Source of the DNA: Acidobacteriota bacterium
GTDB taxonomy: Bacteria > Acidobacteriota > Vicinamibacteria > Vicinamibacterales > UBA2999
Direction: 5' to 3'
Assembly: GCA_020851565.1 (NCBI GenBank)
Contig: JADZCN010000020.1
Span: forward strand, 2,187-66,186
DNA length: 64,000 bases
Shown here: positions 1 to 64,000 of the stretch, one piece after another
Numbering within the stretch: the stretch's first letter is position 1
Layout: each line of letters starts with the position of its first letter
The notes under the pieces: generated by a model
Database searches by the model: none
What the model was told of the DNA's origin: nothing
Seen by the model: the letters and a program-made list of their open reading frames with translations, nothing else
Program-made: the position numbers and the translations under genes

Positions 1-2
1 AG

Positions 3-284
3 CTCTCGGCGTTCCCGCGGACGACACTCCTGGAATGGCAGGCCGTGCCCGGGGCGGCGTCGTACACGGTCGAGGTGGATTTCTGCAACGGGCGGAGCCC
101 GACGCGGGAGTGCACCGACCCGTACCCGCTGCATCGTGATCCACCAATGGCCGGCATCACCGCGACGAGCTACACGTTTACCTTCATCGGTGCCCAGCCC
201 GGGCGGTGGCGGGTGTTCGCGGTGGACAGCCTGGGCCGGCCGGGCTTCAAGAGCCCGTGGCGCGTCTTCGTCCACGAGCGCTGA
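3..284 (+). CDS. hypothetical protein, C-terminal fragment (gene starts upstream of window)
   Basis: Frame is open from base 3 (no stop before the listed GTG at 45). LEWQAVPGAASYTVEV...SYTFTF looks like an FN3/Ig-like beta-sandwich module. Stop TGA 282-284. Confidence 0.5.
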   Translation, partial: LSAFPRTTLLEWQAVPGAASYTVEVDFCNGRSPTRECTDPYPLHRDPPMAGITATSYTFTFIGAQPGRWRVFAVDSLGRPGFKSPWRVFVHER

Positions 285-298
285 CGGCAGGGAATCCC

Positions 299-787
299 CT
301 ACTCGCGCAGGATGGCCTCGGCCTCGGGCGCGCCCATCGCGTGGGCGATGCTGGCGGCGTCCAGCCCCGCGGCGTCGCGGGCATCGCGCCGCGCACCCCG
401 CGCCAGCAGCAGCCTCACCATCTCGGCTCGATTGAAGGCGGCCGCCATCATCAAGGGCGTCCGCCCGTCGGGCCCGGCCGCATCGATAGCGGCGCCGGCA
501 TCGAGCAGCATCGTCGCCACCTCAGTCAGCCCCTTGTACGCCACGCCGGCCAGCGGGGCCTGCCCGTTGGCATCGCGCTGGTCCGGGTCCGCCCCGCGGT
601 CCAGGAGCAGCCGGACGCATGGCGCATGGCCGTGATAGGCGGCCAGCAGGAGTAACGAGTCGCCCCGCGCCGTGGTGAACGCGACCGGCACGCCCCCATC
701 CAACGCCCGCGCCAGCGCCTCGGCATCGCCCGATCGGGTGCTCTGGATGGCCAGTTCGAGAAGGTTGGCAGGGGGCGGGGTGTCCAT
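299..787 (-). CDS. ankyrin repeat protein
   Basis: ANK-like repeats (GDSLLLLAAYHGHAPCVRLLLDRGADPDQRD; DGRTPLMMAAAFNRAEMVRLLLARGA). Start trimmed to ATG 787 (MDTPPPANLL), because the upstream part of the 293-aa ORF runs into the divergent promoter/repeat gap. Confidence 0.8.
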   Translation of the reverse strand: MDTPPPANLLELAIQSTRSGDAEALARALDGGVPVAFTTARGDSLLLLAAYHGHAPCVRLLLDRGADPDQRDANGQAPLAGVAYKGLTEVATMLLDAGAAIDAAGPDGRTPLMMAAAFNRAEMVRLLLARGARRDARDAAGLDAASIAHAMGAPEAEAILRE

Positions 788-867
788 TGGCGATTGGAGA
801 TTGATGATGGGGCGATTCAATGGGTGATTGTGGATTGAGGCATTGGGGAATTCAATTGGGCATTGGG
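788..867. repeat. GATTG/CATTGG-rich degenerate array (solitary arm of the 49.3-kb inverted-repeat family)
   Basis: cattggcgattggagattgatgatggggcgattcaatgggtgattgtggattgaggcattggggaattcaattgggcattggg. Low-GC island in the divergent gap, same word family as both arms of 49269-49545. Confidence 0.8.
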
Positions 868-956
868 CCATCGAACTGATGGACTGGCCGCTCCGGGCGT
901 AGTAGACTCTTGAGGCTTCCGTTGCACGGCTACCGTCTCCGCGGGGCAGACAAGCC

Positions 957-1838
957 ATGAATTTCCGTGTCCTTCTGGCACTGGCGGCCGTGCTCGTCTC
1001 GACGGCCCAGTGGTCGTCCGCGCAGGATCTCCCCACCCCGGGTGACTCGGCGGCTCCAGCCGCAGCCCCCACCACCACGCTCAATCCAGCACCGGCGCAG
1101 GATGCCACAGAACCGGGCGACCAGTCGCCAGCCCCGGTCGTACCCTCGGTGATCCCGGCGTCTCCGGGTGGCGGCGTCACGTTCGGGGCTCCTCAACCCG
1201 CCAACCCTTTCACCTCCGTCGCGCGCGACCTGAAGCGGTTCTTCTCACGGGACACCGCCGCGGTGATGGGCATCTTCGGACCGGCGGCGAGCACCGCGTA
1301 TCCGTGGGATCAGTCCGGCGTGCACGAGTCGCAGGAGCACCTGTCGAAGCGAGCCTTCGAGCCGGGTAACATCGCCGGGAGCTTCCTGGTCCAGACGGGC
1401 GCGGCGCTCGGCACGTGGGCCATCGGCAAGGCGTCCGGACACCAGAAGATCACCGCGGTCGGCAGCGACCTGTTCCGCGCGCAGATCGTGTCGCAGGCCG
1501 TTGTGCAGGCCGGAAAGATGGCGACGGGACGCGCGCGCCCTGACGGCAGCGATGGCCGGGCATTCCCGTCGGGCCACACGGCCAGCGCGTTCGCCATGGC
1601 CTCGGTGCTCGATCGCCACTTCGGGAAGAGGGCCGCTATTCCGAGCTACGCCTTTGCCACCTACGTGGCGCTGGCGCGTCTCTCCGCCAACAAGCACCAC
1701 ATCAGCGACGTCCTCGTCGGCGCCGGCATCGGCATCGCCGCCGGGCGCACGGTCACGATGGGCCTCGCCGGCGCGAAGTTCGACATGGGCGTCGCGCCAA
1801 CGCAGGGCGGCGCGGCCGTCAACTTCACCAGGCGCTGA
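957..1838 (+). CDS. PAP2 family phosphatase, exported
   Basis: Signal peptide MNFRVLLALAAVLVSTAQWSSA. PAP2 motifs PSGH (FPSGHTASAF) and SANKHHISDV. Confidence 0.85.
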   Translation: MNFRVLLALAAVLVSTAQWSSAQDLPTPGDSAAPAAAPTTTLNPAPAQDATEPGDQSPAPVVPSVIPASPGGGVTFGAPQPANPFTSVARDLKRFFSRDTAAVMGIFGPAASTAYPWDQSGVHESQEHLSKRAFEPGNIAGSFLVQTGAALGTWAIGKASGHQKITAVGSDLFRAQIVSQAVVQAGKMATGRARPDGSDGRAFPSGHTASAFAMASVLDRHFGKRAAIPSYAFATYVALARLSANKHHISDVLVGAGIGIAAGRTVTMGLAGAKFDMGVAPTQGGAAVNFTRR

Positions 1839-1850
1839 GAGAAAAGGAAC

Positions 1851-1884
1851 CACGAAGACTCGAAGAATCGCGAAGGGCACGAGG
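1851..1884. repeat. CACGAAG(A)-type short tandem array
   Basis: cacgaagactcgaagaatcgcgaagggcacgagg between convergent genes. Same word as 22978-22994 and 55144-55188. Confidence 0.7.
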
Positions 1885-1898
1885 AATTTGTTGGACGC

Positions 1899-3605
1899 CT
1901 ACTCGGCGATCGACTTCCAGCTCCGCACCAGGTGATCCGCAGTGCGCCAGGCCAGCGCCTGCAGGGTCAGCGTGGGATTGTGCGCGCCGCTCGTACCCAT
2001 GACGCTGCCGCCAAGGATGCCAAGGTTGGGCACCTCGTGTGAGAACCCCCACCGGTCGACGACGTTCGTCTCAGGGTTGTCGCCCATCCGCGTGCCGCCA
2101 TACGCATGCGTGTTCGGCCCCATTGTTCCCAGCGGCCCGCGGACGATGTCGATGGCGCCGGCGGCGCGGTACCAGGCCTCCATCTTGTCCTGGATGAAGG
2201 CGGCGATGCGGCGCTCGTTGTCGCGGTAGTCCGCCGTGATGCGCAACACCGGAAAGCCCAGCGGATCCCTCACCTCCGGATCGAGGTCCAGGTAGTTGGC
2301 CTCGTACGGCAGGGTGGTCTTCTGCAGGTAGGCGGTGTTGGCCCTGTCGGCGCTCTGGCGGATGAAGGCCTTCCACTGCGCGCCCCAGCCGGGCGCCCGC
2401 CCGAACGTGTTCATGTTGGCGGCCTGGATGGGCCGGCGATCCGAGTAGATCCAGAGGTTGCCGCCGCCGATGAAGTCCAGCCCCGCGTGATCGAAGTTGT
2501 CGTCCGCCCAGTCGTCGACGGCCACGCCCTGGGCGGGCAGCCCGTACCAGGTGTTCAGGTCGAACGGGAAGAGCGCGGTCACCGAGGCGCCGGTGGCGTG
2601 CGACAGATAGTGACGCCCCACCTGCCCGTGATTGTTCGAAAGGCCGTCCGGAAACGCCTTCGACTTCGAGAGCAGCAGCAGCCGCACGTTCTCGTAGACA
2701 TACGCGCCCAGCAGGACGACGCGGGCCGGCTGCACGAACTCCTGGCCATCGGTGACATAGCGCACGCCGGACACGCGCCCGCGCGCGTCCACGTCGATGG
2801 TCGTGACGTGCGCGCGCGTGACCACGCGGAAGCGGCCGGTCTTCTGCGCGCGCGGGATGGTCGTGACGTTGGTGCCGTTCTTGGCGTCCACATGGCACCC
2901 GCCGCGGTTGCAGTAGCCGTGGTACATGCACGGCGATCGGTCCTGGAACGTGCGCGAGTTGATCTGTGCCGGGCCCGGGAAGGGCCGCCATCCCAGGCCG
3001 CGCGCGGCGGCGGCCATGAGGTCGGTGAAGCCGGTGCCCCGGAGCGGCGGCATCGGGTACTCGCGTTGGCGCGGCCCCTCGAACACATTGCCGCGAAGGT
3101 CGAGTTCCCCCTTCAGGTTGCCCGCCTTGCCGGAGACGCCCGTCTCCCACTCGACCTTATCGTAGTAGGGCTCGAGCTCCTCGTAGCCGAACGGCCAATC
3201 CTCCACGGTGGACTCGGCGGGAATCCGCGCCCGCCCGTAGCGGCGCGTGGTCTCGCTGACCACCTTGAAGTCCCACGGATTCAGGCGCCAGCTCTGCGCC
3301 CAGTAGTGCAGCGTGGTCCCGCCTACGCCGTTCATCATCGGGTGGCTCGCCGCGCGCGTGGTTGGCGCGCTGGCGTTCGCGCGGTGCGTGGGCACCTCGT
3401 GGTTGGCCTTCTGCACGGCCTGCGGCCAGTCACGCACGTTGTTGCGGATCTCGTCGGGCGCGAAGTCGCGCCGCGTGAGCCAGGTGCCCGCCTCGAGCCC
3501 GACCACCTCGAGCCCGGCCTCGGCAAGCGGCAGGCACGCGATGCCGCCGGCGGCGCCCAGGCCGATGATGACGACGTCCGCGCCCTTCAGCGTCTGGGCC
3601 ATCAC
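1899..3605 (-). CDS. GMC family FAD-dependent oxidoreductase (gluconate 2-dehydrogenase flavoprotein-like)
   Basis: N-terminal FAD motif DVVIIGLGAAGG, 568 aa. GTG 3605 / ATG 3602 start overlaps the stop of the upstream small subunit gene. Confidence 0.9.
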   Translation of the reverse strand: MMAQTLKGADVVIIGLGAAGGIACLPLAEAGLEVVGLEAGTWLTRRDFAPDEIRNNVRDWPQAVQKANHEVPTHRANASAPTTRAASHPMMNGVGGTTLHYWAQSWRLNPWDFKVVSETTRRYGRARIPAESTVEDWPFGYEELEPYYDKVEWETGVSGKAGNLKGELDLRGNVFEGPRQREYPMPPLRGTGFTDLMAAAARGLGWRPFPGPAQINSRTFQDRSPCMYHGYCNRGGCHVDAKNGTNVTTIPRAQKTGRFRVVTRAHVTTIDVDARGRVSGVRYVTDGQEFVQPARVVLLGAYVYENVRLLLLSKSKAFPDGLSNNHGQVGRHYLSHATGASVTALFPFDLNTWYGLPAQGVAVDDWADDNFDHAGLDFIGGGNLWIYSDRRPIQAANMNTFGRAPGWGAQWKAFIRQSADRANTAYLQKTTLPYEANYLDLDPEVRDPLGFPVLRITADYRDNERRIAAFIQDKMEAWYRAAGAIDIVRGPLGTMGPNTHAYGGTRMGDNPETNVVDRWGFSHEVPNLGILGGSVMGTSGAHNPTLTLQALAWRTADHLVRSWKSIAE

Positions 3606-4270
3606 GCCTTGTTGAACAAGTCGGTGTCGTAGGCGGAGCGGCGCAGCGGAACCGGCCTTGCGCCGAGGCGCTGGTCATCCGGAGTCACGGCCGTCCTCAC
3701 GCCGGGATACCCGAGCATCGCCCATCCGACGAAGCCCTGGTTGCCACCGTAGTACGGGTCGCCAAAGGTGCCCTGCCACGTGTGGGCCTTGAGCATCGCG
3801 AAGAAGGCGGCGGAGCTGCCGTCGAATCCGGCGCCGGACGCGGTGGCGCCGCCGGTCTCGACGTCGATGAGCAGCGAGTCCTGGTCCGTGGGGGACAGCT
3901 CGCGGAACGGCTGCCCGCGCGAGAGCGTCGCGTACCGTTCGAGCGCCGCCAGGCCGCGGCGATACGCCTCGCGCGAAGAGGAGAGCGGCCCGGCGAGCGA
4001 TCGGTCGATGTAGGTGACGGCGCCGGCTTCCACCGCGCCGGGTCCGCTCGGGTCGGAGGGGATCAGGCGCGCCACGATGGCGGTGAGCAGATCCGCCTCG
4101 TCGGCGGTCAGCGCCTCGAGGGGTCGGCGCGGGGAGGACTGTTCGTGGAGCGACTCCGGGTGCGCCGCCGGTGCGGCGCCAGCGGGCAGCGCCGCGCGCT
4201 CGGCTCCCGCGGTGGCTGCGCCGGCAGCCGCCGCGCCTGCCACTTTCAGCAGATCGCGCCGCGAGATCAT
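3602..4270 (-). CDS. gluconate 2-dehydrogenase subunit 3 family protein (Tat signal)
   Basis: Start trimmed to MISRRDLLKVAGAAAAGAA (twin-arginine signal), 222 aa. Overlaps both neighbours by 1-4 nt, indicating an operon. Confidence 0.8.
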   Translation of the reverse strand: MISRRDLLKVAGAAAAGAATAGAERAALPAGAAPAAHPESLHEQSSPRRPLEALTADEADLLTAIVARLIPSDPSGPGAVEAGAVTYIDRSLAGPLSSSREAYRRGLAALERYATLSRGQPFRELSPTDQDSLLIDVETGGATASGAGFDGSSAAFFAMLKAHTWQGTFGDPYYGGNQGFVGWAMLGYPGVRTAVTPDDQRLGARPVPLRRSAYDTDLFNKA

Positions 4271-4839
4271 GGCTGTGGCGCAGGCTTGCGCTCGTAGATG
4301 GCGACGAGCTCGCCCTCTCCCACGATGTGGCCCTGGATGGCCTCGAGCAGCTCCCGTTTGGTGAGCCCGGGCTTCAGGTCGAGCACGGCATCGATCGCGT
4401 ACACCCTGAAGTGGTAGTGGTGCGGCTTGCCGGGCGGCGGCGCGGGGCCACGATAGATGGGACGACGGAAGCCCGAGGTGCCCTGAACGGCGCCCGCGAT
4501 CTCCGCGGGCATCGGTGTCGCCGGATCGATGGGGATGTTCTCGGGTAGCCCGGTGGCGGTGCCGGGGATCTTGTAGATGACCCAGTGCACGAACGGCTGC
4601 GGCATCGGCACGTCGGGGTCGTCGCAGATGACGGCGAACTCCCTGGTGGACGCCGGCGCGCCGGACCACTGCAGCGGCGGCGAGATGTTGCGGCCGTCCG
4701 CGGTGTAGTCCCTGGGGATCGTCTCCCCAGCCTTGATGGCGGGGCTGGTGACGATGAGCGATTGCGGTGCCCGGGCCTCCCCCGCGAGGACGACGGCGAG
4801 GGTTCCCACGACGACAAGCAGCAGGTGCCGCCGGTTCAT
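4267..4839 (-). CDS. YbhB/YbcL family Raf-kinase-inhibitor-like (PEBP) protein, exported
   Basis: Signal peptide MNRRHLLLVVVGTLAVVLAG. PEBP motifs DPDVP, HWVIY, GPAPPPGKPHHYHFRVYAID. Confidence 0.85.
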   Translation of the reverse strand: MNRRHLLLVVVGTLAVVLAGEARAPQSLIVTSPAIKAGETIPRDYTADGRNISPPLQWSGAPASTREFAVICDDPDVPMPQPFVHWVIYKIPGTATGLPENIPIDPATPMPAEIAGAVQGTSGFRRPIYRGPAPPPGKPHHYHFRVYAIDAVLDLKPGLTKRELLEAIQGHIVGEGELVAIYERKPAPQP

Positions 4840-4871
4840 GCGGCAGAGTATAGCGGTACAATCCGGTTGTC

Positions 4872-5675
4872 TTGCCCGTCGGCGTGCCGTCTCCCCTCCC
4901 ACCCAGCCTGGTCTTCATCGGCCATCCCGGTCACGAGTTGCGAATCCTCGGATGGATCGCGGCCGTGCGGCCCGTGGTGTCGGTGTTGACGGATGGGTCC
5001 GGAAGCACCGGGGATGGCCGCCTCGACGTCACGAATACGACGATTGAGGCGGCAGGGGGGTGCCCGCAGCCCCCGTTTGGGCCGCTCACCGATGCCGCCG
5101 TCTACGAGGCCCTCCTCACCGGCGGGTTCGATACCCTGACCGACATTGCCGCCACGCTGGCCTCGACCATCGTCGAGCGTCGGATCGAACGCGTGGTGGC
5201 CGATGCCATCGAGGGTTACAACCCCACCCATGACGCCTGCCAGCTCCTGGCGCAGGCGGCCGTGCAGGCCGCGTGCCGGCGGGGACAGCGGGCGACGGTC
5301 TTCGAATTCGAGGTCGTAGAGGCATCGCAGCGCACCGATGAGCGAGACGATGTGCTCCTGCTGGAGCTGGATGATGCCGGGCTCGATCGGAAGCTGGCGC
5401 TGGCGACCGCGTATGCCCGGCAGGCGGGCCAGGTCCTCGAACAGGAAGTGACCGGAATGATTGCCCGGCACGGTCCCGAGGCGTTCCGCCGGGAGCGCCT
5501 GGTGCCGGCATCCACCGCGTCGCTCGCGTCGCGGTTCGGCGGCGAGGCGCCGTTCTACGAGACCCACGGCGAGCGACGCGTTCGCGAGGGCAAGTACTCC
5601 CGCGCGCTCCGGCTGCACGAGCACCTCGTGCCGTTCGAGCGATGCCTGCGCGACTGGGTGATGTCCGCCTCGTGA
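4872..5675 (+). CDS. hypothetical protein, possible degenerate PIG-L/LmbE-like deacetylase fold
   Basis: LVFIGHPGHELRILGW...VSVLTDGSGS and EGYNPTHD resemble PIG-L motifs (AHPDDE, HPDH) in degenerate form. TTG 4872 or GTG 4884 start lies just after a TACAAT box (4857-4862). Confidence 0.5.
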   Translation: MPVGVPSPLPPSLVFIGHPGHELRILGWIAAVRPVVSVLTDGSGSTGDGRLDVTNTTIEAAGGCPQPPFGPLTDAAVYEALLTGGFDTLTDIAATLASTIVERRIERVVADAIEGYNPTHDACQLLAQAAVQAACRRGQRATVFEFEVVEASQRTDERDDVLLLELDDAGLDRKLALATAYARQAGQVLEQEVTGMIARHGPEAFRRERLVPASTASLASRFGGEAPFYETHGERRVREGKYSRALRLHEHLVPFERCLRDWVMSAS

Positions 5676-7207
5676 CCAGCAACGCCCGTGGACTCACCGT
5701 ACTGCTGACCAACCTGATCCTGGCGGGACGTTCCGGCACGGAGTTGGTCGTTCGTAACCTCGCGCGCGCGCTCGTCGGCCTCGGTCACCACCCCATCGTG
5801 TACGCGGGTCGGCTCGGTGGAATTGCCGACGAGGTGCGCGGGGCCGGCGTCCCGGTCGTCAGCGACATCCGGGCACTTCGCGGGCCGGTCGATGTCATTC
5901 ACGGGCATCACCTGCCAACGACCGTCGCAGCCCTGGCCCTCTTCCCCCACGTGCCGGCGCTCTTCGTGTGCCACGACTTCGTCGCGTGGCACGACAGCCC
6001 TCCGCTGTTCCCGTCGGTGCGCCGCTTCGTGGCCGTGGACGACACGGTGGCCGAGCGCCTGCGGGACGCCGGCGTGCCGCCGGCCCGGCTGCGTGTCATC
6101 CTGAACCAGCCCGACCTCGGCCGCTTCATGGCGGGCACGGGCCTTCCCGAGCGACCGCGTCGAGCGCTGGCATTCGCGAAGAACGAGGGGCATCTGGAGG
6201 CCATCCAGGCCGCCTGCGGCACGCGCGGGATTGCGCTCGACATCGTGGGCCCCGCGGTGCAGAGGCCGCTCGACGCTCCTGAGCAGGTGCTGCCGCGCTA
6301 CGATCTCGTCTTCGCCTCGGCGCTGACGGCCATGGAGGCGATGGCGTGCGGGCGCGGCGTCGTGGTCTGCGACGGCCGGGGACTCGCGGGGTGGGTGTCT
6401 CCTTCGCGCTTCGACGAATGGCGGCGGCGGAACTTCGGGCTGCGCACCTTCGGTCGCGCGCTGACCCCCGACGGAATCGGGGAAGAGATCGACCGGTTTT
6501 CCCCGGCGGAGGCATGGTACGCACAGGAACGCCTCCGCGCCGAGGGAGGCGTCCAACACCAGGCCGAGGCGTTCATCGCGCTCTACCGGGAGATGCTGGC
6601 CGAACCTGGCGGTGACCGCGACGAGGCCGCGTTCAGGGTGGCGATGGCCGCCTACGTCCAGGAATGGTCGCCGGCCGCCCGCGAGCCCGGCGCATGGCTG
6701 CGCGAGCGTGCCGACCTGCTCGAGCGGATCGAGATGCTCGCCACCGCCAGCGAGCGATGCGCCTGGGGCACCACCTACGCGCTGAACGATCCGGCGTCCG
6801 ACCCGTTCGTCCGGCCGCTCCAGGGCTTCTCGTTCCGGGAATCGGCCGGCCGTTGGACCGACGGTCCGAGCGCGCTGCTGAGCGCGCGGGCGCCCGGCAG
6901 CGGCCGCCCGGCGGCGCTGCGGCTTCGCTTCCAGCCGTTCCTCGCCGCCTCCCACCAGACCCAGCACGTGATGGTGGACGTGAACGGTCTCGATCTGGGG
7001 AACTGGATCTTCAGTTACCAGCCCGATGCCGGAACCGTGGAGGTGACCGTCGCGATCCCCGCAGACCGCATCCCGGACGATGGGCGATTGTGGGTGCGGA
7101 TTCGCCTGCCCGATGCCGTGGCTCCGGCCGCGATTGGCGCGGGCCCCGACCCACGGCAGCTGGGCGTCAACATGATGGACGTACGTCTGGATCCCGCCGC
7201 CTCCTGA
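5642..7207 (+). CDS. glycosyltransferase family 4-like protein with ~200-aa C-terminal extension
   Basis: GT-B/GT4-like LTVLLTNLILAGRSGTELVVRNLARALVGLGHHP and SALTAMEAMACGRGVVV. Alternative GTG start at 5672 gives a GTGA overlap with the upstream stop. Confidence 0.7.
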   Translation: MPARLGDVRLVTSNARGLTVLLTNLILAGRSGTELVVRNLARALVGLGHHPIVYAGRLGGIADEVRGAGVPVVSDIRALRGPVDVIHGHHLPTTVAALALFPHVPALFVCHDFVAWHDSPPLFPSVRRFVAVDDTVAERLRDAGVPPARLRVILNQPDLGRFMAGTGLPERPRRALAFAKNEGHLEAIQAACGTRGIALDIVGPAVQRPLDAPEQVLPRYDLVFASALTAMEAMACGRGVVVCDGRGLAGWVSPSRFDEWRRRNFGLRTFGRALTPDGIGEEIDRFSPAEAWYAQERLRAEGGVQHQAEAFIALYREMLAEPGGDRDEAAFRVAMAAYVQEWSPAAREPGAWLRERADLLERIEMLATASERCAWGTTYALNDPASDPFVRPLQGFSFRESAGRWTDGPSALLSARAPGSGRPAALRLRFQPFLAASHQTQHVMVDVNGLDLGNWIFSYQPDAGTVEVTVAIPADRIPDDGRLWVRIRLPDAVAPAAIGAGPDPRQLGVNMMDVRLDPAAS

Positions 7208-7233
7208 GAGCCGATCTGGGAACCCGCCTCCAC

Positions 7234-7253
7234 GGGCCCGACTTCGCGGGCCC
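7234..7253. terminator. GC hairpin between convergent genes
   Basis: GGGCCCG-acttcg-CGGGCCC, a 7-bp stem directly between the stop codons at 7207 and 7254. No clear U-tract. Confidence 0.4.
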
Positions 7254-8630
7254 TCAGAGCGCGATGGAGATGAACTTCAGGTCGAGGTACTCCTCGATGC
7301 CCCACTTGCCGCCCTCGCGGCCCACGCCCGACATCTTGACGCCGCCAAACGGCGCCTGCGCCGCGGAGGGCAGGCCGTCGTTGACGCCGACGATGCCGTA
7401 GTCGAGCGCTTCGGCGACGCGGAACGCGCGGGAGAGATCCCGGGTCCAGAGGTAGGCGGCCAGCCCAAACGGCGTGTCGTTCGCCTGCCGCACCGCGTCC
7501 TCGTCCTCGGAGAAGCGGATGATGGGTGCGACCGGTCCGAAGGTCTCTTCCTCGAGGATGCGCATGCCGCGCGAGACGCCGGTCAGCACCGTGGGCTGGA
7601 AGTGCAAGCCTTCCCCGCCCTTGCCGCCGACGACGGCCCGCGCGCCGCGGGCGAGGGCATCGTCCACATGGGCGCGTACCTTCTCATGGCCCTGCGCGTC
7701 CACGAGCGGCCCCACCTGGGTGGCCTCATCCAGCGGATCGCCCACGCGCAACGCGGAGACGACAGCCGAGAAGCGCTCGACGAACGCGTCGTGCACCGCA
7801 TCGTGCACGTAGATGCGATTGGCGCAGACGCACGTCTGGCCGGCGTTGCGGAACTTGGACGCGGCGACCTCGGACACCGCGCGATCGACGTCCGCGTCCG
7901 CGAAGATCAGGAACGGCGCGTGCCCGCCCAGCTCCAGCGACACGCGCTTCATCGTCTTCGCGGACTGCGCGGCCAGCTTGACGCCCACCTCGGTGCTGCC
8001 GGTGAAGCTCAACTTGCGGATGGCGGGGTCGTCGAAGAAGACGCCGGAGAGCGCCACCGGATCCGAGGTCGGCAGCACCTGGAAGACGTCGGCGGGGCCG
8101 CCGGCCTCGACCCACAGCTCGGCCAGGCGAATGGCGGTGAGCGGCGACTGCTCCGCCGGCTTGAGGATGACGCTGCACCCGGCCGCCAGGGCTGGCGCCG
8201 CCTTGCGCGTGATCATCGCTGCCGGGAAGTTCCAGGGCGTGATCGCGTAGACGGGCCCGACCGGCTGCGGCTGCACGAGGATGCGCTTATGGGCCGCCTG
8301 GCTGGGCACGGTCTCGCCGTACACGCGCTTGGCTTCCTCGGCGTACCACTCCACGAACGAGACCGCGTAGCGCACCTCGCCGCGGGCCTCGGTGACGGGC
8401 TTGCCCATCTCCTGCGCCATGAGGCGCGCGAGATCCGCGTCGCTCGCCAGCATCCGCGTGGCCCATGCCCTGAGTATGGCTGACCGCTCGTAGGCGGTCG
8501 TGCGGCGCCAGGTCTCGAACGCCGTCACGGCCTTCGCAATCGCCGCCTTCGCCTCTGCCGGACCGTTGTCCGGGGCATCCGCCACTGACCGCCCCGTCGC
8601 CGGGCTCATCACTGCAAACGTCGCACTCAT
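7254..8630 (-). CDS. gabD: NAD(P)-dependent aldehyde dehydrogenase, succinate-semialdehyde dehydrogenase-like
   Basis: ALDH catalytic motifs LELGGHAP and GQTCVCANRIYV, 458 aa from ATG 8630 (MSATFAVMSP). ATGA overlap with the upstream decarboxylase stop. The rest of the 797-aa listed ORF is a shadow extension. Confidence 0.8.
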   Translation of the reverse strand: MSATFAVMSPATGRSVADAPDNGPAEAKAAIAKAVTAFETWRRTTAYERSAILRAWATRMLASDADLARLMAQEMGKPVTEARGEVRYAVSFVEWYAEEAKRVYGETVPSQAAHKRILVQPQPVGPVYAITPWNFPAAMITRKAAPALAAGCSVILKPAEQSPLTAIRLAELWVEAGGPADVFQVLPTSDPVALSGVFFDDPAIRKLSFTGSTEVGVKLAAQSAKTMKRVSLELGGHAPFLIFADADVDRAVSEVAASKFRNAGQTCVCANRIYVHDAVHDAFVERFSAVVSALRVGDPLDEATQVGPLVDAQGHEKVRAHVDDALARGARAVVGGKGGEGLHFQPTVLTGVSRGMRILEEETFGPVAPIIRFSEDEDAVRQANDTPFGLAAYLWTRDLSRAFRVAEALDYGIVGVNDGLPSAAQAPFGGVKMSGVGREGGKWGIEEYLDLKFISIAL

Positions 8631-10039
8631 CGCTCCGCCTCCCGCTGCATCGTGGCCCAGAGGGCCTCCACGTCCCCGCGCTCGGTCCGCTCCGCGCCCA
8701 CCGAGACGCGAACCATCCATTGCCCGTCGAGCGTGGCCGGCGTGAGGTAGGCCGCGCCCGAGCGGTTGATGCGATCGCACCAGTCCTGCGTGTGCTTGTC
8801 GAGCGCCGCGGCCCCGAGGCCTGGCGGCTCGTGGCGCACGCACACGGTCTGCAGTGGCACCGGCGCCAGCACGCGCCAGTTGGCGCGGGCCTGCACCTCG
8901 TCTGCCAGCCAGCGCGCGTTCTCCATGTCGCGCCGGAGCCGCGCCTGCAGGCCCGACACCCCCTGCTCGCGAATGAGGAACCACAACTTCAATGCCCGGA
9001 ACCGTCGCCCGAGCGGGATGCCCCAGTCCCGGTAGTTCTTCACGCGGCCGTCTGCCGCGGACTGCAGGTAGCTGGGGTTGGTGGACATCACCCGCACCAG
9101 GTGCTCGGCGTCCTTCACGAAATACACCGAGCAGTCGAAGGCGGCGCCCAGCCACTTGTGCGGGTTGAGCACGATCGAGTCGGCGTCCTCGATGCCGTCC
9201 CACATCCATCGGCATTCGGGCAGCACCATGGCGGAGCCGGCCATGGCGGCGTCTACGTGCAGCCAGAGGCCGTGGCGGCGCGCGACCTCCGCGATGCCGG
9301 CCACGGGGTCCAGCGCCGTGGTGGTGGTCGTGCCCGTCGTGGCCACGACAGCACAGGGCACGAGGCCGCGCTCGCGATCGTCGCGGATGGCCTGCTCCAG
9401 CGCGTCGGGCCGCAACGCGTAGTTCGTGTCGTGCGGCACGTGCCGGATGTTGTCCCGGCCGAACCCGGCCAACAGCGCCGCCTTGTCCACCGAGCTGTGG
9501 CTGTGCGCGGAGGCGTAGACGACCAGCGGCGCCACTTCCGCCTGCAGCCCGCCGTGACTGGCGCCGTGACCGGTGGACCGCTCGCGCGCGCAGATGAGCG
9601 CGAGAAGCGTGCAGGTGGACGCCGTGTCCTGGATGACGCCGTCCCACGCGTCCGAGAGGCCGAGCATCTGGCGCAGCCAGCCGGTGGCGACCTCTTCCAC
9701 TTCGCTCAAGGCGGGGCTCGACTGCCAGGCCAGGCCGAGGACGCCGAGGCCGGTGCTGACGTAGTCCCCCAGCACGCTGGCGAGCGAGCCGTTGCAGGGG
9801 AAGTACCCGAAGAAGCGTGGGTGCTGCCAGTGCGAGAGCCCGGGCACGATGATGCGGTCGAGATCGTTGAGCATGGCGGCGAAGGGCTCGGGATGCTCGG
9901 GCGGATGGGCCGGCAGCTGCGCCTTCACGGCGCCGGGCTCGACCTGGGCCATGACGGGGTGCTGCTCGATCCGCTCCCGGTAGTCGGCCACCCAGTCCAC
10001 GACGGCGTGGCCGAAGCGGCGAAATTCGTCGGGGGTCAT
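8627..10039 (-). CDS. PLP-dependent group II decarboxylase (aromatic-L-amino-acid decarboxylase-like)
   Basis: PLP-lysine motif LNPHKW, SAHSHSSVDKA, catalytic loop KNYRDWGIPLGRRFRALKLWF. Start ATG 10039 (MTPDEFRRFG). Confidence 0.85.
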   Translation of the reverse strand: MTPDEFRRFGHAVVDWVADYRERIEQHPVMAQVEPGAVKAQLPAHPPEHPEPFAAMLNDLDRIIVPGLSHWQHPRFFGYFPCNGSLASVLGDYVSTGLGVLGLAWQSSPALSEVEEVATGWLRQMLGLSDAWDGVIQDTASTCTLLALICARERSTGHGASHGGLQAEVAPLVVYASAHSHSSVDKAALLAGFGRDNIRHVPHDTNYALRPDALEQAIRDDRERGLVPCAVVATTGTTTTTALDPVAGIAEVARRHGLWLHVDAAMAGSAMVLPECRWMWDGIEDADSIVLNPHKWLGAAFDCSVYFVKDAEHLVRVMSTNPSYLQSAADGRVKNYRDWGIPLGRRFRALKLWFLIREQGVSGLQARLRRDMENARWLADEVQARANWRVLAPVPLQTVCVRHEPPGLGAAALDKHTQDWCDRINRSGAAYLTPATLDGQWMVRVSVGAERTERGDVEALWATMQREAER

Positions 10040-10052
10040 TCGGAGATCATAC

Positions 10053-10093
10053 GGGTCTTGGGGTCTTGAGGTCTTGGGGTCTTGGGTCTTGGG
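10053..10093. repeat. GGGGTCTT-family tandem array (5 units)
   Basis: gggtcttggggtcttgaggtcttggggtcttgggtcttggg in the divergent gap, 14 nt from the decarboxylase ATG. Confidence 0.9.
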
Positions 10094-10158
10094 CAAGATG
10101 CGGCTACGATGGGCAGCTGCCGGTTCCACTGGCAACCGGCTCAACAGGAGGACGTACT

Positions 10159-10815
10159 GTGAAGCATATGACTTGGGCGGTGGCAGCCGCTCTGGCGGTG
10201 GGGGTGGGCGCACACGTGCTCGGCGCGCAGGGCGCGGCGCAGGCGCATCCGCAAATGAGCTTCTTCATCACGAGCGCGGGCTCGGGCGACGGCGCCAACC
10301 TCGGCGGCCTCGCGGGCGCCGACGCGATTTGCCAGAACCTGGCGAAGGCGGTGGGCGCGGGTAACAAGCAGTGGCGCGCCTATCTCAGCACCCAGGGCGC
10401 CAACGCGGTGAACGCCAAGGACCGCATCGGCCCGGGCCCCTGGTTCAATTCGAAGGGCGTGCAGATTGCGGCCAACGTGGCGGAACTGCACTCCGACAAG
10501 AACAACCTGACGAAGGAGACACAGCTTACCGAGAAGGGCACCGTCGTGAACGGGCGCGGCGACACGCCGAACCAGCACGACATCCTGACGGGCTCGAACC
10601 TGGATGGCACTACGTTCCCGGCCGGCGAGGACCACACGTGCAACAACTGGACGAGCAACAGCACCGGTTCGGCGCAGGTGGGCCATCACGACCGCCAGGG
10701 GGGCGGCGCCAACCCGACCTCCTGGAACAACGCGCACGCCTCGAAGGGCTGCAGCCAGCAGAACCTGATCGCGACCGGCGGCAACGGCTACTTCTACTGC
10801 TTCGCGGTGAAGTAG
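10159..10815 (+). CDS. secreted 4-Cys protein with endostatin-like (collagen XV/XVIII C-terminal, C-type-lectin-fold) landmark pattern
   Basis: AGGAGG at 10146-10151, GTG 10159 (ATG 10168 alternative). Signal peptide MTWAVAAALAVGVGAHVLGAQG. Landmarks GLAGADAICQ...WRAYLS, TCNNWTS, GCSQ, YFYCFAVK. Confidence 0.6.
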   Translation: MKHMTWAVAAALAVGVGAHVLGAQGAAQAHPQMSFFITSAGSGDGANLGGLAGADAICQNLAKAVGAGNKQWRAYLSTQGANAVNAKDRIGPGPWFNSKGVQIAANVAELHSDKNNLTKETQLTEKGTVVNGRGDTPNQHDILTGSNLDGTTFPAGEDHTCNNWTSNSTGSAQVGHHDRQGGGANPTSWNNAHASKGCSQQNLIATGGNGYFYCFAVK

Positions 10816-10911
10816 GGGCTTGGGGCTTGGGGCTTGGGACTTGGGAACTGGGACATTGGTCCCAAGACTCAGGGCCCAAGACCCAAGTCCCAAGTCCCAA
10901 GACTCAAGACC
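10815..10911. repeat. palindromic GGGGCTTG / CAAGTCCC array (imperfect long hairpin, likely bidirectional terminator)
   Basis: G-rich units 10815-10860 meet their reverse complement 10861-10911 around GGGAC-ATTG-GTCCC. Spans exactly from the stop at 10813-10815 to the stop at 10904-10906. Confidence 0.85.
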
Positions 10912-11287
10912 TCTTGATCGCCGTCACCTCGATCTCGATCTTCATCCGCGGGTCCGACAGCCCGGCCTCGATCATCGTCGCGGCCGGGCGCACCTCGCCG
11001 AACACCCTTCGCAGCACGGGCCAGCACTGCGGGAAGTCGTCCGCATTCGGCAGGATGTAGTGCACCCGCACGACGTCGACCAGCGATGATCCCGCCTCGC
11101 CAAGCGCCGCCGCGATGTTCCTGAGCGTCTGCTCGGTCTGCGCCGCCAGATCGTCCGCGATGGTCATCGTGGCGTAGTCGAAGCCCGTCGTGCCTGACAC
11201 GAAGACCCACTCGCCCACGACCACAGCGCGGGAGTATCCGATCTCTTTCTCGAACGTGGAGCCGGAGCTGATTAGCTGGCGTTTCAT
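10904..11287 (-). CDS. RidA family protein
   Basis: 127 aa. YjgF/RidA pattern GYSRAVVVGEWVFVSGTTG ... IEIEVTA. Confidence 0.9.
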   Translation of the reverse strand: MKRQLISSGSTFEKEIGYSRAVVVGEWVFVSGTTGFDYATMTIADDLAAQTEQTLRNIAAALGEAGSSLVDVVRVHYILPNADDFPQCWPVLRRVFGEVRPAATMIEAGLSDPRMKIEIEVTAIKRS

Positions 11288-11375
11288 GGTTCTGGGGTTC
11301 TGGGGTTCTGAAGTTCTCGGGTTCTCGGGTTCTCAGGTTCTCAGGTTCTCAGGTTCTCGGGTTCCCGGGTTCTGG
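11288..11375. repeat. GGTTCTSR 8-mer tandem array (11 units)
   Basis: ggttctgg ggttctgg ggttctga agttctcg ggttctcg ggttctca ... begins at the base next to the ridA ATG. Confidence 0.9.
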
Positions 11376-11398
11376 CGACTCACGTTGTCAGCGTTCGG

Positions 11399-11473
11399 CC
11401 CCAAGATCTCAAGACCCCAGGACCTCAAGTCCCCAACCCAAGCCCCATGTCGCACGTCCCAAGCCCCACGTCC
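11399..11473. repeat. CCCAAGAC-family (reverse complement of GGGGTCTT) degenerate array
   Basis: ccccaagatctcaagaccccaggacctcaagtccccaacccaagcccc...cccaagcccc ends at the stop codon of the 11474 gene. Confidence 0.85.
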
Positions 11474-12724
11474 CTACGGCACCATCGCCTGGTGCACGAG
11501 TGTCTGGAACTTCGAGCGGATGTCCGTGGTGTTCGGGATCTGGTTCAGCATCAGCACCATCACGACGCCGCTCGACGGGTCCACGCGGTACACCGAGCCG
11601 TAGGCGCCGCCCCAGCCGAACGCGCCCACCGGGTCCAGGCCGCTTCCGCCCACCTGCTCCGTCGTCTCGAACGCGAGGCTCCAGCCGAGGCGCGGGCCGT
11701 TGTGCAGCAGGCCCGACTGGTTGTGCGTCATGAGCGCCACGGTCCGCGGCGAGAGCAGCCGCACGCTCCCAAGCGCGCCGCCGTTCCTGACCATCTCCAG
11801 GAAACGGGCGTAGTCGCGCGCTGTGGACACGAGACCCGCCCCGCCCGCGTAGTTCTTCCGTGGGCCCTCCAGGTAGTGCCCCTGCCCCCGCGCCCCGTCC
11901 GGCGCACGCTCGACCGTCCCGCCGGGGCCGCTCGCATACACCGTCACGAGCCGATCCTTCTTCTCCTGTGGCAGGAAGAAGTGCGTGTCGGTCATCCCGA
12001 GCGGTCCGAGGATACGCGCGCGGAAGAATTCGTCCAGTGACATGCCCGCTGCTTTCTCGACGACGCAGCCGAGGATGTCGGTGTTGTAGCCGTAGACCCA
12101 CTCCTCACCGGGGTGTGCCACGAACGGCAGGCTCGCGAGCCGCTCCATGGTCCCGCATACGGGCTCGTCCTTGTCCGCGGTGTACCAGCCGAAGCCGGCG
12201 GCGGGCCCGAGTCCTTTCGCCTCGTAGCGTTTCGCCACGTCCGTGCCGGTGCCATACGAGATACCCGCGGTGTGCGTCAGCAGGTCGGTGATGGTGATGG
12301 CGCGCTTCGCCGGAACGACCTGGACGACGCCGCCTTTCTTCTCGGCGACGGTCGTCTTCGCGTATGCGGGGATGTAGCGGCTCACCGGATCGGTCAGGCC
12401 GATCTTCCCTTCCTCGACGAGCATCAGCACCGCCACGCTGGTGATGGCCTTGGTCTGCGACGCGATCCGGAAGATGCTGTCCGGCGTCATGCGGGCGCCG
12501 CCGTCCTTGTCGCGCCAGCCCACCGCCCGCTCGTAGACGGGCTTGCCGTCCTCGAGCACGAGCGCCACCGCGCCGGCGATGCGGTTCTCGTCCACGTATT
12601 GCTGCAGCACTGCATCCAGCCGCGACAGCCGCGCCTGATCCACGCGCAGGTCCATCGCGTGCTGCGCCGCGGGCCGCGCGGTGACGATGAGGACGAGGGC
12701 GGCGATCAGCGAAATCCGGCGCAT
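11474..12724 (-). CDS. serine hydrolase (beta-lactamase/PBP4* family), exported
   Basis: Start trimmed to MRRISLIAALVLIVTARPAAQ (GGAGG upstream). Motifs FRIASQTK (SxxK) and beta-lactamase-family C-terminus. Paralogue of the 63331 gene. Confidence 0.85.
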   Translation of the reverse strand: MRRISLIAALVLIVTARPAAQHAMDLRVDQARLSRLDAVLQQYVDENRIAGAVALVLEDGKPVYERAVGWRDKDGGARMTPDSIFRIASQTKAITSVAVLMLVEEGKIGLTDPVSRYIPAYAKTTVAEKKGGVVQVVPAKRAITITDLLTHTAGISYGTGTDVAKRYEAKGLGPAAGFGWYTADKDEPVCGTMERLASLPFVAHPGEEWVYGYNTDILGCVVEKAAGMSLDEFFRARILGPLGMTDTHFFLPQEKKDRLVTVYASGPGGTVERAPDGARGQGHYLEGPRKNYAGGAGLVSTARDYARFLEMVRNGGALGSVRLLSPRTVALMTHNQSGLLHNGPRLGWSLAFETTEQVGGSGLDPVGAFGWGGAYGSVYRVDPSSGVVMVLMLNQIPNTTDIRSKFQTLVHQAMVP

Positions 12725-12785
12725 GGGGAGACCTCCTGTGGCGAACGCGTGTAACGCTGGCGGCAGGGCACGACTGGTCAGCGCC

Positions 12786-13748
12786 TCAGCGCGCGAGCGC
12801 GGTGGGATCGATGCCCCTGCCGTGGGTGTAGCTGGCCCCGACCGCACCCACGACCGCCGTCTGCCGCGTGAGGCCCGCGAGCTGGCGCAGGCGGTAGAGC
12901 GCCTCGATGCCCGTGCAGTGCGCCCCCAGCAGGTGCCGCACGCCGAACTCCTTCAGCTTTCCAGCGGTCCAGGCCAGCGTCTCGTCGCTGGCCGCGAACA
13001 GGTGGAACCCGCCGATCGCCGTCACGACAGGCGCGGCCCGCACGGCCTTGCGCGCGTGCTCCATGCTGTTGATGATGCCCGCGTGCCCGCACCCGCTGAT
13101 GAGCACGAGGCCGTCGGCGGTGTCGATGACCAGCGAGGTGTCCTCCGGCACGTTGTCCTCGACGAGACCGTCGGGCGTCTGCACGCGGCCGCTCACGCTC
13201 CAGTTGCGCTCCGGGTGCACGCGCGGCACCGGTCCCAGCATCGTCACGCCAGGCATGAGCGTGGCCGGGCCCGCGTGCTCGACGAACACGCCGCCCGTGG
13301 CCTCGTACTGCGCCTTGAGGGGCAGCAGCCCGTTGCCCTCGCGCCCGTTGGGGCCGGGGCGCGGATAGAAGATGCCCTGCGGCACGTGCACGCGCGAGAG
13401 CGCCTTCGGGTTCTTCTTCGCCAGCTCGCGCCGGAGGACGAGCAGCCCGCCCGTGTGATCGGCGTGATTGTGCGTGATGACGAGGTCGGTGATGGACGCG
13501 AGGTCCACCTTCAGCTCCCCGGCGTTCGCGAGCACCGTCTCGGCGCGCGCGCCCGTATCGATGAGCAGGCGCTGGCCATCCACCTCGAGGACGGCGGCAA
13601 ACCCCCACTCCCCCACGCCGGCGTTGGCATTGCCGACGAGCATGGTGGAGAGAACGGTGACCTTCACGTCGGTCGCACGGGCCGCATGGGCAACGGTGGG
13701 ACCGGCCAGAATCGGCGAAACCAGCAGCAACACCAATACGCGCGACAT
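12786..13748 (-). CDS. MBL-fold metallo-hydrolase, exported
   Basis: Start MSRVLVLLLVSPILAGPTVAHA (GGAGG upstream). HxHxDH motif ITHNHADHTGG. Confidence 0.85.
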   Translation of the reverse strand: MSRVLVLLLVSPILAGPTVAHAARATDVKVTVLSTMLVGNANAGVGEWGFAAVLEVDGQRLLIDTGARAETVLANAGELKVDLASITDLVITHNHADHTGGLLVLRRELAKKNPKALSRVHVPQGIFYPRPGPNGREGNGLLPLKAQYEATGGVFVEHAGPATLMPGVTMLGPVPRVHPERNWSVSGRVQTPDGLVEDNVPEDTSLVIDTADGLVLISGCGHAGIINSMEHARKAVRAAPVVTAIGGFHLFAASDETLAWTAGKLKEFGVRHLLGAHCTGIEALYRLRQLAGLTRQTAVVGAVGASYTHGRGIDPTALAR

Positions 13749-13857
13749 CGAACGCCTCCGGAAGTTGGCGCGAATTGTCCCACAGAACCGGATCCGCGTG
13801 CAGCGGGCCGCGTCCAACCGCGGCTCGGTGACGTCTGAAGAGGGAGCGAGGCGCACC

Positions 13858-14517
13858 ATGTCCCCACTCCAGTCTTCAGTCCATCGCCAGTCCGCTCCGC
13901 GCGCCGCCCGGGCGACGCGACTGGCCGTCTTCCTGGCCCTGCTGGCGGGCTGTTCGTCCCTGGCGGCACAGGACAACGCCGCCGACGCGCGCCGGATCGT
14001 CGAGCACCTGCAGGTGAAGCCGGGCATGACGCTGGCGGAGATCGGCGCCGGATCGGGCGAGCTGACGGTGGCGCTCGCCAGGGCCGTGGGAACCGATGGC
14101 CGCCTCTACAGCAACGAGATCAGCGACAGCCGTCGCGTCGCCATCCGGGCCGCGGTGGCACACGCGGGTCTTTCGAACGTCACCGTCATCGAGGGCGCGG
14201 CCGGGGGCACCAACCTTCCCGACGCCTGCTGCGACGGCATCTTCATGCGGGACGTCTACCACCACTTCGCCGAGCCGGGACCGATGAACCAGAGCCTGTG
14301 GCGGGCGCTCAAACCCGGGGGACGGCTGCTCATCATCGACTTCCCGCCGAGGCGCGGCCGCGAGGCCACCTCATCGGCCGATCGTGACGAAGGCAGCAGC
14401 CACGGCGTCTCGGCCGCCAGCGTCGAGCGGGAACTTCGTGAGGCGGGGTTCGAGATTCTCTCCACGGAGGATCGGCCGTCCGGCCGCTGGTTCATGGTCG
14501 TCGGGAGAAAGCGCTGA
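13858..14517 (+). CDS. class I SAM-dependent methyltransferase with lipoprotein signal
   Basis: ATG 13858. Lipobox FLALLAGCSS. SAM motif I LAEIGAGSGELT, post-I and motif II (CCDGIFMRDVYHH). Confidence 0.8.
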   Translation: MSPLQSSVHRQSAPRAARATRLAVFLALLAGCSSLAAQDNAADARRIVEHLQVKPGMTLAEIGAGSGELTVALARAVGTDGRLYSNEISDSRRVAIRAAVAHAGLSNVTVIEGAAGGTNLPDACCDGIFMRDVYHHFAEPGPMNQSLWRALKPGGRLLIIDFPPRRGREATSSADRDEGSSHGVSAASVERELREAGFEILSTEDRPSGRWFMVVGRKR

Positions 14518-14557
14518 CCTCTCGCCGGCCACGGAACCGGGCTATCCGGGCCTCGGC

Positions 14558-14932
14558 CTACGAAGAGGTCGCGAACAGGTATCCGAAGCTGGCCGCCAGG
14601 ACGACTTCAATCACGACGGCGCTCCACACGAAGGGCCCCACGACACCGGTGAGCACGCCGACCAGGCTCAGCACGGCCATGATCGCCGTCGCGGCCGTCC
14701 CTCCCGCCAGGATGGCCCTCCGGACCGACGATGGCTCGGACGTGCGGGCCATCCACAGGATGAGCGCATAACCGAAGAAGAGCGCGCCGTAGCGGCGGGA
14801 CATGTACACCGTGATAGCGTCGCCCTGCACGCCCCACGATGCGAGCATGGCCTGCGGAACCGCGGTCCAGACGACCCCGAGCATCAGCGTCAGGACGGCG
14901 GTCACCGAGAACAGGTTCCTGACGGTCGTCAT
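14558..14932 (-). CDS. small integral membrane protein (4 TM), unknown function
   Basis: Start trimmed to MTTVRNLFSVTAVLTLMLGVVW. Hydrophobic helices throughout, 124 aa. Confidence 0.6.
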   Translation of the reverse strand: MTTVRNLFSVTAVLTLMLGVVWTAVPQAMLASWGVQGDAITVYMSRRYGALFFGYALILWMARTSEPSSVRRAILAGGTAATAIMAVLSLVGVLTGVVGPFVWSAVVIEVVLAASFGYLFATSS

Positions 14933-15016
14933 GCGCCAGCGAGTATGGCACAGGCACGCGCCGGACCATGTGGCCCGCCAGGTCGCAGGTAGAATCTCCG
15001 GGTCACGGAGGACCCG

Positions 15017-18367
<3,351 letters not shown>

Positions 18368-18489
18368 GCCTGCGGTGGGCGGCGCTTCGCGCCCATAGGC
18401 GCCGCTCACGCGGCGTGGGCGGCTGGGTAGCCCGGCGTTGGCGCGCCGTAGGCGCCTCCCACCAACGGCCTGCGGCCCGTTGGCGGCAC
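18368..18489. repeat. GC-rich degenerate spacer repeat (GTGGGCGG / TAGGCGCC words)
   Basis: Fills the whole convergent gap. Contains GTGGGCGGCGCTTCGC (18375-18390), the reverse complement of a 16-mer at 52844-52859. Confidence 0.7.
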
Positions 18490-19146
18490 CTACCGCGGCG
18501 CGCCGTCCTCCAGCCCCGCCAGACGGGCCACCTCGAGGAATTCGGCCAGGATCATGGCCGTGGCGCCCCACACCTTTTCCCCCTCCACAGCGAAGTAGGG
18601 CACCTCCACGGGCTGCGGGGCCCCGCCGCGCCGGAGCAAGCGCGTCTCGCGCGCGACTGTCGCCGGGTCCGCCAGCCGGCCAAGGGGTACCTCGAGCAGG
18701 CGCGCCACCTCGTACTCGGCTGGCCGGAAGGACGGACGCCGGCCCGCGATGCCCACGATCGGGTGGAGAAGGAAACCGCTGACGGGGATGTGGAGCGGGG
18801 TGAGCGCCCCCAGGACGTGCACCGCGGAGCGGTCCACGCCTACCTCCTCGGCGGCTTCGCGGAGGGCAGCCATCTCGAACGACTCGCCGGGGTCCACGGC
18901 CCCGCCGGGCAGCGACACCTGGCCGGTGTGGGTCCGCAACCCGCCGCCGCGCACGGTGAGCGGCAGGTGGAGGCCGCCTTCGTCGTGGGGATAGACGAGC
19001 ACGAGGGCGGCGGCTGGCCGGAGGCCTTCGGGGAGGCGATAGGGATCCCAGCCCGCGCGGGGGCTCGGCGCCAGGCGCAGCTGTGCGTCGAGGCCTGGCA
19101 GTGGCGCCTCGAGCACCCGTCGCAGCCGTGAGGCCACCCCATCCAC
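18490..19146 (-). CDS. NUDIX hydrolase (CoA pyrophosphatase-like)
   Basis: Nudix box GGAVDPGESFEMAALREAAEEVG. No in-frame ATG, so GTG 19146 (or 19137) was chosen. The rest of the 543-aa listed ORF is not supported. Confidence 0.7.
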   Translation of the reverse strand: MDGVASRLRRVLEAPLPGLDAQLRLAPSPRAGWDPYRLPEGLRPAAALVLVYPHDEGGLHLPLTVRGGGLRTHTGQVSLPGGAVDPGESFEMAALREAAEEVGVDRSAVHVLGALTPLHIPVSGFLLHPIVGIAGRRPSFRPAEYEVARLLEVPLGRLADPATVARETRLLRRGGAPQPVEVPYFAVEGEKVWGATAMILAEFLEVARLAGLEDGAPR

Positions 19147-19233
19147 GAAATCCAGCCTACCAGACTGGACGGACGGATCCTGTGCAGGCGAAGCGCGGAT
19201 TCCATCGCGCGCACGCGCGCGCTTGGCCGTAGA

Positions 19234-20085
19234 ATGTCCGTGATGATGAGTCGTCGCCCCCCCAGCGACGGGGACTCGTCTCGGCCCGCGGCCCTTCCCC
19301 GCTGTTGCGCAGCCATTGGCGCGCAGCTGGTGGAGGCACGTTCGGCCCGGCAAGTCTCCGTCGAGGACGTTGCGTCGAAACTGATGCTCTCGCGGGGCCA
19401 GGTGATCGGCCTCGAGCAGGCGGATGCGTCGGCGTTCTACACGCACGCGTATTTCCTGAAGGCCCTGCGCAGGTACATGGCCTTCTTCGACGTGCCCGAG
19501 GATCTGCTCGACGAGGAGCCCGACGATGCGTTCGGCCTTCGCATGACGCTGGCGGAGCTGCCGCAGCGACGCGCGGCCACGATCGGCGGCGACTGGTCGC
19601 GTCGATGGCAGCCGGCAGCCGCCGTGGTCGCCATCGTGATCCTCGGCATCGGCGCCTACAAATTCGCCCCGATCACGCACGGCGGACCGGGTACCGACAC
19701 CCTGGCCGCGATCGAGCAGGCCGAACCCATTCCCGCGCAGCCCGTGGCCCTGACGGCCAGCGCGCCTCCGGCGGTGCGCGCGCTGCCCGCGTCGTCGGTG
19801 TTGAGCGATCCGCGTGGGGAGTCCACGGTGCGCGTCACGGTGGGCAAGCCCACCTGGATCTTCGTCCGCTACCCCGACAACCGGGTCGTCGAGCGGCGGC
19901 TCGAAGCGGGCGAGGAACTGGAAGTGGGGCCCCTGCCCGTGTATCTGGCCGTGGGGACCGCTGACTCGGTGGAGGTCCGTGTCGAGGACCGGCCCGTCGC
20001 GCTCGAGCCCTACATCCGTGACGGGCAGATCCGCATCACGCGGCCCGAGCTGGCCCGACTGGCGCCGAACCGGCTGCCGCAGTGA
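19234..20085 (+). CDS. RodZ-like protein (XRE-type HTH + TM + DUF4115-like domain)
   Basis: HTH IGAQLVEARSARQVSVEDVASKLMLSRGQVIGLEQ, TM AAAVVAIVILGIGAY, C-terminal TVRVTVGKPTWIFVRY...LEAGEELEV. A TAGAAT box at 19230-19235 suggests the true start may be ATG 19243/19246. Confidence 0.75.
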   Translation: MSVMMSRRPPSDGDSSRPAALPRCCAAIGAQLVEARSARQVSVEDVASKLMLSRGQVIGLEQADASAFYTHAYFLKALRRYMAFFDVPEDLLDEEPDDAFGLRMTLAELPQRRAATIGGDWSRRWQPAAAVVAIVILGIGAYKFAPITHGGPGTDTLAAIEQAEPIPAQPVALTASAPPAVRALPASSVLSDPRGESTVRVTVGKPTWIFVRYPDNRVVERRLEAGEELEVGPLPVYLAVGTADSVEVRVEDRPVALEPYIRDGQIRITRPELARLAPNRLPQ

Positions 20086-20135
20086 GAACACACAAGGCAG
20101 AAGGTACAAGACAGAGAGCACAGGGCAGTAGGCAT
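20086..20135. repeat. purine-rich low-complexity spacer (ACAAGRCAG-like words)
   Basis: gaacacacaaggcagaaggtacaagacagagagcacagggcagtaggc. Unusually low GC and A/G-rich for this sequence. Confidence 0.6.
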
Positions 20136-20151
20136 TAGCCGGAAATCAAGA

Positions 20152-21879
20152 ATGAGAAGTGACATGAAGATGCGTTTGAACCAGGTATCCGTGTGCGCCG
20201 CAATGGCGCTCCTGGCCGGCTGCAGCAGCCAGCCGCAGGTTGAACCCGCCAGCCTCGTGCTCCGCAACGGCATCATCGTCACGGTCGAGGCGAGCCAGCC
20301 GAAGGTGCAGGCCCTCGCCGTGCGCGGGGATCGAATTGTGGCTCTCGGCACGAACGACGAGATCCAGCCATACGTGGGGCCGGAGACGAACGTCATCGAT
20401 CTGGCGGGCCAGACCGCCGTGCCCGGGTTCATCGAATCGCACGGGCATTTCATGGGCCTCGGGCAGTCGCGCATGGTGCTCGACCTGATGGACGTGAAGA
20501 GCTTCGACGAGATCGTCCAGCTGGTGGCCGAGGCGGTGAAGACGGCGAAGCCGGGCCAATGGATCCAGGGACGTGGATGGCACCAGGAGAAGTGGACCTC
20601 GGTGCCCTCGCCCAACGTGGAGGGCTTCCCCGTTCACGACGCGCTCAGCAAGGTCTCACCCGACAATCCGGTGATCCTCGAGCACGCGAGCGGCCACGCG
20701 GTGTACGCGAACGCGAAGGCCATGGAGCTGGCCGGCGTGACGGCGCGTACGCCGAACCCGCCCGGCGGCGAGATCCTGAAGGACCGGGCCGGGCGGCCCA
20801 TCGGGGTGTTCCGCGAAACGGCATCGGGGCTGGTCGAAAAGGCGCTCGACGTCTGGCAGGCGGCAAAGACGCCCGAGGAGCGCGCGGCCGACGCGCGTCG
20901 GCAGATCGAGCTCGCCACGGAGGAGGCCTTCTCGAAGGGCGTGACCAGCTTCCAGGACTCGGGCTCGAGTCTCGACACCGTGGCCCTTTTCAAGCAGGTG
21001 GCCAGCGAAGGCCAGATGGGCATCCGACTGTGGGTGATGGTGCGCGACACCAACGAGCGGCTGCGCGAGCGGCTGGCGAAGGAGAAGGTGGTGGGCATGG
21101 CCGATAACCACCTGACGGTGGCGGCCATCAAGGTCACCGCCGACGGCGCGCTCGGCTCGCGCGGCGCGTGGCTGCTGGAGCCGTACGCCGACTCGCCCGG
21201 CAGCACCGGCCTGAACACCACGCCGATGGCGAGTATCGAGGAGACGGCGAAGATCGCGGCCGAGACCGGCACGCAGCTCTGCATCCACGCCATTGGCGAC
21301 CGCGCCAATCGCGAGGTGCTGAACGTCTACGAGGCGACGTTCAAGGCCAATCCGGACAAGAAGGACCTGCGGTGGCGCATCGAGCACGCGCAGCACCTCA
21401 ACGCGGCCGACATCCCGCGCTTCGGCCAGCTGGGCGTCATCGCCGCCATGCAGGGCATCCACTGCACGTCGGACGCGCCGTACGTGACGGCGCGCCTGGG
21501 TGCCGCCCGCGCCGAGGAAGGCGCCTACGTCTGGCAGAAGCTGATGAAATCCGGCGCCATCATCGCCAACGGCACCGACACGCCGGTGGAGCGCGTGGAC
21601 CCCATCGCCAGCTACTATGCCAGCGTGACGCGGAAGGCCGCCGACGGCACCGTGTTCCACGGCGACCAGAAGATGTCGCGCGAAGAGGCGCTCAAGTCGT
21701 ACACGTGGAATGCAGCGTACGCGGCGAAGGAAGAGACGCTGAAGGGCTCGCTGGCCGTGGGCAAGCTGGCCGACATCGCCGTGCTCTCGAAGGACATCCT
21801 CACGGTGCCGGACGACGAGGTTCCCACTACGAAGGTGACCCGCACGATCGTGGGTGGGAAGGTGGTGTACGGGCAGTAG
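20152..21879 (+). CDS. amidohydrolase family protein (YtcJ-like), lipoprotein
   Basis: Lipobox AMALLAGCSS. Metal motif PGFIESHGHF. 575 aa. Confidence 0.85.
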   Translation: MRSDMKMRLNQVSVCAAMALLAGCSSQPQVEPASLVLRNGIIVTVEASQPKVQALAVRGDRIVALGTNDEIQPYVGPETNVIDLAGQTAVPGFIESHGHFMGLGQSRMVLDLMDVKSFDEIVQLVAEAVKTAKPGQWIQGRGWHQEKWTSVPSPNVEGFPVHDALSKVSPDNPVILEHASGHAVYANAKAMELAGVTARTPNPPGGEILKDRAGRPIGVFRETASGLVEKALDVWQAAKTPEERAADARRQIELATEEAFSKGVTSFQDSGSSLDTVALFKQVASEGQMGIRLWVMVRDTNERLRERLAKEKVVGMADNHLTVAAIKVTADGALGSRGAWLLEPYADSPGSTGLNTTPMASIEETAKIAAETGTQLCIHAIGDRANREVLNVYEATFKANPDKKDLRWRIEHAQHLNAADIPRFGQLGVIAAMQGIHCTSDAPYVTARLGAARAEEGAYVWQKLMKSGAIIANGTDTPVERVDPIASYYASVTRKAADGTVFHGDQKMSREEALKSYTWNAAYAAKEETLKGSLAVGKLADIAVLSKDILTVPDDEVPTTKVTRTIVGGKVVYGQ

Positions 21880-21950
21880 GTTCAAAGCCCAGGGGTTCAA
21901 AGCACGGGAGTTCAAAGCACGTGGGTTCCAAGCCCGTGGTTCGAAGCACG
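21879..21950. repeat. 14-mer GGTTCRAAGCMCG tandem array (5 units)
   Basis: ggttcaaagcccag gggttcaaagcacg ggagttcaaagcacg tgggttccaagcccg tggttcgaagcacg fills the gap from the stop at 21877-21879 to the ATG at 21951. The reverse complement family is at 46908-46960. Confidence 0.9.
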
Positions 21951-22964
21951 ATGGGTGATCTGCCCCGCTATCCGCTGGCGACGCTGCCAACGCCCATCAC
22001 CGATGCCGTGCGGCTGCGCGACGCGCTGGGCGGGCCGGCGCGGTGCCCGCGCATCCTCATCAAGCGGGACGATTTGACCGGGCTCGGGCTGGGCGGCAAC
22101 AAGGCGCGCAAGCTCGAGTACCTCATCGCCGACGCGTTGGCCCTGGGCGCGCACACCGTGATCACCACCGGCGCCGTGCAGTCGAATCACGCCAGGATGA
22201 CGGCGGCGGCGGCGTGCATCGCCGGCCTCAGGTGCGTGCTCGTGCTGACATCGCGCTACGAGGTGCCAGCTCTCGAAGGCAACCTGCTGCTCGATCGGCT
22301 GTTCGGGGCGGAGGTCCGCTTCGTCCCGGCCGAGGATCCGATGCTGGCCGTCGGGCGGGACGAGGAAATGGTGGCCGAGGTGGTGCGCGAGGAAGCCGCC
22401 GCGGGTCGCCTGGCGTATGTGATCCCCGTCGGCGGGTCGAGCGCCGTCGGGGCGCTGGGCTACGTGTCGGGGACGGCGGAGCTGGTCGGCCAGCTGCGTG
22501 ACATGGGTGTCGCGCCGACGCGGCTCTACTTCGGCAGCGGCTCCCGCGGCACGCAGGCGGGCCTGACGCTGGGCGCCAGGCTGAGCCACGCGACTTACAA
22601 GCTGTGGGGCGTAGCCGTGAGCGCGGGCGAGCCCGAGAAGATCGAGCGCGCGAAGAAGGCCGCCAACGACGCGGCGGCGCTGCTCGGCGTCGAGGCGCGC
22701 GTGGATCGCGAGGACCTCTTCACCGACCAGGGCTTCATCGGCGAGGGCTACGGCATCCCCACGCCTGCGGGGCTGGAGGCCATCGACCTGGTCGCCCGCA
22801 CCGAGGCGATCCTCCTGGATCCGGTCTACACGTCGAAGGGCTTCTCGGCGCTCGTGCGGCACGTGCGCGACGGGGACATCCCGCCCACCGACACCATCGT
22901 GTTCCTGCACACCGGCGGCGTGCCGGCGCTCTTCACGCGCGAGTTCGTCGCGACGCGAGCGTAG
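21951..22964 (+). CDS. D-cysteine desulfhydrase / ACC deaminase family PLP enzyme
   Basis: ATG 21951 (MGDLPRYPLATLPTPI). PLP-lysine motif GGNKARKLEYL. 337 aa. Confidence 0.85.
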   Translation: MGDLPRYPLATLPTPITDAVRLRDALGGPARCPRILIKRDDLTGLGLGGNKARKLEYLIADALALGAHTVITTGAVQSNHARMTAAAACIAGLRCVLVLTSRYEVPALEGNLLLDRLFGAEVRFVPAEDPMLAVGRDEEMVAEVVREEAAAGRLAYVIPVGGSSAVGALGYVSGTAELVGQLRDMGVAPTRLYFGSGSRGTQAGLTLGARLSHATYKLWGVAVSAGEPEKIERAKKAANDAAALLGVEARVDREDLFTDQGFIGEGYGIPTPAGLEAIDLVARTEAILLDPVYTSKGFSALVRHVRDGDIPPTDTIVFLHTGGVPALFTREFVATRA

Positions 22965-23017
22965 CGAGTCACCGGAACACGAAGAGCACGAAGATCCCCC
23001 GAGGGCGATCTACGCGC

Positions 23018-23045
23018 TTGACTATGTAATCAAATTGATTATAGT
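23018..23045 (+). promoter_or_regulatory. sigma70-like promoter of padR-ADOP operon
   Basis: TTGACT (23018-23023), 16 nt, TATAGT (23040-23045) in a sharp AT-rich island. ATG is at 23060 with no obvious SD. Confidence 0.6.
23027..23041. promoter_or_regulatory. 15-bp perfect palindrome, candidate PadR operator
   Basis: TAATCAA-A-TTGATTA sits between the -35 and -10 boxes. Confidence 0.5.
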
Positions 23046-23059
23046 CGACTCAATCAGAC

Positions 23060-23425
23060 ATGGCCTCCACCCGCCACGCCGTTGAACGCCTCCTTCCGCT
23101 CCGGCCGGTCGTGTTCCAGGTGCTGCTCTCGCTGCTCGACGCCGAGATGCACGGCTATGCCCTGGTGCAGGACATCGCCAGGCGCACCGCGGCCGGCATC
23201 GAGCTCGAGCCCGGCAACCTCTACCGGCACCTGAAGTTCATGCTCGATGCCGGGCTCATCGAGGAGTCGGAACGCCGTCCGGTCGCGGGCCGGGACGATG
23301 AGCGGCGCCGGTACTACCGGATTACGACGCTCGGAAGGTCGGCGGCATCGGAGGAGGCCCGCCGCCTCGAGGGCGTCCTGGCCGACGCGCGCGCCCGCCT
23401 GGCGCGATCGCAGGGAACCCGGTGA
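23060..23425 (+). CDS. PadR family transcriptional regulator
   Basis: FQVLLSLLDAEMHGYALVQDI...GNLYRHLKFMLDAGLIEE...RRYYRITTLG. 121 aa. Confidence 0.9.
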   Translation: MASTRHAVERLLPLRPVVFQVLLSLLDAEMHGYALVQDIARRTAAGIELEPGNLYRHLKFMLDAGLIEESERRPVAGRDDERRRYYRITTLGRSAASEEARRLEGVLADARARLARSQGTR

Positions 23426-26109
23426 TGCCCCCGCGGCCGTCGCGCGCGGCTTCGGTGTACCGCCTCCTGCTACGCTGCTACCCGGCGTCGTTCCGCGCGC
23501 GGTTCGAACGTGATCTGACCGAGCTGTTCGACGATCTGCACGGCGCCGCCCCTCGCCCACGACTCTTCTTCTGGCTACGCATCCTGCTCGGCACCGTGCG
23601 CCACGGCCTGGCCGAGCGCATCGCCGCCCGTGGCCAGCCTCGTCCCTTCGCGTCTCGCCCGGGGGATTCCGTCATGACCACCCTCGCCACCGACCTGCGG
23701 CTGGCCTTCCGTACGATCCGTTCGCAGCCAGCGTTCGCGGCCACGGTCATCGCCACGATGGCTCTCGGCATCGGCGTCACCTCCGCGATGTTCACGGTGG
23801 TGAACGCAGTCCTGCTCCGGCCACTCCCGTACGAACGGCCCGAACAGGTGGTCATGCTCTTCGAACGGGATCCACGCGGTGCGACGGCCCAGGTCTCACT
23901 GCCGGCGTACGAGGACTGGCGGGCGCGGCTGGCCACATTCAGTTCCCTGGCCACGTTCGGGTCGCAGACGGCGAACCTCACCGGCGTGGGCGAGCCCGAC
24001 CGCTTGCGGGCCGCGTTCGTCTCGGCGGACTTCTTCAAGGTGCTCGGCGTATCGCCCCTCCTCGGCCGCGCCTTTGCGCCGGGCGAGGACCAACCCGGCG
24101 CGCGCGGCGTCACGGTGTTGCCCTACGGTGTGTGGACGCGACGCTTCGGCTCGGATCCCGCCATCCTCGGACGCACAATTACCCTGAACAACGCGCCGTT
24201 CGAGGTGATCGGGATCCTGCCGCGCTCGTTCGAGTTCCCGTTCGACGAGATCGAGGCGTATCTGCCGGCAGCCGCGTCGCCCGAGTACGCCACGCTGACC
24301 GGCCGTGCGACCCGTCCCGGCCTCCCGGCCTCCGCGCGCGAGCGCCGCTCCCTGTTCGTCTTCGGACGCATCGTGGACGGCGTCTCGGTGGATGCCGCAT
24401 CGGCCGAGCTGCGCCGGGTGTCGGAGCAGTTCGCCGCGGAATCCCCGGGCACCAGCACCGGATGGTCCGCAGAGATCGCGCCGTTCCACTCGGTCGCCGT
24501 CCGGCTGGTCCGGACCCCGCTCCAGGTGCTCATGGGGGCGGTCACGCTGGTTCTGCTGATCGCGTGCGCCAACGTGGCGAACCTGACGCTGGCCCGCGGG
24601 ACGGCTCGCGCGCGCGACATGGCCGTGCGCGCCGCGCTCGGCGCCGGCCGGCGCCGCCTCGCGGCTCAGCTGCTCACCGAGAGCCTTGTCCTCGCGTTGG
24701 CGGGTGGGACCCTCGGCCTGCTGCTCGGCGCTGCGCTCACCGAGGGGCTGCTGGCGCTTGCTCCGCCGCTGCCGCGAGGGGCAACGATCGGCCCCGATCC
24801 CCTGGTGCTGGCCTTTACCGCCGTGGTGTCGATTGTCACCGGGCTGCTCTTCGGTGTCGTACCCGCCCTTCGTGGCTCGCGGGTGCCGATTCGCGAGAGC
24901 CTCCAGGAAGGGAGCCGCTCCACCGACGCGAGACGCGGGCGGCTCCGACAGGCGCTGGTCGTCGCCGAGCTCGCGCTGTCGCTGGTCCTGCTGGTCGGCG
25001 CGGGCCTGCTCGCCAGGAGCCTGACGCAGATGGTGCGCACCGACCTCGGGTTCACGGCCGAAGGGGTTCTCACGCTGGAGTATCGGCTGCCGCGGAACAA
25101 GTACGCCGAGGCGCCACAGCAATGGGATGTCCACCGGCGCATCCTCGAGCGGGTGGCGAACGTGCCGGGCATCGAACGGGCCGCCCTCGCGAGCGCGATT
25201 CCGTTCAGCGGGAACGGCAACCGCGTCCCCGTCTGGCGCGCGGAGGATCCGGAGCCGGACAAGGGCGCCGCCACGGTCGTGATGGCCGTCTCCGTGACCG
25301 ACGACTACTTCGCGGCCATGGAAATCCCTGTCCTCGCCGGCCGCACCTGCAGCCAGGGCGACGCGGTCAACTCGCCGCTCGCGGTGATGGTGAATCGACA
25401 GCTCGCGGATCGAATGTGGCCCGGCCAATCCGCCATCGGCCGGCGGCTGCGGGCCACCGGGGTGCCAGGCGAGGGCGTGGTGGTGGGCCTGGTCGGCGAC
25501 ACCATCCACGCCGGGTACCGCGCCGGCTTGGGCCCGCAGCTCTACGCCTGCTTCGCGCAGAGCCCGCAGGTCTTCGCCACCATGGTGGCCCGCACGACGG
25601 GCGAGCCCATGGCGTCGGCGCGGGCCGTCCAACAGGCGGTCTGGACGATCGACCCCGACCAGCCGATGTGGAAGATTCGATCCCTCGCGTCCATGGTGGC
25701 GTCAGGTGCCGATCGCGAGCGGCTGCTGGCCACGCTGATGACGGCGGCGGCCCTCCTGGCGCTCGTGCTCGCGGCGCTGGGCGTCTACGGAGTGGTGAGC
25801 TACTCGGTCACGCGTCGCGCTCGCGAGGTGAGCGTGCGCATGGCCCTGGGCGCGTCGCGGTGGTCGATTCTCGGGATGGTCCTGCGGGAAACGGCGGCCG
25901 TCGTCGCCCTCGGGCTGTCGCTCGGCGTCCTGGGTTCGCTGGCGTCGTCACGCGTGATTGCCGGCCAGCTGCACGAGGTGAAGCCGGACGACGCCGGAAC
26001 GATCATCGTTACGGGCGTCGTCCTTGCGGTTGCGGCGCTGGTGGCGGCCGCGCTCCCGGCCGCGCGGGCTGCGTCGGCCGACCCGGTGGCCAGCCTGCGG
26101 CTCGAGTAG
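23422..26109 (+). CDS. ADOP family duplicated MacB-like ABC permease (with N-terminal permease-prefix region)
   Basis: GTGATG start overlaps the padR stop. ~90-aa prefix, then DLRLAFRTIRSQPAFAATVIATMALGIG and two MacB_PCD+FtsX halves. 895 aa. No ATPase gene adjacent. Confidence 0.9.
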   Translation: MMPPRPSRAASVYRLLLRCYPASFRARFERDLTELFDDLHGAAPRPRLFFWLRILLGTVRHGLAERIAARGQPRPFASRPGDSVMTTLATDLRLAFRTIRSQPAFAATVIATMALGIGVTSAMFTVVNAVLLRPLPYERPEQVVMLFERDPRGATAQVSLPAYEDWRARLATFSSLATFGSQTANLTGVGEPDRLRAAFVSADFFKVLGVSPLLGRAFAPGEDQPGARGVTVLPYGVWTRRFGSDPAILGRTITLNNAPFEVIGILPRSFEFPFDEIEAYLPAAASPEYATLTGRATRPGLPASARERRSLFVFGRIVDGVSVDAASAELRRVSEQFAAESPGTSTGWSAEIAPFHSVAVRLVRTPLQVLMGAVTLVLLIACANVANLTLARGTARARDMAVRAALGAGRRRLAAQLLTESLVLALAGGTLGLLLGAALTEGLLALAPPLPRGATIGPDPLVLAFTAVVSIVTGLLFGVVPALRGSRVPIRESLQEGSRSTDARRGRLRQALVVAELALSLVLLVGAGLLARSLTQMVRTDLGFTAEGVLTLEYRLPRNKYAEAPQQWDVHRRILERVANVPGIERAALASAIPFSGNGNRVPVWRAEDPEPDKGAATVVMAVSVTDDYFAAMEIPVLAGRTCSQGDAVNSPLAVMVNRQLADRMWPGQSAIGRRLRATGVPGEGVVVGLVGDTIHAGYRAGLGPQLYACFAQSPQVFATMVARTTGEPMASARAVQQAVWTIDPDQPMWKIRSLASMVASGADRERLLATLMTAAALLALVLAALGVYGVVSYSVTRRAREVSVRMALGASRWSILGMVLRETAAVVALGLSLGVLGSLASSRVIAGQLHEVKPDDAGTIIVTGVVLAVAALVAAALPAARAASADPVASLRLE

Positions 26110-26121
26110 GGCTGGCCTCGG

Positions 26122-26370
26122 CTATTTCAGCACGCCAACCGCCTTCAGCAGCGCAATCAGGATGCAGGCGCCGACAATGGCGATGATGACGCTCACGATG
26201 GCGTTGGTCGCCACAATCCCGAGCAGTCCCGCCAGCCACGTGCCGATCCATGCCCCGACCACCCCGACCAGGATGTTGGCAATGCTCCCCATCTGGGCGT
26301 TGGTCTTCATGACGATGCTGGCAAGCCAGCCGACGATGGCGCCGACGACGATGGTGATGATCAGGCCCAT
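26122..26370 (-). CDS. GlsB/YeaQ/YmgE family stress-response membrane protein
   Basis: 82 aa, three TM. GAIVGWLASIVM...GVVGAWIGTWLAG pattern. Confidence 0.85.
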   Translation of the reverse strand: MGLIITIVVGAIVGWLASIVMKTNAQMGSIANILVGVVGAWIGTWLAGLLGIVATNAIVSVIIAIVGACILIALLKAVGVLK

Positions 26371-26411
26371 GCGAATCCTCCTTGGGAGCGTCGGACGATG
26401 CGACTCCGGCG

Positions 26412-27851
26412 TCAGACGGCTGGAACCGCCGGTCGCGGCATCTTACCAGCCTCCGTCTCCTCCGGGGTGACCATGATCGCGCCGTTGTCGTTCGCGGCGA
26501 AGACCGCCAGGTCGGACTGGCCCAACAGGCGGCTCGTGACGGTGCCCGCCGTCATCGACCCGCTGACGTTGACGGCGGTGCGGCCCATGTCGATGAGCGG
26601 CTCCACCGAGATGAGCAGGCCTGCCAGCGCAACGGGCAGGTTCAGGGTGGAGAGCACCACGAGGGCGGCGAAGGTGGCGCCGCCGCCGACGCCCGCGATG
26701 CCCACCGAGCCGAGCGTGGCCACCGTCACCACCGACGCCATGAACGACAGCGACGTCGGGTCGATGCCCGCGCTCGGGGCGATCATCACGGCGAGCATCG
26801 CGGGATAGAGGCCCGCGCACGCGTTCTGGCCGATGGTCGCGCCAAAGCTGGCCGCGAAATTCGCAATGGCCGGCGACACCCCGAGGCGCGTGATCTGCGT
26901 CTCGACGCTGAGGGGAATGGCCGCGGCGCTCGAGCGGGACGTGAAGGCAAAGGTGAGCACGGGCCAGATCTTCTGGTAGAACCGCACCGGGCTCAGGCCC
27001 GTCAGCGCGAGGATGGCGGCGTGGACCAGGAGGATGACGCCCATCCCGATGTACGAGGCCACGACGAACCCGCCCAGGTTGATCACATCGTTCACGTTCG
27101 AGGTGGCCACGACCCGCGTCATCAAGGCGAGCACGCCGTAGGGCGTGAGGCGGATGACGATGCGCACGAGGCGCAGGATCAGCTGCTGGAACGTGTCGAT
27201 GCCGTGGAGAATGCGGTCGCCCAGCTCAGGCTTGTCGCGGCGGAGCGAGAGCACCGCCAGGCCCAGCAGGACCGCGAACACGACCACGCCGATCACGGAC
27301 GTGGATCGCGTGCCCGCCAGGTCCGCGAAGATGTTGGTCGGGATGAACGACTGCAGCAGGGAGGGGATGTTGAGCCGGGCCGCCTCGCTCACCTGCGCTT
27401 CGAGCGCCGTGCCGCGCTCGAGCTCCCGCGCGCCCTGGACGAGGCCATCCGCCCGGAGCCCGAAGAGCCGGGTCATGCCGATGCCGATGCTGGCCGAGAT
27501 GGCCGTCGTGACCAGGAGCAGGCCAATCACGCCGCCGCTGATGGCCCCGAGCGCCTTGGCGTTGCCCAGCTTCGTGACCGCCGCCAGGATGGAGATGAGC
27601 ACCAGCGGGGCGATGACCATCTGCAGCAGCCGCACGTAGCCGCCCCCGACGACATTCACCCAGGTCATCGTCCCCGTGACGGTGGCACTGCCGAGCCCGT
27701 AGATGCCCTGCACGGCAGCCCCGAGCACGACGCCGAGGACCACCGCGAGGAGCACGTTGGTGGAGAGCTTCGCGCCCGCCTTCGCCCGGCGGGCCAGCCA
27801 GGCGATGACGGCAGCGAACACGACCACATTGGCAAGCACTGCAAGGTTCAT
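26412..27851 (-). CDS. tcyP: L-cystine transporter-like cation symporter (DAACS family, TcyP/YdjN-like)
   Basis: Near-collinear with E. coli YdjN / B. subtilis TcyP as I recall them: WPVLTFAFTSRSSAAAIPL, FAASFGATIGQNACAGLYPAMLAVM, LLISVEPLIDMGRTAVNVSG. AGGAG lies 5 nt before the ATG. Confidence 0.8.
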   Translation of the reverse strand: MNLAVLANVVVFAAVIAWLARRAKAGAKLSTNVLLAVVLGVVLGAAVQGIYGLGSATVTGTMTWVNVVGGGYVRLLQMVIAPLVLISILAAVTKLGNAKALGAISGGVIGLLLVTTAISASIGIGMTRLFGLRADGLVQGARELERGTALEAQVSEAARLNIPSLLQSFIPTNIFADLAGTRSTSVIGVVVFAVLLGLAVLSLRRDKPELGDRILHGIDTFQQLILRLVRIVIRLTPYGVLALMTRVVATSNVNDVINLGGFVVASYIGMGVILLVHAAILALTGLSPVRFYQKIWPVLTFAFTSRSSAAAIPLSVETQITRLGVSPAIANFAASFGATIGQNACAGLYPAMLAVMIAPSAGIDPTSLSFMASVVTVATLGSVGIAGVGGGATFAALVVLSTLNLPVALAGLLISVEPLIDMGRTAVNVSGSMTAGTVTSRLLGQSDLAVFAANDNGAIMVTPEETEAGKMPRPAVPAV

Positions 27852-27865
27852 ACGCGCTCCTGCGA

Positions 27866-27902
27866 CGAAACGAAAACGGCCCTCCGTGAATCGGGAGGGC
27901 CG
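27866..27902 (-). terminator. intrinsic-terminator-like hairpin in the tcyP leader (attenuator 3:4 element)
   Basis: Minus strand: CGGCCCUCC-CGAUUCAC-GGAGGGCCG followed by UUUUCGUUUCG. It ends about 5 nt before the AGGAG RBS of the transporter. No upstream minus-strand gene for it to terminate. Confidence 0.55.
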
Positions 27903-27941
27903 GAAAGGTTGACGCGCATTGCTGTCACGAGTCCACGTGTC

Positions 27942-28022
27942 TCATGGCGTCGACGCTCCCGGCTTCCTGGACAGGAAGCCGCCGCAACAACAGCAGCCGA
28001 GGACGTGGAGACGGCAGGTCAT
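27942..28022 (-). CDS. candidate Cys-rich leader peptide (26 aa) of tcyP
   Basis: ATG ACC TGC CGT CTC CAC GTC CTC GGC TGC TGT TGT TGC GGC GGC TTC CTG TCC AGG AAG CCG GGA GCG TCG ACG CCA TGA = MTCRLHVLGCCCCGGFLSRKPGASTP. Weak SD. Too short for the ORF track. Confidence 0.4.
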   Translation of the reverse strand: MTCRLHVLGCCCCGGFLSRKPGASTP

Positions 28023-28070
28023 GGAAGCTCTGGCGCGGCCCCGGAACCGGAGTGCCGCGATTCGTCGGGC

Positions 28071-28099
28071 AGTCTAGCCCACTTACCCTGAGATGTCGA
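28071..28099 (-). promoter_or_regulatory. sigma70-like promoter for the tcyP leader
   Basis: Minus strand TCGACA (28099-28094), 17 nt, TAGACT (28076-28071). Predicts a leader of roughly 210 nt. Confidence 0.45.
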
Positions 28100-28165
28100 T
28101 GGGCGGGGCACGGTGTCGCGGCCGCCCGAGCCCGCGCCCCCGGCCCGGTGGTGGCCCCCGCGGGA

Positions 28166-28174
28166 TGGCATAAT
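28166..28174 (+). promoter_or_regulatory. extended -10 box upstream of cytochrome c gene
   Basis: TGGCATAAT (TGn + CATAAT) about 20 nt upstream of ATG 28195. AGGAGG at 28182-28187. Confidence 0.4.
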
Positions 28175-28194
28175 CTCCGGGCAGGAGGCCCGGT

Positions 28195-28650
28195 ATGTCC
28201 ACCGTTCGCGTGCTCGCAGTGTCGGCTGCCCTGCTCGTCACCAGCCCGTTTCTCACGGCCCAGTCGCCCCGCCCCGAAGGGTCGCAGGCCCCATCCGCCA
28301 GTTCGCAGGTCGCCGGGATCGCAGGCAACGTCGAGCGTGGACGCTATCTCGTGGAGCACGTGGCCATGTGCAACGAGTGTCACTCCACGCGGGACGCCAG
28401 CGGCGAGATCATCCCGGGCCGCGAGTACATGGGCGGCAACATCCCGTTCACCCCGCCCTGGCCCAACGACTGGGCGGCTGTCGCACCCCGCAATGCCGGC
28501 CTGCCGGGCTATTCGGACGCGGCGGCCATGCGCCTGCTGACCGAGGGGGCTATCGGGCGGCTGGGCACGCGGCTGCGCGCGCCGATGCCGCGGTTCCGGA
28601 TGAGTCAACAGGATGCGGCGGATGTGATTGCGTTCCTGCGGTCGCGCTAG
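28195..28650 (+). CDS. c-type cytochrome, exported
   Basis: Signal peptide. Single haem motif CNECH. 151 aa. Confidence 0.85.
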   Translation: MSTVRVLAVSAALLVTSPFLTAQSPRPEGSQAPSASSQVAGIAGNVERGRYLVEHVAMCNECHSTRDASGEIIPGREYMGGNIPFTPPWPNDWAAVAPRNAGLPGYSDAAAMRLLTEGAIGRLGTRLRAPMPRFRMSQQDAADVIAFLRSR

Positions 28651-28668
28651 CCCCGGCGGGTGGGGCCC

Positions 28669-30087
28669 TCACCACGCGATGTCGACCGGCGGCCGGGGCG
28701 TCAGCGTCGCGCGCGCCTCGATCGCCTCTCCTGCCGCCAGGCAGAGATCCTCGCGGAAGCGCGGGCCGATGATCTGCACGCCGACCGGGAGGCCGTCCAT
28801 CACGCCCGTCGGCACCGCGAGCCCCGGGACGCCCAGCACCGGCACGGCCGTCAGCGTAACGCACTCGCGCCACAGCTCGGCCGTGCGCTCCCGGCTCTCG
28901 AGATCGAAGCCTCGCTCGTACACGGGTTGAGTGCAGACGGGCGCCAGGACCAGCGGCACGCGCTCGAAGAAACGCTGCCACTCCCGAACGACGCGCGCGC
29001 GCTCGGCGAGCGCCTTCATGTAGGCCACGCCATCCTCCTCGGGCCAGGCGTCGATCATCAGGCCCATCGCGCGGTTGATGCCCGCGTCGCCGTACTGCTC
29101 GATGACCGGCCACAGGTACTGGCGGATCTCGGGCATCTGCATCGCCAGCCACAGCTCCATCGCGCGCGTGAAGCCGGGCGTCTTCGCCTCGACGATCTCG
29201 TATCCCGCGTCGGCGAGCCATCCGGCCGCCTTGTGGAGGGCGTCGGCAACCGTGGGGTGCAGGCGGGCTCCAGCCAGGTCCTCGGGGTCGGACACGACAG
29301 CCACCTGCCTCGGACGTGGCTCACCCTGCAGCGGGGCGGGCACCCACCACGGATCCCGCGCGTCGCGCCGGGCCATGGCCTCGAGCGCAAGGCGCACGTC
29401 GCGCACCGTGCGCGCGAGCGGTCCCTGCACCGAGAGCAGCTGAGACGACATGGAGCGCTCGGCCGTGGCGCTCGGGTTGAAGGCCGGCACGCGGCCGAAG
29501 GACGGCCGCAGTCCGACGAGGCCGCAGCAGTAGGCGGGGTAGCGAATCGACCCGGCGATGTCGTTGCCGTGCGCGATCGGCGTGATGCCCGCTGCCACCG
29601 ATGCCGCGGCTCCGCCGCTGGAGCCGCCCGGCGTGTGCCGCTCGGACCAGGGGCTGAAGGTGCGGCCGCGCAGCTCGTTCTCGGTGTCGAGGCGGAAGCT
29701 GAAGGCCGGGGTGTTGGTGCGGCCGATGACGATGGCGCCCGCCGCCTTCAGATTGGCCACCACCGGGCTGTCCTCGCGCGCGATGACGTCGCGGAACGCC
29801 ACCACGCCGTTGGTGGTGGCGCACCCGGCCTGGTCCACGTTCTCCTTGATGGAGATGGGCACGCCGTGCAGCGCTCCAAGCGTGTCGCCCCTGGCAACCG
29901 CTGCATCGGCCCCGTCCGCGGCCCCGCGCGCCTCGTCCCCGAGGTCCACTGTCACCGCGTTGAGCCGGGTGTTCACCTCGGCCATCCGTCCCAGGCACGC
30001 CTCAACGGCCTCGCGCGACGAGATCTCCCGCCGGGCAATCGCCTGGGCCATCCGCGTCGCGTCCCACTGCCAGATTCCATCCGCCAT
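28669..30087 (-). CDS. amidase (amidase-signature family)
   Basis: Start trimmed to MADGIWQWDATRMAQAI. Signature TPGGSSGGAAASVAAG. 472 aa. Confidence 0.85.
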   Translation of the reverse strand: MADGIWQWDATRMAQAIARREISSREAVEACLGRMAEVNTRLNAVTVDLGDEARGAADGADAAVARGDTLGALHGVPISIKENVDQAGCATTNGVVAFRDVIAREDSPVVANLKAAGAIVIGRTNTPAFSFRLDTENELRGRTFSPWSERHTPGGSSGGAAASVAAGITPIAHGNDIAGSIRYPAYCCGLVGLRPSFGRVPAFNPSATAERSMSSQLLSVQGPLARTVRDVRLALEAMARRDARDPWWVPAPLQGEPRPRQVAVVSDPEDLAGARLHPTVADALHKAAGWLADAGYEIVEAKTPGFTRAMELWLAMQMPEIRQYLWPVIEQYGDAGINRAMGLMIDAWPEEDGVAYMKALAERARVVREWQRFFERVPLVLAPVCTQPVYERGFDLESRERTAELWRECVTLTAVPVLGVPGLAVPTGVMDGLPVGVQIIGPRFREDLCLAAGEAIEARATLTPRPPVDIAW

Positions 30088-30175
30088 CTCATCCGTCCTG
30101 TGACAGCATACCCCTGCCGGCAATCGTGTCGTCCGGTGCAACGGCGTTCGGCTCCGCAACGGAAGGAGAGGTGAC

Positions 30176-30553
30176 ATGCGTGTCGTCCATCCGTGTGTCG
30201 TGCGTCTCGTGTGCCTGCTGACGATACTCGCCGTCAGCGCCAGCGGCTGCTCGAGCATGCATCGCGTACCCGTCGTCGCGGCAGGCTCGGCACAGGCCAG
30301 CGACAGGGTCGGGCCCGGCGACGAAGTTCGCGTCACCATGCGCGATGGGCGCCAGGCACGGTTCACCGTGCAGCGGGTCGAGGAGGCCGCGCTCGTCGCC
30401 GGCGATGGCACGAGGTATGAAATCACCGACATCGTCACGCTCGAGCGACGGGCATTCAGCGGCGGCAGGACCGCGCTGCTGGTGGCGGGAGTGGTCGGAG
30501 GGGTGTTGTTCTTCGCCTATGCCGTGGCGGTGGCGTCGTTGGGGAACCCGTAG
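30176..30553 (+). CDS. hypothetical lipoprotein with C-terminal TM helix
   Basis: GGAGAGG RBS. Lipobox LAVSASGC. C-terminal LLVAGVVGGVLFFAYAVAVA. Confidence 0.6.
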   Translation: MRVVHPCVVRLVCLLTILAVSASGCSSMHRVPVVAAGSAQASDRVGPGDEVRVTMRDGRQARFTVQRVEEAALVAGDGTRYEITDIVTLERRAFSGGRTALLVAGVVGGVLFFAYAVAVASLGNP

Positions 30554-30688
30554 CAGCTCAGGTGAGGCCTCGCGAGGCAGGGGGCGCGACCACGCAGTCG
30601 CCGGATCGGACGCCGGACGGCGCGCGGCTCGGGGGATCGAGCCGCACGCCACCGGGCGCCGTCACGCCCAGCTCAGGCGAGCCGACAG

Positions 30689-31060
30689 CTACGGAAGACG
30701 CAGCACCTGTCCCGGCTTGATCTTGTCGGGATCGGTCAGCTGATCCTTGTTCAGCTCGAAGATCTTCATGTAGGCGCCGGCGCTGCCCAGGTGCTCCTTG
30801 GCAATCGCGCTCAGGGTATCGCCGGCCTTCACGGTGTAGGTCTTCGCCTGGCCAGCCGGCGGGCCCGTTACCTTGATGTCGGCCACGATGTCGTTCTGCC
30901 AGGTGGGGATGGTCTTGATGGCGTCCCAGATCTCGTCCTTCTCGGCCTCCGTCGCAACCGTCCCTTTCCAGTACAGCTTGCCTTCGCGTTCCTCGGCGCC
31001 GCCGTGGAACTTCCCCTTCGCCTTCTGGATGGCGTACGCGTACGTGTCTCTCAATCCCAT
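30689..31060 (-). CDS. LysM peptidoglycan-binding domain protein
   Basis: C-terminal LysM YTVKAGDTLSAIAKEHLGSAGAYMKIFELNKDQLTDPDKIKPGQVLRLP. Confidence 0.8.
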   Translation of the reverse strand: MGLRDTYAYAIQKAKGKFHGGAEEREGKLYWKGTVATEAEKDEIWDAIKTIPTWQNDIVADIKVTGPPAGQAKTYTVKAGDTLSAIAKEHLGSAGAYMKIFELNKDQLTDPDKIKPGQVLRLP

Positions 31061-31132
31061 ATGTCACCCCCAAGATGATCGTCCCCAGTCTACTTCGTCG
31101 ACCGTGCACGGTTCACCTGGCGTCGCGCCAGC

Positions 31133-31555
31133 TCAGCGCTTGGCGAGCAGGTCTCGTATCTGCGTGAGCAACACTTCTTCGTTCGACGGCCCCGGCGGCG
31201 CCGCCGGAGCCTGCGGGCGCCGGGTTGCGTTCATCGCCTTGATGACCATGAAGAGCGCGAACGCCACGATGAGGAAGTTCACGATCGTGTTGATCAGCAG
31301 GCCGTAGGCAAAGGTGACCGCTCCGGCCTCCTTCGCCGCTGCGAGTGACACGTAGGGGCCTGGGGTGGCGCCCTCCTTCAGCACGATGAACATGTTCGAG
31401 AAGTCCACGCCTCCAAGTGCCAGGCCGATGACCGGCATGAGCACGTCACCGACGAAGCTGGTGACGATCGCGCCGAAGGCGGCCCCGATGATGATGCCAA
31501 CCGCCATGTCCACGACGTTGCCGCGCATCGCGAACTCTTTGAATTCCTTCAGCAT
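31133..31555 (-). CDS. mscL: large-conductance mechanosensitive channel
   Basis: [28 protein letters not shown] hallmark N-terminus. 140 aa. GGGGAGG RBS. Confidence 0.9.
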
Positions 31556-31625
31556 GTGATGGTCCTCCCCTGCAGCCCAGCATATGCCCTTTCCATGGCG
31601 CCGGGTGCACACGTCCTGACCGGAA

Positions 31626-32189
31626 TCACCGTCGGGCCGGAGGCGCCAGGACGCGATCGCCGAAGCGCCGCAGGGCCTCGATCTGTGCGGGAGTGAACTC
31701 GACCGGAATCCCGAGGATCACGCCGCTGATCCGGCGGGCCTGCAGCACCTGGATCAGCTCGAGCAGCGTCATCGTCGCGGTGCCGCTGTTGATGGCCACC
31801 CCGGGACCGGGCACCGAGAGGCGGAGCCGGTTCGACATCTCCACGGCGCGCAGCTCAGGGGTGTCGCGATCGAGGATCAGGGCCAGCGTCGCCTTGCGGA
31901 GGAAGTTCGGGTTGACGCCGAGCCCCGCCTCGACGCGCACTTCGAACTCGGTGACCTGCTTCTCCGGCGCGCGGCCCGGCCAGCGTGCCGAGAGGACCAC
32001 GGTCGGCGTACCTTGCGGCCCCGACGGCATCACGGCCACGAACACCCGTGTCTCGCGGGCCGACTGATCGTAGGCCTCGCGGATCTCGCCGTCACGCCAC
32101 GTCGCCAGCGGCCCGGCATCCGCCTGGGCGAAGGCCGGCGCCGCGAGCGCCAGAAGTCCGCTCAAGAGCAGCAATGCTCCCGTCGCCAT
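31626..32189 (-). CDS. hypothetical exported protein
   Basis: Start trimmed to [23 protein letters not shown] (GGGAGG upstream). 17 nt downstream of the M14 gene. No family recognised. Confidence 0.55.
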
Positions 32190-32206
32190 TCGCCTCCCGA
32201 CGCCGT

Positions 32207-34912
32207 CTACTTCCCCATTTGCGGCGCCCCGACCGGCGTGGACGGCCCATGGAACATCGCGTTGAAGATGAGCCGGAACGTCGCGCGCGGCTGGGTGCGG
32301 AAGTCCACCTGCGAGCCGTAGGTGACGACGTAGCCCTTGCCCACGCGGAAGGAGACCACATTGGCCTGGTCCCTCAAGTACTCCTCGCCCAGCAGCCATC
32401 CGCTCTGCAGGATGTTCTCGCGCGGGTAGCGCGAGACCACCTTCGTGTCCACGCCGAAACCCGGGCGCAGGCGATAGGCCTGATCCGACTCGAAGAAGAT
32501 GGGCCAGGCCTCGGGCATGCCCCACGCCACCGGGTTCGTGGTGTCGAACTCGTTCTGCAATAGCGACCCCGGGCAATAGAAGAGCGACGAGGGGTCCGCC
32601 ACGCGGTCGCGCAGCGTCTGCATGAGGCGCGCGGGGCTGCTGAACGCGTCGCGCAGGGCGCCGTCCACCGTGGCCTGGGACACCGACTCGGAGGCCTGTG
32701 TCGCCTGGGGGCCGAAGCGCGGCGGCGCCTCGGGCAGCGCCTTCTCGATGGGAAGGTTCAGCAGCTCGGTCGCCGTCTCAACCGCCGACCCGATGGCCAG
32801 CAGCGTCCCGCCGTTCTCGACAAACGCCTTCAGCTTCGTCCAACCCGCGTCACCGACGCCGAACGCCCACGACCACTCCGCCGGATCGTTCCTCTTCGGG
32901 TCCAGCCCGTTGACGATGCGCGCCTTCGAGGTGCCGGAGGGCAGGAGGATGACGTCATATTTCGCGTTGAGATCCCCGGCGAAGTCCTGCGCCTTCACGA
33001 CCTCGTGATTGATGTCGTACTGCTCGAGCAGCCACATGAGCCACCCGCCGGGCATGTTGTTGGCACCCTTCCAGAGGCCCACCTTCGTGCCGGCCTTCAG
33101 GCGAAAACCGTCCACGGCGGGCATGCGATCCACTCCAGAGACGACGAGCCCGAGGTTTGCCGCCGCCTGCTCGACAATCTTCTGCGACGCCGGCGTGGAC
33201 GGAATGATGAACGTCCCGGCCGGATGGTTGTCGAAGGCCGCACCCGCGCGGAACGTCGGGATGTTCGCCTTCTGCAGTTCAGCTACGAGCTTGAAGACGC
33301 CGTAGGACTCCGGCCCGACCAGGTAGGCCCCGCGCGGACGTGCCGGCACCGGCGCGGTGACAGGCTTCACCGCCTTCACCAGCTCCAGCGGCGCGTCGAA
33401 GGCCTTGTCCACCTGGTCCACCGTCACGCCCATCAGCATCCACAGCGTGTGGCCCGTCACGTCGTAGGGCGGCTCCGGCGGACCTCCCGGAAACACACGC
33501 AGGTCCGGATACACCTGCTTCTCGAGCATCGTCTTCGCGAAAGCGCCGTACGGCTGCGCGGTTTTGATGACATAGGAGCCGGCCGGATACTGCTTCCCGT
33601 TCGCCGAGAACGCCGACGTGGCGCGGTGAATCTCCACATCGCCGAACTCCAGGATCTCGAGCATCTCGTAGGCGGCGAACTGATCGCGCTGCGTGGCGGG
33701 GACGACGAAGGCGTAGGGCCCCTTGTCGTAGGTCACCCAGTCGCGGTGCACGCGATAGAAGTTGTAGAGCCACTCGCGCCCGTACTTGGCCACGTGCGAC
33801 ATGCCGGCCAGCGCCGCCGTGACGCCGTAGTCCACCTGCTGCCCCAGCGTCCACGTGTCCTTCGAGTAGGGCACGGGGAAGCTCCAGCGCGGTTCCTGCG
33901 GGCCGAGGGGCCGGCCGCGTTGCGGGTTCACGTATGGGTCCGCCAGATTGCCGCCGCTGTTGGCAATCTCGGTGAGGATGCGCGGCTGTCCGTGGTAGGC
34001 CATGTACTGCCTGGCGGGGCTCCACATGTCGTAGGACTGCAGCCAGGCCACGCCCTCCTTGCCTTCCCCGATGAGCGCCGAGGCCATGGCCTGGCCGACC
34101 GTCGCCTGCCCGAGCGAGAGGATGGGATGGATGTTGGGGTCGAAGGGATCCGTGAACGGCGGCACGAAGATGCGCGAGCCGTTCGGCCCCTGCTGGTGCA
34201 TGTCGTGCGTGATGATGGGCTTGAACCGATTCTGCACCAGGTCGATGTTCATGCGCGTCTCCTTCTGCGTGAACATGAACCAGTCGCGGTTGTCGTCGTG
34301 GCCGACGTACTTGTGGTACAGGTCCGGGTAGACGCGCCCGTAGCTGGTGCCCTTCGTCTTGTACCAGTGGTCGATGACCAGGTGCTGGCCGTCGGGGTTG
34401 ACCGACGGGATCATCAGGATGACCGAGTTGTCGAGGATCTCGCGGATGAACGGCGAGCTCTCCGTCGCCAGCCGATGCACGATGTGGACGATGGCCTGGC
34501 CGTTGGAGACCTCGGTGGAGTGGATGGTGGCGTAGACGAGGTAGAAGGGCTTGCCCTCGGCGGCCAGCTCCTGCGCCTCGGCGTCGGCGAGCCCGCGCGG
34601 GTCCGCCAGCCGGCGGTTGATCTCCACGAGCCGATCGAACCCCGCGAGGTTCTCAGGAGAGCTGATCCGCAGCAGCGCGTAGTCGTTCCCCATCGTCGTC
34701 TTGCCGAGGACCTCGAACTTCACCCGGTCCGTCTGCTTGGCGAGCAGCGCGAAGTACTCGAGGATCTTCGGGTAGCGGGCCAGCTCGCCGTCGGCGCCGA
34801 TCCGGAACCCGAAGTACTGCTCGGGCGTGGGGACCGACTGCGCCACCGAGGGCGCGACGATCAGGAGGCTGAGGCAGGCAGCGAGCAGGAAGCGGGTGAA
34901 GCGCAGGCGCAT
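32207..34912 (-). CDS. M14 family zinc carboxypeptidase-like protein, exported, 901 aa
   Basis: Signal peptide. HxxE in YATIHSTEV, NPDG, later HDMHQQG. Long C-terminal extension. Confidence 0.8.
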   Translation of the reverse strand: MRLRFTRFLLAACLSLLIVAPSVAQSVPTPEQYFGFRIGADGELARYPKILEYFALLAKQTDRVKFEVLGKTTMGNDYALLRISSPENLAGFDRLVEINRRLADPRGLADAEAQELAAEGKPFYLVYATIHSTEVSNGQAIVHIVHRLATESSPFIREILDNSVILMIPSVNPDGQHLVIDHWYKTKGTSYGRVYPDLYHKYVGHDDNRDWFMFTQKETRMNIDLVQNRFKPIITHDMHQQGPNGSRIFVPPFTDPFDPNIHPILSLGQATVGQAMASALIGEGKEGVAWLQSYDMWSPARQYMAYHGQPRILTEIANSGGNLADPYVNPQRGRPLGPQEPRWSFPVPYSKDTWTLGQQVDYGVTAALAGMSHVAKYGREWLYNFYRVHRDWVTYDKGPYAFVVPATQRDQFAAYEMLEILEFGDVEIHRATSAFSANGKQYPAGSYVIKTAQPYGAFAKTMLEKQVYPDLRVFPGGPPEPPYDVTGHTLWMLMGVTVDQVDKAFDAPLELVKAVKPVTAPVPARPRGAYLVGPESYGVFKLVAELQKANIPTFRAGAAFDNHPAGTFIIPSTPASQKIVEQAAANLGLVVSGVDRMPAVDGFRLKAGTKVGLWKGANNMPGGWLMWLLEQYDINHEVVKAQDFAGDLNAKYDVILLPSGTSKARIVNGLDPKRNDPAEWSWAFGVGDAGWTKLKAFVENGGTLLAIGSAVETATELLNLPIEKALPEAPPRFGPQATQASESVSQATVDGALRDAFSSPARLMQTLRDRVADPSSLFYCPGSLLQNEFDTTNPVAWGMPEAWPIFFESDQAYRLRPGFGVDTKVVSRYPRENILQSGWLLGEEYLRDQANVVSFRVGKGYVVTYGSQVDFRTQPRATFRLIFNAMFHGPSTPVGAPQMGK

Positions 34913-34972
34913 AGGGATCCCCTCTTGAACGAGGGGATTCTAGCAGGAGCGCCACGCCTGAACTGAAGTGGG

Positions 34973-35057
34973 GACGCCGGGGCTGAAGCCCCGGCGCTCC
35001 GTACCCGAAAGGAGCGCCGGACGATGTACGGAGCGCCGGGACTTCAGTCCCGGCGTC
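34973..35057. repeat. inverted pair of 32-nt REP-like elements
   Basis: GACGCCGGGGCTGAAGCCCCGGCGCTCCGTAC (34973-35004) and GTACGGAGCGCCGGGACTTCAGTCCCGGCGTC (35026-35057). Each has an internal CCGGGRC-TGAA-GYCCCGG hairpin. Together they give a possible ~32-bp stem. Confidence 0.9.
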
Positions 35058-35062
35058 GCGGA

Positions 35063-36163
35063 CTACCGCTTCCGCGCGCGGGTGTAGCGTGGGCCGCGGA
35101 TGGCCAGGTCCACCGCGTCCGACGGGCTCGTCATCGCGAACCCGTCCGCGCGGGCGTCGCGGACGAACTGCGCGTCCACCTTGTGGATGCGCATGCGCAC
35201 GAGCTGGTCCTCGGTGACCGTGACGAAGCCCACGTCCCGCATCTCGCGGATGAAGGCGGGCGTGACCTTGTGGATGCGGAAGCGCACCAGCTCGTCCGCG
35301 GCCAGGCCGCCGAAGCCCAGCGCTTTCAGCTGGTCGATTTCCTCGAGCGACACGCGGTGGATGCGCATCCGGACGTAGTCGTCCGCGCGAAGCCCGGTGT
35401 AGCCCCGGTCCCGAATGCCGCGCACGAACTCGGGCGTCACCTTGTGAATCTGCAGGCGGATGACGTCTTCTGGATCGAGCTCGCCGAGCCCGAGCTGCTG
35501 GAGCGCCCGCACCACCTCGGGCGTCGCCTGATGAATCCGCATGCGAACGAGCGTGTCGGCGTCGAGGCCCTTGAAGCCGAGCGCGGCCAGCTCGCGGATC
35601 TCTGCCGCGGACACGCGGTGGATGCGCATGCGGGTGAGCGTATCGAGCGGCAGGCTGGAATAGCCGGCCTGACCGAGCTCGCGGACGTAGCCCGTCGTCA
35701 CGTCCAGTACCGCCAGGCGCAGCGCATCCTCCGCGGAGAGCGACCGGTAACCCAGCCCGCCCATCGCGCTGAGGTAGGCGGGGCTTGGTGCGAATGTGTA
35801 GCGGCCGGATCCCCGGCCGGCGTCGAACGTGCCGCTGAAGCGGAACGTGCCAGCCTCCCGCGTCCAGCTGAAGCTGACGTCGCGGGCGACGCCGCTGAAC
35901 GCGGAAGGCGGCAACCCCTGCAGTTCCTCGGCCCGGATGCCGAAGCCCCAACGGCTGTCCCCGGCCTCGGTCCGCAGGTTGAACTGGATGCGCGGCTCGC
36001 CGTCGGCGCCGGTCCACGCGTTGCGCTGGTCGGCCGACCAGTCCCCTGATACCGTGGGCGGCGCCTGCGCCTCGATGGTGATGAGCACCGTGGTGGCCCT
36101 GGCGGTGGCGACGAGCGACAGCAGCACGACGATGATCCCGGCAACCCTGCGCATGACTGGCAC
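35063..36163 (-). CDS. exported protein with 7-8 tandem ~29-aa repeats (core LVRMRIHKVTPEFVR)
   Basis: N-terminal signal/anchor and a ~150-aa N-domain. Repeats follow: DTLTRMRIHRVSAAEIRELAALGFKGLDA / DTLVRMRIHQATPEVVRALQQLGLGELDP / EDVIRLQIHKVTPEFVRGIRDRGYTGLRA / ... Confidence 0.7.
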   Translation of the reverse strand: MPVMRRVAGIIVVLLSLVATARATTVLITIEAQAPPTVSGDWSADQRNAWTGADGEPRIQFNLRTEAGDSRWGFGIRAEELQGLPPSAFSGVARDVSFSWTREAGTFRFSGTFDAGRGSGRYTFAPSPAYLSAMGGLGYRSLSAEDALRLAVLDVTTGYVRELGQAGYSSLPLDTLTRMRIHRVSAAEIRELAALGFKGLDADTLVRMRIHQATPEVVRALQQLGLGELDPEDVIRLQIHKVTPEFVRGIRDRGYTGLRADDYVRMRIHRVSLEEIDQLKALGFGGLAADELVRFRIHKVTPAFIREMRDVGFVTVTEDQLVRMRIHKVDAQFVRDARADGFAMTSPSDAVDLAIRGPRYTRARKR

Positions 36164-36233
36164 CTCGCGGGGTTGGACGGGACGGAGGGGCGTCCGGTTG
36201 GAAGGCGCCTTCGCCGCGACTGAAGGCGGGGCC

Positions 36234-36265
36234 GACGCCGGGACTGAAGTCCCGGCGCTCCGTAT
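36234..36265. repeat. REP-like 32-nt element (single copy)
   Basis: GACGCCGGGACTGAAGTCCCGGCGCTCCGTAT in the intercistronic gap. Confidence 0.9.
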
Positions 36266-36278
36266 CTCGCCGGGCGGG

Positions 36279-37106
36279 CTATTTGAGCAAGATGCGCTCG
36301 AAGAAGGCCAGCGCGCGCGGGTCCTTCGACTGGCCCAGCCAGAACATGGCCTGGCGGCGGACCGCGGTGTTGGAGTGATGCTCGGCCACCTCGATGAGCC
36401 GAGGCACGCCCTCGTCCTTGGGCAGCTGGCTGAGGGCGAACACCGCCTTCTTCTTCACCTCGGTATCCGGATCGCGCTCGATGGCCTCGGCAATCGCGGG
36501 GGCGGCGCGCTCGCCGGCCCGCTGGGCCACCCAGAAGAGCGCCTGCCCGCGCACGTGGCTGCTGCCGCCGCTCTTCGCCACGTCCAGCAGCGTCGTTGTT
36601 GCCGAGGGGTCCGCGTGCATGGAAAGGGCGGCGAGCGCCCCGTCGGCCACGCGGCGAGGCGTCTCCGCCGTGGCGAAGCGTGAGAGCAGCGCCACGCTCT
36701 GAGGCGCGGCGACATCCGTGATCCAGGTCACGGGCAGCCCGCCCGCGTCGATGGCGCACCCCTCGGAGAGCATCCGGATGCGGGTGACGGCGCGGCCGTC
36801 CACGCGGTAGAGCACATAGAGCGCGTCAGGCCCTTCGAGCTTGACGGACGTCGGCATCGGGCGCGAGCCCGACCCGTTCCAGTCGCAGATGAAGCGATCG
36901 CCCTCGATGATGGGCACCTCGTATCCAATCCACGCGCGCGCGGTGGCCGCCGCCACGCCTGCATCGAACACGCGCGCGAGGTTCCCGCCTGCCGGCTCGA
37001 CGCGCACCTGCGCGTTGGTGAGCATTGCCGGCTGCGCGGCCGCAGACGAGCCGACGAGGACCATGGCCGCCAGCAGCGCGGCCGCGGCTCGAGTGTTTTC
37101 AGTCAT
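36279..37106 (-). CDS. exported HEAT-repeat protein
   Basis: Start MTENTRAAAALLAAMVLVGSSAAAQ. C-terminal HEAT-like repeats (VRGQALFWVAQ..., VKKKAVFALSQL..., VRRQAMFWLGQS...). Confidence 0.75.
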   Translation of the reverse strand: MTENTRAAAALLAAMVLVGSSAAAQPAMLTNAQVRVEPAGGNLARVFDAGVAAATARAWIGYEVPIIEGDRFICDWNGSGSRPMPTSVKLEGPDALYVLYRVDGRAVTRIRMLSEGCAIDAGGLPVTWITDVAAPQSVALLSRFATAETPRRVADGALAALSMHADPSATTTLLDVAKSGGSSHVRGQALFWVAQRAGERAAPAIAEAIERDPDTEVKKKAVFALSQLPKDEGVPRLIEVAEHHSNTAVRRQAMFWLGQSKDPRALAFFERILLK

Positions 37107-37113
37107 CCCCTCG

Positions 37114-37185
37114 CCCCCTGATCCCTGATCCCTGATCCCTGATCCCTGATCCCTGACCCCTGACCCCTGACCCCTGCCCCTGACC
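37114..37185. repeat. CCCTGAT/CCCTGAC 7-mer tandem array (~10 units), G-rich on the transcribed (minus) sense
   Basis: ctgatcc x5, ctgaccc x3, ctgcccc, ctgacc. Fills the intercistronic gap between the two HEAT genes. Confidence 0.9.
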
Positions 37186-37186
37186 T

Positions 37187-38533
37187 TCACTTCCCCAGAA
37201 TCTCCATCAGGTAATCCGTCGCCACCTTCGACTTCATCAGCGACAGCTTCTGGACCAGGTCCTTCCGCATCTCGATGTCGGTTTCCTTTCGCGCGATGGC
37301 GACGAGCGATTCGGCGTTGCCCTGGACGAAGAGCGCCTGCACCACGGTGCGCTTGATCTCCGGATCCTTCTCCTTCTGGTAGAGAGCCACCAGCGCCTCT
37401 CCCGTGCGGGACACGCCCATCGTCCCGAGGTGCCGGACCGCGGCGCGGCGCAGCTCCGCGTTCGGCTCGCTGTTGGCGAGCTCGATGAGGCGGGTGGCGT
37501 CGCCGCCGACGAAGAGCGCCTGCAGGATCTGGCGCTTCACTTCCACGGTGGCTTCCTTCTGATAGAGCTGCCGGAGCTCCTCGCGGGCGCCCATCACGCC
37601 GAGTTGCCGCACGGCCTCCTGGCGCAGCTCCGGCGCCTTCTCGCCGGTGGCGGCGGCGAGCACGCGCTCGCGGTCGCCCGAGATCATGTAGGCGCGGAGG
37701 ATCTGGCGCTTGACGTCCACATCCGCCGTGGCCTGGTAGATCTCGCTCAGCACCTGCCGGCTCTCGCGGCCGCTCATGCCGATGTACTGGATGGCCTTGC
37801 GCTGCAGATCCGGGTTCGCGTTCCCGCGCGCGATGTCGGTGATCACCTTGCGCGCCTCGGGGGACGAGCTCTGGGCGAGCACGAACAACGCGCGCTCCTT
37901 GAGCCGCGGCGACTGGTTCCCCTGCAGGAACTTCTGCAGCATGGGCACGGCCTGCGCGGGGTCGGAGTTCTGCAGGCCCTGGATGGCCAGCAGCTTCAGC
38001 TCCTCGTCGGCCTGCGCCTCGGGCCGCACGGGCTGCCCGGCGCCCTGGCGGAGCTCGATCTCGAGCGCGCGGGCGTCGCCCAGCCAGCGGCTCGAGGGGA
38101 AGCCCTTCGTCAGCTCGCTCAACGTGGCCAGCGCGTCGGCGTGCTGGGCGAGCTTGCCCTGCGCGTAGGCCAGCCAGTACATCGCGGCGTCCACGCGCGA
38201 CTGCTTCGCGTCCACGACCTGGCGGAAGCGCTCCGCCGCGCGCGCCCACTGGGCGCTCTCGAGGGCTTCCTGCCCGGCCTCGTACTGCCGCTCGGCGCGC
38301 TGACGCCGTCCTTCGTCCTGCTGGCGTGCGGCCTCCGCGCGCTCCTGTGCGGCCTCCGCCCTCTCGCGCTCGCGGGCGCGGGCGGCTTCGCTCAAGGCCC
38401 GGGCCTCGGCCCGCGCCTCGGCTTTCGCTTCGGCCTGCGACTGCTCACCGGGGTCTGCGCCCAGCGCGACAGCCGGGGCCGCGGCGACACACAGTATCGC
38501 GATTGCCGCAAGGGACTTCCTCGATACGCTCAT
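37187..38533 (-). CDS. exported coiled-coil / TPR-like / HEAT-repeat protein
   Basis: GAGGTGG RBS. Signal MSVSRKSLAAIAILCVAAAPAVALG. Charged AEAKAEARAEARA...RERERAEAAQERAEAARQ stretch, then repeated HEAT-like units (VKRQILQALFVGGD..., IKRTVVQALFVQGN...). Confidence 0.75.
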   Translation of the reverse strand: MSVSRKSLAAIAILCVAAAPAVALGADPGEQSQAEAKAEARAEARALSEAARARERERAEAAQERAEAARQQDEGRRQRAERQYEAGQEALESAQWARAAERFRQVVDAKQSRVDAAMYWLAYAQGKLAQHADALATLSELTKGFPSSRWLGDARALEIELRQGAGQPVRPEAQADEELKLLAIQGLQNSDPAQAVPMLQKFLQGNQSPRLKERALFVLAQSSSPEARKVITDIARGNANPDLQRKAIQYIGMSGRESRQVLSEIYQATADVDVKRQILRAYMISGDRERVLAAATGEKAPELRQEAVRQLGVMGAREELRQLYQKEATVEVKRQILQALFVGGDATRLIELANSEPNAELRRAAVRHLGTMGVSRTGEALVALYQKEKDPEIKRTVVQALFVQGNAESLVAIARKETDIEMRKDLVQKLSLMKSKVATDYLMEILGK

Positions 38534-38557
38534 CGATCCACCTCTGATTCCGTCAGT

Positions 38558-38675
38558 GTCGCCGGGGCTGAAGCCCCGGCGCTCCGTACTCGCCGCCGGT
38601 ACTCGTGCCCATGTGCGCGGCGCTCCGTACTTGCGTACCCGGCGCTCCGTACTCGCCGCCCCGGCGCTCCGTACT
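38558..38675. repeat. REP-like element plus three extra GGCGCTCCGTACT copies
   Basis: Full 32-nt element at 38558-38589. The 13-mer GGCGCTCCGTACT recurs at 38619, 38641 and 38663. Confidence 0.9.
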
Positions 38676-38690
38676 GCTCTGCGGCGGTCC

Positions 38691-39500
38691 TCACGACTCC
38701 GGCGCGCGGAGGGCCCGGGGGGCCCGCTCGCGCTCGCGCACTTCCGCACCCACGACGCGCATGCGGAACAGGATGCCCCGCTGCTCGATGCGCGCCTTCA
38801 ACAGCTGCAACTCTTCAGACGAGGCGTCCCCGGATCCGTTGGCAATCTCGATGAGCACGCGCTCGAGGTCGTCCAGCACGTCGGCCAGCGCCGACTCGCC
38901 GGCCTGTTCGGCCGACTGGCGGATCAGGCGGTTTGCCGCAACCAGGTCCGCCGCGCGCTCGCGCTCCGCGGACAGGCTCCCCGGATCGGCGTCGTCTGCA
39001 TTGAGGAGCTCCACGATCACCATCTGCGATCGGTCGAGGTGATCCCCCATCGCAACCAGCAGCACGCCCTCGGGCCGCGCGTCGCCGGCGGTCCCGGCCG
39101 GCGCCGTCGCCACGGATTCCGGCGGCGGCGCCACCCCTGGCGCGCCGGACCAGCGCCCGGCCACGAACGCCGCGATCACGAGCGCCGCGAGGCCGCCCGC
39201 CAGCGCCAGCCCGCGGAGGCCCAACCACGAGGCCCATCCGCCCTGGCGCGAGCGCCGGCTCTCGATGAGAGGCTGCACGCGCGCCCACATCACGCGCTCG
39301 AAGCCGTCCGGCGCCTGCGGATCCGCGTCCGCGGTGACCAGCCCGAGGACATGCCGCAGACGGTCCAGCGCCTCGCGGCACTCCGCGCACTGCGCCAGGT
39401 GCGCCCCGGCCTCGCGCTGCTGCTCGTCGGTGTCCTCGCCGTAGTGATGGAGGACCAGCTGGTCGTCGGTCAGGTGCGGCATACGATCGTCTCTGGTCAT
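38691..39500 (-). CDS. anti-sigma factor (zf-HC2, single-pass membrane)
   Basis: ATGA overlap with the sigma gene stop. HLAQCAECREAL zinc-finger motif. TM LALAGGLAALVIAAFVAG. Helical periplasmic C-domain. Confidence 0.75.
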   Translation of the reverse strand: MTRDDRMPHLTDDQLVLHHYGEDTDEQQREAGAHLAQCAECREALDRLRHVLGLVTADADPQAPDGFERVMWARVQPLIESRRSRQGGWASWLGLRGLALAGGLAALVIAAFVAGRWSGAPGVAPPPESVATAPAGTAGDARPEGVLLVAMGDHLDRSQMVIVELLNADDADPGSLSAERERAADLVAANRLIRQSAEQAGESALADVLDDLERVLIEIANGSGDASSEELQLLKARIEQRGILFRMRVVGAEVRERERAPRALRAPES

Positions 39501-40084
39501 GAACACCCCGCGCCCTTCCCGGTGGCAAAGGGCTCGAGGGCGGCCCGCATCTTCCGCACCGCGCGGAAGATGCTGTGCTTCGTCGCACTGGCCTTGAGGC
39601 CCAGCGCCGCGCCCACCTCCTCGATGGACATTCCCTCCAGGTGGCGCAGGGTGAAGGCCGCGCGTTCGAGCCCGGTGAGCCGTGCCATCGCCTCGACCAC
39701 GCGGGCCTGGATCTGCCCGCCCTGGGCCAGCCGCTCGGGCGTAGGCTGCGAGTCCGCCCCGATCTCGCCCAGCGCGCCCTGCTCGAGGTCCGCCGGGTCG
39801 TGCGCGTCCTCCCGGTGGCGGCGGGCCCGGATGAAATCGATGGCGCAGTTCACGGTGATCCGGTGCAGCCACGTGCGCACGTCGGCGCGCTCCTCGAACC
39901 GGGCCAGCTGCCGGTGGGCCTTCAGCCACGCCTCCTGGACGACGTCCTCGGCGTCGGCGGCGGAGCCGGTCAGGCGCGCGGCGACGCCGAAGAGGTAGCG
40001 GCTGTGCCGCTCCACGAGCCAGCGGAACGCCTCGCCGTCGCCGTCCCGGGCCCGGGAGACGGCCGTCCGGTCACTGTCGTTCAT
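39497..40084 (-). CDS. ECF-type RNA polymerase sigma-70 factor
   Basis: Start MNDSDRTAVSRARDGDGEAFRWLVERH. Region 2 (DVVQEAWLKAH) and region 4 (MSIEEVGAALGLKASATKHSIFRAVRKMR). Confidence 0.9.
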   Translation of the reverse strand: MNDSDRTAVSRARDGDGEAFRWLVERHSRYLFGVAARLTGSAADAEDVVQEAWLKAHRQLARFEERADVRTWLHRITVNCAIDFIRARRHREDAHDPADLEQGALGEIGADSQPTPERLAQGGQIQARVVEAMARLTGLERAAFTLRHLEGMSIEEVGAALGLKASATKHSIFRAVRKMRAALEPFATGKGAGCS

Positions 40085-40128
40085 CCCTGAAGCTTGGACG
40101 AGGTTCGGGGGATTTGGTTGGCGGGACT

Positions 40129-40224
40129 GGGGCGTGGGGTCTTGGGGCTTGGGGTCTTGGGGTCTTGGGGTCTTGGGGTCTTGGGGTCTTGAGGTCTTGA
40201 GGTCTTGAGGTCTTGAGGTCTTGG
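40129..40224. repeat. GGGGTCTT / GAGGTCTT 8-mer tandem array (~11 units)
   Basis: ggggtctt ggggctt ggggtctt x5 gaggtctt x4. G-rich on the plus strand, upstream of the ECF sigma gene. Confidence 0.9.
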
Positions 40225-40322
40225 AGGCCTGGGTCCTAGTCCACCCGGACCGGACGGAGAAGGCATCGGTCCGGCCGGGTGTCCTGCGGGGGCACGGCGG
40301 TTCCTGGTCAAAAGCGAACGAT

Positions 40323-40427
40323 ATGGCAACGGTGACCGCGTTCGAGGCCAAGACCCGGTTCGGCGAGCTGCTGGACCGCGTCTCGAAGGGCGAGGAGGTC
40401 GTGATGACCCGTCACGACAAGCCCGCG
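40323..40427 (+). pseudogene. Phd/YefM-family antitoxin N-terminal remnant
   Basis: MATVTAFEAKTRFGELLDRVSKGEEVVMTRHDKPA matches the conserved antitoxin N-terminus. After that the frame reads through the repeat array and into the next gene. No toxin gene downstream. Confidence 0.5.
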
Positions 40428-40483
40428 AGGGGAAGTGCGGGCGAGCGCGCGTCCATCCACACCATTCATCCCAACGCCCTCGA

Positions 40484-40546
40484 GACCCCAGGACCCCAAG
40501 ACCCCAAGACCTCAAGACCCCAGGCCCCCAGGACCCCAGGACCTCA
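40484..40546. repeat. CCCAAGAC / CCCAGGAC array (reverse complement family of 40129-40224)
   Basis: gaccccaggaccccaagaccccaagacctcaagaccccaggcccccaggaccccaggacctcag. Confidence 0.9.
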
Positions 40547-40567
40547 GTCCCGCACTATGATCACGCA

Positions 40568-41080
40568 ATGGATCCCCGCTACCCCACCGGCAAGTTCACC
40601 TACGACCCCGACGTCACCCCCGAGAAGCGCGCGCAGTGGATTGGCACCATCGGCAGCTTTCCCGCGGAGCTGAAGGCGGCCCTGGCGTCGCTCCCCGCCG
40701 ACAAGCTCGACACGCCTTACCGCGACGGCGGTTGGACCGCCCGCCAGGTGGTACACCACGTGGCCGACAGCCACATCAACGCGTACGTCCGCGTCCGGCT
40801 CGCCCTCACCGAGGACGAACCGACCGTGAGGCCGTACGAGGAGAGCCGCTGGGCGGAGCTGGTGGATGCCCGCACCGAGGACCCGGCGGTGTCAGTGGGG
40901 ATCCTGGAAGGCGTGCACCGCCGGTGGCACGGGCTGCTGCGGTCGCTGGGCCCGGACGATTTCGCCCGCACCGCACGCCATCCACAGCACGGTCGCATCA
41001 CGGTGGACTGGCTGCTCCAGCTGTACGCGTGGCACGGGCGCCATCACATGGGCCATCTCGACATCGTCAGCGGCCGGTAG
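40568..41080 (+). CDS. DinB/YfiT family metal-dependent (bacillithiol-transferase-like) protein
   Basis: RYPTGKFTY, LDTPYRDGGWTARQVVHHVADSHINAY, WHGRHHMGH. Collinear with B. subtilis YfiT as I recall it. Confidence 0.85.
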   Translation: MDPRYPTGKFTYDPDVTPEKRAQWIGTIGSFPAELKAALASLPADKLDTPYRDGGWTARQVVHHVADSHINAYVRVRLALTEDEPTVRPYEESRWAELVDARTEDPAVSVGILEGVHRRWHGLLRSLGPDDFARTARHPQHGRITVDWLLQLYAWHGRHHMGHLDIVSGR

Positions 41081-41117
41081 GCCGAGTCAGGCGGTCCGCC
41101 GGATCCGCGTGGGGCAG

Positions 41118-41191
41118 CCCCCTGCCCCCTGAACCCTGGCCCCTTGCCCCCCTGACCCCTGATCCCTGATCCCTGATCCCTGATCCCTGCC
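41118..41191. repeat. CCCTGAT/CCCTGNC 7-mer array
   Basis: cccctgccccctgaaccctggccccttgcccccctgacccctgatccctgatccctgatccctgatccctgcc between convergent genes. Same family as 37114-37185. Confidence 0.9.
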
Positions 41192-41193
41192 TC

Positions 41194-41943
41194 TCAGTAC
41201 TTGTAGACGAACGACAGCAGCACGGCCACGTCGTTCTTCTGCACATCGGCCGTGGGCGGCTTGTTCTTGAAGGTGTTGAGCAGCTCGGCCTTGATCTGCG
41301 TCGCGGCGGTCACATTGGCGGCCAGCCCCGCGCCGAAGATGTAGAGCCCGTCCTCGAAGTCGTCCATCTTCCAGAGCGCGCTCACGCGCTGGGTGATCTC
41401 GGCCGTGTCGCTCAGCTTGTGCTTGAAGTTCTGCCCGGCGACCACCGCTCCGTCGGTCTTGACATCGAACCCCGGGTTCTTCTCCCACACCATGCCGAGA
41501 CCGCTGTCGACGGCGAACTCCGTCCGATCGTTCTTCACAAGGAAATGGGAGAGGCCGATCGTCGGGGACACCAGGTAGTCGATCTCCTTGAATTCGTCGC
41601 GGAGGTACTGCGTCTGGCCGAAGAACGACGTCCGCTCGGTGAACTCGCGGTCCACCCGCCCTTCCAACCCGAGCCGGTTCGTCGTGAGCGCTCCCTCGGA
41701 CTCGCCGCGGATGAAGAGGCCGATGCTCTTGAAGAGGACCTTCGATCCGGTGTCGCGCTTGACGTCGTACGCGAGGTTGACCGTGTTGGTGTCGCTATTG
41801 CCCTGCGTCAGGGCGAGGCCGGCGCCAAACGAACCGGTCCAGCCCGGAGGCGGGGCGGGCGGGGCCTGCGCGGCGGCCACGGCCGGAACGACGGCGGCGA
41901 GGAGAAGGGCGAGGCAGGAGGAACGGGGATGAAGGTGCATCAT
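41194..41943 (-). CDS. DUF481-like outer-membrane beta-barrel protein
   Basis: Start MMHLHPRSSCLALLLAAVVPAVAAAQ. GSFGAGLALTQGNSDT. C-terminal LLSFVYKY. Confidence 0.75.
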   Translation of the reverse strand: MMHLHPRSSCLALLLAAVVPAVAAAQAPPAPPPGWTGSFGAGLALTQGNSDTNTVNLAYDVKRDTGSKVLFKSIGLFIRGESEGALTTNRLGLEGRVDREFTERTSFFGQTQYLRDEFKEIDYLVSPTIGLSHFLVKNDRTEFAVDSGLGMVWEKNPGFDVKTDGAVVAGQNFKHKLSDTAEITQRVSALWKMDDFEDGLYIFGAGLAANVTAATQIKAELLNTFKNKPPTADVQKNDVAVLLSFVYKY

Positions 41944-41984
41944 GATCCCAGCCATTCTGCCACGACGCCGGCGGGCGCCGGACC

Positions 41985-43514
41985 TCAGGCCGCGGCTTCC
42001 GACATGCGCCACGCCGCCTGGATCACGCCCGCCGCCCAGTCGTAGATGGTGTGCTCCTCCACGCGCGCTCTCAGCGCGCGCATGCGCCGCTCCTGCTCGG
42101 CGTCTGGCATCGACAGCGCCTTGTGCAGGACGCAGGCGAACTCGTCCACCGCGAACGGGTTCACGTCCAGCGCTTCGCGCAAATCGCGCGCGGCCCCCGT
42201 GAACCGCGAGAGCACGAGCACGCCGCGCAGATCCGGCCGCGACGCGATGAACTCCTTCGCCACCAGGTTCATGCCGTCGTGCAGCGACGACACCACGCAC
42301 ACGTCCGCCGCGCGGTAGAGCGCCGCCACGTCCTCGGGGCCATGGTGCTGGCGCGAGTAGATGACCGGCTTCCAGGTGTCGGTGCCGTGCCGCTCGTTGA
42401 TCATCCGCACGGCCACGTCCACATCGTCGCTGATTGATTGATAGCGCTGCAGGTGCTCCCGGCTGGGCGCGCCCACCTGGAGCATCGTCACGCGCCCGCG
42501 CCACGCGGGATGCTGCTCGAGCATCCGCTCGAAGGCCTTGATGCGCTCGGGAATGCCCTTCGTGTAGTCCAGGCGGTCCACACCGAAGATGAGCCGCTCG
42601 TTGCCGAGGCCCAGGCGCTGGCGCGTCCGGCGCACGTCGGCCTCGCGCGTCGTGTTCTTCGGCAGCCGGCCCCACGGCTCCGGATCGATGCTGATCGGAA
42701 ACGGCTTCACATACGTCCGATGGCCGCGCCGGACGACGGCGAAGTGCTCGCGGTCGATGCGCGCCTCGAGGCCGGCGTCCACCGTGTCGAAGAAGTTGTT
42801 GCAGTGGTACTGGATGTGGAAGCCCAGCAGATCGTTCCCCAGCAGGCCATCGAGAATCTCGTCGCCCCAGGGGCAGATGCGGAAGGCCTCGGCGTTGGGC
42901 CACGGGATGTGCCAGAACTGGCAGACAATGGCGTCGGGCCGCACCTGCTTGACCAGCCGCGGCAGCAGCGCGAAGTGGTAGTCCTGCACGAAGACGATGG
43001 CGCGTGAGTCGCCAATCTCGTCGATGACCGTGTTGGCGAAGCGCTCGTTGACGCGCTTGTACTGCGTCCAGTCGCGCTCGTCGAACTCCGGCCGCGCGTA
43101 GGCGATGTGGCAGAGCGGCCAGAGGGCGTTGTTGGACAGGCCGTAGTAGTAGCCTTCCTCCTCCTCCTGCGTGAGCCACACGCGCCGCAGGGTGTAGAGC
43201 GGCTTGTCCGGAGGCACGGCGACGCGCCCCCTCTCGTCCACGACGTCGCGGTCCGCGCTGCCGCTGCCGTGGGCGATCCAGGTGCCGCCACACGCGCGCA
43301 TCACGGGATCGAGCGCGGTGACCAGGCCGCTGGCCGGGCGCTGCCACGCCACGCCGCTGGAGGCTTTCCGACGGTTGCCGAACCACGAGAGCAGCCCGCG
43401 CCGGGGCGGCTGCGGCCGCCGCACGTGGATGTACGGCTCGCGGTTCGCGACCACGATGAGCTTCGTATTGCTGAGGCGGGGCCCCAACACGGCCATCAGT
43501 TCAGCGGCGTTCAT
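41985..43514 (-). CDS. otsA: alpha,alpha-trehalose-phosphate synthase
   Basis: GT20 motifs LIVVANREP, GLSNNALWPLCHI, VQDYHFALLP, LLGFH. 509 aa. Confidence 0.9.
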   Translation of the reverse strand: MNAAELMAVLGPRLSNTKLIVVANREPYIHVRRPQPPRRGLLSWFGNRRKASSGVAWQRPASGLVTALDPVMRACGGTWIAHGSGSADRDVVDERGRVAVPPDKPLYTLRRVWLTQEEEEGYYYGLSNNALWPLCHIAYARPEFDERDWTQYKRVNERFANTVIDEIGDSRAIVFVQDYHFALLPRLVKQVRPDAIVCQFWHIPWPNAEAFRICPWGDEILDGLLGNDLLGFHIQYHCNNFFDTVDAGLEARIDREHFAVVRRGHRTYVKPFPISIDPEPWGRLPKNTTREADVRRTRQRLGLGNERLIFGVDRLDYTKGIPERIKAFERMLEQHPAWRGRVTMLQVGAPSREHLQRYQSISDDVDVAVRMINERHGTDTWKPVIYSRQHHGPEDVAALYRAADVCVVSSLHDGMNLVAKEFIASRPDLRGVLVLSRFTGAARDLREALDVNPFAVDEFACVLHKALSMPDAEQERRMRALRARVEEHTIYDWAAGVIQAAWRMSEAAA

Positions 43515-43555
43515 CGCAATCGTGTCCTCATCGCCATGTCACGCGGCCTGCCACC

Positions 43556-44341
43556 TCAGTAAAGCCGGCGCGCCGTCAGCCACCTCAACAGAGTATCGAC
43601 GTCGGCGATGCCGTCAAGCTCATGTTGAGCCGCCGTGGGCCGGGATCCGACGAGCACGGAGATTCCACGCGTGATCGCCCGGAACGCATCCTCGTCGGTC
43701 ACATCGTCGCCCATGAACAGCACCCAGCCGGGGGCCCCCAGCCGCTCTTCGACGTCGTGGGCAATCCACTCCACGGCGTCGCCCTTGTGGCAGGAGATGT
43801 TGGGCAGGTATTCGATGACGAGCGACCCCTCGAGCCGCCGCAGCTGCCCGCCCGCCACCCACGGCTCGGCGCAGGAGTCGGCCAGCGCGAGCGCGGCCGC
43901 GCGGTGCTCGTAGGCCACGCCGCGAACGTGAATCGCCACCGATGCGGCCTTGTCCTCGATGATGGCAGCGGGGAATGCGTCCACCACGCGCTCGAGCTGT
44001 GCGATCAGGTCGGTGACGTGCGCGCGCGCGCGATCGAGATCCGGGTGCTGCCACCGCCGGCCGCCCTGTTCGATCTCCATGCCGTGCAGCCCCGCGTAGT
44101 AACCGCCCGGCGCCAGCGGCGCCCGGCGCCGCAGGTCGGGCACGCGCCGCCCGCTGACGATGCCAACCTCCGTGAGCGGGTGCGCCGCGATGTCACGCAG
44201 CCATTCCCGGCGCACGGCCGTGAGCATGGGCGCAGCCGGGTTGGGGTGGAACTCCGCAAGGGTGCCATCGAAGTCGGCGAGCACGATGAGCGGCTCGTCC
44301 AGCGGCAGAGCTTCGATGGCTTGCTGGACGTCAGCAAGCAT
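43556..44341 (-). CDS. otsB: trehalose-phosphatase
   Basis: HAD motif I LADFDGTL and motif IV FMGDDVTDE. Directly upstream of otsA. Confidence 0.85.
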   Translation of the reverse strand: MLADVQQAIEALPLDEPLIVLADFDGTLAEFHPNPAAPMLTAVRREWLRDIAAHPLTEVGIVSGRRVPDLRRRAPLAPGGYYAGLHGMEIEQGGRRWQHPDLDRARAHVTDLIAQLERVVDAFPAAIIEDKAASVAIHVRGVAYEHRAAALALADSCAEPWVAGGQLRRLEGSLVIEYLPNISCHKGDAVEWIAHDVEERLGAPGWVLFMGDDVTDEDAFRAITRGISVLVGSRPTAAQHELDGIADVDTLLRWLTARRLY

Positions 44342-44358
44342 CCTCTTAGTGTAGCGGG

Positions 44359-44464
44359 TGGGTTCTCAGGTTCTGGGGTTCTGGGGTTCTGGGGTTCTGG
44401 GGTTCTGGGGTTCTCGGGTTCTCGGGTTCTGGGGGTCTTGGGCCTTGAGGCCTTGAGGTCTTGG
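44359..44464. repeat. GGGGTTCT / GGGTTCTC array merging into GGGTCTTG / GGCCTTGA units (~13 units)
   Basis: gggttctcaggttct ggggttct x5 cgggttct x2 gggggtcttgggccttgaggccttgaggtcttgg, 18 nt upstream of the otsB ATG. Confidence 0.9.
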
Positions 44465-44501
44465 CGTGTTGGGGCGTGGGGCGAGCGGCTCGGGTGCGGC
44501 A

Positions 44502-45128
44502 TCACAAGCGACCCACCACCCGGGCGGCGAGCCAGAGGAGGGCGGCGGCGGTTGCGAGCTCGAAACCGATGCGCACGAGGGGGCGCGCGAAGATGCGGCG
44601 CAGCACGTGAAAGGCCGTGGACCAGGCCGAGTGGCAGGCGAGGGCCATGGAGACGTGTGCGGAGGCGAGCGCCGCGAAATAGAAGCGCGGCGGCGGCTCG
44701 GGCACGAACGTCGGTACTACGGCAACGTAGAAGCTGACGACAGCGGGGTTCAGCAGATTCAGCGTCAGGCCCTCCATGAAGCTCGGGCGATGGGCGATCG
44801 CCCCGGCCGTGCCGCCCATCGCACGCGCCGGCGCCGCGGCGCGGTGAGGCCACGCACGCGCGAGGCTCTTCAGGCCCAGCCATGCCAGGTACGCGGCACC
44901 ACCGAGGCGTATCGCGTCGAGCGCCGCCGGCCATCGGCCGACGAGCACCCAGAGGCCGAGGCCCGCCAGCGTGGCGTGCGTGGAGTTGGCGAGCGCCGCT
45001 CCCAGCGCGGTCGCGAGCCCGGCGCGGTGACCGCCCTGCAGCGTGTTCTTGACGACAACGGCTGTCGTCGATCCCGGTGTGAGGACGAAGATGGCCGTGA
45101 CGGCGAGGTAGGCGAAAAAGAGAGACAT
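44502..45128 (-). CDS. LysE family amino-acid exporter
   Basis: Start MSLFFAYLAVTAIFVLTPGSTTAVV. Six TM. 208 aa. Confidence 0.85.
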   Translation of the reverse strand: MSLFFAYLAVTAIFVLTPGSTTAVVVKNTLQGGHRAGLATALGAALANSTHATLAGLGLWVLVGRWPAALDAIRLGGAAYLAWLGLKSLARAWPHRAAAPARAMGGTAGAIAHRPSFMEGLTLNLLNPAVVSFYVAVVPTFVPEPPPRFYFAALASAHVSMALACHSAWSTAFHVLRRIFARPLVRIGFELATAAALLWLAARVVGRL

Positions 45129-45193
45129 GGGTGCCGGGGGCGCCACGCCTGCGCCAGGGGGCGCCCCGGCGGTTTGAGGGCCGTCCCGAGGGG

Positions 45194-46897
45194 TCAGCGC
45201 GCGGCGCCGAGCATGTCGGGGCCCAGCGTCACATCGGCCGCCGCCCATGCCTCCTCGAACGCTTTGCGCGCGCCAGTCACGTCGCCCTTCTTCTGGGCCT
45301 CGAGGCTCTTCCACACGCCGTACAGCGACCGCGGGTTGCCGACGTTGCGGTCGAGATCGGCGCGAAACGCCTTCTCGGCCTGATCGGGCCGGCCGGCGGC
45401 GAGCAACTCCGCGCCGAGCCGCTCGCGGGTGGGCAGCAGCCAGTCCGGCGGCTCGTTGTAGCCCAGCGAGTCCTCCGCCGCCACCGCGCGGGTGAACGCG
45501 GCCACGGCCGCGGCGTGGTCACCCTGCGCCGACGCGATGCGCCCGGCGAGATCGGCGTCGGCCACGGCGAGGATCGCGCGGCCGGGATTCGTCATGCTGA
45601 TCATCAGGTCCTCGGGCACCTTCTTCGTGGCCTCGGCCATCGCCTGCTGCTCGCGCACGGCCTCGTCCACCTTCCCCTGCCCCGCCAGCGCCACGCCACG
45701 GATGTAGTGGAACAGCGCCGCCTGCACGGTGCGCGTGGCCGGGGGCGCCTTCACCTGCAGTGCGTCGGCCCAGCGGCCGAAGCGCAGCAGCACCCAGCCT
45801 TCCTGCAGGGCGTACGGCTCGAGCATCGGCGACATGTCGGCCATCGGCTCGAGGAGTTCCACCGTTCGCCGCGCGGCACGGCGCGCCTGGGCAAAGCTGC
45901 CCGCGAACATCGCGGCCGCCGACTCGAACTGCAGGTTGTGGCCGTAGTACATCGCCGGGTACATCCCCTGCTGGCCGGCCACCTTGAAGTACCCCTCGTC
46001 CACCCGCGCGGCGTCGGCATTGCTCTTCGCGGAGCGCGCGTACTGCCCGGTGCGGATGTAGATGTGCGCCGGCATGTGGACCAGGTGGCCGGCGCCCGGC
46101 ACCAGCGTCTCGAGGCGCTTCGCGGATTCGTTCGCGCGCGCCGGCGTCTTCGACGCCTCCACGGCGTGGATGTAGTAGTGGTTCGCCCCCGGGTGCTCGG
46201 GATGCTGGGCGAGCACGCGCTCGAGCGTCGCGACGATCTTGTCCGTGCCCGGCGCCGGCTTGCCCTCGGCATCGTACAGCCGCCACGGCGTCAGGTTCAT
46301 CAGGCTCTCGGCATAGAGCGTGTTCACGTCCGCGTCCTCGGGATGCCGCGCGGCAATCTCGCCCATGGCGTCCGAGTAGGCCTGCTCGCGTGGAGCCTGG
46401 TCCCCGGAGGGACTCGCGACGTACCGCTTCGCGAGGGCCGCGATCAGCTCCTGCTCCACCCCGCTGCCGTTGGCCGCGCGCGCCTGCGCGGCCGCCAGGT
46501 GCGTGTACGCCTTCGCCACACGCTCGGCGGGCGCCGGGTCGTTGATGTTGCTGCCTAGCGCAAGCGCCATGCCCCAGTGCGGCATCGGCGCCCGATCATC
46601 CAACGCCGCGGCACGCGCGAACGAGCGGAACGCCTCGTCGTGGTTGAAGCCGTAGAGCAGCGTGAGCCCCTCGTCGAAGAACTGCTGGGCCTCCGCGCTC
46701 GTGGTGGTGATCGCGCGCGCGTACTTGCCGAGATTGCCGATCAGTCTCGTCCGCGACGCGGGCGCGGCCGCGTCGGCCGCGTGCTCCGGGTGCGCCGCCG
46801 TGTCGGCCGCCGGCGCCGGCGGTGGCTGCTGCGACGAGCAGGCCACCAGGAAGACAAGGGCGGCGCCGGTGAAGACGAGTCGCGGGAGCGGGGACAT
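45194..46897 (-). CDS. TPR-like helical-repeat lipoprotein, unknown function
   Basis: Start MSPLPRLVFTGAALVFLVACSS (lipobox). Helical repeats throughout. 567 aa. Confidence 0.65.
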   Translation of the reverse strand: MSPLPRLVFTGAALVFLVACSSQQPPPAPAADTAAHPEHAADAAAPASRTRLIGNLGKYARAITTTSAEAQQFFDEGLTLLYGFNHDEAFRSFARAAALDDRAPMPHWGMALALGSNINDPAPAERVAKAYTHLAAAQARAANGSGVEQELIAALAKRYVASPSGDQAPREQAYSDAMGEIAARHPEDADVNTLYAESLMNLTPWRLYDAEGKPAPGTDKIVATLERVLAQHPEHPGANHYYIHAVEASKTPARANESAKRLETLVPGAGHLVHMPAHIYIRTGQYARSAKSNADAARVDEGYFKVAGQQGMYPAMYYGHNLQFESAAAMFAGSFAQARRAARRTVELLEPMADMSPMLEPYALQEGWVLLRFGRWADALQVKAPPATRTVQAALFHYIRGVALAGQGKVDEAVREQQAMAEATKKVPEDLMISMTNPGRAILAVADADLAGRIASAQGDHAAAVAAFTRAVAAEDSLGYNEPPDWLLPTRERLGAELLAAGRPDQAEKAFRADLDRNVGNPRSLYGVWKSLEAQKKGDVTGARKAFEEAWAAADVTLGPDMLGAAR

Positions 46898-46907
46898 GGG
46901 CCTCTCC

Positions 46908-46960
46908 TTCGTGCTTTGAACGTCCGTGCTTCGAACGCCCGTGCTTCGAACCTCCGTGCC
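46908..46960. repeat. 14-mer CGTGCTTCGAACNC tandem array (3.5 units)
   Basis: ttcgtgctttgaacgtccgtgcttcgaacgcccgtgcttcgaacctccgtgcc. Reverse complement of the 21879-21950 family. Confidence 0.9.
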
Positions 46961-47940
46961 TATTCCCACCATGTGACGAGCAACTGTACCATCTGCGCCC
47001 CCATCAACAGGCTCGCGACCGTCAGGTGCAGCACCTGCGCCGCGGGCGCCAGCGACACGAACGCCATGATGCCACCGATCATCACCTGCAGCGCCGCCAA
47101 TCCGATCACGGCGTACGTCCATTGGAGGATGACCCTCTCGCGCGGGTGCTTCGACCACGCCACGAGCAGCGAGATCATCGCCAGCGACATGACGGCCAGC
47201 GCGGCCGTGCGGTGCACGCTATCGAGGGTGCCCACCGTGGCCAGCGCGGCCTCCCGCGCCACGCCGTGGTCCAGCGCGTCGTCGATGTTCCCGCGCACCT
47301 GCGTGCCGATGGCCACCTGGCCGAGCGTCACGAGAATCATGATGACGATGGTGGCGAGCAGCGTCGTGCGCGGTGCCCGCTCGTCCTCGTCCGCAACCGA
47401 GGAGCCGGGGCGGCCGGTCAGGGCCAGGACCGGCCGTCGATACATGGCGTAGACCGTCGCATAGAGCAGCAGCAGGACGATGACGATGGCGACGACGAGG
47501 TGCGCGGTGACGATCCAGGGCGCCAGCTCGTGCGCGACCACGCGACCGCCCAGCCAGCCCTCGTAGGCCGTGAGCAGCAGGGCGATGACCGTCGGCCACA
47601 GGATGTGCGCATCCCGCCGGTGATGCCGCCATGCCGAAATCGTCGTCGCGAGGATGGCGAAGCCGGTGGTCACGCCGAGCAGACGGTTCAGGTACTCCGT
47701 CCACATCAGCGTCGGGTTGAACTGCGAGGGGTCGAACTGGGGCGGAAGCTCGGCGGCAGAAGCCGGCGGGAACCAGGAGCCAAAGCACCGAGGCCAGTCG
47801 GGGCAGCCCAGACCGGCGCCCGAGGCGCGGACGAGCCCACCCACGAGGATGAGCAGATAGGTGATGGCGGTGGTGCAGAGCGCGAGGCGCACGAATGGGG
47901 TGCGTGCCCTATGAACGGTCACGTGCCCATTATCCGCCAC
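46960..47940 (-). CDS. ctaA: COX15/CtaA family haem A synthase
   Basis: GLGCPDWPRCFG motif, multiple TM helices with conserved His. GTG start at 47940. Confidence 0.85.
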   Translation of the reverse strand: MADNGHVTVHRARTPFVRLALCTTAITYLLILVGGLVRASGAGLGCPDWPRCFGSWFPPASAAELPPQFDPSQFNPTLMWTEYLNRLLGVTTGFAILATTISAWRHHRRDAHILWPTVIALLLTAYEGWLGGRVVAHELAPWIVTAHLVVAIVIVLLLLYATVYAMYRRPVLALTGRPGSSVADEDERAPRTTLLATIVIMILVTLGQVAIGTQVRGNIDDALDHGVAREAALATVGTLDSVHRTAALAVMSLAMISLLVAWSKHPRERVILQWTYAVIGLAALQVMIGGIMAFVSLAPAAQVLHLTVASLLMGAQMVQLLVTWWE

Positions 47941-48062
47941 GAGCCGGCGGACAAGTCGTCAGTCCGGCTGACTTTCACCCCAGATGATGAGGCGACCTGG
48001 CTGACCACCGATGATGGCGCGTTGCACGATGCTGCCTCCTCTCTCACTAGACGGAAGCGTCA

Positions 48063-48076
48063 AACGGAATTCCGTT
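48063..48076. promoter_or_regulatory. perfect 14-bp palindrome in divergent ctaA / asparaginase gap
   Basis: AACGGAATTCCGTT in a locally AT-rich patch, 77 nt upstream of ATG 48153. Confidence 0.35.
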
Positions 48077-48152
48077 CCCTCACGAAAATATTGCCGCCGG
48101 GCCGGAAGCCGGGAACTCTGGTAGGATGCCGCCCGTTCAGGAGGTCCTCGGC

Positions 48153-49265
48153 ATGTCCCAGACGCTCACCCGCCGCCAGTTCGTCCAGACCAGCACCGCC
48201 GCGGGGGTGGCGCTGGCCACCCCGGCTACGCTCTTCGGGAAGGCCCCCGCCATCCAGACCGGGGTGAAGCCCGTGGTCATCTCGTCGGACAACGGCAACG
48301 TGTACAAGAACGGGGGGACGAAAACCGGCGTCCAGGTGGCCTTCGACATGATCACGAAGGGCTCGGACGTGCTCGACGCGCTCGTCGCGGGCGTCAACCT
48401 GTGCGAGCTCGACCCGGCCGACACCAGCGTGGGCTACGGTGGGCTGCCAAACGCGGACGGCGTGGTCCAGCTGGACTCGTGCTGCATGCACGGGCCGACG
48501 AAGCGGGCCGGCGGCGTGGCCGGCCTCGAGGGCGTGCGGACACCCTCCCTGGTCGCGAAGGCCGTGCTCGAGAGCACCGACCATCACCTGCTCGTCGGCA
48601 AGGGCGCGCAGGACTTCGCGCGCAACATGGGCTTCAGGATCGAGGACGACCTGAACACCGAGAAATCGCGCGGGCTGTGGCTGGAGTGGAAGCGCCGGAT
48701 CGACCCGGAGCACTATCTCGATCCGAAGAAGCGCGGCGACGCGATGATGATGGCCGGCCTGGGCATGGTGCGCGACGGCCTGATCGACCCGGACCACTTC
48801 TGGGGAACCATCAACTGCGACGGCGTCAACAGCAAGGGCGAGGTGTGCGGCGTCACGACGACCAGCGGTCTCGCGTGGAAGATTCCCGGCCGCGTGGGCG
48901 ATTCCCCCATCCTGGGCGCCGGGCTCTACGTGGACGGCGAGGTGGGCGCCGCCGGCTCCACCGGGCGCGGCGAGGCCAATCTCTACAACCTCTGCTCGTT
49001 CCTCATCGTCGAGCAGATGCGGATGGGGAAATCGCCGAAGGACGCCGGCATGGAGGCCCTCCGGCGCGTGCAGCAGAACACGGTCGAGAAGCGCCTGCTG
49101 AACGCGCGCGGCCTTCCCAACTTCGGCCTGAGCTTCTACATCGTCAACAAGAAGGGGGAGTACGCGGGGGTGTCGATGTACCAGTCCCGCTACGCGGTGT
49201 GCACCGAGAACGGGCCGCAGACGGTGAGCACTGAAGCGCTCCTGGAAGGCCGCGCTGGTGAATAG
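48153..49265 (+). CDS. Tat-exported Ntn-hydrolase, glycosylasparaginase / isoaspartyl peptidase family
   Basis: AGGAGG 8 nt upstream. Tat signal TRRQFVQTSTAAGVALA. FWGTINCDG (putative nucleophile Thr), GEVGAAGSTGRGEANL. Confidence 0.85.
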   Translation: MSQTLTRRQFVQTSTAAGVALATPATLFGKAPAIQTGVKPVVISSDNGNVYKNGGTKTGVQVAFDMITKGSDVLDALVAGVNLCELDPADTSVGYGGLPNADGVVQLDSCCMHGPTKRAGGVAGLEGVRTPSLVAKAVLESTDHHLLVGKGAQDFARNMGFRIEDDLNTEKSRGLWLEWKRRIDPEHYLDPKKRGDAMMMAGLGMVRDGLIDPDHFWGTINCDGVNSKGEVCGVTTTSGLAWKIPGRVGDSPILGAGLYVDGEVGAAGSTGRGEANLYNLCSFLIVEQMRMGKSPKDAGMEALRRVQQNTVEKRLLNARGLPNFGLSFYIVNKKGEYAGVSMYQSRYAVCTENGPQTVSTEALLEGRAGE

Positions 49266-49268
49266 CGC

Positions 49269-49545
49269 CCATTGGCGATTGCCGATTGACGATTGAGCGA
49301 TTCACTGATGATTGAGTGATTGGGGCATTGCGCATTGGGATTGGAGCATTGAGCGATTGGGGAATTGCGGGATTCGGGATTCCCGTCCGGCGAACCCGTC
49401 GAGTCGCGACGTTGTCGGGCGCCAGCGCGACGAGCACCCGAATCACACAATCGCTCAATCACTCAATTGCCCAGTCCAATGCGCAATGCCCCAATCACTC
49501 AATCGTCAGTGAATCGCTCAATCGGCAATCGTCAATCACCAATGG
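49269..49545. repeat. 277-nt long inverted repeat (two ~109-nt GATTG-rich arms, 58-nt GC-rich centre)
   Basis: Left arm 49269-49378 versus the reverse complement of 49437-49545. The first ~70 nt differ at about 5 positions (ccattggYgattg...gattggggcattgcgcattgg). Both arms end in gattcggg. Confidence 0.9.
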
Positions 49546-49560
49546 ACGTGCTCCCGACAG

Positions 49561-50112
49561 TCAGCGTTTCGGAATAGTCCAGTAGTAAACCTTGCGCCCC
49601 TCGACGTCCAGCTCCTTCTCCGGCTTCCAGTCGCCCATGTCGAAGGCGTGCGAGACGATGCGGGTGCCCGGCTTCAGCTCCTTCATCAGCTTGGGCATCA
49701 GCTTCACGTTCAGGGAGGGCAGCAGGTAGAGCGTGACCACGGTGGCCTGGCTCAGGTCCTGCTCGAACAGGTCGCCCTGGACGATCCTCACCCGGTCGCC
49801 CACGTTGTTCTTGGCGACGTTCTCGTTCGCTTCCTTGATACGCTGGGGATCGATGTCGATCCCGACCCCGCGCGCGCCGTATTTCTTCGCGGCGGTCACG
49901 GGAATGCGGCCGTCACCACAGCCGAGGTCGTACACGATATCGTTCTTGCCAACGTTGGCGACCTGCAGCATGGCTTCGACGACGGCCTCGGGGGTGGGCA
50001 CGTAGATGACATCCGGACGGCGCGTCGGGGCGTCCTGCGCGAGCGCAACCGCGGCGCCGGGCAGGCTGGCCACGACCATCGTGGCAACCAGGGCAATGGA
50101 ACGAATCGACAT
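49561..50112 (-). CDS. class I SAM-dependent methyltransferase with Sec signal peptide
   Basis: MSIRSIALVATMVVASLPGAAVALAQ. SAM motif I VYDLGCGDGRI. GGAGG RBS. Confidence 0.8.
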   Translation of the reverse strand: MSIRSIALVATMVVASLPGAAVALAQDAPTRRPDVIYVPTPEAVVEAMLQVANVGKNDIVYDLGCGDGRIPVTAAKKYGARGVGIDIDPQRIKEANENVAKNNVGDRVRIVQGDLFEQDLSQATVVTLYLLPSLNVKLMPKLMKELKPGTRIVSHAFDMGDWKPEKELDVEGRKVYYWTIPKR

Positions 50113-50136
50113 GCGCGGGAACCTCCTGGATCGTGC

Positions 50137-51906
50137 GTGAGCGACGAGTATAGATCACGGCCCGCGGGCCGCTGGCTGGCCTGGGTGGCGCTCGCGCTGG
50201 CCGCGATGCTTGCGGCCCTGGCCGTGCCGGCCGTGCGCCACCTGCGGGAGGAGCCGCCTCCCCCGCCAACTCCGCTGCGTGCCACCTGGACCGCTCCGCC
50301 CGACGTGCAACCCGGCGCAGGGCCCGACTTCCCGTTTGGACTGGCCATCGCTCCGGACGGCCGGCGGGTGGTATTCCCCGGCGCGCGCGACGGCGTCGTC
50401 CAGCTGTGGCTGCAGGACCTCAGGACAGGCTCGACCACGCCGCTGCCGGGGACCGAGACGGCGACGCTGCCCTTCTGGTCACCGGACGGAGCACGCATTG
50501 GGTTCTTCGCCGCTGGCGCCATTCGCTCGTTCACCCTCGAGGGAGCGTCCGTCGACGAGCTGGCCCCTGCCGAGATGCCGCGAGGAGCGTCGTGGAACGC
50601 GCAGGGCGACCTCGTCTTTGCAGCCGGGGCCGACAGCGGCCTGACCATCAGGGCGGCCAGCGGCGAGACGCGGGTGCTGACGGCACCGGACACGGCTGCC
50701 GGCGAGCTGGGGCATGCCTTCCCCGTGTTCCTGCCCGACGGCGAACATCTCGTCTTTTTCGTGCGCGCCAGGGCCGAGGCCCAGGCCAGGCAGGGGGTGT
50801 GGCTCACCTCGCTCGGGGACCCCTCGCGGCGCGAGCGGCTGGTGGGCACGGCCTCGCACGGGATGGTCGTGGCCGACCGCCTGATCTCTTCGAACGACGG
50901 CGCACTGGTGGCTCAGGCGCTCGACGTGGGCGAGCGCCGGCTCACCGGGCGGGCGACGGTGCTGGGCGTCAGCGTCGGGCAGACAGTGCAGGGGCAGCTG
51001 CTGGCCGCGGCTGCCGCGGACGTGCTCATCTACAGCCCTCCGGTGTCGTCACTGCGCCAGCTCGCGTGGGTCACGCGGGATGGCGAGCCGGCCGGCACGC
51101 TCGGCTCGCCGGGCGATCTGTGGTCCGTGCGCATCGCGCCGGACGGCCGTCGCGTGGTGGCGACGGTGCTCGAGCCGTTGCTCCGGACGCTCGACGTGGT
51201 GCTGTACGACGGCGCGAGCCTCATGCCGACGCGCGTGTCGCTCTCCATCGACGCGGACGAGTCGCCGGCGTGGTCGCCCGACGGACTGCGCGTGGGGTGG
51301 ATTTCGGCGGGTCGCGCGCTCACGGTGCGCGGCGCCGGGGCGGTGCTGCCGGCCGAAACCGTCCGCCGGTTCGACGAGCCGGTGCGCGTCACGGACTGGA
51401 TGCCGGACGGCCGCTCCGTCGTCGTCTCGCGGACAATGGCCGCGACGCGCGAGGACCTGTGGATCGTGCCGGTGAGGGGCGAGGGCGAGCCCCGCGCCGT
51501 GGTGGAGACCCCGTTCGCGGACGTGCAGGGGGTGGTTTCGCCGGACGGCCGCTGGCTGGCGTACGCGTCTGACGAATCCGGCCGGTTCGAGATCTATGTG
51601 GAGGGGCTACGGGACCGCTCCCCTGGGCCCGGCACGCGCGAGCGCGTGACGAGCGGAGGGGGCAGCGATCCGCGATGGAGCCGCGACGGCCGCGGGGTGT
51701 TCTTCCGACGCGGATCGGCAATCCACGTTGCCACGCCGGCATTAGGAAGGGGACTGAACGCCGCGGCTGCGACGTCCACGCTATTTGATACGAGAATGGA
51801 CCTCAGAACGTTCGACGTGACACCCGACGGCCAGCGGTTCCTGCTGAATCTGCCCGCCGCGCCCGCCGCCGCCCCACCCGCGACGCTGCTGGTCAACTGG
51901 CGCTAA
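50137..51906 (+). CDS. membrane-anchored PD40 (TolB-like) beta-propeller protein
   Basis: GTG 50137 chosen to include the TM WLAWVALALAAMLAALAV (alternatives GTG 50185, ATG 50206). Repeated APDG/SPDG blades. Confidence 0.7.
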   Translation: MSDEYRSRPAGRWLAWVALALAAMLAALAVPAVRHLREEPPPPPTPLRATWTAPPDVQPGAGPDFPFGLAIAPDGRRVVFPGARDGVVQLWLQDLRTGSTTPLPGTETATLPFWSPDGARIGFFAAGAIRSFTLEGASVDELAPAEMPRGASWNAQGDLVFAAGADSGLTIRAASGETRVLTAPDTAAGELGHAFPVFLPDGEHLVFFVRARAEAQARQGVWLTSLGDPSRRERLVGTASHGMVVADRLISSNDGALVAQALDVGERRLTGRATVLGVSVGQTVQGQLLAAAAADVLIYSPPVSSLRQLAWVTRDGEPAGTLGSPGDLWSVRIAPDGRRVVATVLEPLLRTLDVVLYDGASLMPTRVSLSIDADESPAWSPDGLRVGWISAGRALTVRGAGAVLPAETVRRFDEPVRVTDWMPDGRSVVVSRTMAATREDLWIVPVRGEGEPRAVVETPFADVQGVVSPDGRWLAYASDESGRFEIYVEGLRDRSPGPGTRERVTSGGGSDPRWSRDGRGVFFRRGSAIHVATPALGRGLNAAAATSTLFDTRMDLRTFDVTPDGQRFLLNLPAAPAAAPPATLLVNWR

Positions 51907-51920
51907 GCCCTTCAGGGTCT

Positions 51921-51968
51921 TTCACTTCTGACGCCTCACTTCTGACGCCTCACTTCTCATTTCTCACG
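51921..51968. repeat. 14-mer CTCACTTCTGACGC tandem repeat (about 3 units)
   Basis: ttcacttctgacgcctcacttctgacgcctcacttctcatttctcacg between convergent genes. Overlaps the xth stop codon. Confidence 0.85.
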
Positions 51969-52731
51969 TTTCGTCACCGAAGGTGACGACAACCGGCCCG
52001 TGGTCGCTCGTGCCGATCTCGCGCTGCACGACGGCCGAGGTCGCCCGCGCCGCCAACGGGGTGGATGCGAGGACGTAGTCGATGCGCCAGCCGATGTTGC
52101 GCTGCTTCAGGTTGCGCCAGGGCGCCCACCAGGTGAAGAGGTCGTCGTTGTCGGGATCGAGAGTGCGCCCCAGGTCCACGAGGCCGCGCGAGAGCACCCG
52201 TTCGAGCGACGCCCGCTCGTCCGCGCGTGCGCCGATCTGGTTCGGCTTCCGCTCCTTCGGGTGGATGTCCCGGTCCGTGCGCGCCACGTTGAGGTCGCCG
52301 CAGACCACCAGCCGCCGCTGGTCACGGGCCGCATCCTCGGCCCACATGTCGAGCGCCGCGAGAAACCGCAGCTTGGCGTCGTAGTCCTTGCCGCCGTTCG
52401 GGACGTAGACCGAGGCCACGGTGATGGGCGATGCGCCCACGAGCAGGTCGAGCGTCGCGATACGCTGCTCGAAGTCGAACGCGGGGTGTTCCACCGACGG
52501 CTGGGCAACGGCCAACGCCTTGGAGACGAGCAGTGCCACGCCGGAGTAGCCTTTCTGCCCGTGCCAGAGGGCCCAGTAGCCATCCACGTCCCGGAGGTCG
52601 AACGGCAACTGGTCGATCGACGCCTTGATCTCCTGAAGGCAGACGACGTCGGGGCGCTCGGCCGCGAGCCATGCCAGCAGCTCCCCCTGTCGCGCGCGGA
52701 CCCCATTCACGTTCCAGGTGGCCACTTTCAC
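51964..52731 (-). CDS. xth: exodeoxyribonuclease III
   Basis: MKVATWNVNG, VCLQEIK, GTSDHGPV. 255 aa. Confidence 0.9.
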   Translation of the reverse strand: MKVATWNVNGVRARQGELLAWLAAERPDVVCLQEIKASIDQLPFDLRDVDGYWALWHGQKGYSGVALLVSKALAVAQPSVEHPAFDFEQRIATLDLLVGASPITVASVYVPNGGKDYDAKLRFLAALDMWAEDAARDQRRLVVCGDLNVARTDRDIHPKERKPNQIGARADERASLERVLSRGLVDLGRTLDPDNDDLFTWWAPWRNLKQRNIGWRIDYVLASTPLAARATSAVVQREIGTSDHGPVVVTFGDET

Positions 52732-52810
52732 CGATCCGCTCTCCTCTGCGACATGTTGGCTACGACCCTGGCGCGTCCGACGGGCTGACGGCCCGCTCGC
52801 GGCGCGGGAC

Positions 52811-52883
52811 GCCGCCCACCGCGCCGCCAGCGCGGCCCACGGTGCGAAGCGCCGCCCACCCGCGGCCCACGCGCGAAGCGCGC
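52811..52883. repeat. GC-rich degenerate spacer repeat (GCCGCCCACC / CGCGGCCCAC / GCGAAGCGC words, 2 units)
   Basis: gccgcccaccgcgccgccagcgcggcccacggtgcgaagc gccgcccacccgcggcccacgcgcgaagcgcgcc. The 16-mer GCGAAGCGCCGCCCAC (52844-52859) recurs inverted at 18375-18390. Confidence 0.75.
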
Positions 52884-52885
52884 CT

Positions 52886-53965
52886 CTACTGTACCCGTCC
52901 CTCGATCTGATCGTAGGCGCGGTAGACGCCGTGGTTCAGGATGCCCACCTCGCGGATCGTCGGGTAATTCGCGGAGTGCGAGCGCAGGTCGATGCGGCGG
53001 GCGGCCTCCTCGGCGCTCAGCCCCTCGTCGTGCAGCCGCCTGGCCTGCTGCCAGAAGTCTTTCAGGTACGCCTGGAAGTGGTCGATCTTCGCCTTGCCCT
53101 GGAACGCGTCCCCGTGGCCGGGCAGCACCCAGTCGAACTCGAGCGCGCGCAGGCGATCGAGCGTCTCGACCCATTCGGTGACGTAGGCGTCGCCCAGATA
53201 GGACGGGCCCGCGCCGAGCAGGTCGCCCGAGGCCACGACGCGCTCCTTCGGCAGGTACACGACGACGTCGCCGCCGGTGTGGCCACGACCGAGGAACAGC
53301 AGCCGGATCTCGCGACCACCGCGGTGCAGCGTCAACGAATCGGTGAGCGTCACGGTGGGCGGCTGCGGCTTCACGCTGGCCGTCGCGAGCTGGTACTGCT
53401 CCTGCACCCTCAGCTGATCACCCAGTTTCCGCTTCGCGTCGGCGTCGGCCATCGCCTCCACCTGTTTGCGCAGCTCGGCGATCTGCGACGGGATGGCCCC
53501 GATGAACATGTCGTACGAGCGGCCGCGCATCGACTCGCCCGACGCGAGCATGCGGCGCGTGAACTCGTGCCCGATGATCTCCACGCCCGGCCCGTAGATC
53601 TGGTTGCCGTGCGCATGGTCCCAGTGGAAGTGCGTGTTGATCACATAGCGGATCGGCTTGTCGGTGAGGGTCTTCACCTGCTCGGCGAGGGCCCACGCCG
53701 CCGCGGGCGTGCTGTGCGAGTCCACGATGAGCACGTCCTCGTCGTTCACGATGATCGACGCGTTGCACCCGACGGAGAGGGCCCCGGTGCCGACGGCATG
53801 GTAGATGCCAGCCTTCACCTCGGTGAACCGGAACGCCGCGCCGCTGAACTCGGCGCCGGGGGGCCTGGGCCGCTGCGCGGCGCCGGTCTGCACCACGATG
53901 GCGATGGTGCCGGCACAAACAAGGGCGGAGAGAACGGCGACGCGTCGGGGCATGGTGGACAACAT
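52886..53965 (-). CDS. MBL-fold metallo-hydrolase, exported
   Basis: Start MLSTMPRRVAVLSALVCAGTIAIV (or ATG 53953). HxHxDH motif NTHFHWDHAHG. Confidence 0.85.
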   Translation of the reverse strand: MLSTMPRRVAVLSALVCAGTIAIVVQTGAAQRPRPPGAEFSGAAFRFTEVKAGIYHAVGTGALSVGCNASIIVNDEDVLIVDSHSTPAAAWALAEQVKTLTDKPIRYVINTHFHWDHAHGNQIYGPGVEIIGHEFTRRMLASGESMRGRSYDMFIGAIPSQIAELRKQVEAMADADAKRKLGDQLRVQEQYQLATASVKPQPPTVTLTDSLTLHRGGREIRLLFLGRGHTGGDVVVYLPKERVVASGDLLGAGPSYLGDAYVTEWVETLDRLRALEFDWVLPGHGDAFQGKAKIDHFQAYLKDFWQQARRLHDEGLSAEEAARRIDLRSHSANYPTIREVGILNHGVYRAYDQIEGRVQ

Positions 53966-53970
53966 GATAC

Positions 53971-54010
53971 GGGAGTCGGGAGTCGGGAGTCGGTCGACGC
54001 GAGTCGGGAG
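53971..54010. repeat. GGGAGTC 7-mer tandem array
   Basis: gggagtcgggagtcgggagtcggtcgacgcgagtcgggag, 6 nt upstream of the MBL start codon. Confidence 0.85.
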
Positions 54011-54054
54011 AGAGGCGTGCCCACCGAGGCGGCGCCTGAGGGGCCAGGGGCCGT

Positions 54055-55134
54055 TCAGCGGTGCACCAGGCGCGCGGGATCGGCATAGTGCACGAGGAGC
54101 AGGTCGCTTTGTCGAATCGCGGACTCGAGCAGGGGCCGATCGAGCGGGCGCGCGGCGCGCGCGCACAGGCGGGCGGCTTCGACCTGCAGCACGCTTCGTG
54201 CGATAGCCACGCCGCGGACCACGTCCCGCGGCCCGTCACCCAGGTACATCGCCCATGACGCGTGCACCTTGGCGGCCAGGTACCGGCCCACGACGGGAGC
54301 CCACGAGGGCCACACCGGGGCTACCCAGCGGGCCCAGGCCTGGTCCACGTCCGGCGGCGCGTCTGGCCACGCGAGCGCTACGGGCACCGCGTTCCGTGCG
54401 TGTGTGAAGAGCGCCAGGTCGGGTGGACCCGGCACGCGCGCGTCGGATGCGACAGCACGGACGGTGCGCCGCTCCCAGCGGGAGACCGCGTCCCAGCCCA
54501 TCAGGCGCGGCCGGCTCGCGCGTGGCCGCTCTGCCTTGTCTGCAGCCCCTACGTCATCTGCCTCATCTGCGTCATCTGCGTCATCTGCGGCTTCTGCGTC
54601 CTCTGCGGCTTCTGCGTCATCTGCGGCTTCTGCGTCCCCATCCGTGTCCGCGTCGGCGTCCATCTCCGTCGGCGGAAGCGACTCCCCCGCGTCGAGCCCC
54701 TCGGCGTCCCGGTTGCCGGGCACGACCGGTGGCCCCTCGACGATCTCCGGCACGCCGTCGCGGAACAGCAGGCTCGCGGCCGTTGGGCAATAGTGCGACA
54801 ACGTGACGTGAACGCCGCGTGCATCGGTTACGCAGACGTGCGGGAAGTGCTCGCAGGAGCTGGGGCGGGCGCCGTAGATGGCACAGCCGGACGGCCCGTG
54901 GAACACGCAGTCGCCATCGGGGCGGTGTGCCAGGATGCCCGCGACGTCGTCCGGGGCGTGCGGGGCCGGCTCGAGCCAGGCTGCGACGGGCGGCCGCACG
55001 CGGCTCTCGTCGATGGCGCGCTGCACGAGCGAGCCCCGATCGCGCTCGATCGGAATGGGCCACCGCGACGAGCAGCACGCCCCCGAGTGCCGGCACGCGT
55101 AGCCAACGTGCGTGCTCAGCCAGTAGGTCTGCAT
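54055..55134 (-). CDS. YkgJ/UPF0153-like Cys-cluster protein with acidic low-complexity insert
   Basis: Start MQTYWLSTHVGYACRHSGACCS. DCVFHGPSGCAIYGARPSSCEHFP. Central DADADTDGDAEAADDAEAAEDAEAADDADDADEADD. Confidence 0.7.
   Translation of the reverse strand: MQTYWLSTHVGYACRHSGACCSSRWPIPIERDRGSLVQRAIDESRVRPPVAAWLEPAPHAPDDVAGILAHRPDGDCVFHGPSGCAIYGARPSSCEHFPHVCVTDARGVHVTLSHYCPTAASLLFRDGVPEIVEGPPVVPGNRDAEGLDAGESLPPTEMDADADTDGDAEAADDAEAAEDAEAADDADDADEADDVGAADKAERPRASRPRLMGWDAVSRWERRTVRAVASDARVPGPPDLALFTHARNAVPVALAWPDAPPDVDQAWARWVAPVWPSWAPVVGRYLAAKVHASWAMYLGDGPRDVVRGVAIARSVLQVEAARLCARAARPLDRPLLESAIRQSDLLLVHYADPARLVHR
54553..54633 (-). repeat. in-frame 9-nt coding microsatellite (9 units)
   Basis: Plus strand gtcatctgc ctcatctgc gtcatctgc gtcatctgc ggcttctgc gtcctctgc ggcttctgc gtcatctgc ggcttctgc. 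Encodes the (A-D/E-D/A) run. Confidence 0.9.
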
Positions 55135-55143
55135 CCGGAAAAC

Positions 55144-55336
55144 AAAACCACGAAGACACGAAGGGCTACGAAGGACACGAAGACTACGTCTCAACAGAAC
55201 CCGGGAACCTCAGAACCCGGGAACCTCAGAACCCGGGAACCTCAGAACCCGAGAACCCGAGAACCCGAGAACCCCAGAACCTAGGACCCTTGTCTTTCTT
55301 GGGGCCGTCCTCGTGTCCTTCGTGTCGTCGTGGTTT
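55144..55336. repeat. composite spacer: inverted CACGAAG arrays flanking a GAACCC array
   Basis: 55144-55188 aaaaccacgaagacacgaagggctacgaaggacacgaagactacg. 55197-55281 (GAACCCGGGAACCTCA)x3 then (GAACCCGA)x3. 55307-55336 gtcctcgtgtccttcgtgtcgtcgtggttt is the reverse complement of the left array. Confidence 0.9.
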
Positions 55337-55338
55337 CC

Positions 55339-57363
55339 CTATTTCCTCACCCCTGAGTACTCGAGCATCTGCGTCGTCAGGTCCATCGGATAGGAGATGG
55401 TGACGTCGGTGATCTGACCGTCCGGCCCCGTGACCGGCGTCAGCTTCGGCATCACGAAGCCGGAGTAGGACGGGAGGTCCAGCTTGTCCACGCGCGCCAC
55501 GACCTCGTCGCGCACCTTGGGGTCGAAGTGTACGCCGTGGGCCTCGAAGAGGTCCCGCGCGGCGGCGTAGTCACCCTCGGACTTGATGCGCTGCACCTCG
55601 GCGAGGAGCCGGCCGACGCCCTCGCGGAACGCGGCTGGATCGACCATCACGAGGTAGGTCTTGCCGTCGCGCGTGCGCTGCTCGATCGCCTTCGTGTTGG
55701 CCATCAGCCACCGGACGATCATCTGCCGGTTGCGCATGTGGTCCTCCTCGATCTGCGTGCCCTCGCGGATGCGGCGCAGCTGCACCAGCGCGTTGCGGGT
55801 GTAGGCCTCGTACTCCGCGCGCACGACGGCGTCGTGATCCGCGGCCGGAATGATGCCCAGCTCCACCAGCTTCGGATCCGCGATGAAGTACAGCCCCACC
55901 AGATCGGCACGGCCCTCCTCGAGCGCGGAGAAGTGTTCCTTGATGAGCGCCTGCGGCGCCGCCTTGCCCTCGGCCTGGCGGCCCGAGGCGTGCCCGATCA
56001 CCTCGTGCATGTCGGTGGTGAGCGCCGAGGCGAATGCCCCGAACTTCGCGGACCGCTCCACTTCCTCGGGCGTCCACGAGAACTCGCCGCGCATGGAACC
56101 CGGCGTGGACTGATCGTACGCCTCGATCACGTTCGACAGCGCCACCGACTTGCTGCCGTACTTCTCGCGGATGGCCTGGTCGTTCGGCAGGTTGATGCCG
56201 ATCGGCGTCACCGGGCCGGAATCCCCCGTCTCCACCACCACGTCAATCGCGTTGGCGACGATGCCCTGGACGCTGGGCTTCCGGTACTTCGCGTCCCACG
56301 GCATGCGGTCCTCGAACCACTGCGCGTTGGCCGCGAGGGTCTTGATGCGGGCCGTCTTCTCCTGGTTCACGTAGTAGACCAGGCCCTCCCAGCTGCCCTT
56401 GATGCCGCGCGGGTCCATGTAGACCTCGATAAATCCGTTGATGGTGTCCACCGGCGAGTCCTTGTCCTGCACCCACGCGATGTCGAACTGCTCGCGATCG
56501 CGCACCTCGCCCGTCCGGTAGAAGCGCACGAGTGACGCCAGGGCCCTGACCATCGGCTCGGGAGCGTACGGCTGCGCGTTCTCCAGGTGCGCGATGATCT
56601 CGCTTATCTGCTTCCCGTACAAGCCGTCGGCCTTGTAGACCTCCTCGACGAGCTTGCCGTTGCGCATCACCAGGCGCGAGTTCAGGCCGTACTGCTCCCT
56701 GAAGCCCTCGAGATCCGCCATCGACACCCCGGCGTAGAGGTTGTTGGCGCTGGCCTGCAGGATGTCCCGGCCCGCCCCGGGATTCTTGTTGGTGACGATG
56801 GGGTCCACGTTCGGGTCGAAGAACATCGGCCCGAGCCGCGCGAGCATGGTATCGAGCGTCTCGCCGGCCGGCGTGGCGAACGTCGCACCCGCGGTCGCCG
56901 AGGCCTTCGCGGCCGCGAGGAAGGCGTCGGGCGTGCACTTCAGCACGAACTTGCGCGCGGTGAGGTTGTTGTAGGGCCCGTTGTTCAGCCAGAAGAGCTT
57001 CGTGTAGCGCTGAATCTCGGCCAGCGTGGCCGGATCCACGCCGGCGGGGTGGGCGACGATTTGGTCCAGCACGCCGCGCATCTCGAGCGCGCTCGGGTGC
57101 TTCTGGTCGATGAAGATGTCGCGTCCCGCCAGGGCGGCCTGGTAGAGGTGCCAGACGAGGATCTTCTGCTGAAGGGGGAGGGAGCTGAACCCGTCCGCAT
57201 ACAGCTGCACCACCGCCGCGTCGTCCACGCGTTCGAGCAGGTACGTGCGGTCCGCGGTGGAGCTGGCGGCAGGAGCGTTGGACGCCGGGAGCTCGGTGGG
57301 CGCCGGGTTGGAGCACGCGGACGCCAGGAGGGCGGCCGCGAGGATGACGGCAGTGACTCGCAT
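55339..57363 (-). CDS. M49 (dipeptidyl-peptidase III-like) zinc peptidase, lipoprotein
   Basis: Lipobox AALLASACS. Zinc motifs HEVIGH and EEGRAD. 674 aa. Confidence 0.8.
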   Translation of the reverse strand: MRVTAVILAAALLASACSNPAPTELPASNAPAASSTADRTYLLERVDDAAVVQLYADGFSSLPLQQKILVWHLYQAALAGRDIFIDQKHPSALEMRGVLDQIVAHPAGVDPATLAEIQRYTKLFWLNNGPYNNLTARKFVLKCTPDAFLAAAKASATAGATFATPAGETLDTMLARLGPMFFDPNVDPIVTNKNPGAGRDILQASANNLYAGVSMADLEGFREQYGLNSRLVMRNGKLVEEVYKADGLYGKQISEIIAHLENAQPYAPEPMVRALASLVRFYRTGEVRDREQFDIAWVQDKDSPVDTINGFIEVYMDPRGIKGSWEGLVYYVNQEKTARIKTLAANAQWFEDRMPWDAKYRKPSVQGIVANAIDVVVETGDSGPVTPIGINLPNDQAIREKYGSKSVALSNVIEAYDQSTPGSMRGEFSWTPEEVERSAKFGAFASALTTDMHEVIGHASGRQAEGKAAPQALIKEHFSALEEGRADLVGLYFIADPKLVELGIIPAADHDAVVRAEYEAYTRNALVQLRRIREGTQIEEDHMRNRQMIVRWLMANTKAIEQRTRDGKTYLVMVDPAAFREGVGRLLAEVQRIKSEGDYAAARDLFEAHGVHFDPKVRDEVVARVDKLDLPSYSGFVMPKLTPVTGPDGQITDVTISYPMDLTTQMLEYSGVRK

Positions 57364-57465
57364 CCGTCAAGTGTAACGGGGACTGGCGCCGGGCCGTCGG
57401 AGAAGGCTCCGGGCGGGGGAACGGCGGTAGATCAGGACCGTGGGGTGCGGCAGAATGACAGAACC

Positions 57466-58224
57466 GTGATCGCCACCCTGCTGCTCGTCCTCGCCAGTCC
57501 CGCCGCCGACGCGACTTTACAATTGTCACAGGGACTGTCCCTGTCACAGTTCGTCACCGGGCTGCAGCAGGCGGCTTCGCGCAACGACCGCCGCGCGGTG
57601 GCCGCGATGATGCGCTATCCGCTCGACGTGACCGCGGCGGGCCTGCAGATTCCCGTCGCGGACGCCCGGGCCTTCGAGAGCCTCTACGACTCGATCATGA
57701 CGCCGGCGATGAAGGCCGTGATCGCGCGCGCGCGTGTGCCCGCCGACGACAAGCCGCGCCCCGACGTCATCAGGCTCCAGGGCGGCGGCATCGCATTCGA
57801 GAACGCCCTGACCATTTCGCCGGTTGCCGGCGGATTCAAGGTAACGCGGCTGGCGGTGCCCGTGACGCCTGCCTCCGGCGGGACCGCCGCCGGCGCAGCC
57901 ACGCCGCGACGCCTCACGTTCCGCGTCGGACGGCCCACACAGGTCAGCGGCTCGCTCGATCCCGGCGGGACGGACCGCTACGAGTTCCACGCCGCGCAGG
58001 GCGCTTTTCTCGACGTGCGGCTCACCGGCGTGCCCGGGCGCTCAGTCCTCATCCGCATGCTGGACAGCAAGACCGGCAAGCCCGTGGACGCACGCGCCGA
58101 CACGGGCACGCGGGTGTGGACCGGGCGCGTGAGCGCAACGTCCACGTACACCATCGAGGTGGCGCGGCAGTCGGACTCGGGCACCGGGACGCTCATCTAT
58201 ACGCTGGCGGTGGGGATCAAATAG
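57466..58224 (+). CDS. hypothetical exported protein with PPC-like C-terminal beta-sandwich
   Basis: GTG 57466 (alternative GTG 57445). Signal IATLLLVLASPAADA. C-terminal GSLDPGGTDRYEFHAAQGAFLDVRLTG resembles pre-peptidase C-terminal domains. Confidence 0.55.
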   Translation: MIATLLLVLASPAADATLQLSQGLSLSQFVTGLQQAASRNDRRAVAAMMRYPLDVTAAGLQIPVADARAFESLYDSIMTPAMKAVIARARVPADDKPRPDVIRLQGGGIAFENALTISPVAGGFKVTRLAVPVTPASGGTAAGAATPRRLTFRVGRPTQVSGSLDPGGTDRYEFHAAQGAFLDVRLTGVPGRSVLIRMLDSKTGKPVDARADTGTRVWTGRVSATSTYTIEVARQSDSGTGTLIYTLAVGIK

Positions 58225-58293
58225 GTTCTCGGGTTCTCGGGTTCGGGGGTTCTCGGGTTCTCGGGTTCTCGGGTTCGGGGGTTCGGGGGTTCC
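58224..58293. repeat. GGGTTCTC / GGGGGTTC tandem array (~9 units)
   Basis: ggttctcgggttctcgggttcgggggttctcgggttctcgggttctcgggttcgggggttcgggggttccc starts at the stop codon. Confidence 0.9.
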
Positions 58294-58353
58294 CGTGTCG
58301 GCCACTGGTACCGCGATAAGATTCCGGCCGGCGCAATTCCCCAGGAGCCCTCG

Positions 58354-59421
58354 ATGACCACTCGCCTCCAGCCTCTCGATCACCTCAGGCGTGGGTCGCT
58401 CGCCCTCGCGCTCGCCGTGACGGGGGGCTGCACGCCGACGGCCACACCGCCTTCGGCGCCCGCGACGGCGGCGGGCTACTTCGACAACACCGGCCGCACA
58501 GACGTCCTGAGCGGCGGCGTCCGGATGATTCCCATCACCACTCCAAAGGGCACCTTCAAGGTGTGGACGAAACGCATAGGCAACAATCCGCGCATCAAGG
58601 TGCTGCTGCTGCACGGCGGACCGGGCGCCACGCACGAGTACTTCGAAGCCGCCGACAGCTTCTTCCCCGCCGCGGGCGTCGAGTACTACTACTACGACCA
58701 ACTCGGCTCGGCCTACAGCGACCAGCCGAAGGACGCCGACCTCTGGAACATTCCCCGCTTCGTGGACGAAGTGGAGCAGGTCCGGCAGGCGCTCGGCCTC
58801 GGACCTGACAACTTCTATCTGCTCGGGCACTCCTGGGGCGGCATCCTCGCCATGGAGTACGCCCTCGCGCACCAGCAGCAGCTGAAAGGGCTCGTCATCT
58901 CGAACATGATGGCCAGCATCCCCGCCTACAACGCGTACGCCGCGCAGGTGCTGATGCCGGCGATGGACCAGAAGGCGCTGGCTGAGATCAAGGCCCTCGA
59001 GGCGAAGGGGGATTTCCAGAATCCCCGCTACATGGAGCTGCTCGTCCCGCACTACTACGTCGATCACATCCTGCGCATGCCGCCGGACCAGTGGCCCGAT
59101 CCGGTCGATCGGGCGTTTGCGAAGATCAACCAGGACATCTACGTGCGGATGCAGGGGCCGAGCGAGATGGGCGCCAGCGGCCTGCTGGAGAAGTGGGATC
59201 GCACCGCCGATCTGCCCCGAATCACCGTGCCCACCCTCGCGATTGGCGCGCGGCACGACACGATGGACCCGAAGGCCATGGAGGCCATCGCGAAGGCCGT
59301 GGCCCGCGGGCGGTATCTCTATTGCCCGAACGGCAGCCACATGGCGATGTACGACGACCAGCAGACGTACTTCGCGGGCGTGACCGCATTTCTGAAGGAC
59401 GTGGACAGCGGAGTCTTCTGA
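58354..59421 (+). CDS. proline iminopeptidase-family alpha/beta hydrolase, lipoprotein
   Basis: Lipobox LAVTGGCT. LLHGGPG. Nucleophile elbow GHSWGG. Confidence 0.85.
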   Translation: MTTRLQPLDHLRRGSLALALAVTGGCTPTATPPSAPATAAGYFDNTGRTDVLSGGVRMIPITTPKGTFKVWTKRIGNNPRIKVLLLHGGPGATHEYFEAADSFFPAAGVEYYYYDQLGSAYSDQPKDADLWNIPRFVDEVEQVRQALGLGPDNFYLLGHSWGGILAMEYALAHQQQLKGLVISNMMASIPAYNAYAAQVLMPAMDQKALAEIKALEAKGDFQNPRYMELLVPHYYVDHILRMPPDQWPDPVDRAFAKINQDIYVRMQGPSEMGASGLLEKWDRTADLPRITVPTLAIGARHDTMDPKAMEAIAKAVARGRYLYCPNGSHMAMYDDQQTYFAGVTAFLKDVDSGVF

Positions 59422-59487
59422 CGCACTCACCGCCCGGCTGAAACTTCCCCTGTCCCGCCTCCGTAGGTTAAGCGAGGGGGCAGGCAG

Positions 59488-61962
59488 ATGGGTGAGTTCC
59501 TCGGGGATCTGAAGGTCGGCGTGCGACAGCTCGTCCGGCGGCCGGGCTTTGCGGCGGCGGCCATCGCCACACTGGCCCTCGGCGTCGGGCTGAATACAAC
59601 ACTCTTCAGCGTCGTCAACGCGATGCTGTTCCGCGAGTCTGCGGTGTCCGACCCCGGACGCCTGGTGGAAATCTACTCGGGCGTCAGCCAGGACATTCCA
59701 CAGTTCAGCACCTCCTACCCCGACTTCGCGGCCATCCGCGAGGGGGCCCCGGCCCTGTCGGGTGTGGCCGGCCATGCGTTCGTGCGCGGCATCCTCACCA
59801 TCGACAGCCGCCCGGTGCTGACCACGGGTGAGGCCGTCACCGACGGGTACTTCGAAGTACTGGGAGTGCGGCTCGCCCATGGGCGGTCCATCTCCGCGGA
59901 GGACAACGCCAATGCCGGCTCGGCACCCGTCATCGTGCTCAGCCACGGCATGTGGCAGCGCAGGCTCGGCGGCCGTGCCGACATCGTGGGCACGTCGATT
60001 CGCCTCAGCGGCGTGCCCTACACCGTCATCGGCATCGCGCCCCCGGCGTTCGTGGGCACGATGCCTGGCCTCGCGCCGGAGTTCTGGGTTCCGGCGGTCC
60101 ACGTCGATCGGCTCGCGGTCTCGGGCCCCACGGCCTCGACGGGACCCGCATCGGGCCGCCCGCGCCTCGAGCAACGGGGGGCGCGATGGCTCTTCGTCAA
60201 GGGCCGCCTGGCGGAGGGCGCCACGGTGGAGCAGGCGCGCGCCCAGATCGAGACGATCTTCGCGCGCCTCCGTGCTGATCATCCCGACACCAACGAGAAG
60301 GTGACGTCGAGCGTCGTCCCCATCACGTCCATTCGCTTCCACCCCATATTGGACGGCTACGTGCGTGCGGCCAGCGCGATGCTGATGGTTGCGGTCGGCC
60401 TCGTCCTGCTCGTGGCGTGCGCCAACGTGGCGGGCATGCTGCTGGCGCGGGGCGCCGCGCGGCGGCGGGAACTGGCCATCCGCGCCGCGGTCGGCGCGGG
60501 GCGCGGACGCCTGCTGCGGCAACTGCTCACCGAGAACCTCGTGCTGGCCGTCACCGGCGGCGCCCTCGGCACGCTCGTCGCCTGGTGGGCTGGACGAGCC
60601 CTCACGAGCGTCGGCGCCGAAGCCCTGCCCATGGGCATCTCGTTCGACTTCACGACCGACACGACGGTGCTGGCCTTCTCTGCGCTGGCGACCGGTGCGG
60701 CCGCCCTGGCCGCCGGCCTCGCGCCGGCGTGGTCGGCCTCGACTCCCGAGCTGGTGCCCGCACTCAAGGACGACGCCGGCGCCGGGCCGCGCCGCCGGCT
60801 CGCGCTGCGCGATGCGCTGGTTGTCGGACAGCTCGCCCTCTCGCTCGTCCTGCTGGTGGCGGGCGCGCTGCTCGGGCGCGGCCTCCTCGCCGCCCGCAAT
60901 ACCGACGCCGGCTTCGACGCCGGCCACGTGGCCCTGCTCTCGTTCAACCTGCAGATGAACGGCTACGACGTCGAGCGGGCCACCGCGTTTCGCGATCGCG
61001 CAGTGCAGGCGCTTCGCGCGCTCCCCGGCGTCGCGGCGGTCTCACAGGCATCACGCCTGCCGCTCGCGCCCGACATCACGATGGAAGCGATCCGCGTCCA
61101 GGGCCATCACGCGCCGGAGGACGAGCCCACGCCCATCGATGGCGCCCACGTCGGCACCGACTACTTCACCGTCGTGGGCGTGCCCATCGTCGAGGGCCGC
61201 GCATTCTCGGCCGACGACGAGGCACAGGGCCGGCGCGTCACGATCGTGAACGAGACGATGGCGAGGCAGTACTGGCCCGGCCAGTCGGCCATCGGCCAGC
61301 GGATCTACCCCGATGGCTACGATCAGCCGGCCCTCGAGGTCGTCGGCGTGGCGCGGGATCACAAGGTTCGCTCCGTCGGTGAGGCGCCGCAGCCCTACAT
61401 GCACCTGATACCGACCCGCAGCCAGGACATCAGCCTCGCGGTCCGCACCAGCGCGCCAGCGGCCGGCGCGCTGCCCATGCTGCGACAGGCCCTGTGGGCC
61501 ATGGAGCCGGACATCATCTTCACGGAGGACGTGGCGGCCACCGAGGTCGTGGCCACGACCATGGCGCCGACGCGCATCGGCGCACTGTTGATGGCCGCCT
61601 TTGGCGGCCTGGCCCTGCTGCTCGCCGCCGTCGGCCTCTACGGCGTGGTCGCCTACGCGGTCAGCCTGCGGACACGTGAAGTGGGAATCCGCATGGCCGT
61701 CGGCGCCGAGCGCGGCCAGGTCCTCTGGATGATCCTGCGCCAGGGCGGCCGGCTTGCGCTGGTTGGCGTGGCGCTGGGTGCCCTGCTGGCGGCGGGGGTT
61801 GGGCGCCTCCTCGGCTCGCTGCTCTACGGGGTCAGCGGCTTCGATCCGGTCGCCTACGGAGCCGCCGCGGCGGTCCTGATGGCGGTCGCCACGCTGGCCA
61901 ACCTGGTTCCCGCCTTCGGCGCGTCACGGATTGATCCGCTGCGTGCCCTGCGGAACGAGTAG
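59488..61962 (+). CDS. ADOP family duplicated MacB-like ABC permease (no prefix domain, no adjacent regulator or ATPase)
   Basis: MGEFLGDLKVGVRQLVRRPGFAAAAIATLALGVG, then two MacB_PCD+FtsX halves. 824 aa. Confidence 0.9.
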   Translation: MGEFLGDLKVGVRQLVRRPGFAAAAIATLALGVGLNTTLFSVVNAMLFRESAVSDPGRLVEIYSGVSQDIPQFSTSYPDFAAIREGAPALSGVAGHAFVRGILTIDSRPVLTTGEAVTDGYFEVLGVRLAHGRSISAEDNANAGSAPVIVLSHGMWQRRLGGRADIVGTSIRLSGVPYTVIGIAPPAFVGTMPGLAPEFWVPAVHVDRLAVSGPTASTGPASGRPRLEQRGARWLFVKGRLAEGATVEQARAQIETIFARLRADHPDTNEKVTSSVVPITSIRFHPILDGYVRAASAMLMVAVGLVLLVACANVAGMLLARGAARRRELAIRAAVGAGRGRLLRQLLTENLVLAVTGGALGTLVAWWAGRALTSVGAEALPMGISFDFTTDTTVLAFSALATGAAALAAGLAPAWSASTPELVPALKDDAGAGPRRRLALRDALVVGQLALSLVLLVAGALLGRGLLAARNTDAGFDAGHVALLSFNLQMNGYDVERATAFRDRAVQALRALPGVAAVSQASRLPLAPDITMEAIRVQGHHAPEDEPTPIDGAHVGTDYFTVVGVPIVEGRAFSADDEAQGRRVTIVNETMARQYWPGQSAIGQRIYPDGYDQPALEVVGVARDHKVRSVGEAPQPYMHLIPTRSQDISLAVRTSAPAAGALPMLRQALWAMEPDIIFTEDVAATEVVATTMAPTRIGALLMAAFGGLALLLAAVGLYGVVAYAVSLRTREVGIRMAVGAERGQVLWMILRQGGRLALVGVALGALLAAGVGRLLGSLLYGVSGFDPVAYGAAAAVLMAVATLANLVPAFGASRIDPLRALRNE

Positions 61963-62011
61963 GAGTGAAGTAGCATGAGCGGCGCCGCGCGTTGCGGCAG
62001 GGAGCCCGCTC

Positions 62012-63253
62012 ATGATTACCAGGCGCGATTTCGTGAAGTCCGCCACGGCCTCGCTGGCCGCGGCCACTGCCCTGCCCGGCCCGGCCGATGCGGCGACCGC
62101 TGACGCGGATGCCGACGCCGCAAGTTCCGCTGGCATTCTCATCCAGCGCACGGTCCGCCCTGTCGTCATCTCCGACTACTCCGGCTTCGAGTTCAGGAAC
62201 GGCGGCACCGAGAACGCCGTCGAGCGCGCCTTCCGCCTGATCACCGAGGGCCGGGACGTGCTCGACGCGCTCGTCGCCGGCGTCAACATCCCGGAGCTGG
62301 ATCCACTGGAGACCGGCATCGGCTACGGCGCGCTGCCCAATGCCAATGGCGTCGTGGAGCTGGACGCATCGTGCATGCACGGCCCCACGAAGCGCGCGGG
62401 CGCGGTGGCGGGCATCGAAGGCGTCCGCACGCCCTCGCTGGTGGCGAAGGCCGTGATGGAGAACACCGATCATCACCTGCTGGTGGGGAGAGGCGCGCGC
62501 GCCTTCGCGCAGGCCATGGGGTTCAAGGTCGAGGAGGACCTCAACACCGAGAACTCACGCAAGCTCTGGCTCGAGTGGAAACGCCGAGTGGATCCCGAAC
62601 ACTGGCTGAATCCGAAGGGTGAGGGCCGCAAACCGAGAGACCGGCACGAGAAGGATCCCGGCGACGGCGCCGGGCTGCAGGTGTGGGCGCACGTCCTCTA
62701 CGACCCGACGTGGGATGCCCGGGCACTGGCGGCAGGCCGATCGATGGTGCGTGACGGGCTCATCCGTGAAGGCAGCTTCTGGGGCACCATCAACTGCGAC
62801 GGCATCGGCCCCAACGGCGACATCTGCGGCGTCACGACGACGAGCGGCCTGGCGTGGAAGATCCCCGGGCGCACGGGCGACTCGCCCATCCTGGGCGCGG
62901 GGCTCTACGTGGACAACGAGGTGGGCGCGGCGGGCTCCACCGGCCGCGGCGAGGCGAACCTCTACAACCTGTCGTCCTTCCTCATCGTCGAGGCGATGCG
63001 GCGCGGCCTGTCGCCGAAGGATGCGGGGATGGAGGCGCTGAAGCGCATCAAGGCGAACACCATCGAGAAGCGGCTGCTCAACTCGAAGGGGAATCCCAAC
63101 TTCAACATCCGGTTCTTCGCGTTGAACAAGCGAGGCGAGTACGCCGGCGTCGCGATGTACCGCGCCGGCGAGACGAAGTACGCCGTCTGCACGGAGAACG
63201 GCGCGCAGGCGCTCGAACTCGAGCCCTTGCTGCCGGGCGCGCCGGAAGACTGA
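62012..63253 (+). CDS. Tat-exported Ntn-hydrolase, glycosylasparaginase-like (paralogue of 48153-49265 with ~40-aa insertion)
   Basis: Tat signal MITRRDFVKSATASLAAA. Collinear with the 48153 protein (GVNIPELDP, SCMHGPTKRAG, FWGTINCDG, GAAGSTGRGEANL) apart from the insert GEGRKPRDRHEKDPGDGAGLQVWAHVLYDPTWDARALAAG. Confidence 0.85.
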   Translation: MITRRDFVKSATASLAAATALPGPADAATADADADAASSAGILIQRTVRPVVISDYSGFEFRNGGTENAVERAFRLITEGRDVLDALVAGVNIPELDPLETGIGYGALPNANGVVELDASCMHGPTKRAGAVAGIEGVRTPSLVAKAVMENTDHHLLVGRGARAFAQAMGFKVEEDLNTENSRKLWLEWKRRVDPEHWLNPKGEGRKPRDRHEKDPGDGAGLQVWAHVLYDPTWDARALAAGRSMVRDGLIREGSFWGTINCDGIGPNGDICGVTTTSGLAWKIPGRTGDSPILGAGLYVDNEVGAAGSTGRGEANLYNLSSFLIVEAMRRGLSPKDAGMEALKRIKANTIEKRLLNSKGNPNFNIRFFALNKRGEYAGVAMYRAGETKYAVCTENGAQALELEPLLPGAPED

Positions 63254-63330
63254 ACGCAATTGGGCTGCGGGCAAGCCGCAGATGGCGTCGATAGGCAGGG
63301 CCGCAGAGGGAACCAGGCCAACGAGCCGCG

Positions 63331-64000
63331 CTATCGGACGAGGGCCTGATAGACGAGCGGCTGGAACGCCGCCGCCACCGGCGATCCCGGGTAGCGCTGC
63401 ACCAGCATGATGGCCACGAGGCGCTCCTTCGGATCGACCCAGAACACGGTTCCGTAGATGCCGCTCCAGCCGTAGAGGCCGGGCGACCCGAGCGTCTGTG
63501 TCGCGCCCAGGTCGGTCACGACGCGGAAGCCCAGGCCGAAGTGGGCGCCACCGCCGATGAGGCCAGAAGGCGGCAGGTCCGACGTGTGGCTCGTCGTCAT
63601 CAGCTCCACGGTCTTCGGGCCGAGGAGCCGCACGCCGTCCAACGAGCCGCCGTTCAGCAGCATCTGCGCGAAGCGCGCGTAGTCGCGGGCCGTGGACACC
63701 AGTCCCGCGCCGCCGGAGAAGTAGGTCCTGGGCGCCTTGTAGCTGGCGATCGGCGACATGACCGTGTTGCCGAACGTCTCGGGATCCTTCATCGGGCGGA
63801 GACCGCCGGCGCCGTCGGGCGAGTACACCGTGGCCATCCTCGGCCATAGCGTGGACGGCACCTCGAACATCGTGTCCTTCATGCCGAGCGGCTTCAGGAT
63901 GCGGTCGTGCACGAACGCCTGGAACGGCTGGCCCGACGCCACCTCGACGACCCGTCCGAGCACGTCGGTGGACAGGCTGTAGTTCCACGCAGCGCCCGGC
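63331..64000 (-). CDS. serine hydrolase (beta-lactamase family), C-terminal part; gene continues beyond window
   Basis: Frame stays open upstream of the listed start (PGAAWNYSLSTDVLGRVVEV...). Paralogous to 11474-12724 (GGAGLVSTARDYARF, VYQALV). Confidence 0.8.
   Translation of the reverse strand, partial: PGAAWNYSLSTDVLGRVVEVASGQPFQAFVHDRILKPLGMKDTMFEVPSTLWPRMATVYSPDGAGGLRPMKDPETFGNTVMSPIASYKAPRTYFSGGAGLVSTARDYARFAQMLLNGGSLDGVRLLGPKTVELMTTSHTSDLPPSGLIGGGAHFGLGFRVVTDLGATQTLGSPGLYGWSGIYGTVFWVDPKERLVAIMLVQRYPGSPVAAAFQPLVYQALVR

Follow-up and report, generated by a model that had tools for sequence, protein, structure and literature searches.

Long GATTG-cored palindromes at gene ends in Vicinamibacterales: a probable foldback family with the layout of 23S rRNA intervening sequences

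A 277-nt palindrome lies between the stop codons of convergent Asparaginase_2 and methyltransferase genes, at positions 49269-49545 of the window (the whole 64,000-nt stretch of DNA that was analysed), in the 6.06-Mb, 69.4% GC metagenome-assembled genome (MAG) of a soil acidobacterium of the Vicinamibacterales whose nearest named relatives are Vicinamibacterales MAGs. The palindrome is real and very stable, and it is probably a gene-less copy of a foldback family resembling the intervening sequences (IVS) of 23S rRNA, now serving as the 3′-end hairpin of both genes. As an individual copy it is an ordinary, old member, and the interest lies with the family. The proposal is that the family comprises foldback, or ‘hairpin-with-a-loop’, elements of Vicinamibacterales that have the 23S rRNA IVS layout. 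Each arm is a fixed string of about 11 [G/C]ATTG cores followed by a variable short-repeat tail, and its outer CCATTG tip adjoins the start or stop of a gene. Every genome would have one or more copies with a small gene of the PF05635/TIGR02436 four-helix-bundle (‘IVS protein’) family in the loop, and the approximately 125 other sites would have arms only, either around a short unique centre or with no centre. What is new here is the link to a PF05635 gene, the association of protein clade with arm motif, and the conservation of cores relative to spacers in the GATTG family.

A preliminary description, made from the sequence alone, had reported a near-perfect inverted repeat between convergent genes, with GATTG-array arms of low GC content around a GC-rich centre, and each of these features is borne out. 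An inverted repeat finder returned 73-nt arms at 49266-49338 and 49476-49548 that are 93% complementary and 137 nt apart, and inward of these weaker pairing runs on to about 49378/49437. There are 11 [GC]ATTG cores in the left arm and 10 CAAT[GC] cores in the right, where the window average predicts 0.21 per 110 nt, and GC content rises from 51.8% in the left arm and 49.5% in the right to 64-67% for the flanks and 70.7% for the centre. Only 3 nt separate the asparaginase stop codon from the start of the left arm (coordinates are in Table 1), whose conserved outer ~75 nt are CCATTG and then [G/C]ATTG cores every 7-8 nt. The inner part of this arm is more variable, and the inner end of each arm is GATTCGGG. 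The outer end of the right arm, CCAATGG, is 15 nt before the stop codon of the minus-strand methyltransferase gene.

Table 1. Positions of the palindrome, its flanking genes and related features (window coordinates unless marked otherwise)
Feature	Position	Strand	Characteristics
Asparaginase_2 family gene, 379 aa	48126..49265	+	PF01112, E 4.5e-54
Left arm	49269..49378	+	Family model 67.7 bits, model position 1 at 49269
GC-rich centre	49379..49436	.	~71% GC; sequence found at no other site in the genome
Right arm	49437..49545	-	Family sequence reverse-complemented; model 65.8 bits
SAM-dependent methyltransferase gene, 183 aa	49561..50112	-	PrmA and Methyltransf_25 matches
Single family arm	784..867	+	Model score 56.4 bits
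Gene-bearing family copy	C20:97173-98049 (outside the window)		True tips on both GATTG arms; 124-aa protein encoded between them at C20:97476-97850

Folding of both strands, as had been advised, gives one long hairpin either way; the minimum free energies are -198.8 and -200.6 kcal/mol, where shuffled sequences give -105 ± 5 (z -17.5 and -17.8). The centre, which is shared with sister species and has no relative elsewhere in the genome, forms no significant hairpin of its own (z +0.2 to +0.8). The earlier remark that the stem is bigger than a terminator needs holds by a wide margin, and a consensus scan for canonical intrinsic terminators (short GC-rich stem plus U tract) found no sites in 48900-49900. 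A promoter consensus scan around the element found none, and a permissive Rfam search of 48800-50000 gave no match.

The arms are not unique to this site. An iterated nhmmer search collected 200 arms from the genome, and a model of their outer 78 nt recovered 199 arm ends from about 126 sites, 73 of them with an inverted pair and 53 with one arm alone. The related solitary arm that had been placed at 788-867 proved to be a true family member with its start at 784; the CCATTG tip of this arm supplies, as CAT, the predicted ATG start of a minus-strand gene, 299-787, whose N-terminus is ankyrin-like by eye. Family arms have a sharp outer boundary and the consensus (G-Y)CCATTG RY GATTG CC GATTG RC GATTG AGC GATTCATTG GGC GATTG GC GATTG GGG CATTG GG CATTGGATTG, so that it has about 11 cores 7-8 nt apart and then a variable (GGTGATT)n-like tail. 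The median arm length is 88 nt, with about 13 short cores in an arm. The inverted pairs are always in +/- order and measure 87-352 nt from tip to tip. With a partner-arm identity of 0.91 the pair at 49269-49545 ranks fourth of the 73, which is why the preliminary description met with an unusually perfect palindrome.

In general the two arms of a pair are no more alike than shuffled partners are (identity 0.788 versus 0.780; p = 0.34 at variable columns), so pairing itself is under no detectable extra selection, and selection for arm pairing was set aside as a detectable influence. A centre of at least 25 nt (75% GC) is present in 34 of the 73 pairs; each is unique to its own site and folds no better than shuffled sequence. 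The exceptions to uniqueness are two local duplicate pairs with homologous centres, namely the neighbouring copies C114:58207/61382 and the neighbouring pair C5:78481 and C5:82610. When a gene remnant was sought in the centres by comparison with the interior of the gene-bearing copy, only chance matches of 9-14 nt appeared, and descent of the gene-less copies from a gene-bearing one thus lacks support.

Placement with respect to genes is far from even, with gene ends taken from a codon-usage gene caller made for this analysis. Outer tips are at stop codons in 142 cases and at start codons in 50, and the distances are mostly -14 to +25 nt. In 20 cases CCATTGA includes the TGA with which the upstream gene stops, and in 14 the CAT of a tip serves as the ATG start of a neighbouring gene, so that the repeats either supply gene ends or mislead gene callers. 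At C107:38373-39803 four overlapping family-arm matches fall within a long minus-strand gene prediction (37920-41558); the repeat is translated there unless the gene call is wrong. A family member is present in 6.9% of the gaps between convergent genes, as against 1.8% for tandem and 1.6% for divergent genes (chi-square p 6e-15), an approximately 4-fold convergent enrichment. Where a tandem gap has a single arm, this faces the upstream stop in 27 cases versus 6 (p 3e-4), which makes the GATTG strand the sense strand there. Tandem gaps also hold 26 pairs, and in these the second arm is antisense to both genes.

Some of these properties are what would be expected if the arms were simple-sequence arrays made by the host and grown in place by slippage after stop codons, as for the GGGNATC repeats of Xanthomonas, with no element, spread or partner involved and with a hairpin arising only because each of two convergent genes owns an array. 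Partner arms do behave as independent units, each site has its own centre, single arms after stops prefer the sense strand, unit number in the inner arm parts varies between species, and the asparaginase 3′ gap of other relatives contains unrelated repeat-armed hairpins. The placement reported by Rehm et al., including 70-75 convergent pairs (PMC4692102), is also the same. Such an origin is nevertheless unlikely. The outer 75 nt are a complex, ordered and sharp-tipped sequence common to about 200 arms and not a pure unit repeat, which makes 200 independent origins impossible; moreover the same tips bracket a PF05635 gene in seven genomes, and in the 26 tandem-gap pairs the second arm is antisense to the genes on both sides.

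Comparison with relatives shows that the copy at 49269-49545 is old. The full element is at the same site in two genomes, G010 and G007, whose asparaginase is 98% identical, and a third, G006 (94%), has a variant GATTG palindrome at the asparaginase/methyltransferase site. The corresponding gap of G018 (92-93%) is 57 nt long with a remnant consisting of just the two tips, CCATTGGTGATT...ACCAATGG. G012 and relatives further away also have the convergent pair, with no element and with gaps of 25-73 nt, and a strong GC hairpin is present in four of the seven element-free gaps that were folded (z -2.1 to -4.2). Taken with the hairpin-less centre of the element, the hairpins of the relatives show that a hairpin is the conserved feature of the site and that the element replaced an ancestral one. 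The copy was inserted before at least four species diverged, at a position where relatives have a simple GC hairpin. The six arms at this site in three genomes have a site-specific GATTCACTGA where the consensus has GATTCATTGG, and both arms of G010 have GGG where both arms of the present genome (G000) have GGGG. In other Vicinamibacterales the asparaginase 3′ gap holds unrelated short-repeat arrays, of CACAGAGA, GGCTTGGG, GATCCCT, GACGAAT, GACCCAG and others (loci L077, L087, L089, L092, L097, L099, L100, L102 and L149), several of them as inverted arms, and different repeat families replace one another at this one site.

The rest of the family shows similar persistence. For nearly all of 54 elements from G007, G018 and G006, the corresponding site of this genome has a family arm; the genomes differ there in element length, in the loss of one arm, and in indels with a copy on either side. 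Clean empty sites were sought in close relatives with 85-94% flank identity, and none was found. Among arms still recognisable as family members, which are those that the orthologous-arm comparison covers, identity is 92.4% at 52 core columns versus 73.3% at other columns, with third codon positions of the flanking genes (72-80%) as yardstick, and per-column identity follows conservation within the family closely (r = 0.91). Against G006 the non-core columns have fallen to 0.49, the level of unrelated arms being 0.53, and the cores are still at 0.84. High identity of cores with spacers at the random level means that the cores are kept, by selection or by unit conversion, and that the spacers are free to change. 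Conversion between repeat units, instead of selection, could account for the conservation of the cores. The family is present in 11 of the 19 genomes of the genus. Of 201 genomes sampled across the order, 16 have it, and these belong to 11 of 95 genera and 7 of 19 families.

Conserved cores and enrichment at convergent gene ends might also point to a site acting at the DNA level, either an array for a nucleoid or topology protein (BIME/gyrase-like) or a recombination site for gene gain and loss. In four cases two copies flank 1.1-5.2 kb of genes here where G007 has a single copy (C114:58207-61635, C113:187040-188611, C37:3470-8712 and C114:48138-52845), and the homologous centres of the neighbouring pairs on C114 and C5 can be read in the same direction. 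A function of this type is decidedly unlikely, however, since cores 7-8 bp apart are out of step with the helical turn of duplex DNA, and the bias of single arms with respect to transcription (27 versus 6) argues for RNA or single-stranded DNA. Ordinary recombination between repeats explains the indels. The sites are clustered, with 39 neighbour gaps of less than 6 kb versus 13.6 ± 3.1 expected, but gene orientation within clusters is mixed, unlike that of integron arrays, and an integron-like cassette array was rejected on that ground.

One family copy, outside the window, contains a gene between its arms (Table 1). The 124-aa product matches PF05635, ‘23S rRNA intervening-sequence protein’ (E 1.6e-11), TIGR02436, ‘four helix bundle protein’ (E 2.2e-16), and PDB entry 2rld (E 4e-9). 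PF05635/TIGR02436 proteins are related to the DGR accessory protein Avd, and we know of no catalytic or mobility function of four-helix-bundle proteins. The arrangement is not peculiar to GATTG arms, as seven of the eight PF05635 genes of this genome and all three of its PF13366 (PDDEXK_3/GxxExxY) genes lie between long inverted arms. The arms around these 10 of 11 genes are built of tandem 7-10-nt units, a different one each: GGGGTCTT, GGGGATCA, GGGGTTCT, GGGTGCA, GGGTGCGGGC, GAGTGCC, GATTG, GGGCACGAA, GATTACGCG and GCAGATGGAC. The GxxExxY/PDDEXK_3 genes were considered as the partner of the family and rejected, all three being flanked by inverted arms that have no GATTG units. No account of the GATTG family, or of PF05635 genes in repeat-armed palindromes other than those of rRNA, was found in the open-access literature.

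Other units are likewise not confined to gene-bearing sites. At least GGGGTTCT, along with its reverse-read relative GGGGTCTT, recurs at many sites that have no gene. One of these, a perfect (GGGGTTCT)n array, is at 44375-44414 of the window (G000 C20:46561-46600), and the same unit forms inverted arms around another PF05635 gene (C46:42801-43533). A 24-nt (GGGGTTCT)n pattern, with up to 3 mismatches allowed, gave 876 overlapping matches on many contigs; the reverse-read control, with unit GGGGTCTT, gave 538, and GGGGTCTT arms flank a third PF05635 gene on C86.

A link between protein and arms comes from a survey of arm motifs around two groups of homologues, made in 200 genomes across the order. 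The first group, related to the GATTG-embedded protein at 37-58% identity, has 26 sites, and the arms are ATTG-type at 19 of them and GGTGC/GGTTC-type at none. Homologues of the paralogue at C16:32599-32979 (45-53% identity) were found at 27 sites, none with ATTG-type arms and 23 with GGTGC/GGTTC-type arms. The association of protein clade with arm motif is without crossovers (Fisher 2e-12, the sites not being phylogenetically independent). Outside the genus the genes that flank gene and arms differ and the contexts are not syntenic, which implies that the gene-plus-arms unit has been relocated. Within the genus, orthologues of at least 62% identity are present in seven genomes, all seven of which hold the family; true GATTG tips flank the gene in all seven, and its position is syntenic wherever flanking genes can be matched. 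No orthologue at or above 62% identity was found in any of the 10 family-poor genomes of the genus. The assembly of G010, which has the element, is only 62% complete. G006 and G011 have the family and only a 46-49% identical paralogue, with arms of a GATCT-type unit, and the orthologue of the GATTG-embedded gene in G018 (L210, G018:C35:59656-60024; 97% identical) has an in-frame TAA in a genome that retains at least 26 arms of the family; an intact partner gene is thus not needed for the arms to persist. The gene-bearing copy suggests the PF05635 protein as a candidate protein partner of these repeats.

Of the three readings that the preliminary description had offered, namely a MITE-like foldback element, a cruciform-prone site and a long structured antisense/ncRNA locus, the first comes closest. 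The dispersed family of about 200 arms that it implies is there; the clean empty sites, shared centres and linked transposase are not. A classical MITE, in the sense of a deletion derivative of an IS moved in trans by the transposase of that IS, would account for long terminal inverted repeats, the absence of coding capacity and many dispersed intergenic copies, and also for the clustering of sites and the patchy distribution across the order (16/201 genomes, 7/19 families). It is highly unlikely all the same, since family-wide the flanks have only a conserved G-[CT] before the tips, which extends the palindrome and is no direct repeat, the lengths range over 87-352 nt with unrelated centres, relatives with 85-94% flank identity have no clean empty site, and there is no transposase gene with these ends, the only gene-bearing copy encoding a four-helix-bundle protein. 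A REP/REPIN-type element kept by a RAYT (Y1 tyrosine transposase) is barely credible. Two PF01797 genes are present in the genome, and extragenic copies, 3′-end bias and inverted doublets are features that REPINs would have, but there is no family arm within 13 kb of either gene (C167, C37), RAYT homologues show no association with the family, being present in about 6 of 11 genomes that have it and about 11 of 30 that lack it, and the units are core arrays of about 90 nt, not REP units of 20-40 nt. The two Y1 genes, C167:5001-5540 (L001) and C37:168143-168418 (L002), are IS200/RAYT-like with HxH and Y motifs and are far from GATTG arms. Membership of either class, REPIN/RAYT or classical MITE, fails.

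The palindrome most likely acts as a shared 3′-end hairpin of two convergent genes. The asparaginase transcript would enter the left arm as GATTG-sense RNA and the methyltransferase transcript would enter the right arm, so that both convergent transcripts would end in the palindrome and could fold into a duplex of about 100 bp. This duplex may act as a 3′-end hairpin against read-through and exonucleases, and it may be a substrate for RNase III, as the stems of IVS are; the genome has an RNase III gene at C120:64012-64401. The cores would be kept by recognition, and the best candidate for the binder is the four-helix-bundle protein of the family itself because protein clade and arm motif co-vary across the order. 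We infer transcription, RNase III processing and protein binding, as well as the mode by which copies spread.

An extension of this idea, put forward tentatively as a possibility, is that PF05635/TIGR02436 proteins in general are clade-specific partners of repeat-armed hairpins with 5-nt cores (ATTG, GGTGC, GGTTC and so on) and bind gene-less arrays in trans. The hundreds of gene-less arrays after stop codons would then be non-autonomous sites, and binding in trans might spread or maintain them, or act on mRNA 3′ ends. Were it true, a single mechanism would cover IVS, the intergenic heptamers found in Xanthomonas and cyanobacteria, and the abundance of repeats between the genes of soil Acidobacteriota. 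The 23S rRNA IVS and their S23p ORFs have been known since about 1990, with origin, mobility and protein function unexplained, and intergenic heptamers are in the same position. To these the GATTG family adds an approximately 125-fold gene-less amplification fixed at gene ends, with an arm motif that tracks the protein clade. For annotators there is a warning in that many stops and starts, and most 3′-end hairpins, in these genomes are supplied by repeats.

Among known systems, the Correia/NEMIS and ERIC/IRU MITEs are intergenic foldbacks of 100-350 nt that are co-transcribed with their neighbours, and Correia elements are cut by RNase III and are able to supply gene ends. The likeness to the GATTG family is that of intergenic foldback repeats of 100-350 nt; in contrast to them, the GATTG family is without a uniform internal sequence, a parent IS or insertion polymorphism in the relatives examined. 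The REP/BIME and REPIN-RAYT systems reportedly described by Bertels & Rainey in Proteobacteria resemble it in having many extragenic palindromes near 3′ ends, inverted doublets and vertical persistence at sites, and also in that one repeat-flanked gene copy exists beside many gene-less copies. The flanked gene here, however, encodes a four-helix-bundle protein and not a Y1 transposase, and the units are far longer and built of tandem repeats.

The GGGNATC repeats of Xanthomonas and Nostoc are found no more than 50 bp after stops, are on the sense strand and are rare in divergent gaps; they include 70-75 convergent inverted pairs, and most of the repeats are transcribed (Rehm et al. 2015, PMC4692102). 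They share with the GATTG family intergenic tandem units of 7-8 nt with G runs, sense placement within 50 bp after stops, rarity between divergent genes, inverted pairs between convergent genes, and unit numbers that differ between relatives while orthologous sites are kept. The GATTG unit differs in being GATTGNN/GGGTGATT and in that the outer 75 nt of an arm are ordered and tipped and not a pure unit array, and the gene-bearing copy and the clade-motif link seen here are unreported for GGGNATC.

The closest parallel is with the IVS of 23S rRNA in Leptospira and Coxiella. The Coxiella IVS has an inverted-repeat stem with tandem GACAGAT heptamers, whose number varies by strain, and an S23p ORF in the loop; its stem is cut by RNase III, and it is considered a selfish element of unknown origin and mobility (Warrier et al. 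2016, PMC4990558). Long inverted-repeat stem, tandem heptamers and a PF05635 ORF in the loop of the gene-bearing copy are common to both. The stem-enclosed PF05635 ORF is that of C20:97173-98049 and its orthologues in six other genomes, whereas 49269-49545 is gene-less, as are most GATTG copies. The arms here are arrays of about 90 nt as against a 28-bp stem in the IVS, the elements are between protein-coding genes at about 125 sites, and RNase III cutting, established for the IVS, is for the GATTG family a prediction from the likeness of the stems. With its stem, heptamers and S23p layout the GATTG family thus joins IVS and intergenic heptamers, and it does so outside rRNA.
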